A stretch of DNA of 64,000 nt from Ministeria vibrans ATCC 50519 (taxonomy: Eukaryota; Protista; Filasterea), in the NCBI GenBank assembly GCA_943704425.1, contig CALSCP010000945.1, forward strand, positions 155,165-219,164, read 5' to 3'. Positions 1 to 64,000 of the stretch are shown piece after piece; position 1 is the stretch's first letter; each line of letters starts with the position of its first letter. The notes under the pieces are model-generated. The model saw nothing but the letters and a program-made list of their open reading frames with translations. It did no database searches and was not told the origin of the DNA. Both the position numbers and the translations under genes were made by a program.

Positions 1-88
<88 letters not shown>
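1..88. repeat. (CT)n microsatellite, runs off the window start
   Basis: Pure TC dinucleotide run. Confidence 0.98.
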
Positions 89-90
<2 letters not shown>

Positions 91-250
91 AAAGACTAAT
101 AATCCCTTGTTTTGCTTCACATAGAAAACAATCGTACCAATTTGATAGAAAATGTGTATTATCACTCAGCGCAACAACCCTTTTTCTCTCGCCTCTCTCT
201 TATCACTATCGCGCCCCTAAAAAATGTGCTTGTCTCACATCCATTGAGAA

Positions 251-3200
251 TCAAGCGATCGACTCATCATCGAGCGCATCAGCCTCCTTCACAGCACTCT
301 TCTTGGTGCGCACAGTAGCTCGGGTTGTCGTTGTTGTGGTAGTGGTCGTCGTCGTACGGCGCACTCCCTCAGGCGACCCCTGTGGCGATTCTGGTGCTGA
401 TCGTCCTCCCCCTTCACCTGTCTCCTTCTTCTTCTTGACCACCACCACTTTAGTTGTGCTCTTTCCGTCCTCGCTTGTTGCCTTCTTCTTCACCACTGTC
501 GTCTTGCGCTTCACTCCCACCACCGTTTTCTTCTTCTCCCCTCCACCCTCGCTCTTGTTCGTCGAGACCACCACAGTCGCACCTGTTTTCACTTGCTCCT
601 CCTTCTTCGCTTCCACCCCTTCAACTTCTCCCTTCTTCACACCCACTTCCTCCTCCTCTTTCGTTTCCTCCTCCTCTTTGGCGTCGTCAGTCGGCACCGC
701 ATCCATCAACACCTTAGATGACGACTTGCGTTTCGCAACAAGCACAGTGCGCTCGTGACCCTTAGCTTCCGCGTGTGTCGGTGTCTCTTCCATGTTGCTC
801 TTGGACGACTTTCGATGCAACACCACCACTGTGCGCTCCCTGTGCGCCCCCTCTTCGTCACCAGCAACACTCCCAGTCTCAACACCGGTCTCACTCTCAT
901 TTGCTGCACCCTTATCTCGTCGCGACGCCGCGCGCTTCACAACCGTCTTCTTCGTGGTCGTCGTCGTCCCATCCCCACTCGTACCACTCGCTGGCATTGC
1001 AGAGTCCGCTCCCTTGGGCTTCATCGAAGCCTTGTGCTGTCCCTGTTCCCCTTTCTTCCTGGTCACCACTACCGTCTTCTTCACCGCTGTGGGCGATACA
1101 TTCGCCTCTGCAACTTTCTCCGTCTGCTCAACCTTCTTTTCGTCCATTTCTGCTTGTTCTTTCTCCACAGCTCGCTCGACAACAGGTTCGGTCACTTGCG
1201 CTGGTGCCACCGTCGACAACGACGTTACCGTCGTCTCAACTTCCTCCACTGGCGTTGCCTCTTCTTGGTGCAACTCGGCCACAAGATCTTTGAGTGCAAC
1301 TTCGCGCTCTGCTGCTCGTGCAGCCCTTAGCTGCTTCCGAGACGCGGTTGCTGCCTCGCGGTCGCGTTGTGCCACCTTCAATTGCTGCTTGGTCGTCCCC
1401 CGTTCCTCTGTCGCATCACTCGCTGCATTCTTCTCTTCGGCGTCTTTCGCTGCCTTTGCTGCCTTGTGGCGTCCCGCCGCAGAGATAATTTTGGTGGTGG
1501 AAACATCAGCATCGGCAGTCGCGGACGCAGTCGCAGCTGCAGGTTCGGTTGCAGTTGCAAGTTCGGTTGCAGCTGCAGGTTCGGTCGTAGCTGCAGTCGC
1601 ACCCGCCTCTTTGTGCTTGCCAGCTGACGAGCGATGCCGGACAAGCTTAGTCACCGTCGTCTTGGTTGTCTTCTTGGTTGCGCTTGCAGGAGCAGCGGGA
1701 GCAAGAGTCATTGCCTCAGCAGATGCGACGACCGTAGTGTTTGAGGCGGGTTGTGTCTCTTTCAGGCCGGCTGGCGGTGTGTTGGAACGAGCACGAATCT
1801 TTGCGGTGGCATCGCCATTCGACGCTTCGAGGACGTCCATAGACGCTAGAGTGCGTGCAGCAGCGGCAGCAATGGCACGCTCGATGCGCAAATCATTATC
1901 ATCTTCCGAATCGACACTCGTGCTGCTCGGTCGGTCCTTCTTGGAGGGCGGCGGAGTGCCGCGACGTCGTACACGGTGCCCCGCCACGTCCGAGTCTTTC
2001 AACTGCGACACCATGAGCACTTCGGGCGAGTCCTCGTCAAACACCTGACTCGGCGGTGGGGTGCCCCGTCGCCGCATGCGGTGACTGTCATCCTTGAGTG
2101 TACGCAACACCGCCGGTTGTGCCTGTTCCTCCTGTGCCGCCTTGAGCAGTGCAGCACGCGTGTTTGAAATGTCCTCCGATTCGTCCACGTTCTCGGTGCG
2201 TGCCGGTGGCGGTGGCGAGCCCCTGTGAGGACGTTTAATGGCGTGTGCGCCTGACGACTTTTGACGCTGGAGAGGCTGACTGTCGGCCGGCTCGGCATGA
2301 TCATGAGCTTCGGTGTCGACGGCACCACGATGAGGTCGCTTGATCTTGTGTGGCTGGTAGTGGGCAGCATTGTGCCCTTCCTGATGCTCGTGTTCATGCC
2401 CGTGCTTGTCTTGGCCGTGTTGCTGCCCATGCTCATGTTGGTGTTGGTTGCCTTCGTCGACTTTAGTGCTTGTGGTGGTGGGCGGCGGGGAACGCCTGCG
2501 GATGCTCTTGATGCGTTTCGGACCAGCAGCGGTCGTCTGGCGCACGTAGGGCTCCTCATTGTCGTCGCCGCGCAGTTGGCCCTTGGTCTCCAGATGGGCT
2601 TTCATGGTGGCGACGCGTTCTCGCAAGATGGTCGCCTCAACTTCGTCGGCGACAGACGTGGAAGGCGGTGGTGGTGTGATGGCACGTCGGTGGTGCTCTT
2701 CCTCTTTGACGCGCTCCTGCTCCTCTTGTTCCCGTTGATTGGCAGCGGCAGCGGCGGCGGTCAGTCTCTCCAGATCAATGGTGGCCGGATGAGGCGACGA
2801 GAGCGAGCGACGATGGCCAGGCTGGTGCTGCTGCGCAGCGGCGGACGAACGGCGTTTCTTGGGCTCGGCAGCGGCGTGACGAGGCACAAAGGGAGGCACG
2901 TCTGGAAGAGGCACGAGAGGCTGGGTGGTCGAATCGAGATCAAAGGATGAGGCAATTTGACGGAGATGCGTGACAATTTCGTGGGCGTAAGGGCGCGACG
3001 AGCTGTCGTGGTTCATGCAGAGACGTGCAAGGTCGGCCAGGCCCGACAGCGGCTCGGGCAAGTTGGACGGGCACTGGGGTCGCAGTTTAATGTTGTTGTT
3101 GGCGACGTCGTTGACGACGGCCTCCCAGCCACGGGAGGCCACCGCCTCCGAGTGGGGCTCCTTGCCCGTGAGGAGTTCAACAAAGAAGACACCCAGCGAG

Positions 3201-5234
3201 TAGATGTCGGCACGGTGGCCGTAGGGGTTCTTGTGCCAAACCTCGGGGGCCATGTAGACGGGAGTGCCGACGGGGAACTGCACGTGGTTGACCATGTCGG
3301 AGAGGTGCAGCATGGTAGAGACGCCAAAGTCGGCGAGGACCAGATGGCGATGGTCGCCCGAGAGAAGAATGTTGTCAGGTTTGAAATCGCGATGCATTAG
3401 ATTGTTCTTGTGCATCGCATCGAGTGCCGACGTTGCCTGGAAGCAGATGCGCAGGACCTGTTCGGGCGACATTCGCACGTTGTGCTTGTACAGCGCGTCG
3501 TAGAGCGTGCCACCCTGGTACAGCGACATGACCAAACACAGATTGGGAGGACGCAACGACGCAGCAACAATACCCACCGAGTGGCGACTGGCGCGGCCCA
3601 TCTTGGACATGATGGTCACCTCGTTGATGAACACCGCTTGGTCGTCACCCCCCATGTCGTCGGGAAACGTCTTCACTGCAACCGCCTCGCCCCGGTATGA
3701 GCCCAGGAACACCTTGCCAAACGACCCTGCTCCAAGCACCTTCTCCAGCCACGCTCCATCGTGATCATCCTAAAACAAAACAAAAAAACAAAAACAAAAC
3801 AAAAAAATTCTCCGTCAATGTCGTTCTTTTTTTTTTTTTTTCGGACTTCGCAATTTGTGTTTTCATCGCCGCAGCACCATAAAAACTCGTCGCGAGGCTT
3901 GCCCTTGGAGTCAAAGGTGCCAATCCAGTGGGCGTCAATGGCAAGGCGCGCGCCCTCCTCCTTGGGAAGCACTTCAAGAACACGGTTGAACGGATCCCAC
4001 TCCTTGGCGTACGAAATGTACTTGGAGCGGGTGGGTGCCTGCAACTTGGTCGAGACAATCTGAAAGTTGGGGCCTGCGGGGCCAGCGGCGGCGCCTGCGC
4101 CTGCCGCGCCAGCAGTGACCTTGGTAGCGGCCGCACCGTACCCGCGCACTTTGGTCTTCTTCTTCATGATCCACGGCGAGTCGTCGGGTGCCATGTGCAA
4201 CAGCTGGTGCACAATGTCCACTGTGTTCTCCATGAGCGGGTTCGAGTCGCACCCCAGTAGCTGGTCCAGGCCCGCCTTGCCGTTAGTGCTCCAGTCCTTG
4301 TAACCGCGTCTCTCCAGATCCGACTCCACTTCGAGACGCAAATTCTCGCGCACCACTTCCTCCTCGACGTGCTTGATGGAGCCCAGCTGAGTCGTCACGC
4401 GCGTCTTGAGCTGGCCCATCTCGTCGAATTCGTGCAGCATAACAGCAGCAAACGCCAGACTGAACCGCCACAGAAAAAAAAAGAGTCAAACAGTGCCATT
4501 CATGGGAAAGGATCAAATGCGTGACGAAGAGGGTACGAATAAGGGAGAACTGTTCAAAATAGAGGCGGGGGGGCAGACGACAAGTCGATGGGGCGTTCAA
4601 AATGGAGCGCAAGGGCGAAAAACACACAATGCATATTACGTCAACAAACTTGCCACAAAAAAAAAAAAAAAAGAAGGAGAAGAAAGGCACTTACGCAATA
4701 GCAGTGGCAACAGCCTCTTCACGAGAGCGAGCATGGAGCTTGGCGAGCGGTGGGAAGTCGCTGGCGAGCGCCTGGCCAATGTCCGATTCGAGATTGACAC
4801 CAGTCAGGGTTGAAAGTTCCTCCTTGGCAGGAAAGGTGCCACGCCGCTCTTGCATGCCGAGGACCTGCGTGGGAGAAGGGGTGGGGTGGGTGGGAAGGAA
4901 GGGGGTGAGAGGAAGGCAGGGAGAGGCGGAGAGAGAGCGCGGGGACGACGAAAGCAGCGACAAATGATCGCACTTGAGGCACAGTCGACACACCCGGTGG
5001 CAGCGGGGTCTGCGACGACTCCCACGGTCCCCTGCCTACCTGAACCAAGTCCATTTTGGCGCGCACGACGCTGCGGCCGACGATGGTGCGCGGCCGTCCC
5101 TCCGAGTCGTCCACATAGTCTTCCTCTTTGTAGCGCTCCTCGATCTGCGCATAGTCATCGGCGCTGATCGAACCCGCCTCTTGCAGTTCTTTTCGTCGCC
5201 CCTTGAGTTTGGAGCTCAACTCCGACAAATACAT
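251..5234 (-). CDS. Multi-exon TKL-like Ser/Thr protein kinase with long low-complexity C-terminal tail
   Basis: Motifs GAGSFG, VAVK, HRDFKPDNILL, LADFG, GTPVYMAPE in ORF 251-3739. Upstream exons (about 5234-4994, 4864-4695, 4459-3846) join through GT-AG introns, giving ...ENTNCE|DDHDGAWLEKVLGAGSFG. Confidence 0.9.
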
Positions 5235-5364
5235 GACGTGATGTAGTTGAAATTAAAAAAAAAATGTCAGATCGATCATCGATCATAGACAGTCACTGAA
5301 GTCTTCTAAGATCCCCTGAAACTTTTTCACTTCATTCATTCATCTAAGATCTTAAATTTTTAAT

Positions 5365-5898
5365 ATGAACCTCGTGTTTATACATGGTCCAGCTGCCGTG
5401 GGAAAGTACACAGTGGGATCGCGCGTGGCGGAAGCGCTTGGATACGAATTGTTTCACAATCACCTAATTGTCAACAAAGTGCTTGCCAAACACGAATTTG
5501 GAACGCCGGCGTTTGTAGAGATGCGCGAGGGGCTGTGGCTGGACGCCTTTGAAGCGTATGCGTCCAAGGACACGTCGGTGGTCTTTACGTTCTGTCCAGA
5601 GCGCACTGTCCGCTGTGAGTTTATCGACCGTCTGGGCGAACTTGTCGAGCGCCACGGCGGACGGATCCTCTACGTCGAACTGTATGCCGCAGAGGAGGTT
5701 GTGGAGGGTCGCATGGAGAATGCCTCGCGCGTCGCCATGCACAAGCTGGCCTCTACTCCGCTCTACCGCAGACTGCGCGGCCAGGGCGCATTCCAATTTG
5801 ACGCTCTCCCTTCGCCCCTTGTGCGCGTCGACACGGCAAAGAGCGAGCCCGACGAGAGTTGCAAAATGATATGTGATGTAATACGAAGTGTGCTGTGA
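5365..5898 (+). CDS. Intronless P-loop kinase/AAA_33-like protein (shikimate/nucleotide kinase fold), bacterial type
   Basis: N-terminal LVFIHGPAAVGKYTVG Walker A, followed by LFHNH, EFGTPAF, VVFTF and YVEL motifs typical of a bacterial family. Confidence 0.85.
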   Translation: MNLVFIHGPAAVGKYTVGSRVAEALGYELFHNHLIVNKVLAKHEFGTPAFVEMREGLWLDAFEAYASKDTSVVFTFCPERTVRCEFIDRLGELVERHGGRILYVELYAAEEVVEGRMENASRVAMHKLASTPLYRRLRGQGAFQFDALPSPLVRVDTAKSEPDESCKMICDVIRSVL

Positions 5899-6486
5899 TA
5901 TACGTAAGTATAAATTATACGTTGTGTTTCTTCCTTTCCCATTTGGTGTTCCACCCTCTCGCCGGCCAACAGCGTGCCGATCGAGGTCCATGCTTCTTTT
6001 TACAACCACTGAAAACGCACGTACGAGCCAAAGACCCGCCTGGTGGGGTCGGCGCACGCGAGCACAAAAACAAACAGAGGAGCACACGCCATGTAGCCGG
6101 GGGACGCTGTCGTCTTCCAGACATCTAGACGGGTGCTTTGTGTTGTAGAGAATCAACTCCAGTGCAGGGCTACAGGCAAGTGTGCTGGAATGGTGTTCCG
6201 AGGTGAGAAAGAAGAACCTAGTAGCTGGCACAGCATAACTGCACGTCTGCGCATTCGCGATCCACTCCCAATGACCACCAAACCAAGACCAGAGAGAGTA
6301 AGCGCCGATTTTGGACTAAGATAGCAGTGTTTTGAGTGAGTACTGAGTCTCTTCTCATAAGTCATAGAACGACAGACAGTCGACTCACAGAGAACGTTCT
6401 TGACATGAGTATGACGAACTTGGAGTCAGTGAGTTGAGTCAGTAGTCACTTTGATTGCTCATTCCCTCCACTTACTCATTGTCTCA

Positions 6487-7985
6487 ATGGAGCTCATACT
6501 ATCAGCTGGTGTCTCTGACGATGTGATCAGTGTATGGGACCCTCGCACAGCAGCCGTCTCTCAGTCGTTTGTTGGCGTACGCTTCCGCCAAAATGCATCG
6601 AGGGAACTTGAGTTGATCTTGGGGGTTTTTTTAGTCTGCTGGTGTTAGAAAGTCGTGTGCCTGCATTGTGGGCTCGGGCCATGTGATGGCTGTGAGCGAG
6701 GGGCGCCCTACGATCAATTCGTGGCAATGGGAGCAGGTATGTGTGACTCTCGCGTGGACCTTTTTTTTTTTTTTGACATTGACAATGTCGCAGAACACTG
6801 TTCGAGTCAAACGAACGCCGCCGCCGTCTCTCTCGACGATTGTAGCGTCGCCCAATGGCCTGTACCTCTTTGGTGCGTGTAGCAAGGGATACATTTACGC
6901 CTGGCTGGTACGGACACTGCGCGTGACGACCCGTCTGCTCATTCCTTGACTCTCCTCCCGCTCAGATTTCAACGAGTGCAATGGTCGCGTCGTTTCGCGC
7001 GCACGACAAAGAGATCACCGTGATGCGGGTCAGCGACGACGGCTCGTGTCTGGTCAGCGGCAGTAGTGATGCGCTGATTCACGTGTGGCGTACGTCGAGC
7101 ATAACGGCTGCGTCTCTGTCGTCTCAGCCGTCTCAGTCGTCCGCCAGCGTTTCGCTTGTACGGCCCACTGTGGCCTTCCAGGAACACGGTCTTCCCGTGA
7201 CCGACTTACATATTGGCATTGGAGGAGCGTCGGGGCGCGTTGCCTCTGTCAGTGTCGACCGAACGTGCAAGGTAGCAGCAACTCGTTTGTAGATTGCCTA
7301 CTAATTATATGCATATGATTAGCTGTGGGAACTCGGAACGGGTCAACTACTAGCGAGCTTTGCGTTCCCGTGCGGGCTCTCGTCGGTGACAATGGACGGC
7401 AGTGAGCAGACGCTGTGCGCAGGCGGCGACAACGGCTCTATCTACGTCGTGTCACTGACCCCACGCGCCGCGTCTGCTGCGGGTCATGCTGCCTCCTACG
7501 CCTCTCAGGCCGATATCGAGCGCACTCTAGAGTCTGCCAAGGATGTCCTTGTGGGCCATACGTAAGACCAACCCCAAGCGAGTGCAGAGCGTCTTTGTTC
7601 ATGTTTTTTTTTTCACTTTGCCCTGACTCTCCTTGTCACTTTAAGTCATTATCACTTTGCTTCTTTCTCACTTTATTCTTTCTTCTACTTCCCTCCTTGC
7701 AGTGGACGCGTGACCCATCTTGTGTTGACAGTCGATGGGTCGCACCTGACGAGCGGCAGCAGCGATAGTAGTGTGGTTGTGTGGGATGTGCCCACGCGCA
7801 CCGCTCTGCGCTCCTTCACCGCCCACAAAGGCCCCATCAGCGCACTCCTTCCCGTCCCCTTCCACCGCTCCCCTTCCTCTCTCGCTCTTTCCCCCTTTCC
7901 CGTCACTCTCGACACTGTCCTTGACCCCGAATCAGCCGCAGCAAAGCCTCTCCCAACAATCCACCTCTCAAACTTTGTACAATGA
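6487..7985 (+). CDS. WDR18: WD40-repeat protein WDR18/Ipi3 (rixosome subunit), multi-exon
   Basis: VISVWD, SPNGLYLFGACSKGYIYAW, FRAHDKEITVMRVSDDGSCLVSGSSDALIHVW, HGLPVTDLHIGIGG, RVASVSVDRTCK|LWE match the WDR18/Ipi3 pattern. Confidence 0.85.
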
Positions 7986-8008
7986 AACAAACTCAATAAT
8001 GTACTCTT

Positions 8009-11000
8009 TTACACCGAGAGCATTGCCAGCGCCCGCTCATACGACGCCCGCTCCCCCTTCGCCTCCCGCATTCCCTCATAGTACTCCGCACGAACATCCT
8101 CTGGCAATCGCTCGTTCATTGACAGTTTCTCCAAGCGCGCATACTATGGAAAGAAAAGAACCAAGAACAATGAAACGCATGTAAAATGCTAACTTGTGTG
8201 GCGCACCGTTTTGGTAAGCTTTGCAATCTTGTTGCGAAACTGAGCAGCACATTTTGGCTTGTCGACATTGGCAGAAGCGGGATCCATCCACACAACGGCG
8301 CTGGCAGCAGGGGCGGGCATGCACAGGGCGCCCGTGGTACTGCCGGCGGGAGTCTCGCCCGCGTGCACTGCGACGCCCTTGGGCACATGCCACTGTTTGC
8401 GCAGCACATTGGTGAAGCAGCCCAGCCGCACTGCCTGTGCAAAGTTGTCCACCACCACCCACATGTCGCTCGGCGTGCTCCCGTACACACCGAACAAGCT
8501 CCTATTCAAAATGAGTCAGACTGGGTGTGCATGTGTGTGAGTGTACATACCTGAGCGATCGTCCTGCGCGCAACAGCTCAAGCCACTGCTCCACATCGCA
8601 CTGCACCTGTGCCGCATCACACACGTCTGTGCCCACCAGTGGATACGCCCGCTCCAGCACCGACTCGCCCCGGGCCAGTCCGCCTGGCACCCCCAGCGGA
8701 CTTGTCGCCGTGCTCGTCAGTGTTTGGTACACTTCTTCGCTAACGAACGGTGCAAACGGATGAAGCAACCGGGTAAAGTCGCACAGGAGTCCTATGGCAA
8801 CAGACAGAGCTATCGTTTTGTTTTGAACAAGAAAAAGAAGAAAAATGAGTGTTCGAAGACGTTTTATCAACTTTGGTGGCTTACCTTCTTGGGAATGATT
8901 GTAGAAACGGTCCTTGTTCAACTCAAGATAGACCGAACAGAAGTCGTCGCGAAAGAAGTCGTGAAGAGCCGTCACAGCTACTTCAAAGTTATTGGAGAGC
9001 AGTCCGTCACTGACCGTACCAACCACTGCAGCAAAGAAGACAAAGAAGAAGAATAAGAAGAAGAGAAAAGAATAAGGGGAAGGGAAAGGAGAAGAAAAGA
9101 AGGAGGAAAAGGNNNNNNNNNNNNNNNNNNNNNNNNNNNNNNNNNNNNNNNNNNNNNNNNNNNNNNNNNNNNNNNNNNNNNNNNNNNNNNNNNNNNNNNN
9201 NNNNNNNNNNNNNNNNNNNNNNNNNNNNNNNNNNNNNNNNNNNNNNNNNNNNNNNNNNNNNNNNNNNNNNNNNNNNNNNNNNNNNNNNNNNNNNNNNNNN
9301 NNNNNNNNNNNNNNNNNNNNNNNNNNNNNNNNNNNNNNNNNNNNNNNNNNNNNNNNNNNNNNNNNNNNNNNNNNNNNNNNNNNNNNNNNNNNNAAACTCT
9401 GCTTCAATCCAACTAATACACAGTAAGATACCAGTCAGTGTACTGTTTCTAATATATTGCTATGCTGTTTGTTACCGGTCCATTAGAAAGAGCAGCGCAT
9501 TGTCGATCTTTGTGACAAACTTGCGCATCTTGACACAGCGCTCGACGTCAAACACGACATCTAACTCAGCTGTTTCGCGGTGTACCGGCGACCGTGCACT
9601 CCCCAAGTCGCACACCGCACCACTCAGCAGCCCCAAACGCAGTCCGTCTGCCCCACACGCGACAATGCCCTCCGGGTACTGCTTCTAAACCCATTGTGTG
9701 TGTGAGTGGGGGAGTAATTTACTTTGGATGGTCGCACCTTGAGCCGCTGGAGAGCCTCGGGGGACACTCCCGCTCCCTGTGCCGCACTCACAATCTCGTG
9801 TGAGGTCGCTCCGTCAATCACAAACAACGGATCAATTCCGTTTCCCAGAGACTTGGACATTTTGCGTCGTTGCGTGTCGCGAATGAGACCGTGAAATGCA
9901 GTGCGTTCAAACGGCACAGATTGGTTAGAAGACAACTACAAACAGGTTGGTGCCCAATTCTNNNNNNNNNNNNNNNNNNNNNNNNNNNNNNNNNNNNCTT
10001 GTTCTTTTTTCTTTGTTCTTTTTTCTTTGTTCTTCTCTCCTTTCTCCTTTTTTTTCTTCTCTCCCTTTTCTTTTCTCTTCTCTCTTGTTTTTCTTGTTTT
10101 TTCTCACCTCCCCTGAAAGCATTGCCATGCGTGCCACCCAGAAGTACAGAATGTCGTTGCCGGTAAGCATAACCGAAATGGGGACTCCGTCGCGCGCACT
10201 GGCAAGCGGAAGCAGTGCCGACGAGAACCACGTGTCAAGCACGTCGTCGTCCTGTGCCAATGCCAAGCCCCCATTGTGTTGTTGTTGCTGTTGTTGCCAG
10301 CAGTCCAAATGGCCCACCATCTTGTGTGCCTCCTGTTCGTTCTCGGCAACCACCCACACCCGCGCCTCACTCTCATCGGCACCCAGGCACATCTGCGAGG
10401 ACTCCTCCACGCGCACTCTGTCTGCCTCGCTCAGTGGCTGTGTCCTCTCAAAGTAGAACGCCGGGATGCGATGGCCCCACCACAGCTGGCGTGAGACACA
10501 CCACGACGGCGAGCGATTCAGCCACAGCTTCCACGTCTCCTGCGCACTCCGTGCCATCTGAATGTCTCCCGACCGTGCTGCCTCAATGGCGCGCGCAGCC
10601 ATCCCTCGCGTATCCACATACCACTGCGGCTCCACAAATGACTCTACTAAATCCCCACTCCGTGAGCACACACGCACTGAACCTGTGTGTTTCGTCGACG
10701 ACTCCACCAGTGCGCCACTCTCCGCCAGCGCCGCCACCACGCGCGCCCGTGCCTCAAACCGGTCGAGACTCCGCACGTCCAGCAAAGGTCCCTGAGCCAG
10801 CGCAGTCATCCGTCCCTGTCGATCAATTGCCTCGTCCATGGCCAATTTGTGTCGCTGGCCACACTCGTAGTCGTTTTCATCGTGAGCAGGAGTCACCTAC
10901 AGTGCAAAACATACAAGTCATGCTACATTGTTTTCTTTTTTTTTTCTGTCTTTTACCTTCACCACACCTGTTCCTTTGTCCTGCTGTACAAGTTCACGAT

Positions 11001-11931
11001 CTGCAATGACAGGCAACAAATGACCAGTGAGAGGGTTGATCACGTGCGCTCCAATCAGATGAGCATAGCGCTGGTCTTCAGGGTGCACAGCGACCGCCGC
11101 GTCAACAAAGATGGTTTCGGGTCGGGTTGTTGCGACAAACAGTCCCTTTCCCTTGTTCTCATCTGCAAACCTGTAGTTCACGGTGTGCAAAACGCCAACC
11201 GTGACAGACTTGCGTCCCGGTAGTTGCATTTGTGTCTCTCCAGTCAGCAACACACGATCGACCTAGAGCAACAACAAGACGGTAAACACGCGCTTACTGT
11301 GGTTTCCGTATTCGTCTACCTCAATGTCGGAGAGTGCCGTCTGCAAGTGAGGACACCAGTTGATCATCCGCCGACGGCGCTGCACCAGACCGCGGCGGAA
11401 GAGCTCGACAAAAGAGGCACGGACCAGGTCGGACTTGGAGTCGTCCAACGTGAAGAACTTGTTGTCCCAGTCGAGTGCTGCGCCCGTACGCGCAAGCTGT
11501 CTCTCAATGCGGTCGCCGTAGATGTCGCGCCATGCATGAACAGAGTCAACAAACTTCTTGCGGCCCAATTGATGGCGCGTGAGCTGCTGGGTGCGCCACA
11601 GATGCCTTTCAACAACAGACTGCGTTGCGATTCCCGCATGATCCACACCGGGCGTCCATGACGTCGTGTCGCCACACATGCGACGCCATCGAATCATCAC
11701 GTCACCAATGCTCGCGTTGAGCGCATGTCCCATGTGCAACGATCCCGTGATGTTGGGCGGTGGCAACAAAAGCGAAAAGTGCGACGAAGATGAGGCATCG
11801 CCGCTGCTCTTCGACTCTCGTCGCGTACGGCCCCGTGAAAACAACCCTTTGCTTTGCCACCAGGCATAACGAGCTTCAGGTGTCATCTTGGCGGCGGCGA
11901 TCAAGCTCTTCGCCGAGCCAGGTCTTGACAT
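8009..11931 (-). CDS. VARS: Valyl-tRNA synthetase (possibly the mitochondrial type), multi-exon, spans two N gaps
   Basis: [99 protein letters not shown]. Last exon ends ERALAMLSV*. Confidence 0.95.
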
Positions 11932-12292
11932 GGTCAAAAAAAGTCTTTTATGACTTATGACTTATGAGTAGACAATTCAATCAATCGCTTCCACATCGCT
12001 TCACACACAAACTGGTCGATCAGCCATAATGTCATGACTGACGCATTCACTCATTTATTCATGTCAATAGTGGGCCCCACTTAGAGCAGAATCAGGGCCG
12101 AAAGAGCACAAAACAACAGTTCGTAACTTCTATTCCCTTGCATAACGATGCATTTGCTTTAAAATCTCGCATCGTTGCTGGTTTTTAAAGAGTTGTTTTC
12201 GTCTACTCTTAATGTTTAAATTACCTAAAAAAAATGGAATTTAAAAATATGGTCTAATAGCACAAAAGACAGGATTTTAAAATATGTGAACT

Positions 12293-12363
12293 GTCTGGGT
12301 GGTCTAGTGGTATGATGATCGCCTGCCACGCGGTCGACCCGGGTCCGATTCCCGGTCCAGACA
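12293..12363 (+). tRNA. tRNA-Gly(GCC), atypical
   Basis: Cloverleaf: acceptor GTCTGGG/TCCAGAC plus A73, D-arm GTC-TAGTGGTAT-GAT, anticodon stem ATCGC/GCGGT with loop CT-GCC-AC, T-stem CCGGG/CCCGG with loop TCCGATT. Pol III T-run at 12371-12379. Confidence 0.9.
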
Positions 12364-12542
12364 CTCTCTGTTTTTTTTTGCATTTTTCGTCTCTATCTAT
12401 TGTATGTGTAGAAAAATGTTTTTTTTTCTCGGAATTGGCGACAGAATAGAAAATTAGAAAAAAAATTATGGTTATCATGAACACACAAAACTGTGAAACA
12501 ATTGTCAATCAAAATTCAAACAATCATTCATTTCTTTTCCTA

Positions 12543-14297
12543 ATGCCCGCCCTCCTACGTCTCGTGCGCCCACTTCTTGCACGAGCAGTACCGAGTTCGG
12601 CGACTCGCTGTTTGTCGTCGGAGTCGTTTGCGTCGCGCTTTTCATTCTGGTCGACAAGTCGCGAGAAAGAAGTACGAAATCAAGTCAACCGTGAGCCAAG
12701 CGCCATTGCGGCCGCTCTCCTCCCTGCTTCGGGGGCGCGACCTCTCTGCGTTGTGTTTGACACGCGTGTGGTCTCCGTAGGCGGACCGTCACCTCGTCTC
12801 GGCGGTGCTGTCGTCCAATGTGGCCAACACCCAAGTGGCCCTTGACGCGGGCGCCAATCCCAACACGACCACCGTGCTGGTGGAGGACGGCGTCGAAAAC
12901 GACATCCCTCTGCTTGCCTACACTATGTATCAGATGGAGGCGGTACGCCGCTTGCTACAGAGTGCTTCTCATTCGCCATTGCTCACACACCGCATCTCTT
13001 GTAGGTTGCCGACCGTGCAACCGAATTTTCGCAATGGGAAATCATCAACGCCCTTCTGCGTGGCGGTGCGGGTATCCACGACCCGGATAGCACCTACTTG
13101 TGGCGTAACAGCGACATGACCCGCAATGCGACGACGCCTCTTGTAGCAGCCATAGCAATGGAGGATTCCTCTCTCATCCGCACTCTCTTGACCTCCTGCG
13201 GCCATCGCCTCTGCCTCAACACCTCCGAATTCGAAGTGTCAAGTGATCCACCGGTATAAGAACATATGCATGTGTACAACAAGACCAACACCACGGTGTG
13301 TACATCACAGGGCTCAGGGCCTCCAATCCGAGTGATGCCTCCCATGTACTATGCGTTGGTGAAGCCCCCTACCAACCCCCAGTCGTACAAGATTATGCTC
13401 CACACTCTCCAGTCCTTTGGTGGTCACTCTCGGTATGTATTCTTTTGTGTTTGTTCTCTTCGTTTCTCTTGTGCATTGCATTTGTTTTGTGCGCTTCAAT
13501 CTCTCGTCGTTTGTCCGTGTTTTGTTTAATTTATCTCCCGCGCCTCAAGAACACCTCACACATGTATATCAACGTAGTCTTGTTGAAGGGGAGCTGCTGT
13601 CGCCTCCTGCGCGTCGTCGCTCGTTCCACTTTTCCGACGAACACAACTTGTTCACGCCCATCAAGCGCTTTCTCGCTGACTTCACCTGCATGATGCGTGT
13701 TGAGCGCCATCGTGCTCTTGCCCTCAGCACGCCCTTTCGTCTGCTCTCCGCCCCCAATATGATCTTCGTTGGCAACCCCGGGACAGGTACTGGAATGCCA
13801 TACTGTCTCCTTTTTTTAACACTGCCTCTCCTCTCCCTCAGGCAAGACACGACTGGCCATGCTCGTTGCCGATATTCTTCATGAGGCGTCGTGTGCCGGC
13901 CCCACCGGCACCTCCACTGTGTCGGCTCCCGGTGCGCTCACGCTCGATGCTTCTTATCTGCTTCATCTCTATGCCCGCTCGGAAATGATTAAGTTTCTCC
14001 GCAAACACGCAACACATGGTGTTGTCTTCATTGGTATGCCCTACGCAAGTCTACTCTGGCACACACACGCATACACGCACTAATACTTTGCTTTTTTATT
14101 TTCTCTCTTCCCTCTTTTTCTCATTCCCTCACTGTTTTCTTTCTCTCTCATTGTTTCCGGTCACTTTGTTTTTTTTCTCTCTTCTTCTTTTATTTGTTTT
14201 TTCTCTCTCCCCTCTCTTCTTTTATTTGTTTCTTTTTTTCTCCCTCTTCTCTCTCTCTCTGTCTGTCTCTCTCTCTCTCTATCACTTTGTTTTTTTC

Positions 14298-14356
<59 letters not shown>

Positions 14357-14872
14357 TTTTTTAGATGACGCCGCGCTACTAATCAATCACCCGACGTTTG
14401 GCAGTCAGCCCATGTATGCGCTATTGCGTGCCACTGAGCACCCCTCCCACCCAGTCGGCACCACTACCACTCCCAGCAGCAAAGAGTCCGTTTCTTATTT
14501 TCCGTTTTCCCGATTGCCTTCTCACTAAATTTTGCTCTCTTCTCCGTGTAGTTCTCCCTCACCTGTGGTCATTCTCGGTCTCCACCACTCCGACATGGCC
14601 GCTCTTACCTCTACAGTGCCCTCTTGGCCTTCTCGCTTTCCTATCCGCCTTGATCTTCCCGACTGGACCGCAAGGCATGATCACCTATCACTTTGTTCTT
14701 TCTCTCTTCTTTCTCTCTGTCATTTTGTTTTTTCTCTCTCACTTCTTTCTCTCTCCTTTTCTTTATTACCTTGTTTTTTCTCCCTCTTCTCTCTCTCTCT
14801 CTTTATCACTTTGTTTTTTATCCTCTTCTCACTTTGTTTTTTATTCTCTCACTTTGTTTCTTTCTCTCTTCC

Positions 14873-14926
<54 letters not shown>

Positions 14927-14972
14927 TACTTTGTTTCTTTCTCCCTCCTTTCTCTCTCTCTATATATATATA

Positions 14973-15003
<31 letters not shown>

Positions 15004-15149
15004 ACTTTGTTTCTTTCTCCCTCCTTTCTCTCTCTCTCTCTCTCTCTCTATTACTTTGTTTCTTTCTCCCTCCTTTCTCTCTCTCTCTTTCTCTTTCTCT
15101 CTCTCTCTCTGTCTATTTCTCTTTCTCTCTCTCTCTCTCTCTCTCTATT

Positions 15150-15188
<39 letters not shown>

Positions 15189-15268
15189 ATTTCTCTTTCT
15201 CTCTCTCTCTGTCTATTTCTCTATCTCTCTCTCTCTCTCTTTTTCTTTCTTTTTCTCTCTCTCTCTCT

Positions 15269-15300
<32 letters not shown>

Positions 15301-16528
15301 TTATCTTTCTCTCTCTTTCTCTCTCTTCTTTCTTTCTCTCTTTGTCTGATTACCTTCTCTTTCGTGCCGTAGCATGATTGCCTCCCTTGTCAAGACGCTT
15401 GTCGATGAGCGCGGTCTGCGCTTCTGCTCCACCATCAACCTTGAATCTGTCATTCAGAAACAGCTATTGGATATTGACAACCGGTAAGTGATGAATGTTG
15501 AGGCGACTTTGTCGATGGTCGGATATCCTGACCAGCGTCTGTTCCCTTATTGTAGCAAGGCCAATGCGTACTTTGCGCATGCGTTTATGAATCGCGTTGT
15601 CATGAACCAAGCCCTTCGTCTCACACGCGATTGTAGCCCTGACTCGCTTGATACGTGCGACCCAAAATCCCTTGAGAAGCTCACGGCCGATCAACTCGGC
15701 CTTATCACCAACGACGACTGTGCCCTTTCTTCTTCCTCCTCCGCCTCCTCCTCTTTCTCCGACACACCTCTCTCTTCTTCTTCCACACCAACTCTCACTT
15801 TGCAGTCTCAGTCCCTTCTCGTGGAACGCATTAATCATCTTATTCAAGTGCCTCACTTTAAGTCCTTTGCGCGTGCCTGCGTCTCCGGTGCCTTCGCCGA
15901 CGACTCTACTCGACACGATGTTGCTATTGCCGCCCGCATTGTCATTTTTGAAGGTACACTGCATCTGCAGGATGTTTTACTTATAAGCACATAATTAATT
16001 GCAGGTGACCAGGGGAGTGGACGACGCACTGCTGCACGACTGTTAGCATATGTGCTGCATGGGGCTGGTATTCTCCGTACGGCTCGTGTGGTGGAAACGG
16101 CGCGTGCCACCGGAACGAGGGTTGCAGACGCGGCTGGTGGAGTGTTGCTTGTGGACTCCGGCAGTGGTGAGGCGGCTGCTGTTGAGCACGCCGCTGTGTG
16201 CTCGGTATCTGCTGGTGAGACAAGTTTGTTTGTCGTGTCGCCTTCGGCGGAAGCAACAGATCGAATCTTCCAAGATTGCCCGCGCCTTCTCGCCTCGGCA
16301 ACGCGTCTTCCTTTTGAGTCCCTCGACGAAGAGGGTCGGAGTGAGCTCGCGCGGCGGCTCACTCAGGCCCATCCCGTGCGCGACCCGGAGCACAATGGGA
16401 AACAGTATGTGGCACGCGCTCTCGACGAGGCCGTGCGAAATTGCGCCAATGCATCGCAGGTCGAAAGCGCCGTGCGACTCGTGCGTATTGAGTTGAACGG
16501 AGCCGATCCTGTAATCACGTTGGAGTGA
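12543..16528 (+). CDS. CbbX/SpoVK-like AAA+ protein with ankyrin-like N-region, putative mitochondrial presequence and a second degenerate AAA domain; multi-exon
   Basis: NMIFVGNPGT|GKTR Walker A across an intron; GVVFI|DDA Walker B; PVVILG...PSRFPIRLDLPDWT; second copy IVIFEG|DQGSGRRTAARLLAYVLHGAGIL. N-terminus MPALLRLVRPLLARAVPSSATRCLSS; ALDAGANPN is ankyrin-like. Confidence 0.7.
14650..15350. repeat. Compound (CT)n/(AT)n and TATCACTTTGTTT minisatellite in an intron
   Basis: Directly visible; the same unit recurs in other introns. Confidence 0.9.
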
Positions 16529-16659
16529 AACTGTACAAATATTTGAAAAGAAGTANNNNNNACAGGGTTCCGGGTTTATTAGTAACCCTTGAATTATCAC
16601 TGTTGTCATAATTATGGGGAAAATATGGCAGTCGACGTAAGAAGGAAAGAACAAGAACA

Positions 16660-16762
16660 AGGAATACAACCCATTTATCAATGAGACACAGCCAAACCAC
16701 CTTGCAAACTCAACCAAAACTCTAGAGGGGGCTTAGGGCTCTGACATCAAAGGTGTCTGTCA
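16660..16762 (+). repeat. Dispersed repeat, shortened copy of 39412-39618
   Basis: Shared blocks ATACAACCCATTTAT, GACACAGCCA.ACC.CCTTGCAAACTC.ACC.AAACTCTAGAGG, GGCTTAGGGCTCTGACA, AAGGTGTCTGTC. Confidence 0.75.
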
Positions 16763-18284
16763 TAATGTTGTTCGAACGCGATAAAATAATAATAATAATT
16801 ATTATTCTTCTGTTTGGTGTAAATATAACTGAAACGTTATCTTTTCTAACCCTTATGAAGTCTTTTCGCAACCCGTTACTCAGCTGAGTGTGCTGAGTGC
16901 TGACAGTATGTGATGTTCAGTCGTTTGAACAGAGAATGAAAAGGACTTGCGCGGTTCTGCGAAGGGAAATATTATTTATTTGTAAACGTCGGCGAAAAGA
17001 AAAAAGAACACATCTTCGTCGCCCAACCACCATTTTTGCCTGTGTAAACTTCCGATCCCAAATGTTCTCAGAATGTGCTGAAAATCACTTTAGCAAGGAG
17101 CGTTTAAAAGTGATCGAACTCGTCATGCTGTAGCAAAATAAATGGTAGCATAATTGAGTATTATGAATTATCCATTATTTTTGTTGCTCTGTCAAATTGA
17201 CCCTTGCAAACGTTTGAGTCTTTAATAGTAAGTGCAACTGTGCAGGTGATGTGTTGTCACGATTGTGCCCAACTTATGTGTGGTTGCGCTCGTTGTATCT
17301 GATTTTTTTCCTTTGAGTGTTCCCCGTTTGTGGTTGGCGTGTTTTTTTGAAGTTTTTTTCGGGTTTTTTTTGAGAACAAAGTCTGTATCCTTGTTTCTTC
17401 GGTGACGTCGGTGGTTGGTGTTGATGTTTATCAGTTTGCGTAAGTTGGCAGTGACTGATGTGGTCGGTATCTCGCCAGTATTTTTTCTGTCACAACGAGG
17501 TCAAAAAAAAAGAAGAAAAAAATCCAAAAAAAAAAAGGTTGTAAAAAGGTCAAAGCAATTGCATACACCGCTTTCTTTGTTGAAATCGGTGGTCACGGTT
17601 GGTAATTGTCAGTTTACATCGTTTGCAACGGCGGTTATTGTCCGTATCAATCTTAATTCTCTTTTTTTCGTTTCGTTGATAAGAAATATAAGCGAAGAAA
17701 GAACGAAGAAAAACTTCAGAAAAATCCCTTTGAGACGGTCGGCGGCGTATTCGCCCCACACCACTCGCTACTTGGTGTATGTGTTGTATGATAGCTTAAA
17801 CGGGGTTGGTACTTACAATAAGTGCCGTGTGCGCCAGTGGAGACGCTTGTCTGTTTATTGTTGATCGATCGTTGAATGACCGTTCCCCTCTCCGACCCCC
17901 CCTTGGTTTCAAAAAGCCGATATTATGCCAGTACACCTTCTATTGTTTTTGTGGGTTGCAATAGCTTGGTCTCTGCTGAGTAGCGTTCGCCCAACGCGAT
18001 TAGACGTTCATTAGACGTCTTCACATTGATAATTGTTTTTGTAGCCTATTAATAATTATAATTATTTAACGCTCCCTTCTCTGGCCTGCCTGCTTTCCTG
18101 TTCCTCCCTTTTGCCTTCGTTTTTTTATGTTTTCGACAGTGTGTTACTCTTGCGATGACTCAGTTGCAGGTCTTCTCCGCACTTGATACACCCGAGTTGG
18201 ACTTCAAAGCACATTTTCTTCCACCCATGACGATTATATTGTCTTATTTACTACCGGTTCTCTTTCTCTCTCTCTCTGTACAGA

Positions 18285-18866
18285 ATGAAGATTGCTACTC
18301 TCCTTTTTGTTGCTGGCTGTGCTGTGGTCACCAATGCTGCATTTTCTCGCTGTCGCCTCGAGGTAATACAATGGTTTTTGTTGTTGTATAAAAATGACTC
18401 TCCCCAAGAGAGAATGAAGTCAGTGTGTTTTCAGTATACGGGAGTATAGTACTCCGTAGTTTCAATTAAACTGTCGCTCTCTGTACTTCTGTTCTCGCCC
18501 TCTTGTGTTTAGACATATTGCACCGGCGGTGCTATGGGGTTCCAAGACTTTCCCACCACCTCCGCCACTGCGTATGGTCGCGGCAAGTGCACGGAGCTCT
18601 CGTCAGGCAACGCGTTTTGCTTCATCGACCTGTATTCTACCTCCAGCACCTACACGACATGGATCGTTCAGGAAGGCGCTACGGAGCCCAACGACATCTT
18701 TGAGATTCGAGTCACTCCCACTTCTTGCAGCTTTTTTGAGGAGCAACACTCGACGACCGCAAACAGTGATCAAGTTGTCGTTGTAGGCGACGTGACGGAC
18801 GCGAATGGCGCGTTTATTACGAGCAAGTGCGTTGTTTTGTCCCTCAAGGAAACTATTGTCGTCTAA
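18285..18866 (+). CDS. Small secreted Cys-containing protein (about 144 aa, 2 exons), family unknown
   Basis: Exon 1 MKIATLLFVAGCAVVTNAAFSRCRLE resembles a signal peptide and splices in phase 0 (gtaata...tttag) to TYCTGGAMGFQDF..., in frame with ORF 18534-18866. Confidence 0.65.
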
Positions 18867-19184
18867 TTTAACGCAATAAAGAATCCAAATCAAAGCGGAT
18901 TACGATCAGCCGAGACCAAGTAGACTACAAGAAGATTATTAAGTGCCTTTTCAAGCTGGTGGTAAATATATATTATTATTTTTGGTGGTAAATAATTGTT
19001 CGTTGATAAGTGAACGTACTGAGTAAGCCTCTTTCACTCCTCGGGTCCTATCTGCAGACTACAAGAGCAAAATTGGACTTTTACGCTGTTTTTTTATTAC
19101 AACGCTACCTATTTGCCGATTGAGAAGACCCAAGGCACCCATCCCTCTCACCCCACAATCCGCACTCGGAGGGGGGGTTTAAAA

Positions 19185-20150
19185 AAACAACTTTCAAGCA
19201 ACCTTTCATTGATACAAGCCAACACTAGACTCCCAGACGATATTGCAAAACTGCGTGTCAATAGCAACCCTGCACGCCCAAGAAGACTCAAGGCACCCAT
19301 CCCTCTCATCCTCCAGCCCACACTTAGGCTGTTGGGTAAGAGTTTTACAAGTTATTTTTCTCTCTCTGCAACACACTCTAGAAACCGTAAACAAAATCAA
19401 AACAAAAACAAAACATCACTCCTCCTCATGCGGGAACTAATCCAGCCGTGGAGGGACGTCACGAAGTGCCGTAACGCGTAGTGGCTCTCACTCACTCACT
19501 CACTCACTCTCGCTCTCTCTCACTCTCAGTTGTTGTCATTCATGTGAGCGTCGTCGCCCCCATTGTTGCCTGTCTTGATGCGGTTCTGGTACCACTCCTG
19601 CGCACCTTTAACCGCTTCAGCCGTCGCTTTCTTCAGCCTCTTCCACTTGCTCCTAGGGCACTTCTGTTTGACTCTCATCTCCCAGTAACCCGTCGCCAGT
19701 CTGATCGCTGACTGTGCACTGACTGCCCTCAGCAGCTCCGCTTTGTCCATCAAGTCCATTTGCCATCGTTGGCTTGTACAATGAAGCTCAAATTTGCCCT
19801 AGGACTTCCAAAACAAAAACAAAAAAAACAAAATTTGCCATCGTTGGATTTTCTCCCTCACTTTCTTCAGTGGGCGCCCCTTCGGCACAGGACTCTTTCT
19901 CACCGTCGGCCCCCTTGCAACTGAGCAGGTGATCCGTTGACTCCACAACGCCGTCGTCACATCTCATGCACAACGTGCCAGTGTCGTCCTCGGCCGTCGC
20001 CACCCCATATCCTCTCCTCTTGTCCACCTCTTTGCATTTGAGTAGCCCCACCACCGCTCGTACAGCAAACCTTCGTCTTGCAAACGAAACGCCTTTGCAC
20101 AGCTGTGCAAATCCGCACTCGGGTGATCGATCGATCAGTCTCACTGCCGA
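19185..20150 (-). mobile_element. Degenerate non-LTR (LINE-like) retroelement 3' fragment
   Basis: CMRCDDGVVESTDHLLSC matches the C-terminal Cys-His motif of LINE ORF2. Its downstream part is duplicated at about 20900-21520, and a diverged inverted copy lies at 20445-20580. Confidence 0.6.
19773..19832 (+). mobile_element. 60-bp A-tailed retroposed insertion flanked by a 15-bp target-site duplication
   Basis: ATTTGCCATCGTTGG at 19758-19772 and 19833-19847 flanks CTTGTACAATGAAGCT...CCCTAGGACTTCC plus an A-rich tail. The same tail occurs at about 21777-21818 and inverted at about 20716-20764. Confidence 0.75.
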
Positions 20151-20899
20151 TTGAGGGTTAGGGTTAGGTCAATACAACGTCNNNNNTAGGGTTAGGTCAA
20201 TACAACGCGCACAAAATAAGCCGTTTCAGATTAGGCTGTGAATTAAACTATTTATGTTTTGTTTTTCGCATATTATGTTAGTTGTAAACAATAACATATT
20301 TCATTGCATTTGTCATGCGAAAAATATACAATATTATGCTTTAGAAACAGTAGATAACAGGCAAAAGTATTAACATGTTTACATAATCACACGTCTGCGA
20401 GCGAACGAATTCAGACTGGTGTTTCATTTGGTTAATTAAAGGAGGCGGTCTGCAGTGCGAGCAGTGCTGGAACTACTCGAATGCAAGGAAGTCGGCATCC
20501 ACGGCACCACGACGGCAAAGGATGACACTGGAAAAACGTGGACGAGGCGTGATGAGGGCTTTGTGGAGACGAAATCAGCGGCGGCAAGGGACTACTTGAC
20601 AGTGAGAATGAATACTGCTGATGGACAGAGCCAAACTGATCAGGGTAATTAGTGCTCAATTGGCAGTGCGATTGACCACGGGCTACTTACCAGGCGACGG
20701 GAATCAAGCAGTTGGTTTTTTTTTCTTCGTCTTTGGAAGTCCTCGGGCATAAGCTTTGTACAAGACAATCAAACCATTTGAAACGGCTGCTTTTTTGCAT
20801 GCAGACCCAGGCTAGTGAACAGCTCCGCAGCTGGAGATGCATCCTGGTTTTAAACTAAACATCTCACACTCAAAAAAGGAAGAAGAGAAAGTTTTTTTT

Positions 20900-21520
20900 T
20901 TCAAACTTTCAGGTAACCTTTCATTGATACAAGCCAACACAAGACTCCCAGACGATATTACAAAACTGCGTGTCAATAGCAACCCTGCACGCCCAAGAAG
21001 ACCCAAGGCACCCATCCCTCTCATCCTCCAGCCCACACTTAGGCTGTTGGGTAAGAGTTCTACAAGTTATTTTTCTCTCTCTGCAACACACTCTAGAAAA
21101 CGTAAACAAAAACAAAACAAAAACAAACATCACTCCTCCTCATGCGGGAACTAATCCAGCCGTGGAGGGACGTCACGAAGTGCCGTAACGCGTAGTGGCT
21201 CTCACTCACTCACTCACTCACTCTCGCTCTCTCTCACTCTCAGTTGTTGTCATTCATGTGAGCGTCGTCGCCCCCATTGTTGCCTGTCTTGATGCGGTTC
21301 TGATNNNNNNNTAGTGGCTCTCACTCACTCACTCACTCACTCTCGCTCTCTCTCACTCTCAGTTGTTGTCATTCATGTGAGCGTCGTCGCCCCCATTGTT
21401 GCCTGTCTTGATGCGGTTCTGGTACCACTCCTGCGCACCTTTAACCGCTTCAGTCGTCGCCTTCTTCAGCCTCTTTCACTTGCTCCTAGGGCACTTCTGT
21501 TTGACTCCCATCTCCCAGTA
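20900..21520 (-). repeat. Second copy of the retroelement 3' region (direct repeat of about 19190-19690)
   Basis: Near-identical sequence with scattered substitutions. Confidence 0.85.
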
Positions 21521-22395
21521 AGAAGAGAAAGCAGGAAGAAAAAAAAGAGTAAGAAAGGGAGGAAAGAAAAGAAAAATAGCAATAATCAGCGACCCATGCA
21601 CGTTGGTGCCGCTACCACTATCTGTGGTGCTCACACGCCGTCTCAAGGCACTGCCTCACGGCCGCTGCAGCATTTTTGTGGGCGTAGGCCGGGATGCGGT
21701 GCGTCATGGCCGACAACCAACAATATCGGACACCAGGTTGCAGGGTGGGCTGATCATCGCAAGCATTTCTAATTGTCTAGTACAATGAAGCTTTTGCCCT
21801 AGGATTTCCAAAAAAAAGAACCTAACTGACCTTGATGATCGGCCCATGTGACGTCACTGAGTAAGTGAACGCCTCAGAGATGTCCAAATCCCTTTCGCAC
21901 ACGAGTTGTTGTTGGGCAGGACAACCAACGACAACAACTAAGAGAGAGTGTGTGTGTGTGCGAAAGAGAGTTGTAAAGTGATGCTTGTGGTTTTTTGTGT
22001 CCAAAGCGTGTTCCAGAGAGAGAAACAGAAAGAGCTTGTAGAAAAGTCTTTCTTTCTTACAGTATAAGTCGAGTGCGGATTGTCGGGTGAGTCAGATATC
22101 CTGGGTGACTTGAGTCTTATCAGTTAGCAATACTGCGATTGACATGCCGTAATGTAGTCAAAACTGAGAGTCTTATGTTAACTGGTTGTATATCAGTAAA
22201 AGAACTCCGGCGACGACTGAAGCTGTGATAACGCATAAAACATATAATTATTGTATTTTTTTTGCATGATTTCAATTTNNNNNNNAAGTCTTATGTTAAC
22301 TGGTTGTATATCAGTAAAAGAACTCCGGCGACGACTGAAGCTGTGATAACGCATAAAACATAATAATTATTGTATTTTTTTTGCATGATTTCAAT

Positions 22396-22953
22396 TTAAT
22401 CAACGCACACCTGTGCGTCCTGGTCAACACTGTCCAACTCAAAGCGCGAAACACGCTTCAGTATGTCTTCAACCGCCAGACTATCCGCGTCACTAGCGTG
22501 AATGAGTGAGTGGAAAGCACTAATGGCGCCCAGCGCTTTCGCAAGACGCCCCGAAGTGGCCACCGACAACATGCGTGTCTTGACCGAAAGGCCGTCAGGC
22601 ACGTAGGAAATAAAGACAGTCTTGGACCGATAGCCACCAGACTTGGTGCGGTACGTGAAGACGAGGACAGCAGCTCGGGACTCGTGGGGAGGCAGCGCTG
22701 ACACAAAATCATCATATGTCGCGTCCTTGCCGCCAATTTTCTCAACCTCGTACTCCTAAAGAAGGAACAGAAAGAGAGTGCGTGCTGTCAACACAAGCAC
22801 ACGCCAACCACCCGTGTCACACAAGAGTCCTACCGTCTTATCGGCTGATACAGAGTAGATAATATATCGATAGGGTTGGAGTTTGCCACGGTACGCATCG
22901 AGACATGCTTCTGTTGGCGCCGCAACGGGGATGATATCCATTGTGTGGGGCAT
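22396..22953 (-). CDS. ADF/cofilin-family actin-depolymerising protein (2 exons)
   Basis: YRYIIYSVSADKT|EYEVEKIGGKDATYDDFVSALP...SKTVFISYVPDGLSVKTRML; intron 22833-22756. Confidence 0.88.
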
Positions 22954-23651
22954 TATGTCCAAAGAGCGTAAAGTAGTACGTATACTAGAGTTGAAGAGAG
23001 AGAGTGGGTGAAAAAGAATGGTGAAATTATCAATACAGGCGGCCTTTTTATACAATAACACGAGTGCGACAAAGTGCGCACATACGCCCAAAGTCGCACA
23101 TCGCCGCCAGCTCGACCCGTCAATGGTCCGCCGATGACGACGCAAAAACACCAGCGTTGACGAGAATGACTTTATTAGCGTAAGCCATGACTTACTAGTG
23201 AGATTGGGGTTGTTTCGACGTACGTTGGGTTGGGCCAAGGGCAAAATGAAACGCAATTGTTTTTAACCGCTTCGACTGCCCGTTCGCAACCGTGCATTGA
23301 TACAAGTCAACAATAAGAGTATCAGTCTCAACTACATTTCAAATATGTGTTTTTTGGTCACAACAAGTACTACTGACTGAGAAGGCACTTATTGGGCCTT
23401 CGGAGAACGGCGGGGGCAGCATACTTCGCAAACCTTCCGCGAAAACAGGTTTCAAATTCTTGAACTGTACTCTGATCGTGAGCCAATAGACGACCGACTA
23501 CGGAGCGAACGTTGCTTATAACAATTAACACAGACCAGTATGACCCGAGACAAACTACAAAGAAAGAGAAGGTATCCTGTTTTTCTCAAAATAAAAAACG
23601 TCATAATAATTATTATTAGTAATAATAATAATTATTATTATTATTATTTTC

Positions 23652-23685
<34 letters not shown>

Positions 23686-23719
23686 TTTTAATCTTTCCTC
23701 AACAGAAACGTATAACAAA

Positions 23720-24424
23720 TTACGCTTGCCCACAAATACACTTGCGCTTGTTAAACTTTGCCATACACACACCGTCAATGCGAAAGTTGTGACGCGCTGC
23801 AACGCTTGTGCGTCGGGGCGCACCCGAGAGCCTCTGGACAGCTTGTGCCACGGCGTCCGGCTGCTCCACCACATATTTGCGGTAGAGCATGACGCTCCAG
23901 CGGGCATCTACTTCGGGATCGTGAGCACGCCCCACCTCGGCTGCCCCTGGAAGAAGCGTTTCCGCTGCGAGCGCCAGTGCAAAGTGGGTGTAACTGCCAT
24001 AGCGCGGGTTGTACATCCGAAAGGTGCTTGACAAGTCGTGCACGCGCTCGTAATGGACACCTTTCCGGAGCTCGAGCCATCCAATGTCGGAGTCTATGTT
24101 TTGACCCACGAGAAGAGTTCGAGGCGACATCAGGGCATAGACGCGAGCCTTGGCCTCGGCAAGGGTCGGGGCACTGTCCAAATCGCCGCGTTGTTGTCCT
24201 GTCTGCAGCGTCAGGTACGACACGACGGGCACGCTGGGCTTCACCATGCTCTTGTACAGGGTCTCTCCGGCTCCATTGACCACGGCAACCCACGAGACTA
24301 CTCTGTCATTATGTCCGCGGCCCGAGGCAACGCACTCCACGTCAACAGAAATTACATTCTTGAAAAACAACAAACAAACAACACAGTCAGTTTTCGTTCT
24401 TTGAAACACCTGTCTGACCTCCAT
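23720..24424 (-). CDS. DEDDh 3'-5' exonuclease (REX4/RNase T-like)
   Basis: SVDVECV (ExoI), LVGQNIDSD (ExoII), HDPEVDA (ExoIII); short first exon ME. Confidence 0.85.
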   Translation of the reverse strand: MEVRQVFQRTKTDCVVCLLFFKNVISVDVECVASGRGHNDRVVSWVAVVNGAGETLYKSMVKPSVPVVSYLTLQTGQQRGDLDSAPTLAEAKARVYALMSPRTLLVGQNIDSDIGWLELRKGVHYERVHDLSSTFRMYNPRYGSYTHFALALAAETLLPGAAEVGRAHDPEVDARWSVMLYRKYVVEQPDAVAQAVQRLSGAPRRTSVAARHNFRIDGVCMAKFNKRKCICGQA

Positions 24425-24619
24425 CACGTTTAGACTTGTTTAGTAGAAGACGATTAACAAAAAGCACCACGGTCCACGAAAGAAGACAAATTAAACTGAG
24501 GTTAGAATTTAAAACAAACAGGTTTTTTTTATGGGTGGAGTTGATTGAAGTGAAGTGGAGTTGAAAAAATGAATTACAATAATTAAATTTATTATTTTAA
24601 TTTTTTGTTTTGTTTGAAA

Positions 24620-26652
24620 ATGCGCACTTTCATATCAGTCCTCACATTAGGACTACTCTGCACCGCGGCACCCTCCAAACCCACGACGACACTTCACCAC
24701 ACCACACTAGTCTTGGAACACGCAAGCGAAGGGGCGCTGCGGGCCACGCAGCAGCGGGCGCGCGAACTGGACGGCGTCGTGACCATCCAGCTTCCGTCGT
24801 CGACCATCTACCTGGCCGAGCCACTTCGGCTGACACATCGCGACAGCCACACGCGGTGGCAAGGAAAGTCGCCATTCACCGAACTCTCAGGGGGCCTTCC
24901 AGTTGAGGGCTGGGTGCGAGTGGGCGAACGAAACGGTAGCACACCAAACAACACTTGTGAGGAATCTAATCTCCATGGGAGCTCTAGGAATACCCCTGTG
25001 GACGGCGCCACTTCCCGAGCGAGCAACACAACGGCCCGAACAACTGTTTGCTAGAGATGGTCGTCGCACTCGAGCGCGTACTCCCAATCTGGGCGAATAC
25101 TTCATCTGGAAAGCGCCCGTCTGCAATCTCACAGCGCCCTCTGACCCAGGCTGCAGCGAACGCGCCCGATACGGCTTTGTCTACAACAACACGGACGTTC
25201 TGTCTGTCTACGCCAACAACGACCAAGTCCAATTTACTGTATGTCGGAGATCGAACTTTGTGGCGGTTGACACTGATTGCTTTTTCTTCGTACGTTCTTT
25301 TTCTTTCTTAGATGTATCACGCGTGGACAGTGAGCCGACACCACCTGCGCGAAATTCAGCCATGGAACAACACTGTGTGGTTCACCAATCCATCGGATCG
25401 ACCTATTGGCACCTGGAGCAACCACGACAGCGAGGGTGGCGGGCGTTATTATGTTGACAACATTTTGGAGGGTCTGGATGCGCCCGGTGAATGGTACTGC
25501 GACTACCCTGGACGTCTCATCTTCTACCTTGCCAGACGGCCTGACGAAGGTAACGAAGGGAACGATCGAGCTCAGTTGACTCTTTTTCGGTAGATCCCAA
25601 CCGAATGGGGTTTGTGGTGCCGCAGCTGCAGCGGGTGTTGCTTGTGGATGGGGCAGTCGATGTAGAGTTGAACGGACTTCGCATTGCTCACTCAGACTGG
25701 CACTGTGGCCAGGTGCAAGTATGTGATTACCAGAGCACTGCATGGACAGCAGTGGCTGCGGTGGAGGTGGTGCGCTCACAGCAGGTCCGCTTTGACTTTG
25801 TGGAGCTCGTTCATCACGGGTTCTACGCTTTTTGGTACCAGCGTAGCTTTATGTGTAGTGCATCTCCTGGTTGGTTTTCATTCTCAGTCCCGCTCCCTCT
25901 TGCTTGGTCATATTAGGGTTCACAATGGCGCGCATGACATCACGCTGCAACGCGCATTCATTTGGGATTTGGGGAGCGGGGGAGTGCGCATTGGCAGTGG
26001 GCATCTGGATATCCCAACGGGGCGGGCAACAGGCGGGCATCTCTGGAGCACACACGTGCACTCCTGTACGCAAAAAGAGAGCGAGCGAGAAACAAAAAAC
26101 ATTAATCGCGTGTATACACGTTATATGTGTAGCGGTGGGTGTGACTGTAAACGATGCCGAAGTACACAACGTGACGGTGGCAGACTCAGTCATTGCCCAC
26201 GGTGGATTTGTCTTTCCCTCGGGCACGGGTGTCTTTGTGCAAGTCAGTGCACCATCCAAGCAGTCCTCCATTCCAACATTGCCACTCTTTGCTGACACTC
26301 AACACATTTTTTTCCTCCCCGCTGCAGGCCAATGTCCGCAACGTAAGTATTGTGCACAATGATATCGCGCATTTTGCCGGAAACGGTGTGAGCGTTGGCT
26401 GGGTATGAGCTCACTCACACTATTGACTTGAAGACTCACCCAGCCTACGCGCCCTGTAGGACTGGCACGCGAGTGTGCCATCCAATTCAAGCGGACACAC
26501 TGTTGCCCAGAATCACATCCACCACTTGGGCACAACAAGGGAGCTAGGCGATGCCTTCGGGTGCATTTACACACTCGGACAGCTCAACGGAACGCACCTT
26601 GACAACAACCTATGTCACGATGTGTACGCGTATAATCTGGGCGGTATGTGTT

Positions 26653-26683
<31 letters not shown>

Positions 26684-27667
26684 CAGGAGGCAATATATGT
26701 ATCATTATGTGAGTGTGTGTGGTTGTTTGAGTAGGGTTCTTTGTGTCGCATGACTCCAGCTCCAGCAACATCACCACCACCAACAACGTCTGCTTCCACA
26801 CTTCATGTACACTTATTCGAAATTACACAACTACACTCACTCACACACACGCTCTCTTCAACTGTTATTGTATTATCCCCTTAGCTTCGTCGTTTTACCT
26901 GTCGCATGGCATTGGCATCGAGGTGCGCAACAATCTATTTCTCGAGGGTGGATACAACTCGTCCATCCCTCAGAACCCCGCCGGCTTTAGAACACTCCCA
27001 AAGGTGTATCAGATACTCTCTCAACACACGCAAACAGCTGACTCGCCCATGTCTAGACGACCACTCTGAATGAGTTTGTGCTCGATCTCAATGTGTACTA
27101 TAACACAAATCGTTCCGCCGAAATGTTTGACGGCGACTTTGAAATGAAGCTCTCCCCACTCGTACGACAAACACAGCACTGACTTGCGCACTACTTCCAC
27201 CCACTCATTTTCTGTGTCAGTGGAATATATCATTTTCGCGAACCCTCTACTGGAACAGCGCATTCAACGACCTCGCCAACCGCACAGTGTTTGGGGGATG
27301 CACTGTCAATTGTTGGCCGCACGAGCACTTTACCTTTGCGCAGTGGCAGAGCCAGGGAATGGTATATTGTGTGTGTGTTGTTGAGTTTGAGTACTCGTGT
27401 ATGAGGCGGATTGAGCTGTTGTCCCTTCTCTGTTTACGTGCTGTGCTGCTCTCACAATTTCTTTTCCTTTGGTTTACACAGGATCTCGATGGCGCAGTAG
27501 CCGATCCGCTCTTTGCAGACCCTCACCGCTACACAACCTTTAACTTTACTCTCTTGCCAGAAAGTCCAGCACTCGCGCGCGGATTCACCCAGATTGATGT
27601 TTCACATGTGGGCCCCCGCCACGCCACCCCCACGCCAAAGCACCGCGCCCTCGAGCCATCGCTTTAA
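24620..27667 (+). CDS. Secreted right-handed parallel beta-helix protein (GH141/pectin-lyase-like), many exons
   Basis: Signal-like N-terminus; YLAEPLRLTHRDS, LSGG, QLF...RARTPN, YHAWTVSRH, RYYVDNILEGLDAPGEWY, IVHNDIAH...GVSVGW, NHIHH...GCIYTLG, ADPLFADP...FTLLPESPALARGF. Confidence 0.8.
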
Positions 27668-27735
27668 TACATTCACTATTATTATTATTATTATTACACA
27701 CAAGAAAATGAGAATCACACGCGCCTTGCACAACA

Positions 27736-29390
<1,655 letters not shown>

Positions 29391-29501
29391 CAGAAAAAAG
29401 AAAAACAATTGCGAAGATGAAAGAGGCGAGTGACAGGCGACGGGAGTAGACTGTGTGTGTGTGAAACTGACTTGAGCGATCACTTCACTTTTGTTTGCCG
29501 A

Positions 29502-30619
29502 ATGGCGGGCCGAGGAGAGAGCACAAGAGTCACGGCGACTGACGACGGAGCGACATTGACAGACGATGGAACGACGCCCCTGACACAGGGTGAACCCTCA
29601 CCGCCGCAATACGACGTGGCCGTCGCAAGTACAATGAACTTGCGCCCTTTTGGTTTGTGTTCATCCCCTTCCTCCTAGACGACGAAGCAACTCCTCCCGC
29701 GTACGACTCGATTTTTGGACGTCTATTCAATGCTGCCGGAGGATCGTCGTCCGGTTTGCGCCAGAGTCGAACGAGAATTCGATGGAAAACGAGCGCATTG
29801 GTGTGCGCCACCGTCCTGATGGTTCTCGAGCCTCTCTACATCACAATCATCGGCATTCGCTTCTGGGGCGATCAGTACTGCAAAAACACCATGGTGGCCA
29901 ACTACCTTACAGTCGCAGGGCTCGTTGCATTGTTTCTGGTACGCATTGCAGAGCGCAAGAATACTGAATCAATGCACAATGTTACAGAACACACACATGA
30001 TGTACCACGCCTTCCGCAACCGCCGCGACGCTGACAAACGCCACGAACAAGGCCTCCCACCCAGTCCCGAGCGTCGTCCCGCTTGCTACTACTTCTCTCT
30101 TCTCGTCTTTTTCTTTTCCTTTGTCTGGTAACGCATTGTACCGAAACAGTCGCCTGTTGACTGTTCTATAGGTTTATTATCGGAAATGTGACGGTTTTTC
30201 GCTTTGACCCTGGGCCTCACTTTGAAAACTGTCGGCGAATCGTGTACGACTCGGCACTCGGCAATGTGCTGCTTGCGTGGGCGATTGTCGGGTTTGCCTG
30301 CTGCTGCTCGTGCCTCTTCATCTCCCTTGTCAATGCCGCCTCCACTCGCATTCCTGTGCCTGTTTCACCACCGGACCCTAGCAACAGCGACGGCGACGGT
30401 GAATTGGGCAGTAGCGCGGCCATTGCGCTGGCTTCTCTGGCGCTCTCGCAGTCGCGTCGCGTTCCAGCGACGCTGTCGCCGGAAAGGACAGCGGTGACGG
30501 TGGAGCCCGACATAAGCGAAAGTGAAGAAGAAGCGGAGGAGGAGGAGGGAGTCGATGGGGAGCAAGACACGAGTGAGCAATTTGCAGCTCATTTGTGTGC
30601 ATCAACATCACAAGTATGA
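29502..30619 (+). CDS. Four-TM membrane protein, TMEM272-like
   Basis: IIGIRFWGDQYC...YLTVAG, FSFVW|FIIGNVTVF, C..IVY, Cys-rich FACCCSCL after the last TM; N-terminal PPQY and PPAY. Confidence 0.65.
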
Positions 30620-31117
30620 GAAGCGAAGCAAGTGCTTTTTACACGACCACCAAACTCGCCGAAGCACTGGAGCAGATGGTTGGTTTCAGAATTTTATATT
30701 TAACTAATATTGTGAGTTACAGGAATAATAATACTATTAAAAATAATAAAAATATTATTATAATTATTTTAATAATAATAATAATAATAATTATTATTAT
30801 TATTATTAATAAGGAAGCGAAAATTAATCATAAGAGTTTTTGTTGAAGAAAAAAATAACAATTAATAGGAATGCTCAATTGGGGTATTATTCCAGTATCT
30901 CCTGATGAAAAATATTATTAATAATCATGTAGTATGTGCTGAGCGAGTGTGTTGTACTCAATGTGCCTTAAATTTTCTCAGTGCGGAGGGCGGGTCAAAT
31001 GCACAAACACCCGCACTACTTTTTGAGTTTACGAGCTCTGCGCTGGCCTCAAACTGGAAGAGTGTGTGCATCGACTTGACACTGGGCGTGTGTGGAGGAG
31101 TGCAAATTGCAATGTTG

Positions 31118-31149
<32 letters not shown>

Positions 31150-31244
31150 GGTGATTAAGGAGAGAGTGAGAGTGTGATTGAGAGAGATCTGGGGGAAACC
31201 ACTCAAACCAAGATGATCACAATCACACTTTTTTGAATAGATAG

Positions 31245-33109
31245 ATGGACATCGACTCCCTCCGCTGGCAAGCGGTAGGGATTCGAAGTGGTTGTACACA
31301 CACCCGCGACTATCGTCGAAACGGCCCAACTCGCTGCGATTCGTCTTCAATTGTGCGTCAGGACGAATGTGAAACGTGCTTCTCGCACTGCTGGCCTCAC
31401 GCATGCGTCTTGTGCGGCGCCGTTCGGTGCAAAGACCACCTAGCAGCACACTGGACTCTCTGCCGCGCCCAGACAGCCGCACACACGCACAGGCTGGGTA
31501 AGACGAGCGCGCAGCGAGCCGTCTCTCAACCGTCCTTCTGTCGTCCTTCTTGCGTTGCGCAGCGAGAGACGTCAAGCGCGGGCATATATACTGTGGCGAA
31601 TGCGACGACTACGTGTACGATCTTGAATTGGAACACCGCGCGCCGACTGCGCTGCAAGAGCCAGAGCTGCGGGAGTGCATCAATGTATTTGCATTTTTGG
31701 TTTGGGGGTTTGTTTGTCGCTCGTCGCAACATTGATCGCCTTTTCTCCTCAGGTATCGACCCGAATCCATCACAGCCTTGACCGCACCGCATCACTACGG
31801 GGCTTGTACAACCTGGGCAACACGTGTTTCGTCAACAGCGTGCTTCAGTCTATCCTCTCGTCCACTTCACTTGCGCGTTACTTTCTCGCCGACAAACACC
31901 CTCGTCAGCTCTGCACAACCCTCCATACCGCTCCTTGTCTCTGCTGCGAACTGGACTCCATTGTGCGCGCATGCCACTCGGGTCACGTTTCTCCTTTTTC
32001 TACACATGCTTTTCTCTTTGCACTCTGGTCCACAGGTGAGTCACGAAACGCCGAATAATGCGCTCCATCATCATTCTCCCTGGACAGCACACCATCTGGC
32101 GGGCTACGAACAACAAGACGCCCAAGAGCTGTACATTGCCGTCATGAACGTTCTGCACGAGCGCCTTATCCCACCCCAACAGCACCGCTCAGCCAACAGC
32201 CACTGCGACTGCATTGGTATCACCCAAAAAAGTCACTAAAATCGCCACCAGCTTTTCAATATTATTTTATCATTATTATTCACTCACTCACTCACTTGCA
32301 CTCACAATCCTACAGCACACGATGTCTTTTCAGGGACCTTGCTGTCCGTCCTCCAATGCCAGACGTGCGGCACTCAGTCACGCACGCACGAGCTCTTCTG
32401 GGACGTCTCACTGCACGTAACAAGCACTCAGACAGAGGGTCCACCCTCCCTCGAGTCCTGTCTCGCCCGCTTTACCTCTGTACACTACACACATGCACAC
32501 GCATACATATTCTGACATGTTTTCCCGTCCCTTTCTGTGTGTCTCAGGCGGAGTCTCTTGACGCTCTCTTTCCCTGCGACCACTGCCAAAGCCCTCAACC
32601 CGCCCGCAAGTCTTTTTCTTTTGACCGTCTCCCTCAAACTCTCGTCTTCCACATCAAAGTCAGTTTTTTCTCGCACACTTTGTTTCAATCACTCATAACC
32701 TCAACTTTTACTAATAATTTTCTCTCTAACAACGTATCTTTGTTTACAGCGATTCAATGCAATTAGTAAAATTGGGACGTTTGTGGAGTTTCCACTGCGC
32801 ATCTCAATTACCCCCGACCAGCAACAAGAACAGCAGAAACAATGCTCAGCCGTTCCCGCAGACCATCCCCGCGTCTACCGCTTGATCGCGGTCGTCATTC
32901 ATCACGGCACCATCGCCTCGGGTCACTACACTGCCTATGTCTTCAGAAACGACGAGGTAATTTTTTCTTCTTCCTTCACTTTTTCTCTGACTGACATGAC
33001 TTGACAGTGGTTTCATGTTGACGATGCTGCTGTCACCCTTGCGTCCGTTGCAAGCGTTCTCGCGAGTTCCGCCTATCTGCTCTTTTACGAGCACATCGCC
33101 TCCAATTGA
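31245..33109 (+). CDS. USP22: Ubiquitin-specific protease USP22/Ubp8 (zf-UBP plus UCH), multi-exon
   Basis: zf-UBP Cys/His (HACVLCGAVRC, IYCGECDDYVYD), LRGLYNLGNTCFVNSVLQ, HLAGYEQQDAQE, AVVIHHGTIASGHY, WFHVDD, AYLLFYE. Confidence 0.88.
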
Positions 33110-33208
33110 CTCGATCGTGTATCATGCTCCATCCACTCTGTACCCACTAGCACCAATGTAGACCAGAAAACTAGGCTAATTATTTCAATTTTTTATATAA
33201 CAACTGCG

Positions 33209-34384
33209 CTACATCACGACACACGCGCGACTCTTCTGCTTTCCCGCCTTCTTGGGCGGCCCTTTCTTCCCCTGCACCTGTGCCTTCTTTTCCTTCTTCT
33301 TGTTCTTCTTCTTGAGGGGCGAAGGTGCTTCTTCCTCCTCACTGCTACTGCTCTCACTGCTGCTGCTCTCACTGCTGCTCTCACTGCTGCTCTCACTTTC
33401 ACTCGTACCACTGTCCTCCTCCTTCTTCTTACTCCCCGTCTTGCTCTTGCTCGACTTTTTCTCCTCACCACCCCCCATTGTCTCCTCCACAATCGTCTTG
33501 CCCTTGCGCTTCTTCTTCGCCTCCTCTTGCGCTGTGCGTTCCGCTTCCTCCGCCTCGCGCTCTGCTTTCTCACGTTCCATCCGCAGTCGCCGCTTTGTCT
33601 CCGCCAGAGTGGGCTTTGACGATTTCGTCGACGCGGGTGCCGGCAGTGCCAGAGGCCGTGACGCGGTGTTGCCCTTCATCCATGGCTTCTCCTCCACCAC
33701 CTTCTTGACTGTTTTCATTGACGCACTCGCAGCACCTCCACTTCCGCCTTCTCCACCGGTGAGATCCTCAGCGCTTCGCGACCGACTCAAACTGCCGCTC
33801 GTTGTGGTGGACGATGCTGCGCTCGTAGGCGCCTTCACATTGCCGGACACGGTCACGCCTGTGTGTGCCTTGAGAATGTTCGTCTTGCGTACTGGCGGGA
33901 CCTTACGTGCCCCACCGCTTGCCAACATCAGCATGTGACAGCCTCCGCACACCACGTCGGCAATACAACTTGCCTCGACAGCTTTCACCGGCGCAGCGTC
34001 CCAGTACCCGCCTGTCTCACGCCCGTCCACGCCGAGCTTTCCATGTCGCCCCTCTCCAAACGTCAGCACTGCTCCCGTGTCTGTCAACGCCGCCGTGTGG
34101 TCACTTCCACACTCAATCTTGCTCACGCGCACGTACGACAGCCCGTCAACCAGTCGCGGCCGCTCAATGGTCTTCAAGTGGTCCGGATGGCCCGTCTGTC
34201 CGTACTACAAGAAGACATCAGATCAGACGCGCTTGACATTATAATCATCATTATCATTATTATTATTATTATTAATTTTGTTATTGTTATTATTATTGTT
34301 ATTATTATTATTATTGTTATTATTATTGTTATTGTTATTATTATTGTTATTGTTATTAGTATTAATATGTTATTAGTATTAATA

Positions 34385-34429
<45 letters not shown>

Positions 34430-36548
34430 GCTCTTACTTGGTTGTCACCAAAAGAGTACACCTTGCCCTTGTCGGTGAGAACGGCCGTGTGGTTGTTGCC
34501 GCAGCTGACAGCGATGCAAGGATCGGCAATGGCCGTGACGCGCTGTGGACGAGCACTCGCGCCCGTCTCGTCTGTGCCCAGCTTGCCATCGTCGCCTTCG
34601 CCAAACATGTACAGCTGGCCTTTGGTGTTGACCACGCCCGTATGATAGTAACCGCAGCTTACGTGCGCCACGCGTCCTCCGAGCCCTCCCACCGCACTTG
34701 GCGTACTGCTCACCACGTCCTTCTTGCCTCCACCCAACTGCCCTTCTCCGCCACTGCCCCACACGAACAGCTCGCCTTCGTCGCTTACCGCCGCCGAGTG
34801 AAGTCCACCGCAGCTCACCTGTGTCCAATTGCGTCCATTCTAACACAGATACATATATAATTATATTATATACACACATACACATACACATACACATACT
34901 CATAATCAGCCGTGTGATCATCACTGAGCAACGACAAACATACCTTTTTGAAGACAATCTTCTTGGGCTCGTGCAGGTCCTCTGTGTTTCCATGGCCTAA
35001 CTGTCCGTCTCCCCCCGCCCCACACGAGAACAACTCTCCATTCTCCGTCGCAAATACCGTGTGGTGTCGTCCACATGCCACAAGTGTCACCTGACGAGTC
35101 GAAAAGATATGAGTGCACATCAGTTCGGGGGGGTTTTCACCTTTTCTCCCTTGAGTGGCTTGACCAGTGTAGGGCGATTGACAGCCATGGTGTGGCCCAA
35201 GCCCAGCTGGCCCCAGTCGTTTGCACCCCACGCGTACACTCGTCCCCGCTCCGTCACCACCACCGAATGCTCATCTCCCGCCTAAAAGGACACAATAAGC
35301 AAGAGAATAGCATGAGCACTAGTGCATATCACATATGTGCCTAACAAACGACACACAGTCTCTTACTGCCACAAACAAGACAACGTCGCCCTCCTTCATA
35401 GCAAACCGACCGGGCAGATTGCCGTTGTAGCGTGACTTGCCAAACGTAAACACAGTGCCTTTGGCCGCCACTGCCGCACTCGCATTTCCTTCCCCTTGCT
35501 TCTTCTCCTCCTCCTTCTCCTCCTTCTTTTTCTTCTTCCGCTTTTCTTCTTCACCCGAGCCGTCCTCCTGGTCACTGCGCTCCACTGCAGCATTGGTACT
35601 TGCCTTCTTCGTCTTCTTCTTTGACTTCAATGGTCTCTCATCATCCTCGTCTTCCAACTGCTGCGTCTTCTTCGTCTTCTTCTTCCTTGCGTCTTCCTTC
35701 TGACTCTCTTCCGACTCGTCGCTCTTGTACTGCGTCTTCTTCGCCATCTTCTTTTTCATCGTCTTGTTCTCGTCCTCACTATTGCTTCTGCTTTCCACCG
35801 CCCTGTTGCTCTTGGCGCTCTTTCCGTTTGCCGTTGCGTTCCTTTTCTTCGTGTCCCGCAAGTTGTTGTTGCTCTCCTCGTCGCTTGTCTCTTCCTTCTT
35901 CTCCTTCTCCTCCTTCTTCTTCTTCGCCGTCCTCACTGTTGTCTTCGTCTCCTTGTTGGGGCCTATCGTCTCTTCACTATCGTCCGTGTCACTGACTTGT
36001 CGCTCCTGTTTTGATTTCTTCTTCTTCTTCATCGACGCCTTGCGCTCATCCTCGCTCTCGCTCTCACTGTCACTGTCACTCTCACTGTCCTCCTTCTTCT
36101 TCTTCGCCGTCGCTTTCCCCACTGACCCGTTCTTCTTCAAGGGCTGCTTCTTCGTCGTGTTTCTTGTGCCGTTGTTGTCGTCGTCGTCGGAAGAGGAGGA
36201 AGAGTCACTTGAACTGCTGCGTTTTTGTGTGTTGCGTCGGTTGCCACGGTTGCGACTTGGACCATCACTGTCGCTTTCACTGTCGCTGTCGCTATCTGCC
36301 TTCCGAGCACCTCCACGTGTATTTTTCTTGGCCTTTGCACTGGCCGAGTCGCTGGCCGAGTCGCCACTTGACGAGTGGCGGGCTCGCGACGATTTTGACG
36401 CTGATTGACGTGTTTTTTTTTGCGATTTGTGTTTGTCGTCGTCGGAACCACTGGAGTCGGTGAAAACAAGCCGGGTGCGTGTTGGGTTGCCTTTTATTGG
36501 TGCTTTGCTCTTGGGCGCATCCGAGTCTGAGTCAGACGAGGAGCTCAT
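33209..36548 (-). CDS. RPGR: RPGR-like RCC1-repeat ciliary protein with acidic/Lys-rich N-extension and C-terminal CaaX
   Basis: [19 protein letters not shown]...GDEHSVVVT...[13 protein letters not shown]...PTLVKPLK parallels the RPGR N-terminal RCC1 region. Further RCC1 repeats follow; ends in polybasic ...KSRACVVM. Confidence 0.85.
34222..34430. repeat. (ATT)n microsatellite in an RPGR intron (similar tracts at about 23605-23685, 30720-30810, 39690-39822, 57550-57670)
   Basis: Direct observation. Confidence 0.95.
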
Positions 36549-36976
36549 TTTTCGAATTATAAAAAAATAATTTGAAATTATTATTCTTTTTTGATCATCA
36601 ATAATAATTCATCAAAGCAAACTCCATGCTCAATACCCTCCGTATTCGTACGGAGTACTGAGTCACTATTGAGTATTGAGTGACTGACTGTCTGACTGTC
36701 TGACTCACTCAGACTGAGTGTACTGACGTGACTCACGTGAGCGACATCTGTGATCTGACTAACGTGTCACGTATCTGATGAGTTTCATTGCTCAAAGCTA
36801 TCAATTAATTCAATTTTTGTTATCCTTCTCTGGTTGTTTCTTTTCTTGTCGGGCAAACAAAAGGGGTTTTAAATGCAATTACTATTTATTTAAGGGATTA
36901 GTAGTGGCTATTAAGTGACGCTGAAAATATTTTAATTTTAAATTAGATATATAAAGCAGAATAAGCAAAGGAATTA

Positions 36977-37096
36977 TTGTGCGTCCATATTCACGAGGAA
37001 ACACGAGTTCTCTTCCGAACACTCAAGTTAAGCTCGTGCAAGCCTTCGCAAGTAATATCGTGGGAGACCAGATGTGAACGGGGGGTGTCGCACACC
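36977..37096 (+). rRNA. 5S rRNA gene, copy 1
   Basis: 120 nt. Helix I TGTGCG/CGCACA, CCATA, helix II CACGAG/CTCGTG, loop C TCTTCCGAAC, box A AAGTTAAGC, box C AGTAATATCGTGGGAGACC, then a T-run terminator. Confidence 0.9.
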
Positions 37097-38520
37097 TTTT
37101 TTTTTTGTTTTTTTTTGGTAATTTTTTTTTTTCCCATGGCATATAATATTATTATTGTGTCTTCTTCTTCTATTAGGATTAATGTTGATTGTTGAACTTA
37201 AAATTACTTGTAGCTTGACAGATGTGGTATTCTTATCAAGGGTTAAGACTTAGGAGTGATGAGACTGAAGATAAATCAAAACACGTCTCATTATTAAAAT
37301 ATATTTTTTGACTTTCTTTGCTTTGCTACTCTTCACGACTAAATTAACAATTATTTTGAGTCAGTCGAACACTCTGCCTTGTCTTAGTCTATTCTTCACT
37401 CTTCTGCCGCCATCTGTGTTCGCGTGAACACCCGTCGTGATTCTTGCTTCTTTTTCTCTTGCAACAAGTTTTCTTTTTTTCACTATGGTACGGCAACGCG
37501 CAATGACAGCATCTGTATCGAATATGGATGTTACAAGCAGCTTGAAGTGTGGGCAGTGGTGAGAAGATGGTGCGACCAGTCGCCGAGATGGCGTGGGAGT
37601 GTCACCATTTTTCGTTTTTTTCATCTGTCGTTCGACCTTTTTTGCGTGCGTCACGCGTCAAACCTCGTCACTGCGCAGGTGATCGGGTCATTCCTGCGAC
37701 TCAGCAGACACGTTGCGTCGTCGTGTGCCGTGGCGCGCGTCAATCCGTCTCACTTTATCGACCTGATGTGAATGTTTCTGTCGTTTTCTTCTTCTTCACA
37801 TTAATAAATGGGTTGTATTCTTCTTCTTCTTCTTCTTCACATAATCGGACTCAGCAGCCGCCGGTGTCACAGCAACAGCAGCTGTACTTGAGGATAAAAC
37901 GCAAGAAGTTGACGATTTTTATTGAGACTGCGCACAATGGTATTGCTTCATGACAAAAAGACTCTGTTTTTAACGTGTGTGTGGTGACGTAGAGCTTGTC
38001 AGTGGTTTAAAAGGCAAACTCGACCCTATTGTGAAAGTTGACTCTCAAAAGGTGAAGCAAGTCGTCTGCCAGTGAACGTTTCTAACAAATATTTTGATTT
38101 TACTAGATTCGACTTGTGCATAAAGGTGTTGCACTGGACGACGCAAGTCCTTTGAGTGCATATCCCGTGCAAAACGACGACGAGGTGGCGCTGTGCTACA
38201 AGGGAGACGGTACTGCCTCTTGTGAATGGGTTGGTGGTGTAGTGTGCTAACATGTGTATTGTTGTTGGACAGATGGCGTGTGGGAGGATGTGGACATCAC
38301 GCCCGTGTCGCAGCCCGACGTTGTCGCTCCTGCCGAGGCCGAGTGAATCATTAAAAGTTGTTATAAAGAGTTTTGTTTGACGCACACACACGCAAAAAAA
38401 AGGCTTGAGTGATTCCTTTCAATCAACGAAACGAATTGTGATGAATAATAAAAATAATAATAATAAAGTCTTACAAAAAAGAATAAAAATAAAAGTCTTA
38501 CAAACAAAAAAAACAAAAAA

Positions 38521-38640
38521 GGTGTGCGACACCCCCCGTTCACATCTGGTCTCCCACGATATTACTTGCGAAGGCTTGCACGAGCTTAACTTGAGTGTTC
38601 GGAAGAGAACTCGTGTTTCCTCGTGAATATGGACGCACAA
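38521..38640 (-). rRNA. 5S rRNA gene, copy 2 (inverted, identical)
   Basis: Exact reverse complement of 36977-37096, followed by a T-run on the minus strand. Confidence 0.9.
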
Positions 38641-39411
38641 GAACAAAGTCGCTCTTTTGTGCATCAAACCCTCATTTTAAAATGCAAGCTCAAAACTGCG
38701 TGTTGTTTTGAAGATAATATGTGATGAAATCAACTAATTGTGCCTCTGAGACCGTTTGATTGACTCTGGCGCTTTTACAAAAGGCGTTTTTGTTTCAGCT
38801 TTTGGTGAGACGTGAGTGGCACACTGGCACACTGTCTCGGACAGACGTACGTCATAGTTTACTGTTCATACAGACCCTTTCGCTCGTATCTCCATTTCAG
38901 AGTGTTATTGTTCAGCAGGAGTGATGTGAGTGAACTAAAATTAATAATTCACACTTTTATACACACTTTACACTCTGCTATGTCGGAGTTCAAGAACTAC
39001 ACGCATCTGGACATTCAGCACGCTGAGTCCTGAGATAGCAAAGAAGGAAGCGCTCCACGGCTCACTGTATTGTCTTTTTTTTGTTGTTATGACAACCTCT
39101 CTTTTCTCACCTCTCTCCCGCGCTTGTAGGTTCACAAACTTCTCGCCTGCCTCGCGTACGTGAATTCGTAAACTATATCTCATGCAAGGCTATCGTTTTC
39201 TCACGTTGTATAAACATACGAAATCGAAACGATGACTTTGTCATAACTTGGTCAACTCCTCGCGATCGACACACGACTCCTCAAACAACTGCACAAGAAG
39301 TTGGATGGCACATGCAACCTCTTCTTGCGCCCACACCAGACCCACGTTTGAACTTTGCAAGGCGAAAGCTGAAGTCGCCTTCGTTCTACTAATAATAAGA
39401 ATAAGAAGAAG

Positions 39412-39734
39412 AAGAATACAACCCATTTATTAATGATACAGTCACCACGCGAAGACACAGCCAGACCGCCTTGCAAACTCGACCGAAACTCTAGAGGTAA
39501 CATGGGAGAACAGTGGCAGGTCATAGTGCTGTGTCGACGCTATCCAGTGAGGCAATCGCAATGGTACGCCATACCCCCAGAGGAGGCTTAGGGCTCTGAC
39601 ACCATGAAGGTGTCTGTCGGCAAGGAGTGTAAAGTCGAAGTCGTGGTTGAGGCAATCGGATCGGTGGTCGGCGGCGGCAAGTCCAAATAATAATAATAAT
39701 AATAATAAGGAGAACAGTGGCAGGTCATAGTGCT
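39412..39734 (+). repeat. Dispersed repeat with internal 26-bp direct repeat
   Basis: Matches 16660-16762; GGAGAACAGTGGCAGGTCATAGTGCT occurs at about 39506 and 39709. Confidence 0.7.
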
Positions 39735-39753
39735 AATAATAAGAATAAGAATA

Positions 39754-39797
<44 letters not shown>

Positions 39798-39848
39798 GTA
39801 ATAATAATAATAATAATAATAAGGTTGTACACTAACAATAATTTCTTT

Positions 39849-40417
39849 TCAATCCCACTCATCATCATTCTCGACGTCAGACTCTTCGTCAGACTGAGGT
39901 TCAAGCGCCCCACGTCGACCAAACATGCTCTGGGACAGAAGCGAGCCGAGGTTGAGCGGAGCCGTACCACCAGCAGGAGAGAAGGACTGGGACGAGGCAA
40001 CGACCGGCCGGAGAGCCTTGAGACCCTGGTGGGAGCGGATGGAGTCGAGAAGACCATCGGTGGAAGGGGCAACAACAGCAGCATTAGCAGCAAAAGCAGT
40101 TGCGGGTTTTAGCTTCGTCATGGACAGATTCATGGCAGTAGTGGTGGTCATAGTGCTACCACCTGGGGTACTCTCAGCGAGCAGAGGTGGCGGCGGAGGC
40201 GCAGGGGGCGGAGGAGGACCACCGCCAGCGGGAGGTGCTAGGTCGAGCGCTGGGTCAAGGTCGGGGGCCGTGGTGCCGTTGAGGGCACGTCCCAGGGTCT
40301 GTAGGAGGTCGGACTGGTTGATGTTGGTGAGGCCGTGTTGGTTGAGCAGATCCGACATGAGTTTGGCAGCAATGTCTTCCAGATTGGGAGGCATGTTGGG
40401 AGCGGAGGGGGACGGGG

Positions 40418-40453
<36 letters not shown>

Positions 40454-42332
40454 CTTCAGTAGCATTCGTAGCACCAGTAGCAGCGATCGGGGGTGTTGGC
40501 GGAAAAAGAGTGGTGGTGGTGGTCTGGGTGAACACACGAGAAGGTGGCGGGGGAGGGGGATTGGTGGTGATAATGGGATTACGTGTGATGGTGGGCGTCT
40601 CGTAGGGATTGGAGTCGTCCATAATCAGCGTGGCCTGGCGACGGGGCGAGTCTTCGTTGGTAGGAGTGTCGGCGGGCGGAGGAGGGGGCGGGAGTGGGGA
40701 ATCATCAAGTGGCACAGCTGTGTCGCGTGGAAGGGGCGGAGGCGGAGGGAGCGAGTCAAACAACATTGAGGTGGATCTCTCGACGCGACTCTGCTCAATC
40801 AGTGCCGATGCAGGCGCTTCAACAACACTCACATTAGCGGTTTCTTCCTCCTCCTCACCGCTTTCTTCCTCCTCTTCACTTTCATCCTCTTCATCGCTCT
40901 CCTCGTCATCGTCACTCTCATCTTCTTCCTCACTCTCATCTTCTTCCTCACTCTCCTCCTCCTCCTCGTCACTCTCCTCCTCTTCCTCTTCACTCTCCTC
41001 CTCCTCCTCCTCCTCCTCTTCTTCTTCCTCCTCAGTGGAGTCTCCCTCCACAATACCCTCCACGTACATCTTCCGTGCCGACTGGCTTCGGGTGGGCGGA
41101 GGTGGACGAAAGCTGACGGGACGGGCCTGAGCGGGTTTGAGTCGCTTTGACGCTGTAAGGAGTTCCTTCTGGAGACCCGTTGGCGCTGGAGGGGGACGCC
41201 TCAGTCGCCCTGCAGCAGCAAGAAGCTCCTTCTGCAGCCCTGTTGGCGGAGGTGTCGAGGGTGTGGGTGTGGAAGGCGTGGCTGGTGTGGGTATGGAAGG
41301 AGAAGGGGAAGGAAGAAAGATGGCATGGTCGTCGAGGTCGGCACGCGATGTGCGACGGGTGGGGACTGCGGGGGCAGACGGGTCGCTGTCTGCCTTGGAG
41401 GGTTGTCTTGGACGGGGTTGTGCGGCCATGAAGGCTGGAGGCATCTCCGAGTCGCTTGTGCGACGGGTGACAGATGGTGGCGCAGGATCGACTGCCGACT
41501 GATTGTGAAAGGTAGAAGGGCCCTTGTCACTGCTGCGTCGTCGAACGAGTGCTGGCGGGTGTTCATTGGCACTGGTTGACGCACTGTGTCTGTTGGTCAT
41601 CTTCTGTGCCTGTGATGATGATGGTGGTGGTGGCGGTGGTGGGGATGCACTTGTTGTTGCTGTTGACGGTAAATGCGAGGAGGAGGCGGGCGAAGAGGTA
41701 GACGAGGGACGCGACAGACCCGATTGGTTGACAACATCGCGTGTGAGCAGTGGCTTGCGCGGTGGTCCCGTAGTGGCTGTCGACGACGATGGTCGCTGCT
41801 CTGCAATGCGCGAACCCTAACAAATGCACACAACAACAATAATGACGACGTTAAATACTCATATAAAACAAAAAAGAAAGCGTGTTGTGGTGGTACCCTA
41901 TGAGACGACGCGGATCTTCTGGGAGGCGGCGGCGGAGGTGTTCCGTCGTCATCATCCAATGCACCGTTGGTGGGAGGTCTTGTGCTGCTGCTGGTAGTAA
42001 CGGACGAGACTTTGTCGAGGTCTGTTGGCATGAGGGTTTTCATGTCAATCAGGTAGCGAAGGCGACACTGCAAAAAATGAATGATACTATTATTTTACTT
42101 CTGTTGCGGTTGCTGCTCAAAAACTTACGATAGACTGTCCCTCGGGAACAAGCGAGTGCTTTTGATAGAACTCGACGAGTTTCTTAAACGATTTGAAACG
42201 GAGCGCACTAAACACGTACCATTGCTACGAGAGGGAGAGAGAGTTTAAGAGAGTTTAAGAGAGTTTAAGAAAGGTACAGAGAGTTAAACAAAGCGATAGA
42301 GAGAGAGAGAGAGAGAAAGAAACAAACAAAGC

Positions 42333-42417
<85 letters not shown>

Positions 42418-43012
42418 AAGAAAGAAAAAAAGCGATAGAGAGAGAGAGAGAAGAGGAAGAAACAAACAAAGCGATAGAGAGGAGAGAGAGAGACAAAGTG
42501 ATAGAGAGAGACAAAGTGATAGAGAGAAAGAGAGAGAAATAAAGCGATGAAGAGAAACAAAGTGATGGAGAGAAAGAGAGAGAGAGAAACAAAGCGATAG
42601 AGACAGAGAAAAACACAGTGAAGAGAGACGTGAGAATAGGAGTGGTGCGTTTGCTGTTGAGTGGTGGCACTGTTGACTCGCAGAGGTTGGTTGTTTGGAG
42701 AACGACCCATTTCCCCCTCACCAACGCCACACCACGCTTTAGCATATGCATTTTCACTTCATATCGGACGTTCTGGTGAGGGGACGTTGGGCTTTTGGGG
42801 AGAAATGGCGAAGGAAATACCAGTAAAAAACAATCACTTCTTACGTCGCTCTTTTCGTCATGGTAGACGCGGAAGCGCTTGACAGTGCCTTTGTGAGTAA
42901 CGGAGAGGCAAAAGGCGCCGGGAATCGTGGCGGACGGGGTCGCCAGAAAGGCCCCGTCCAGCGTCGAGTAAGCCGACAGCACTGACTTGACAAAGTTTTT
43001 GCTTTGGCTCAT
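39849..43012 (-). CDS. SH2 - proline-rich - WH2 - VCA protein (candidate Arp2/3 nucleation-promoting factor)
   Basis: Exons 43012-42845 (DGAFLATPSATIPGAFCLSVTHKGTVKRFRVY), 42224-42129 (QWYVFSALRFKSFKKLVEFYQKHSL), about 42067-41897 (CRLRYLI...PPPPPPRR) and about 41816-39849 all splice in phase 0. Ends DGLLDSIRSHQGLKALRPV...LGSLLSQSMFGRRGAL...SDEESDVENDDEWD*. The start codon is tentative. Confidence 0.85.
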
Positions 43013-43390
43013 TGGAATTTGACAGGACGACGCCAGTGGCCAACGAGGCAAACAGAAAGCAGCCAGACAGACAGTCTTGTGACACGAGCGAGAGTAAGAG
43101 AAAAAGAAATATATGAAGAAGAAGAAGATACGAGAATTAATATATGAATTACATATAGTGACTAGTACATATCAGATCAGTTGTTCTATTCACGTTCTAT
43201 TCTTCACAGGGACCTACAGGGCTCACAGGTTGTTGGGGTCTCTTCACCACACAAGATCCGCGCACTCCCGGACAATTTTAAGGCCATTTGTTAGTTATTA
43301 GTTGTGAGTTGTTTCGGCTTTGTTGGAATTCACTTTGTTGTATTCTGTTGTTTCAGTTTTTATTAATTTTCGCTCTAAAATACTTGGAAT

Positions 43391-44109
43391 ATGTCAGACG
43401 GAAGGAAAGCACTGCGAATCAAGACGGGCGTGCTGAAGAGGTGTGGCGCTCCCCCTTTGAGCTGTGTGTGTGTGTGTTGGGCCTGTCCGTTTGTTTGTGC
43501 TGTCCGCCTGCACTGCGTCCACCGCCACAGAGCTGTGTGTGCTCCACACATGCCCTGTGCATCCGTGCCCCGGCGTCTTTGTTGCCCCTTCTTCTTTCTT
43601 TGTGTTCCTGTCAGAATCAGTTGAGAAAAAAACGACAACGCTCACTTGTCAAGTTCAGCCTGAAATTGGCCCCTGTTGTCCACGCACCCCCGCCTATCCG
43701 TTGAAAATCCATCGGTCTGTCACTATGAGATGGACAGATTCGATTGAGACGACCGTGGAGGATACGCCTGTCAAACATCTTTGAGTGAGTCATCCTCACT
43801 CGCACTCACTCTCTGTTGCTCCTTTCTCCACCCACGAACAGGCTCCACAAGGAGATTGAAATGTACACCAAGGAAGCAGACAAGCATCGTGCGAAAATCG
43901 ACGAGATGCACGCAAGCAATGTGGATGCGTATGACATCAAGAAGATGGGGGAGGTCCTCGACGAGACGGCCGCAATGGTGCCCGACACACAGCGCCGCCT
44001 GGAACGCGCACGGGCGGAGATGGCCGACTTGCTCGAGGCAGAGACGGCACTTGCCTCGTCCGAAGAGTACAAGGCTGCCAAGAGCATGTACGACGCGACT
44101 GCCGTCTGA
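43391..44109 (+). CDS. TBCA: Tubulin-specific chaperone A (2 exons)
   Basis: LRIKTGVLKR|LHKEIEMY...DAYDIKKMGEVLDETAAMVPDTQRRL. Confidence 0.93.
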
Positions 44110-46050
44110 ACCCGTCGAGTAGTCTGTTCCCTGTCTGTACAAATATGTCCATTTAATTTTGGTTTGTTTTGGAAACTATATTGGTGTATACTAGTCAGCA
44201 CTCAGTAGGTTGAGTAGCATTCAATGCAAGGAAATTATTACAATTTAAATGTGTTGTTGAGGTTGGTCAACGAGAATTTGTTGTTTAATTAATCAACCGT
44301 ATAGTTATAAAAATTATTCACTCTAAAACCCTCACAAAACTTTTCACTTCATTTACAATTAATCAACTTCCTTGGTCTCTTGGTTCGGTTTCGTCTCATG
44401 CATCTTCCAGACGACTTTGGGGCGGAAGAAGGGACTCCCGTGGAGAATGGAGAGGCGGTCTTGGACGAGCTGGACAAGTACGAGTGATCGCCTGAGCCGC
44501 ACTCTAAAGCACTCGTCTTATCCTTAGAGCTGTCGGTGCGAAAGGGCCGCCCGACTTGGAGTACATTCTAGTAATGCCTTTTGCTGTGATCCGCATTCCG
44601 TTTACGAACTACGGTATTGAATTGGCGGACGAGACGACTCGAAAGCAGTTCACTCTTGTGTTGAAGGCATCTCGGCCAGCAGCTACGGACACGCCGCTGT
44701 GCGCTACACCCGTCCCAATGGAGAGCAGATTGTCATGAACATATCAGGAAAGAAGGAGAAGGCAAGTGGCGCGTGCAGTGGAACCAGATCGATTCGTCAA
44801 ACGAGACAGTTTCTCTCTGCTTAGAGTTCAATGGTCCAATTTTGTCGACCGTCCGAATATTTCTTTTCGACCAAATTTAGACCCGCTATTGAACAGAAGG
44901 GACTGTACAATCGAACGATGGTCTCCATACGCATAGAAAAGGTGGATCCAGAGAAAATTGAGGCAATGCACAGTTTCTTCCTGTCCCTTCAGAAGAAAGA
45001 GTTTGAAGAGAAGAAGGGTAAACAACCAATAAGATTATTATTAATGGGTGCTTGAAATGATATGTACTCCCCTCCCACACAGTCAAATTTGAACTGGCAT
45101 TGGGACCAGTGTACAATCTTGCGCGAATGTTTCTCCCGTTTCTCTCTCAGAGAGGAAACTGCGCATTTTGGACATCGCAGGTATGCAGCAGACGAAGGAA
45201 ACACTCTACTGAAATTGTGTTGTTGTGACAGGGTCTTTATGAAGCAGGAGTAACGCGTCACGTTTCAATTTGGCCAAAATCGATTTTGATTGATATTGTA
45301 TGAAGAGAGGGAGAGAGAGCGAAAGAGAACGAGAGAGAAAGAAGGGAGAAAGAAATAAGTAAGTGATTGAGACTGATTGGCTAAGCGTAGTTTGAGAATA
45401 TGCCAAGAGACAAAACGGACGTAAACATTGTGTATTACCATCGGATTAAGTAAGAGACAAAAAAAGAAAAAAAAGAGAAAGAAAGAGTCTCTATCTGTCT
45501 GGTAACTAAAATTGAGTAGACATGCGAAAATGGCGTATGGGATTGATGCAGAGCCCATTACGGCTGTGGCTCCACTGCAGACACTGCGCTCCCTCTTTTA
45601 CTACAACATGGAGCCCTATGCGGTACCGCCGAACTGTTTGCAAACCCTAGCTCCACTTGTTGATACCCCCCTCCCATTCTATAATTCAGAAAGCATCCGT
45701 GTCCGTCCCCGACTCGTCCACCGTCGCGCAAGTCACAGTCAACCCCAATCCCATTCAGCCGAGTCCCATCCGCAACATTCTAAATCACCCACTCTTCATT
45801 TTCACCTCAGTCTGCGTCACAGGCGGTATATGCATCCTCAAACTAATGTAAGCCTTACACGCTCCAACGTAGGAATCCTGTTCCGCAACTACCGATTCAT
45901 GGTCGCACCAGCGCGATGGAGCGACCGCCGAGCACGCATATACAAACAAATTGCATGACATAAACACAAACACACACACGGCTGTACTCGTCCTATCTTC
46001 CCGTCTCTCTCTCTCTCTCTATCACTTTGTTTTTCTCTCTCTCTATCACT

Positions 46051-46093
<43 letters not shown>

Positions 46094-46095
46094 GT

Positions 46096-50363
<4,268 letters not shown>

Positions 50364-50458
50364 GAGAGAAACAGAGAAGTAAAAACTGTGAATATAATAA
50401 ATAGTTACAAGATTAAACTACAAAGTGGTACAACAAATTATTTTAATGATACACATCA

Positions 50459-52128
50459 CTAGGGAGTTTGCTTCAAATTCAATTCCCGGAAGAGAACCTT
50501 CATGCGACTGTCGACCTCCTCGTGGTCAACATAGGCGCCTCTGAGCCAACGGACCCGTTTAGAGGACTCGAAGGGACGGCGCGCATGAAGGATGCGGCGG
50601 TTGTTGAAGATGACCACCTCGCCCGTCTGAAGGCGATGCGCCAGCGAGTGCTCTGGCTGCTCGACGAGCATAGCAAACATGTCATAGGCTTCGTAGAATG
50701 CCGAAATACACTGTTGAGAGAGAGGAGAAAAGCAAAAAAAAAACAAACGTGTCAGTGTTTGTTGGTCTATCCCTATCTCGGTATTACTTGGTGGTTAATA
50801 GACTGGATTCCCTCAAAGGGCGGACTGAAGTTGATTGAGCGAAGATATCCTTGCCGAGTCGATTCAATCACACGGTGCTGCACACCCCGAGAGCTGTCCT
50901 ACCAGTGCGCAAAAAAAAAAAAGACATAGGCTTGTTAATCAACACTCTCTCTTTCTCTCTGTGTGTGCCGTACGGAATCTTCAAAGTGGTAGTAGATATA
51001 TTGTGAGGAGAGCAGAGAGTAGAACCTCGGCGACAGGGAGTAGAGCTCGTTAATGGCACGATGACCGTCAGTGAAGACGGTTTCTCCCCTGCGCAAAAGG
51101 AAGGTGAAAGGTGTTAAGGGCAACGCAGAGTAACGGAGCAGGCGGAAATGATTTATACCCCTTGTCACTGGGAGAGAGGCAGTGTAAAATCTGCACAAAA
51201 GGAGGGGTATCAAAGTACCTAAGAATAAAAACGTAAGCAGGTGGCGCTCTGTCTTCGGCTCTTAAAGAGGCACTCACAGGAGATCCTGATGCATTCCTAA
51301 CATTTGCTCAGTGTAGGCAATGTTATTTGCGCCGCTCTTGGACTTGACGTCCCATGTCAACCCATAAAAGGTGTTGCGCAGTGCCCCAATGCGCGTTCCA
51401 ATGTTACTCACAGTCTTTTCCCTACGAGCAAAACACGACCACATGTGAGTCATTTCGTTCCTGACTTCTCTTCCATTACGCGTACTTTGAGGGGGCACCG
51501 GTGAGAAAGAAAAGACCGTGTTTGCGAAAGCGACGGAGGCAATTGAAGAGAGCGGCACTGTCGGTCATAAAGGCGTCAAAGGGGGTTGCAATCTCCTCCA
51601 TGGTCAATGTCGTCCCTGACCACGACGGTGCATTAGTCTTTGGCGAGTGCGGCGGGCGATATGCAGGCACGCGCCGATTCGAGAGCTTCGCAATGAGAGC
51701 CGCATCGGTACGCACCTCGTGGCCGTCGTTGAAGCGAGCGACGATGGTGTTGTCCGGTTCGCTTGAGACAGACGCGAGTGTGATCATTTCGTTTTTGTTG
51801 GGCGACAGAGCGACACTCGCGGCAGTCTCCACACGCTGCGACGTGCCCGGCATGATGCACCTGGGGCACTGGCAGGTCGATCGAAACCAGCGACTGTTCA
51901 CACGCATTCCATTCATGGAGAACGTGTGCGCATCCACAATTTCCACATTGGCCTGGCGCTGGCCAACATAGCCGATTAGACGCATCGGCGCAGCGCACGA
52001 CCCTCGCCACGCCGCTGTCGGTGCCACGTGTCGTAACCGACCTGCTCGGGCTAAGGCTGCTTGCAGCTGTGTACGAGACAAACAGAACACGCTTGATGTT
52101 TGATTCCCCACCGAATCATCAAGTTCCT
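50459..52128 (-). CDS. Gamma-butyrobetaine/TauD-family 2OG-Fe dioxygenase, multi-exon (start uncertain)
   Basis: WFRSTCQCPRC zinc site, NIAYT...MHQDLL|YFDTPPFVQILHCL, FTDG, NFSPPF, IFNNRRILHARRPF, LRGAY. Confidence 0.85.
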
Positions 52129-52594
52129 GCAGACACACACNNNNNNNNNNAAAAAAAAAAAAAAAAAAAACGAGATGCAAAAACGAGAAGAAAAAAAAAG
52201 AACACGCGGGAATCCATCAGATAAAACGTTTCGGTAGCGTTAGGAAAGCGTCATTGAGATCAGGGTGCAAAGCGAAAACCGCCTCGCGGAAGATCTGTCG
52301 GACAAATGCCTCCAGGTATCATCATGTGGAGCGCAGGGGGCGCGGGCAGGGGCCTGCGGGCGTCGCGGCTTAACTTGTAGCACTCCGTACCATAGCGTCG
52401 GTCAGATCACTCAAATACAATGAAAATGATGATGATTTTTAGAATTCATTATTCAAGATTGATCATTGATGATTGAAAAGACGAACATTTTTGATCAAGA
52501 TCAATAATTTTATTACTCATCAATTTAATTGGATCGCCAGTGCCAGCAGGGGGTTTTTGTTTTGTTTTATTTGAACGAGATCGGGACTTGGGAG

Positions 52595-54258
52595 ATGCTT
52601 TCTAAAAGAGGACAGGAGCTTGCGGAAAGCAAGTTTTTGCTGTACGACGGGTGGTTGAGGTGTCAAGCGAATGTGTTCGATTTGGAGAAATCGCCGCAAG
52701 GCTGCATCAACCTGGGCACCAGTGAGCACGGGTGTGTTGCTGACATCTGGGAAGAGCGACTGAAAGGCTTTCGCGCGGCGCAAGCAGTCTCAGAAGCGGA
52801 CACTCACTATGTATGATTGCCGTGCCCTGCCCCGTCGCCCTGCTCACCCTCCAACCGCCTCCTCACCTCCCTAGTGCGACATGATGGGCACCGAGAGCTT
52901 TCGCACCGCCATCGCGACGTTCCTCTCCCGCGAAATGCGCGTCTCGTCTCCTCTGCTTCCCTCACACATCAGTGTGACCAACGGCTGTGGCAGCGCAATG
53001 GAGCAGTTCGCCATGAGCACTTGCGACGCAGGCGACGGCATTCTTCTTCCCGCACCCTTCTACGGCGGCTTTGACATGGACCTGGGGCGGCGCGCACACG
53101 TCCAACGCGTGCCAGTCGCCCTGGAGCACAACTCCCCGTTCCTCACGCGCGACGCTTGTGAAGCGGCCTATGCCAATGCGACTGCACAGGGCATTACCAT
53201 CCGTGCCTTTCTCCTTTGCAATCCCCACAACCCTTTTGGCATCGTCTTTGAAAGCGAAACTGTTCAAATGTGCATTGGTACACGAAAGAGAGACCGCAGA
53301 GATGCCACTAAAACCCATCTCTCTTTTTAGATTTCGCGGCGAGCAAAGCAATTCACATAGTGATTGACGAAATCTACTTCCTGTCGACACATTCAATGCC
53401 AACGGACGAGTCTGACGCCAGTGTACATGACAGTAGTGCGAGCAAAGGCTTTCCCAATGCGCTGTCTTTGTCTTCTGTACCCGACCCCGACCGTCTTCAT
53501 GTCGTGTGGGGCTTCTCAAAGGACTTTGGTCTCAGCGGCTTTCGCGTCGGGGTGTTTATTACTAAAAACGCAGTGGTATGCATCTCAGACACTCTATTTT
53601 CTAACTGAAACCCTAGCCCTAACCCTAATCCTAACCCTAATCCTAACCGTAATTTCAACCCTTTCCCTAACCATATCCGTTCCTTTCTTCCTCTCTCTTA
53701 TCTGTGTGTTAGCTTCGGCACTGCATGGAGCAGACGGCGTACTTTTACTGCGTCTCGACTCTCACCCAGTCTTTTTTGCGCGACGCCCTCCTCGACACCT
53801 CTTTTACTCGCCACTTCTTCGCCCAGTCCCGCACGCGTCTCCACGCCGCCTGCTCCCTTGTTTGTGCGCGTCTCAGTGCCCTCCACATTCCGTATGTTCC
53901 TGCACACGCCGGCTTCTTCGTCTGGGTTGACCTTCGTCGCTACTGCGGCGCCTCCTTTGCCGCCGAAGACGCCCTCTGGCGCCGCTTCCTTGATGCTGAA
54001 GTGTATGTAGCTCCCGGCGCTGCCTTCTCCTGCGCCGTCCCCGGCTTCTTTCGCATTGTCTTCTCGCGTGCTGTGCCCGTCATCGAGCTTGCAATGGAGC
54101 GCATCGAGCGGGTCCTGAGCCAAACACCTCAGACTGCAGCGACCGCCGACACGCTGGATGTGGTGAGTGCATCGTCGAGTGGAAATGTGCAGGAAGAGGA
54201 GGAGTCACTCGAATCGTTGGCTGCGCTGCTTCTCAGACAACTCAAAGATCAGAACTGA
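52595..54258 (+). CDS. ACCS: ACC-synthase-like class I PLP aminotransferase, multi-exon
   Basis: PQGCINLGTSE, VTNGCGSA, GDGILLPAPFYGGF, CNPHNPFG, VIDEIY, WGFSKDFGLSGFRVG, AGFFVWVDL, PGFFRIVF. Confidence 0.85.
53609..53672. repeat. Degenerate interstitial telomere-like (CCCTAA)n inside an intron
   Basis: AACCCTAGCCCTAACCCTAATCCTAACCCTAATCCTAACCGTAA. Confidence 0.75.
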
Positions 54259-54441
54259 AATAGTACAAAAAAGAAGAACAGCAGTACTATAGTACTAATT
54301 ATGATAAGGAGTCCGTTGAATGAGTAATTTTAAATATTTTGTTGATTGTTCACTCTTTCGACTCTTTTCCGCCGTTTGCTTCTTTGTCTAGGTTCAGAGA
54401 CAGACCAGAGAGGGACACACACATCGTGAGTGCCTTCAAGC

Positions 54442-54871
54442 ATGTCGGATGGCAAAGACACGTAAAAAATACCCAAAGTTCACTCTCTCGCCGTCTGCTC
54501 ACTGCGCTACTGCGCTCCTTGCCGCCCCACAGGATTGTGTCTGTTGTAATACAGGATTACATCAAGAGACGCGAGCCCAAAAAGCACTATGTACGTTGCA
54601 CATCGAATGTGGTGTGAAATCGACTTTGTTTGTGCTCACGTCTCTCCTGTCCCCAACGCCCCTCCTGCCCTCTTCTCCTTAGACGTATCAGATTGAAATC
54701 AAGCGTGCCAGTGGCGATTGCTACCTGATCTTTCGACGGTTTCGCGAGTTTTTCGACTTCAACGAGAAACTCTCGAGTGTCTTTTTTCGTGAGGCGGGTC
54801 GTGTCGACTACCGCGAGCGCATCCTGCCGTACATGCCGCAGAAGATCATCATGGGGCGCTCTGCCGTGTAC
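54442..54871 (+). CDS. p47phox/Tks4-5-type PX-domain protein, 5' exons only
   Basis: MSDGKDT|IVSVVIQDYIKRREPKKHY|TYQIEIKR...IFRRFREFFDFNEKL...EAGRVDYRERILPYMPQKIIMGRS. Runs into a GA repeat and N gap. Confidence 0.8.
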
Positions 54872-54879
54872 GTGACGCG

Positions 54880-55110
54880 AGAGAGACACAGGGAGAGTTT
54901 GAGAGAGTTTGAGAGAGAAAGAATCAAAGTGATAGAGAGAGAAAGAAACAAAGTGATAGAGAGAGAGAAACAAAGTGATAGAGAGAGAGAAAGAAACAAA
55001 GTGATAGAGAGAGAGAAACAAAGTGATAGAGAGAGAGAGATTAAGATAAAGAGATAAACAAAGTGATAGAGAGAGAGAAACAAAGTGATAGAGAGAGAGA
55101 AACAAANNNN

Positions 55111-55178
<68 letters not shown>

Positions 55179-55445
55179 GAAAGAGGAGAAAGAAACAAAG
55201 TGATAGAGAGAGAGAGAGAGAAAGAAACAAAGTGATAGAGAGAGAGAGAGACAGAGAGAGAGAATCAAAGTTATAGAGAGAGAATCAAAGTGATAGAGAG
55301 AGAACAAAGTGATAGAGAGAGAATCAAAGTGATAGAGAGAGAATCAAAGTGATAGAGAGAGAATCAAAGTGATAGAGAGAGAGAATTAAAGTGATAGAGG
55401 GAGAGAGAGAATTAAAGAGTGGAGGGAGAGAGAATCAATGTGAGA
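54880..55445. repeat. (GA)n / AAACAAAGTGATAG minisatellite containing an N gap
   Basis: Tandem 20-26 bp units; gap at 55107-55110. Confidence 0.95.
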
Positions 55446-56214
55446 AAGATAGAGAATAATAGACTTTTTTTTACATCATTGTCTGTCGTAGGTTGGCTGT
55501 GGTGTCGGCAATACGGTGTTTCCCCTTCTGGAAGCGCGTCCCGGCATTTTTGTTCATTGCTGCGACTTTTCACCAAAGGCCGTTGAGCTTGTCAAGGTAG
55601 AGCAAGCCAATTGCAAGGGTGAGTCGTTTCACTCTGTTTCCCTGCTCTACTCAATTTCAGGAGCACAGTGCGTACAGTGAGGCTCACAGCAACGCTTTTG
55701 TCTGCGACCTCACACAAGACGCATTGCCACCAAGCGTGTTGGCAGCGACACCACCTGCACCCAGCACGATTGACGCCATCACGCTGCTCTTTGTGCTGTC
55801 GGCCATTCACCCGGATCGCATGGTCGCATCCCTCGCCAACATCCGCAGTGTCATGTCACCTACGACCCGTCTGCTCTTCCGCGACTACGGCTTGCACGAT
55901 CACGCCCAACTGCGCTTCACCGCGCCCAACCGACTCGGCGAGAACTTCTACGTGCGCAGCGACGGCACGCGCGCCTACTATTTCTCGCTGGCAGACGTCG
56001 AGCGGCTCGCGCACGACGCAGGCCTGGTCGTCGACAGTCTTGCGTACCATGTGGGCGAGACCGTCAACCGCGCCAAGGGCTTGCGCGTCGACCGTGTCTT
56101 TGTGCAGGCCGTGTTGCGTCTCAAGTAATCTCTTTCTTTCTTGTAAAAGTATTGATAGAAAAATGTATTTATACGTATCATCGTGGGGGTGAAATCGAAA
56201 AATGCCAAAGAAAA

Positions 56215-57742
56215 TTAGACTGTTTCGCTAGCAGCCCAGTTTGGACGCTCGTGTGGACTCTGAGAACCAATCATAGGTGCGATTATAAGATTGCTCACTG
56301 CAAAAGGAGAGCCAGCACAGTTCACGCCGTGGGGGACGGGCATGCTCTCTGCTGCAGCTACCCGTGCAGCCACACGCATATCCTTGACGGGCTCACCCGG
56401 ATGGGGGATGACAAGTGGCTGGAGCAGCGAGCGCGTGGCTGTCCTCATGTTGCTGTGCTTGTGCACTTTGGCGGCGGGCGTGTCGTGGTCCTCTTTGCTG
56501 ATGTCGCTCAGGCAGCGTTTGAGGGTCTTCTCGTTCGGCGTGGTGGTTGTTCTTTTCAAACTGAGTAACGTCGTGCACGCGTTCTCGACTGGTAACTCTG
56601 CGCGCGTTGAAGTCATACTAGGCACCACAGCTACTTCATCAAGACACAGAGAGGTAATCATGGGGTGCACAGTCTCGGGCACTGGCGTGGGCATATGCGT
56701 CACTGGCGTGGCCGTCGGCGCAGTGGCTGACGTAGGTGCCTCCGTTCTTGGCTCGACCGTCGCCCGAGATAGGCGAACGGGAGCTACAATGAAAGCCGTT
56801 TGAGTGACCGCGACGTTCACAGGGGCTGCTGCCTGGGGTACGAGCGCCGTCTCTGTAGATGTCGTTGTTGACACCACTTGTGCCGAGGTGGCTGCAAACT
56901 CCCGTTCACGATCGAGCATTGCTTCGTTTCGCCTTTGCTGCTCCTCCAGCAGTCGTTTCTCCTGTTGCTTGCGCACCTTTGCCTCGCCCAGACGTGGTCG
57001 ACCTCGACGACGACGAGGCAGTGCAGCAAGCAGTTGTTGTGAGCGGCTGCTTGTCCTGATGCTGCTGGGGTTGGTGCTGCTGGGGTTGGTGCTGCTGGGG
57101 TTGGTGCTGGTGCAGGAGGCCATGGCCTCTTGCTGGCCATGAGAGGCGTCACGTGTTAGATCCATCTGCTCGATTGTCGCATTCAGGTTGGCGTCCAAAT
57201 CCCAGTGACGCGAGCAGGGCGGGATGGGTACGTTCTTCTCCTCGACTGCGTCAGACTGAACGCCGTGTTCTCGCGCTAAGTGCTTGAGCGCCTTGGAGCT
57301 GGTTGACAGAGTTTCCCCGCATTCGGTGCAAATCAGCTGGCTGCTGTTTTCGACCCTTTTTAGACGCTTATGCGCTTCTACCAAGTGTTCAGCCGCTCGA
57401 TCATGTCTGTGGAGCAGAGAGTGAGAAAGTAATTCATGTGGGGAGTCAATGACGTGCGTTTTATGTAAAATAAGTATCTTTTTGACCTTGAGGCCCTGAC
57501 GAAAAAACAACAGTACCATGTCCAAAACATCAAGGACATCATAGCAGTATAATAATAATGATAATAATGATAATAATTATATAATAGTAATAATAATAAT
57601 AATAGTAATAATAATAATAATTATAGTAATAATCATAATAGTAATAATAAGAGATAAAACAATAATAATAAAATAGTATAGCTCTCATGCATTACCTATC
57701 GAAACGTTGTACGCTTGGGCACGCGGTACAGACGTACATCAT
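56215..57742 (-). CDS. C2H2 zinc-finger plus AT-hook protein (2 exons; start may lie further upstream)
   Basis: YVCTACPSVQRFD|RHDRAAEHLVEAH across an intron, LICTECGETLSTSSKALKHLAREH, RRRRGRPR. Confidence 0.75.
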
Positions 57743-58795
57743 GACTGTTCGCTTGGTGGAATGTGCTCCTGTCAGCCCACGAATACGCCACAGTGGCATG
57801 TGCCAGCATGAGAACTTAAGGGTCATGAGGTGCCACTACTCAAAACAATACAATATATTACTGTGAGTAGTGTGATGCGGTCATGTTTTGCTTAGAAACG
57901 ATGGAAAGTCTAAAATAAAGCATAAAAGGCCACTGTTTAAGAGAGCAGTGCAAGGTGAAGGAGAGGGGAATTTTTGATTATTCGGGTCTGTAACAATTGA
58001 AGAAAGTCGACCCTCAAAGATCAAACCCTCAAAAAAACCCGAAGGTACTTCAACTTTTCAGCGAGTTAATGAATACTCACGCGTCCGTTCCACGGAGAGT
58101 GTTTAAATCATGTAGTAAAGCACATTGGTAAGGGTTTGGAGCAAAACAGCGAAAGAAAAAGATCTTTTTGAGAGTGTCTGGTTTTTTTGGACGAACTTTT
58201 TGGGGAGGGGGAATTTTTTTAGCATGATGAGCGTCCCTGGTCAAACGGGGGGCTGGAGGGTGCCCCATACAGAACGATGCAATGTAAGTTGCCTTTACGC
58301 CGCCGTAAAGGAGTGCGGATGGGCTCACAGGGGCGTGCGGGCGGCAAGAGCAGGAGAACAGGGGCAACCCTCAAAATTTTGACGACGGCCATTGCTTCTT
58401 TGCTTTCCGTTGACGAACCTTAAGATACAGAAAGTCCGAGACTTTGGCCTGAACGCTGTGGTTTTTATAGCGCGCGGCAAGCTGGGGAGTGTCGGGATAG
58501 TTGTCGCGTAATACTTTGAGCTGGTCTCGATGCAAATCCGACAGGTGCTGGCTTGCAAAGTCGAGGTCTTCTTGGTCAGGGCGCAAGGAAAGGCATTGGT
58601 TGTGATTTGGGTCCGCCATGGTGCAAAGGGTTGACAGGGGAACTGAGGAGTCACTGTCGGAGAAACTTAAATTCATGAAAAAAAGTGAAGTCGAAAGTCG
58701 AAACATTAATCATAGCTCTCTAAAATAATTATTAATGATTTAGTCGACAAAATTCCCATCGATTTTTTTTGGAGTAAGTCGAGAAAAAAACAATG

Positions 58796-60519
58796 TTATC
58801 TTTTCAACCTGACATATAAAAATGAGGAGAGAACAGCAACGACTGCAAGGGGTTTGGCAAAGAGGGAGAAGAATGAGTCGGGACGGTCGAGGGGAAGAGC
58901 GCGACGGTAGTTGTGGAGACGGTCAAGCCATTTGAGGGAGCCGAGGTACACGGTGGCAATGAGAGAGCGGACGGGGCCACGAGGCACGGGTGGAAATGGA
59001 AACTGGGCGGGGGTGAACCAGTCCAGGGTGCGGAAGGGAGAGGGCGAGAGAGAGGAAGAGGGAAGGGCGTTGCCAGTGAATGTGAGTGGGTTGAGTTCGA
59101 GAAAGAGGTCGCGGAGAAGCACGCCCGCATAGTTACTAAGGGGCACGCCGTGGCCACAATACGCCATGGCGTGAAGAACGTGTGGGCGGGCGGCGCTGTG
59201 AGAGCCGAAGCAGGGGCGGTCGGACAAAGGCATGGAGACGACGCCCTCCCAGGCATGGGCGGGTCTTAGGGAGCGCGCCTCGAGTTGCGGGAGCCACACG
59301 GCCAGAGCGTCCGTGAGAAGTGCTGTGGTGCGTGGCGATGCAACGTGTAGTCTGTCGTTGGAGTGATATTTGACGTCGCCTGTTGCAATGGCCAGACGAT
59401 GGTCGGGTGTGAGGCGCACTGCCCATAGGATGTGATGGAGCGAATACCAACCAATGGGACGCGTTCCAAACCCACCAAGTTGCTGCCGCTGCTCAACAGT
59501 AAGCGGTTCGGTGATGACCGAGTAGACATGAAGGGGCGCAGCAAAGCGAGCGTAGCGATGGGGCTCGGCGGGTGTGTCGAGGTGCGCGGCGTACGCGTTG
59601 GTCGCGAGGATCACGTAGCGCGCACGGACATTATGTTGCCCACACGCCACTGCTGTCACGTGATCCTGGTGAAACCGCAGCTCGGTAAGCGGGCTTGATT
59701 CAAAGACGGTCACCTGCGGGGCGCGTGGAAGGAGAATCTTCTCAAGGAGTCCTCGCGCGAGTTTAAACGGATTCAGGTTCGCTGCGTGTGCGTCATAAAA
59801 GGCGCCTAGCACATGAGGTGTGCCTAAACGCTCACGAGCTGTCGCTTCATCCCACAATTCACCGGGTTGTCCGAGAAAGCGCGCTGCCGCGTCAATGGCT
59901 TTGACTCGACTCAGCTGTGCACTGTCCGACGCCACAAATGCCATTCCGTTGAGTTGGAGATCACAATCAATGTCAAACTCACGAATCGTCCTCAATAGAT
60001 GGTCCACTGCCGCATGACCCAATTGTACCGTTGAGCGTGCCTAAGCAAAATAAAACAAACAGTGTCATTAATGAGAGGTGCTCCAAAGTGTGTTGTTGTT
60101 ACGTTGTTTTCGCCGAAACGCGACAGCAGCTCATCTGGCAAACTATGGCCCACTCCGGCGTTTGCATAGCCTGTGTTGCGACCTGACGCACCAAAGCCCA
60201 CAAAGTCCCTCTCGAACAGGCCAATGCGCATCTGGGGGAAGGCGTCGGAGAACTCGCGGGCGCACGACAGACCTGCGGAGGTGGCGGGTGAGTGGTCTCG
60301 CGTGCTGGCGGTCTCAGCCTTACCCGTGTAGCCACCACCCACAATCATGAGGTCAAACTCACAGTCTGCCGACACCGCAGGGAGTCGTTCTTCGTGTGTG
60401 ACGGCTGGTGGACAGACAGTGGGTTTCAGTTTCACATCACATCAATTCATTAAAAGTGGGGTACTGTGATGCCAGTAAGATTCATTGGGAGTCAAGCCTT
60501 GCGGATCCAATCCACTCAT
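58796..60519 (-). CDS. FAD-dependent oxidoreductase, DAO family (PuuB/gamma-glutamylputrescine oxidase-like), multi-exon
   Basis: SYW, DLMIVGGGYT|GLSCA, GFGASGRNTG, LNPFKLARGL, VILATNAY, ITEPL, YCGHGV. Confidence 0.88.
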
Positions 60520-60661
60520 GGTGGCACCGCCACGTCAGACAAGCAAGAAGAAATCTATTTGTTATTTGTGTTCACTCTTTAACTTTTCGAAATGTCAAAT
60601 TGTCAATAATTGTTATGAATTATCTGATTGACTGATTCACACATTTCATTTAATTGTTTGA

Positions 60662-61226
60662 ATGACCGAGGCGGCAGACAGCACGACGTCTCTGGCTGGA
60701 TCGTCGGTGGTTGCGTCGGATGCGCTGGCCCAGGGCCTTGTGGGTCTGCTGCAGCCCGTCATTGAAGAACTCGACACAAACACTGAGAATGTGCGCGCTT
60801 CCCAGACAGCTCTTCACACGCAAATCGATTGCCTCTTACAAGGTCCGTCGTCGTCCCCGTCGTCTCCTTTCTCTATGTGTTTTTTTTTTTTCACTCTCTC
60901 GTCTCTTTTTTTTTTTTTGTTGTTTGATTTTTTTTCTCTCTCGTCTCACTAGAAATGCAAACGTTTCTTGACGAGCAGCAGCGAGAACAGCAAGAGCTCG
61001 GACCGGGCGGCGACTTGGAAATCCACGTGCGTCGGCTCGCGTCGTGCAAGCGTCGAATTGCGACGGTGAACAACACTCTGCGCGATGCACAGGATCGTCT
61101 TGAGCGTCTCTCGGCTCAGGTTGCTCGCGAGCACCGTCGACGCAAGGAGCACCAGATGCAGCACGACCACCAGCAGCTTCTTGCACAGCACCACCGCGCT
61201 CAACAGCCACACAAGGCAGGGGTGCC

Positions 61227-61262
<36 letters not shown>

Positions 61263-61401
61263 GCCACAACAGTCACAACAGTCACAACAAACACAATCCA
61301 CGCGCCCACAACAACAAGAACAACAAGAAGAGCAACCGCATGAGGAAGAAAAAACCCCGACACCAGCAACCGAAGCGAATGAGAAGGAGACGACAGAATA
61401 A
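60662..61401 (+). CDS. SNAPIN: Snapin (BLOC-1 subunit 7) with Gln-rich C-terminal extension
   Basis: DALAQGLVGLLQPVIEELD...VRASQTALHTQID|...DLEIHVRRL...RRIATVNNTLRDAQDRLERL. Confidence 0.85.
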
Positions 61402-62280
61402 ATGATTTGTATAACAAACAAAATTGCATTGTAAAAGATATCATCGACCTGCCGCATCATGTGGGGCCACGGCCGAATTGCAAACGCAAAGACACATAGA
61501 CCTACAAATATAAAGAACAGAATAAGAATCACAAGAATAACGGACGTGGAAGGAGACACGAGAGAGAGAGTGTAATGTTGTGCATCAGACAGCCCACCGG
61601 ATAAGGGCCCAATGGCATCAGTCATAAACGCGCACAGCCCGGTCAGTAGGTTCGTCCATACTCGCGCAATGCTTTCTGGGCTGACCATAAGCCGCGCGCT
61701 CTGACTCCGGTTTAAATGTGTATCATCACACGCACAACATTGCACGTCTCCTCTTCGCTCTCTCTCGCCCTCTCTCGCTCTCCTTCGTCTACTTACCGTC
61801 TACAACACAGGCGCATAGGTCGATCTCCACTGCACGATCCTTCGCGTGCCATTCGTTTGACTGTCCACGTGGCTGAAAGGGTAAATGGCAACACAAATTC
61901 AGTACGCTTCGTTTTGGGACGCTACAGCAAATTTGAGCGGCTCAATCGGCGCTCAGACAGTGTGAATTGATTTGAATATTCAGACGTAACAGACCTCCCT
62001 CGATTAGGAAGCCCTACTGTTCATAACTCAACTCTCATCATCGCAAATAAATTTTTTTTTGCTCTCTTTCTCTCTCTCAATTCTCTACCTGATCAGTCCT
62101 TCATCTCGTACAAGGCTTACAATTAAATTACTCATCTATGTTCTCCATGACTCCATCTCAAAGCAAGAAATAAGTTTGGCTTTGAATAATGAAAAATGAA
62201 TAGATTGATCGTGCGATCAAAATATGATCCTCTTTTATTAATAATAATTTTTTTTCGATTTTCATTTTTTTTCATCAAAA

Positions 62281-62763
62281 ATGGATCTTGAAGACGTTGA
62301 CGCCCTTCTCGACGCACCACTCCGTGCCCCCGTGGCAACAGACAAGGCCCCCACGGTATGTGAATGGCATCTCGTGTCACACATGCGTCTCATTTTTTTT
62401 TTTTTTTTCTCAGACAAAAGAAACTTCGCCACGCGACCGCGAGCCAGAGCGTGAACGGGACCGGGATCGGGACCGTGAGCGGGACCGTGACCGAGACCGC
62501 GAGCGTAGCCGGCACAGCGACCGCGAGCGGGACCGCGATGGGCGCGACAGAGACGACAGACACCACCACCACCACCACCACCATCGCAGAGGCAGTCGCG
62601 ATGACCGTCGCTCCGACGATCGCAGACGCGACGACCGCCACTCCCGCGACCACCGCGCCGGCGAGCGACGACGCAGCCGTACCCCGCCTGCCCCCGCCGC
62701 CAGAAGGTCTCCTACGCCTCCAGAGGCCACAACATTATCAAAGGTTCGCCGATTTGCCCCGAG
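62281..62763 (+). CDS. RBM39: RBM39/RBM23-like RS/RD-rich splicing factor, 5' part, truncated by gap
   Basis: MDLEDVDALLDAPL resembles the RBM39 N-terminus, followed by an RD/RE/RS-rich region. RRMs not visible; N gap at about 62795-62803. Confidence 0.6.
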
Positions 62764-62803
62764 GTGAATGGCCAGCAGTGCGCTGGGCATGGTTNNNNNN
62801 NNN

Positions 62804-63440
62804 NGGGGGGGTGAGGGAGGAAGGGGTCGGCGATGGGGGTCGGCGGAGGGGGCTGCGGTGTGAGAGTGGCAGCGAGGGCCGCAATCTGGGAGGCGGAGGG
62901 GGGGTGGCGCGGGGTGGCGCGGCGAGGAACGCGTCCCGAGCGGACGGTGGGCGGTGGTGGTGGTGATTGCGGATGCTGGTGGTGGCTGTCTGTGGTCGTG
63001 GTGTGGGATGATGGTTGTTTTTGTGTTTGTGGCGAGGATTGGTGTGGTTGTTGTCGTAGCGGTGCGGCGTGGGAGGTGGATGGGCGGTGGCGTTTGGGTG
63101 GTGGGGGGTGCGTTGCGTCGGATTGTTGGTGTGGTTGTGGTGCTTGGTGGGTTGCAGGCCGACGTTTGCGCGATCGCGATCCGCCGCTGCCTGTACCGCG
63201 TCTGCTTGGCGCTGTGCTGAGGATCGCGGGAGCTGACACCCCTGACGCGGATGCGCTTGAAGCCCCCACGGCCGTTGCGGAGGCGCCTGGAGCAGGGCTT
63301 TCCGGTTCAGGTTCGACGTAGCGCGAGGGTTTTTTCCGTTGACGCTTGTTCGGCGACGAGCCGCTGCCACTGGCGCCGTTGCGGGAGCCACCAGAGCGAC
63401 CGTTTTCCCGCGTCGTTGCTAACTTTCCGTCGCTGTGCTG

Positions 63441-63474
<34 letters not shown>

Positions 63475-63950
63475 TCGTGATCGTCGTCGTCGTTGTCGCT
63501 GGCTGCGGCGCCATCGCCAATGCCTTGGCTGTCGACAACCGAATGTTGCGTCGCTCCTTGTCCAGCAGTCGGGCTCTCGATGAGCGTCGAATGCGGGGCC
63601 AGGAGTGTGTCCAGATCCATAGGTATGCTTGGAGCACTCGGATCCGCCTGAGACGGCGTGGGCGCTGTGCCAGAGGCGTGGGCATTTTTCACAGACGGCA
63701 AAAGCAAGGCAGTATGGGCGTTTGACGCATCAACGCCGTTTCCCACGCTCTCTCCGAGCGAGGCAAGCTCGTACGACATGGATGTGTCCACTGGGCCGGT
63801 AGCGCTGAGCAGAGAGGACTTTGCAGCCGCAAGCGGACTGTGCGTTGACAGCGGCTCTGTGTCAATGTCCAGCGCCTCAGAAATAGGCAGGGTGGCTTTG
63901 GAGAGCTCCTGAAACGACGCAAGTGGTGCGTCAGGGGATGGGGGTTCCAT
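62804..63950 (-). CDS. Low-complexity N-terminal part of an unknown, probably nuclear protein, truncated by gap
   Basis: About 380 open codons with a poly-D tract and NLS-like KRQRKKPSRY and RSRKRR. Confidence 0.55.
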
Positions 63951-64000
63951 AAAGAAAGAAAAGCTAATCAGAAATGTGAAATGAGGAATGAGATCAATGA

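Follow-up and report, generated by a model that had tools for sequence, protein, structure and literature searches.

A candidate WASP-family factor with an SH2 domain and a VCA tail predicted on one chain in Ministeria vibrans

WASP-family classes go by the N-terminal domain, which decides the signal for Arp2/3-driven actin assembly, and to our knowledge every new head domain so far has revealed a further role of branched actin in the cell. The SH2-SH3 adaptors Nck, Grb2 and Crk recruit N-WASP in trans, and the Nck-N-WASP relay has been exploited by pathogens and by synthetic biologists. In SH2 domains the Arg at beta-B5 (FLVRES) is invariant and grips the phosphate of phosphotyrosine. The WASP family as a whole (class I nucleation-promoting factors, NPFs) is defined by its C-terminal WCA/VCA module (PMC10330494), and WAWH, WAML and WHIMP are lineage-restricted members with other N-termini (PMC3298513, PMC7112243). 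An atypical SH2 domain that lacks the Arg is exemplified by the C-terminal SH2 of Spt6 (PMC3507883).

Here we analyzed a window of 64,000 nucleotides from Ministeria vibrans ATCC 50519 (assembly GCA_943704425.1, contig CALSCP010000945.1, positions 155,165 to 219,164 of the forward strand). We judge, with moderate confidence, that its minus strand carries one gene for a protein of about 800 residues in which a truncated, Arg-less SH2 domain and a disordered linker precede a WASP-type tail of proline-rich region (PPR), V, C and A segments, and that this protein adds a lineage-specific member to the WASP family.

Predicted gene structure

A sequence-only reading of this DNA had joined four exons in phase 0 into a single protein, and the sequence bears this out. 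Four exons (E1-E4) separated by GT-AG introns are predicted to give 56 + 32 + 57 + 655 codons; their lengths are 168, 96, 171 and 1968 nt, and because every length is a multiple of three all junctions are in phase 0. The parts of the gene are as follows.

42845-43012, minus strand: exon 1, 56 codons from the first in-frame ATG, SH2 alpha-A to beta-D; codon score +0.40 in frame
42225-42844, minus strand: intron 1, 620 nt, GTAAGA...TAG, holding a compound (GA)n/(CT)n microsatellite; codon score negative in the exon frame
42722-42772, minus strand: candidate cassette exon inside intron 1, 51 nt, in frame, with AG before it and GT after it
42129-42224, minus strand: exon 2, 32 codons, SH2 beta-E, beta-F and alpha-B (WYVFSALRFKSFKKLVEFYQKHS)
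41897-42067, minus strand: exon 3, 57 codons; CRLRYLI as putative SH2 beta-G, followed by a Ser/Thr/Pro-rich linker that includes PPPPPPRR
41817-41896, minus strand: intron 3, 80 nt, GTACCA...TTAG, rich in AT and in T and flanked by GC-rich exons
39849-41816, minus strand: exon 4, 655 codons and TGA, with a disordered Ser/Pro/Thr-rich region, repeats, an acidic block, a proline-rich region and the VCA segment

Codon scores were coding-like for the exons and not for the introns, and the C-terminal 374 codons of exon 4, which is present as a single copy in the genome, scored +0.38 in frame. Database and profile searches of exon 4 covered 39852-40973 and 41013-41816, and local six-frame scans covered the whole window. 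The candidate cassette had a weakly positive codon score (+0.21, over just 17 codons); the SH2 fold does not need it. We rejected a candidate upstream exon at 43287-43214: it could be spliced to an AG within codon 2 without breaking the frame, but its sites are weak, its codon score is negative and nothing in its translation resembles an SH2 domain. The upstream neighbor is a divergent TBCA gene (from 43816), and what appears by eye to be the end of a convergent gene lies downstream near 39690. Bounded on both sides in this way, the locus offers one gene slot.

Linker and VCA tail

Exon 4 encodes most of the linker and the entire tail, with the following features.

41133-41246, minus strand: two tandem PTGLQKELL..RL[RK] motifs, with copies starting at 41246 and 41183; a short amphipathic helix and a basic cluster
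40841-41035, minus strand: acidic Glu/Asp/Ser block, about 65-75 residues
40593-40610, minus strand: NPYETP, a YxxP context with one of just two Tyr in exon 4
40182-40226, minus strand: poly-proline tract GGGPPPPPAPPPPPL, about 45 residues N-terminal to the WH2; further P5-P7 tracts also occur
40002-40061, minus strand: V, the candidate WH2 motif TDGLLDSIRSHQGLKALRPV, which matches the Kollmar helix pattern
39903-39956, minus strand: C, the connector helix LNLGSLLSQSMFGRRGAL; hydrophobic residues occupy i, i+4 and i+8, and RR follows
39852-39902, minus strand: A, the acidic tail EPQSDEESDVENDDEWD, whose last residue but one is Trp; stop codon 39849-39851

The linker contains the poly-Pro tracts and SH3-type PxxPxR sites, as well as the Glu/Asp/Ser block of about 70 residues, that the sequence-only reading had described. 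It had also called two internal repeats WH2-like. The two PTGLQKELL repeats are present, but a WH2 identity gained no support from Pfam, where they had no WH2 match, and their spacing is three residues shorter than in WH2. Over the nine-codon core the copies differ at five synonymous and no non-synonymous positions, which marks the core peptide as constrained (purifying selection), and the repeats may bind actin monomers in the manner of WH2 or GAB. NPYETP is, speculatively, a candidate site for phosphorylation and docking.

The tract GGGPPPPPAPPPPPL lies where WASP-family proteins have their profilin/SH3-binding PPR, so that a proline-rich region stands before the VCA segment. Search patterns for V and C were taken from PMC3298513, in which the C-helix rule is three large hydrophobics at three-residue spacing followed by two or three Arg/Lys. 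LGSLLSQSMFGRR has this hydrophobic spacing with the basic residues; the helix lines up with IVGALMEVMQKRSKAI of N-WASP, as well as with the SCAR and WASP of the same genome, with an invariant Arg. The protein then ends with an acidic, Trp-containing ...SDEESDVENDDEWD at the stop codon. When the last 100 residues were shuffled 200,000 times, the ordered composite of WH2 helix, C and acidic-W never arose; among the 575 open segments of the window it occurred once, in this tail. When the tail was searched against 5.8 billion proteins (covering those of 205-654 residues) only three matches were returned, all to WASP/N-WASP (E 0.045-0.59). V, C and A align colinearly with a tardigrade WASP (pairwise E 2e-6), and the V-C-A tail also aligns with the SCAR and WASP of the own genome. 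A phmmer search against solved structures gave a chance match only and no significant match to solved VCA chains. Patterns and database matches agree with the earlier description of a C-terminal WH2, central helix and DDEWD tail; in Pfam, however, the terminal WH2 fell short, at 13.6 bits (E 0.056) against a cut-off of 23.1.

We modelled the complex of this WH2 with actin from the same genome. The model reached an ipSAE of 0.88, against 0.00 for the best control, and passed a mark that 51 of 78 solved complexes attain, against 2 of 108 mismatched pairs. The partner pLDDT was 63-64, and the runs have at least 56% of contacts in common. The modelled interface (actin residues 143-148, 167-168 and 341-355, together with 23-28) is the canonical barbed-end cleft, and the pass may reflect recall of solved WH2-actin structures. 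Actin was entered as two chains because its gene is broken by an assembly gap. This gap lies at a (CT)n run, and the 3' exon of the actin gene was found on two contig ends.

In the mechanism we favor, the WH2 would hand over an actin monomer, as the model supports, and the C helix and acidic-Trp tail would bind and activate the Arp2/3 complex in the manner of WASP, N-WASP and SCAR, as their motif identity suggests. We infer that the protein stimulates Arp2/3 nucleation. A single gene could alternatively encode a scaffold of the WIP/verprolin or Ena/VASP-GAB kind that binds actin monomers and offers SH3 ligands, in which the C-A segment is fortuitous or decayed and the tail is no Arp2/3 activator. 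Such a scaffold seems to us unlikely. The under-threshold Pfam score, the two Gly in the C region (MFGRRGAL), the resemblance of the internal PTGLQKELL repeats to additional monomer-binding helices and the confinement of model support to the WH2-actin step all speak for it, but the C region fits the i/i+4/i+8 plus RR rule, DDEWD forms the extreme C-terminus, a placing shared with bona fide activators, and the best matches are to WASP/N-WASP with all of V, C and A aligned.

The genome also encodes WASP, SCAR and ARPC2, and its canonical WASP (WH1, CRIB, WH2) lies elsewhere, on contig C2642. No exon of the SH2-VCA gene matched the Pfam WH1 or PBD families at E values up to 10. A phmmer search with the C-terminal 374 residues gave no match among 1.84 billion representatives, the protein atlas held no usable match and a metagenome scan found no relative. 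In all, no orthologue was found in the databases scanned and no paralogue in the genome; orthologues may have escaped these searches, since similarity over the VCA segment amounts to about 30 bits and the protein search covered 205-654 residues. A census of the genome with a VCA profile recovered only the four sequences on which the profile had been trained, and with a mixed full-length profile WASP dominated the matches.

The SH2 domain and the integrity of the gene

We assessed the SH2 domain exon by exon. E1 scored 26.9 bits against Pfam SH2 (PF00017, cut-off 21) over profile positions 11-56 of 77, and 25.4 bits in a genome scan with the same family. It matched 146 solved SH2 chains, the best being SHP2 N-SH2, SAP/EAT-2 and Grb2. 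E2 aligns with the SH2 domains of Src and Vav2 from beta-E through alpha-B. On a profile made from ten SH2 domains of the same genome, E1 takes positions 19-54 and E2 positions 59-81; across the 1791 open segments of the window E1 ranked first (16.7 bits) and E2 second (about 12.5 bits), with the next at 6.0 bits. As the two exons top the window and abut on the profile, intron 1 with its GA repeat splits one SH2 domain. The N-terminal SH2 of the sequence-only reading thus passed the Pfam check in E1, and E2 continues the profile. Exon 3 alone matched no Pfam family, and its CRLRYLI is assigned as a likely beta-G by eye, from comparison with Src-type SH2 domains.

The domain departs from the canonical form in two places. 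At beta-B5 it has Thr (codon 42938-42940), reading FLATPS where SHP2 has FLARPS (Arg32), and this Arg is kept in all 10 of the own-genome SH2 paralogues aligned. The first strand, beta-A with its conserved Trp, is absent, as is the Arg at alpha-A2: the Pfam match begins at profile position 11, the predicted protein starts approximately where beta-A would end, and no W[YF]xG-coding segment lies between the ATG and the TBCA gene, so that no upstream exon supplies the strand. This domain is therefore unlikely to read phosphotyrosine conventionally, and with both the beta-B5 Arg and beta-A missing it could be decaying. Most likely it would serve for docking or autoregulation, in a phospho-independent or a weak, atypical manner, rather than as a classical phosphotyrosine reader, since the Arg that grips phosphotyrosine is gone; together with the proline motifs it would set the place and time of Arp2/3 activation. 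Part of the adaptor-NPF fusion first proposed here survives, namely the domain order SH2, linker, WH2-C-A. The idea of an Nck-like adaptor fused to an NPF is weakened, because it assumes an SH2 domain that reads phosphotyrosine.

A further possibility, which we rate as low, is an atypical pocket in which the Arg residues at beta-D4 and beta-D6 (VKRFRV) would still dock tyrosine-phosphorylated or other partners while the protein's own VCA segment activates Arp2/3, making it a new WASP-family class. If so, the relay from Nck or Grb2 to N-WASP would be collapsed into one polypeptide, and a unicellular relative of animals would have a receptor-proximal actin nucleator.

The join of E3 to E4 and the 5' end of the gene are predicted from anatomy. 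The locus could alternatively hold two genes, one for a small SH2-only protein (E1-E3) and the other for a WASP-like factor of 583 residues that starts at ATG 41600 and has neither WH1 nor GBD. The 583-residue frame does have an ATG of its own, and upstream of it (41601-41816) all three frames are open and the codon scores are uninformative and do not favor the proposed frame; we dropped the open frame as an argument for the E3-E4 join, as it is weak where all three frames are open. We nevertheless regard two genes as quite improbable, given that just 80 AT-rich nucleotides, with canonical GT..AG ends and a compatible phase, separate E3 from the VCA frame. An intron of that length and composition could not accommodate both a terminator and a promoter, and an in-frame TAG falls exactly on its acceptor. 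Splicing it out puts exon 3 in the VCA frame; if it is retained the frame shifts and the unspliced SH2 frame runs on to a stop at 41597, beyond the ATG of the supposed second gene. E1-E4 with the VCA segment are most simply one gene.

An assembly artefact, in which a misjoin at the GA/CT microsatellite (a risk already raised by the sequence-only reading) brought a foreign SH2 exon 1 beside the gene, is very improbable: the same assembly does break at CT repeats elsewhere, as in the actin gene, but E1 and E2 flank the repeat as complementary SH2 halves on the same strand, in the right order and at abutting profile positions, and the two sequencing runs with the largest share, taken as DNA (their kind is unrecorded), contain 0.89-0.92 of the sampled words of the stretch. 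The share was 0.68-0.69 in runs guessed to be RNA, which is about the expectation for exons and UTRs.

Comparison with known nucleation-promoting factors

We read the SH2-VCA protein as a new variant of WASP-family factor. Our literature search found no description of an SH2-bearing member, in keeping with the sequence-only reading, which knew of no such NPF, and the term 'SH2' has no occurrences in the WASP-family survey PMC3298513. If the reading is true, modules of the tyrosine-kinase era and the actin nucleation machinery were recombined before animals arose, and the protein would be a natural one-chain form of the Nck-N-WASP relay. Its missing Arg would offer a test case for the role of SH2 folds that no longer read phosphotyrosine. 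Should the gene model or the activity fail, what is left is a lineage-specific proline-rich WH2 protein.

The protein resembles WASP and N-WASP in its poly-proline region, putative WH2, connector helix and acidic tail with a penultimate Trp. Where they have WH1 and CRIB/GBD, however, it has an N-terminal SH2; its single putative WH2 is accompanied by two short, unrelated helices, and its linker includes a long acidic block. In WAWH, WAML and WHIMP, too, a particular lineage pairs a VCA module with an N-terminal domain that differs or is absent; WAWH, however, retains the GBD, an IMD is present in WAML and a WAVE-homology region in WHIMP, and none of them has an SH2. The likeness to Nck, Grb2 and Crk is conceptual, an SH2 module coupled to Arp2/3-dependent assembly with SH3-type PxxPxR sites in the linker, whereas here SH2 and VCA lie on one predicted chain with no SH3 domains and the SH2 lacks the phosphotyrosine-binding Arg. 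With the C-terminal SH2 of Spt6 it shares an SH2 fold without the pocket arginine, but no sequence relationship past that fold.

A WASP-like tail on a probable four-exon gene

The candidate SH2-headed, WASP-like gene at 39849-43012 was modelled with four exons:

E1, 43012-42845, minus strand, 56 codons, the first in-frame ATG taken as start
E2, 42224-42129, minus strand, 32 codons
E3, 42067-41897, minus strand, 57 codons
E4, 41816-39849, minus strand, 655 codons and TGA

The tail motifs were judged by the rules of the WASP-family survey of Kollmar et al. (PMC3298513). Under these rules the last 70 residues (TDGLLDSIRSHQGLKALRPV ... LNLGSLLSQSMFGRRGAL ... SDEESDVENDDEWD, followed by the stop) hold the helix pattern of a WH2 (V), an LKKT element in relaxed form and a connector helix (C) with large hydrophobic residues at i, i+4 and i+8, then Arg-Arg; they close with an acidic end bearing a penultimate Trp (A). 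When the last 100 residues were shuffled 200,000 times, the ordered composite of WH2 helix, C and A never appeared (single motifs: helix 0.6%, C 1.3%, A 0.02%); among the 575 open segments of the window only one, this one, has it. When residues 200-374 of the C-terminal piece were compared with 5.8 billion proteins there were just three matches, all WASP/N-WASP proteins bearing WH1, PBD or WH2 domains (E 0.045-0.59, whole database). BLASTP against one of the three, a tardigrade WASP, aligned V, C and A colinearly (pairwise E 2e-6), as was also seen with N-WASP and with the tails of SCAR and WASP from this genome. The WH2-C-A tail proposed by the sequence-only reading holds in its order and in its C and A elements, but Pfam scores the WH2 at 13.6 bits (E 0.056), under the 23.1 cut-off.

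A WH2-actin complex was predicted with ESMFold2 in three runs with three controls. The genome's own conventional actin was entered as two chains, since an assembly gap interrupts its gene. Each of the three runs scored 0.88 (best control 0.00), a level attained by 51 of the 78 solved complexes and 2 of the 108 mismatched pairs; these counts are only a rough guide here, the calibration jobs being unlike this one. The partner had a pLDDT of 63-64, and the runs had at least 56% of contacts in common. The peptide is modelled to touch actin through L34, L35 and I38, then L47-R48 (numbering of the 100-residue piece at 39852-40151). By established WH2-actin structures, the actin residues contacted (143-148, 167-168 and 341-355, plus 23-28, standard numbering) correspond to the hydrophobic cleft at the barbed end, and the LKKT strand passes over Asp24 and Asp25. 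The prediction supports a WH2 that would be seated on actin; since such complexes are already solved, it shows a likeness, which may be recall, and not a proof of binding.

The linker carries three PxxPx[RK] sites, with one more in the C-terminal part, an acidic block of about 70 residues and several tracts of five to seven prolines, among them GGGPPPPPAPPPPPL about 45 residues ahead of the WH2, the usual place of a profilin- and SH3-binding region. It also holds two tandem PTGLQKELL..RL[RK] motifs. These had been read as internal WH2-like repeats, but Pfam gives no WH2 for them; as a lead only, their likeness is to the short helices by which Ena/VASP binds G-actin. Because the nine-codon core of the copies differs only at synonymous sites (5 synonymous, 0 non-synonymous differences), the peptide and its reading frame are under constraint. 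NPYETP at 40593-40610 (minus strand) contains one of only two Tyr in the 655-residue E4, in a YxxP context, and is a candidate site, within the protein itself, for phosphorylation and SH2 docking.

Judged by sequence, the proline-rich region (PPR), V, C and A stand in canonical order at the C-terminus, and we infer that this tail would activate Arp2/3. A WH2 scaffold without Arp2/3 activity is the less likely reading, the C and A elements counting against it.

Exon joins and the locus

The introns, read from the sequence, are of 620, 61 and 80 nt, with GT..AG in all three (donors GTAAGA, GTAAGT and GTACCA) and a pyrimidine-rich tract then YAG at each acceptor. As each exon length is divisible by three, all joins are in phase 0, in agreement with the exon structure first proposed. 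Upstream, the locus is bounded by a divergent tubulin cofactor A (TBCA) gene from 43816 (Pfam TBCA, 79 bits) and downstream by what appears, read by eye, to be where a convergent gene ends near 39690, so that only one gene would fit in between. The 29.7-Mb assembly has a single copy of it.

Sequence evidence supports the E1-E2 join well, and the 61-nt E2-E3 intron is canonical and lies within the SH2 domain. The E3-E4 join is the weakest link, and it is here that the model could divide into two separate genes. The 80-nt interval is AT-rich, with a T tract and GT..AG, and is flanked by GC-rich coding sequence; the join keeps phase 0, and the downstream frame has its in-frame stop exactly at the acceptor TAG. 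There is also no space for a terminator and promoter between E3 and E4, and an unspliced SH2 frame would run past the ATG at 41600. Counting against the join, 41601-41816 is open in all three frames, and the codon-usage score, whose training set was globular genes, gives no guidance in the Ser/Pro-rich part of E4. Elsewhere this score was positive in frame (E1 +0.40, E2 +0.48, C-terminal part of E4 +0.38) and negative in the introns. Of the 31-mers sampled from 39700-43700, runs guessed to be RNA contained 0.68-0.69; the largest shares among runs whose kind is not recorded, 0.89-0.92, were in two that were taken as DNA. The RNA share is, as indirect evidence, about that expected for the exons and roughly 400 nt of UTR. 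We consider the four-exon model probable and a pair of genes quite improbable.

Intron 1 contains a possible 51-nt in-frame AG..GT cassette exon (42772-42722, minus strand; codon score mildly positive), which would add 17 residues to the SH2 D-E loop; the fold does not require them. Upstream ATGs at 43170 and 43154 (43154-43172, minus strand), each with a stop within one or two codons, would be minimal uORFs if the 5' UTR extends so far. Between the stop codon and the apparent convergent gene end, a long (ATT)n/(AAT)n microsatellite occupies 39700-39848; with only about 150 nt of space, the two 3' UTRs would overlap or abut.

A degenerate SH2 head

E1 alone scored 26.9 bits with Pfam SH2 (gathering score 21; profile positions 11-56 of 77) and matched 146 solved SH2 chains, the best being the N-SH2 of SHP2. 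E2, too short alone for Pfam, aligns to beta-E to alpha-B in the SH2 domains of Src and Vav2. On a profile of ten full SH2 domains from the same genome, E1 fell at positions 19-54 (21.3 bits) and E2 at 59-81 (12.6 bits), and of the 1791 open segments in the six frames of the 64-kb window these two ranked top (16.7 and 12.5 bits; third 6.0). E3 starts with CRLRYLI, by eye the putative beta-G strand. The N-terminal SH2 split over exons is thereby borne out, and misassembly at the GA/CT microsatellite, a misjoin that the sequence-only reading had considered, is most improbable: complementary, abutting SH2 halves flank the repeat on one strand and in order, which speaks strongly for a real intron 1.

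This SH2 is degenerate. In place of the invariant Arg of FLVRES, which binds the phosphate, it has Thr (FLATPS, against FLARPS in SHP2); the Arg is retained in all ten SH2 paralogues compared. The match begins at Pfam profile position 11, so the Trp-bearing first strand is absent, and no sequence coding for it was found in the interval from the TBCA gene to the ATG. The genome holds at least 28 SH2 segments, which is consistent with a holozoan protist.

The overall observation of an SH2-to-VCA gene is confirmed, and its interpretation supported in part. What stands of the proposed adaptor-NPF fusion is an SH2 head with a WASP-type tail; in the absence of the first strand and of the Arg that binds phosphate, the phosphotyrosine-adaptor version is less likely, and any SH2 role would more likely be phospho-independent docking or autoregulation. 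The best-supported interpretation is a lineage-specific WASP-family-type nucleation-promoting factor (NPF) whose family-specific head is an SH2 fold.

Genome context and comparison with known systems

Three components were found on other contigs (C numbers) of the same assembly:

Canonical WASP (WH1, CRIB, PPR, WH2), contig C2642
SCAR/WAVE, ending EDWD, contig C1883
ARPC2, contig C390

The Arp2/3 machinery and standard activators are therefore present, and the SH2-headed gene is an extra one; Pfam found WH1 or CRIB in none of E1-E4. Another unusual VCA context occurs in an 840-codon open frame (G000:C986, minus strand; stretch L009:392-2911), which begins actin-like (Pfam Actin 26.4 bits, profile positions 18-67) and continues with an acidic block, poly-proline tracts, an internal WH2-C-acidic-Trp module (L009:1478-1765: AGLLSSIRFGKSLSKTP ... 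FDSLLSMLSSRRSTLA ... SSDEDW) and some 400 residues more. The conventional actin gene (G000:C932, L024:1504-2394) is interrupted by an N-run assembly gap at a (CT)n repeat, and its 3' exon recurs in near-identical copies at two other contig ends (L027:3-335 on C1139; L028, the end of C2000); the assembly breaks at CT/GA microsatellites. Besides it there are two intronless divergent actin-like genes, one of 379 residues (L025:1492-2631, C1769; Pfam Actin 303 bits) and one of about 370 (L026:982-2238, C498; about 329 bits).

No orthologue was found by searches blind to proteins of >654 residues or sharing only the VCA. The WASP-family survey covers WASP, WAVE, WASH, WHAMM, WAWH and WAML and never mentions SH2 (PMC3298513), and a 2023 review of the mammalian members, WHIMP included, has none with SH2, so the statement that no such NPF is known holds within the literature searched, where the SH2 plus VCA architecture is undescribed. 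A paper on holozoan pTyr signalling describes many SH2 architectures, with no WH2 partner in its text; in choanoflagellates alone SH2 has 53 other domains as partners, so that one more would by itself be no great surprise. Full texts in which SH2 was sought together with VCA, WH2 or NPF and with holozoan terms gave only the relay in trans through Nck or Grb2, whereas here SH2 and VCA would lie on one chain.
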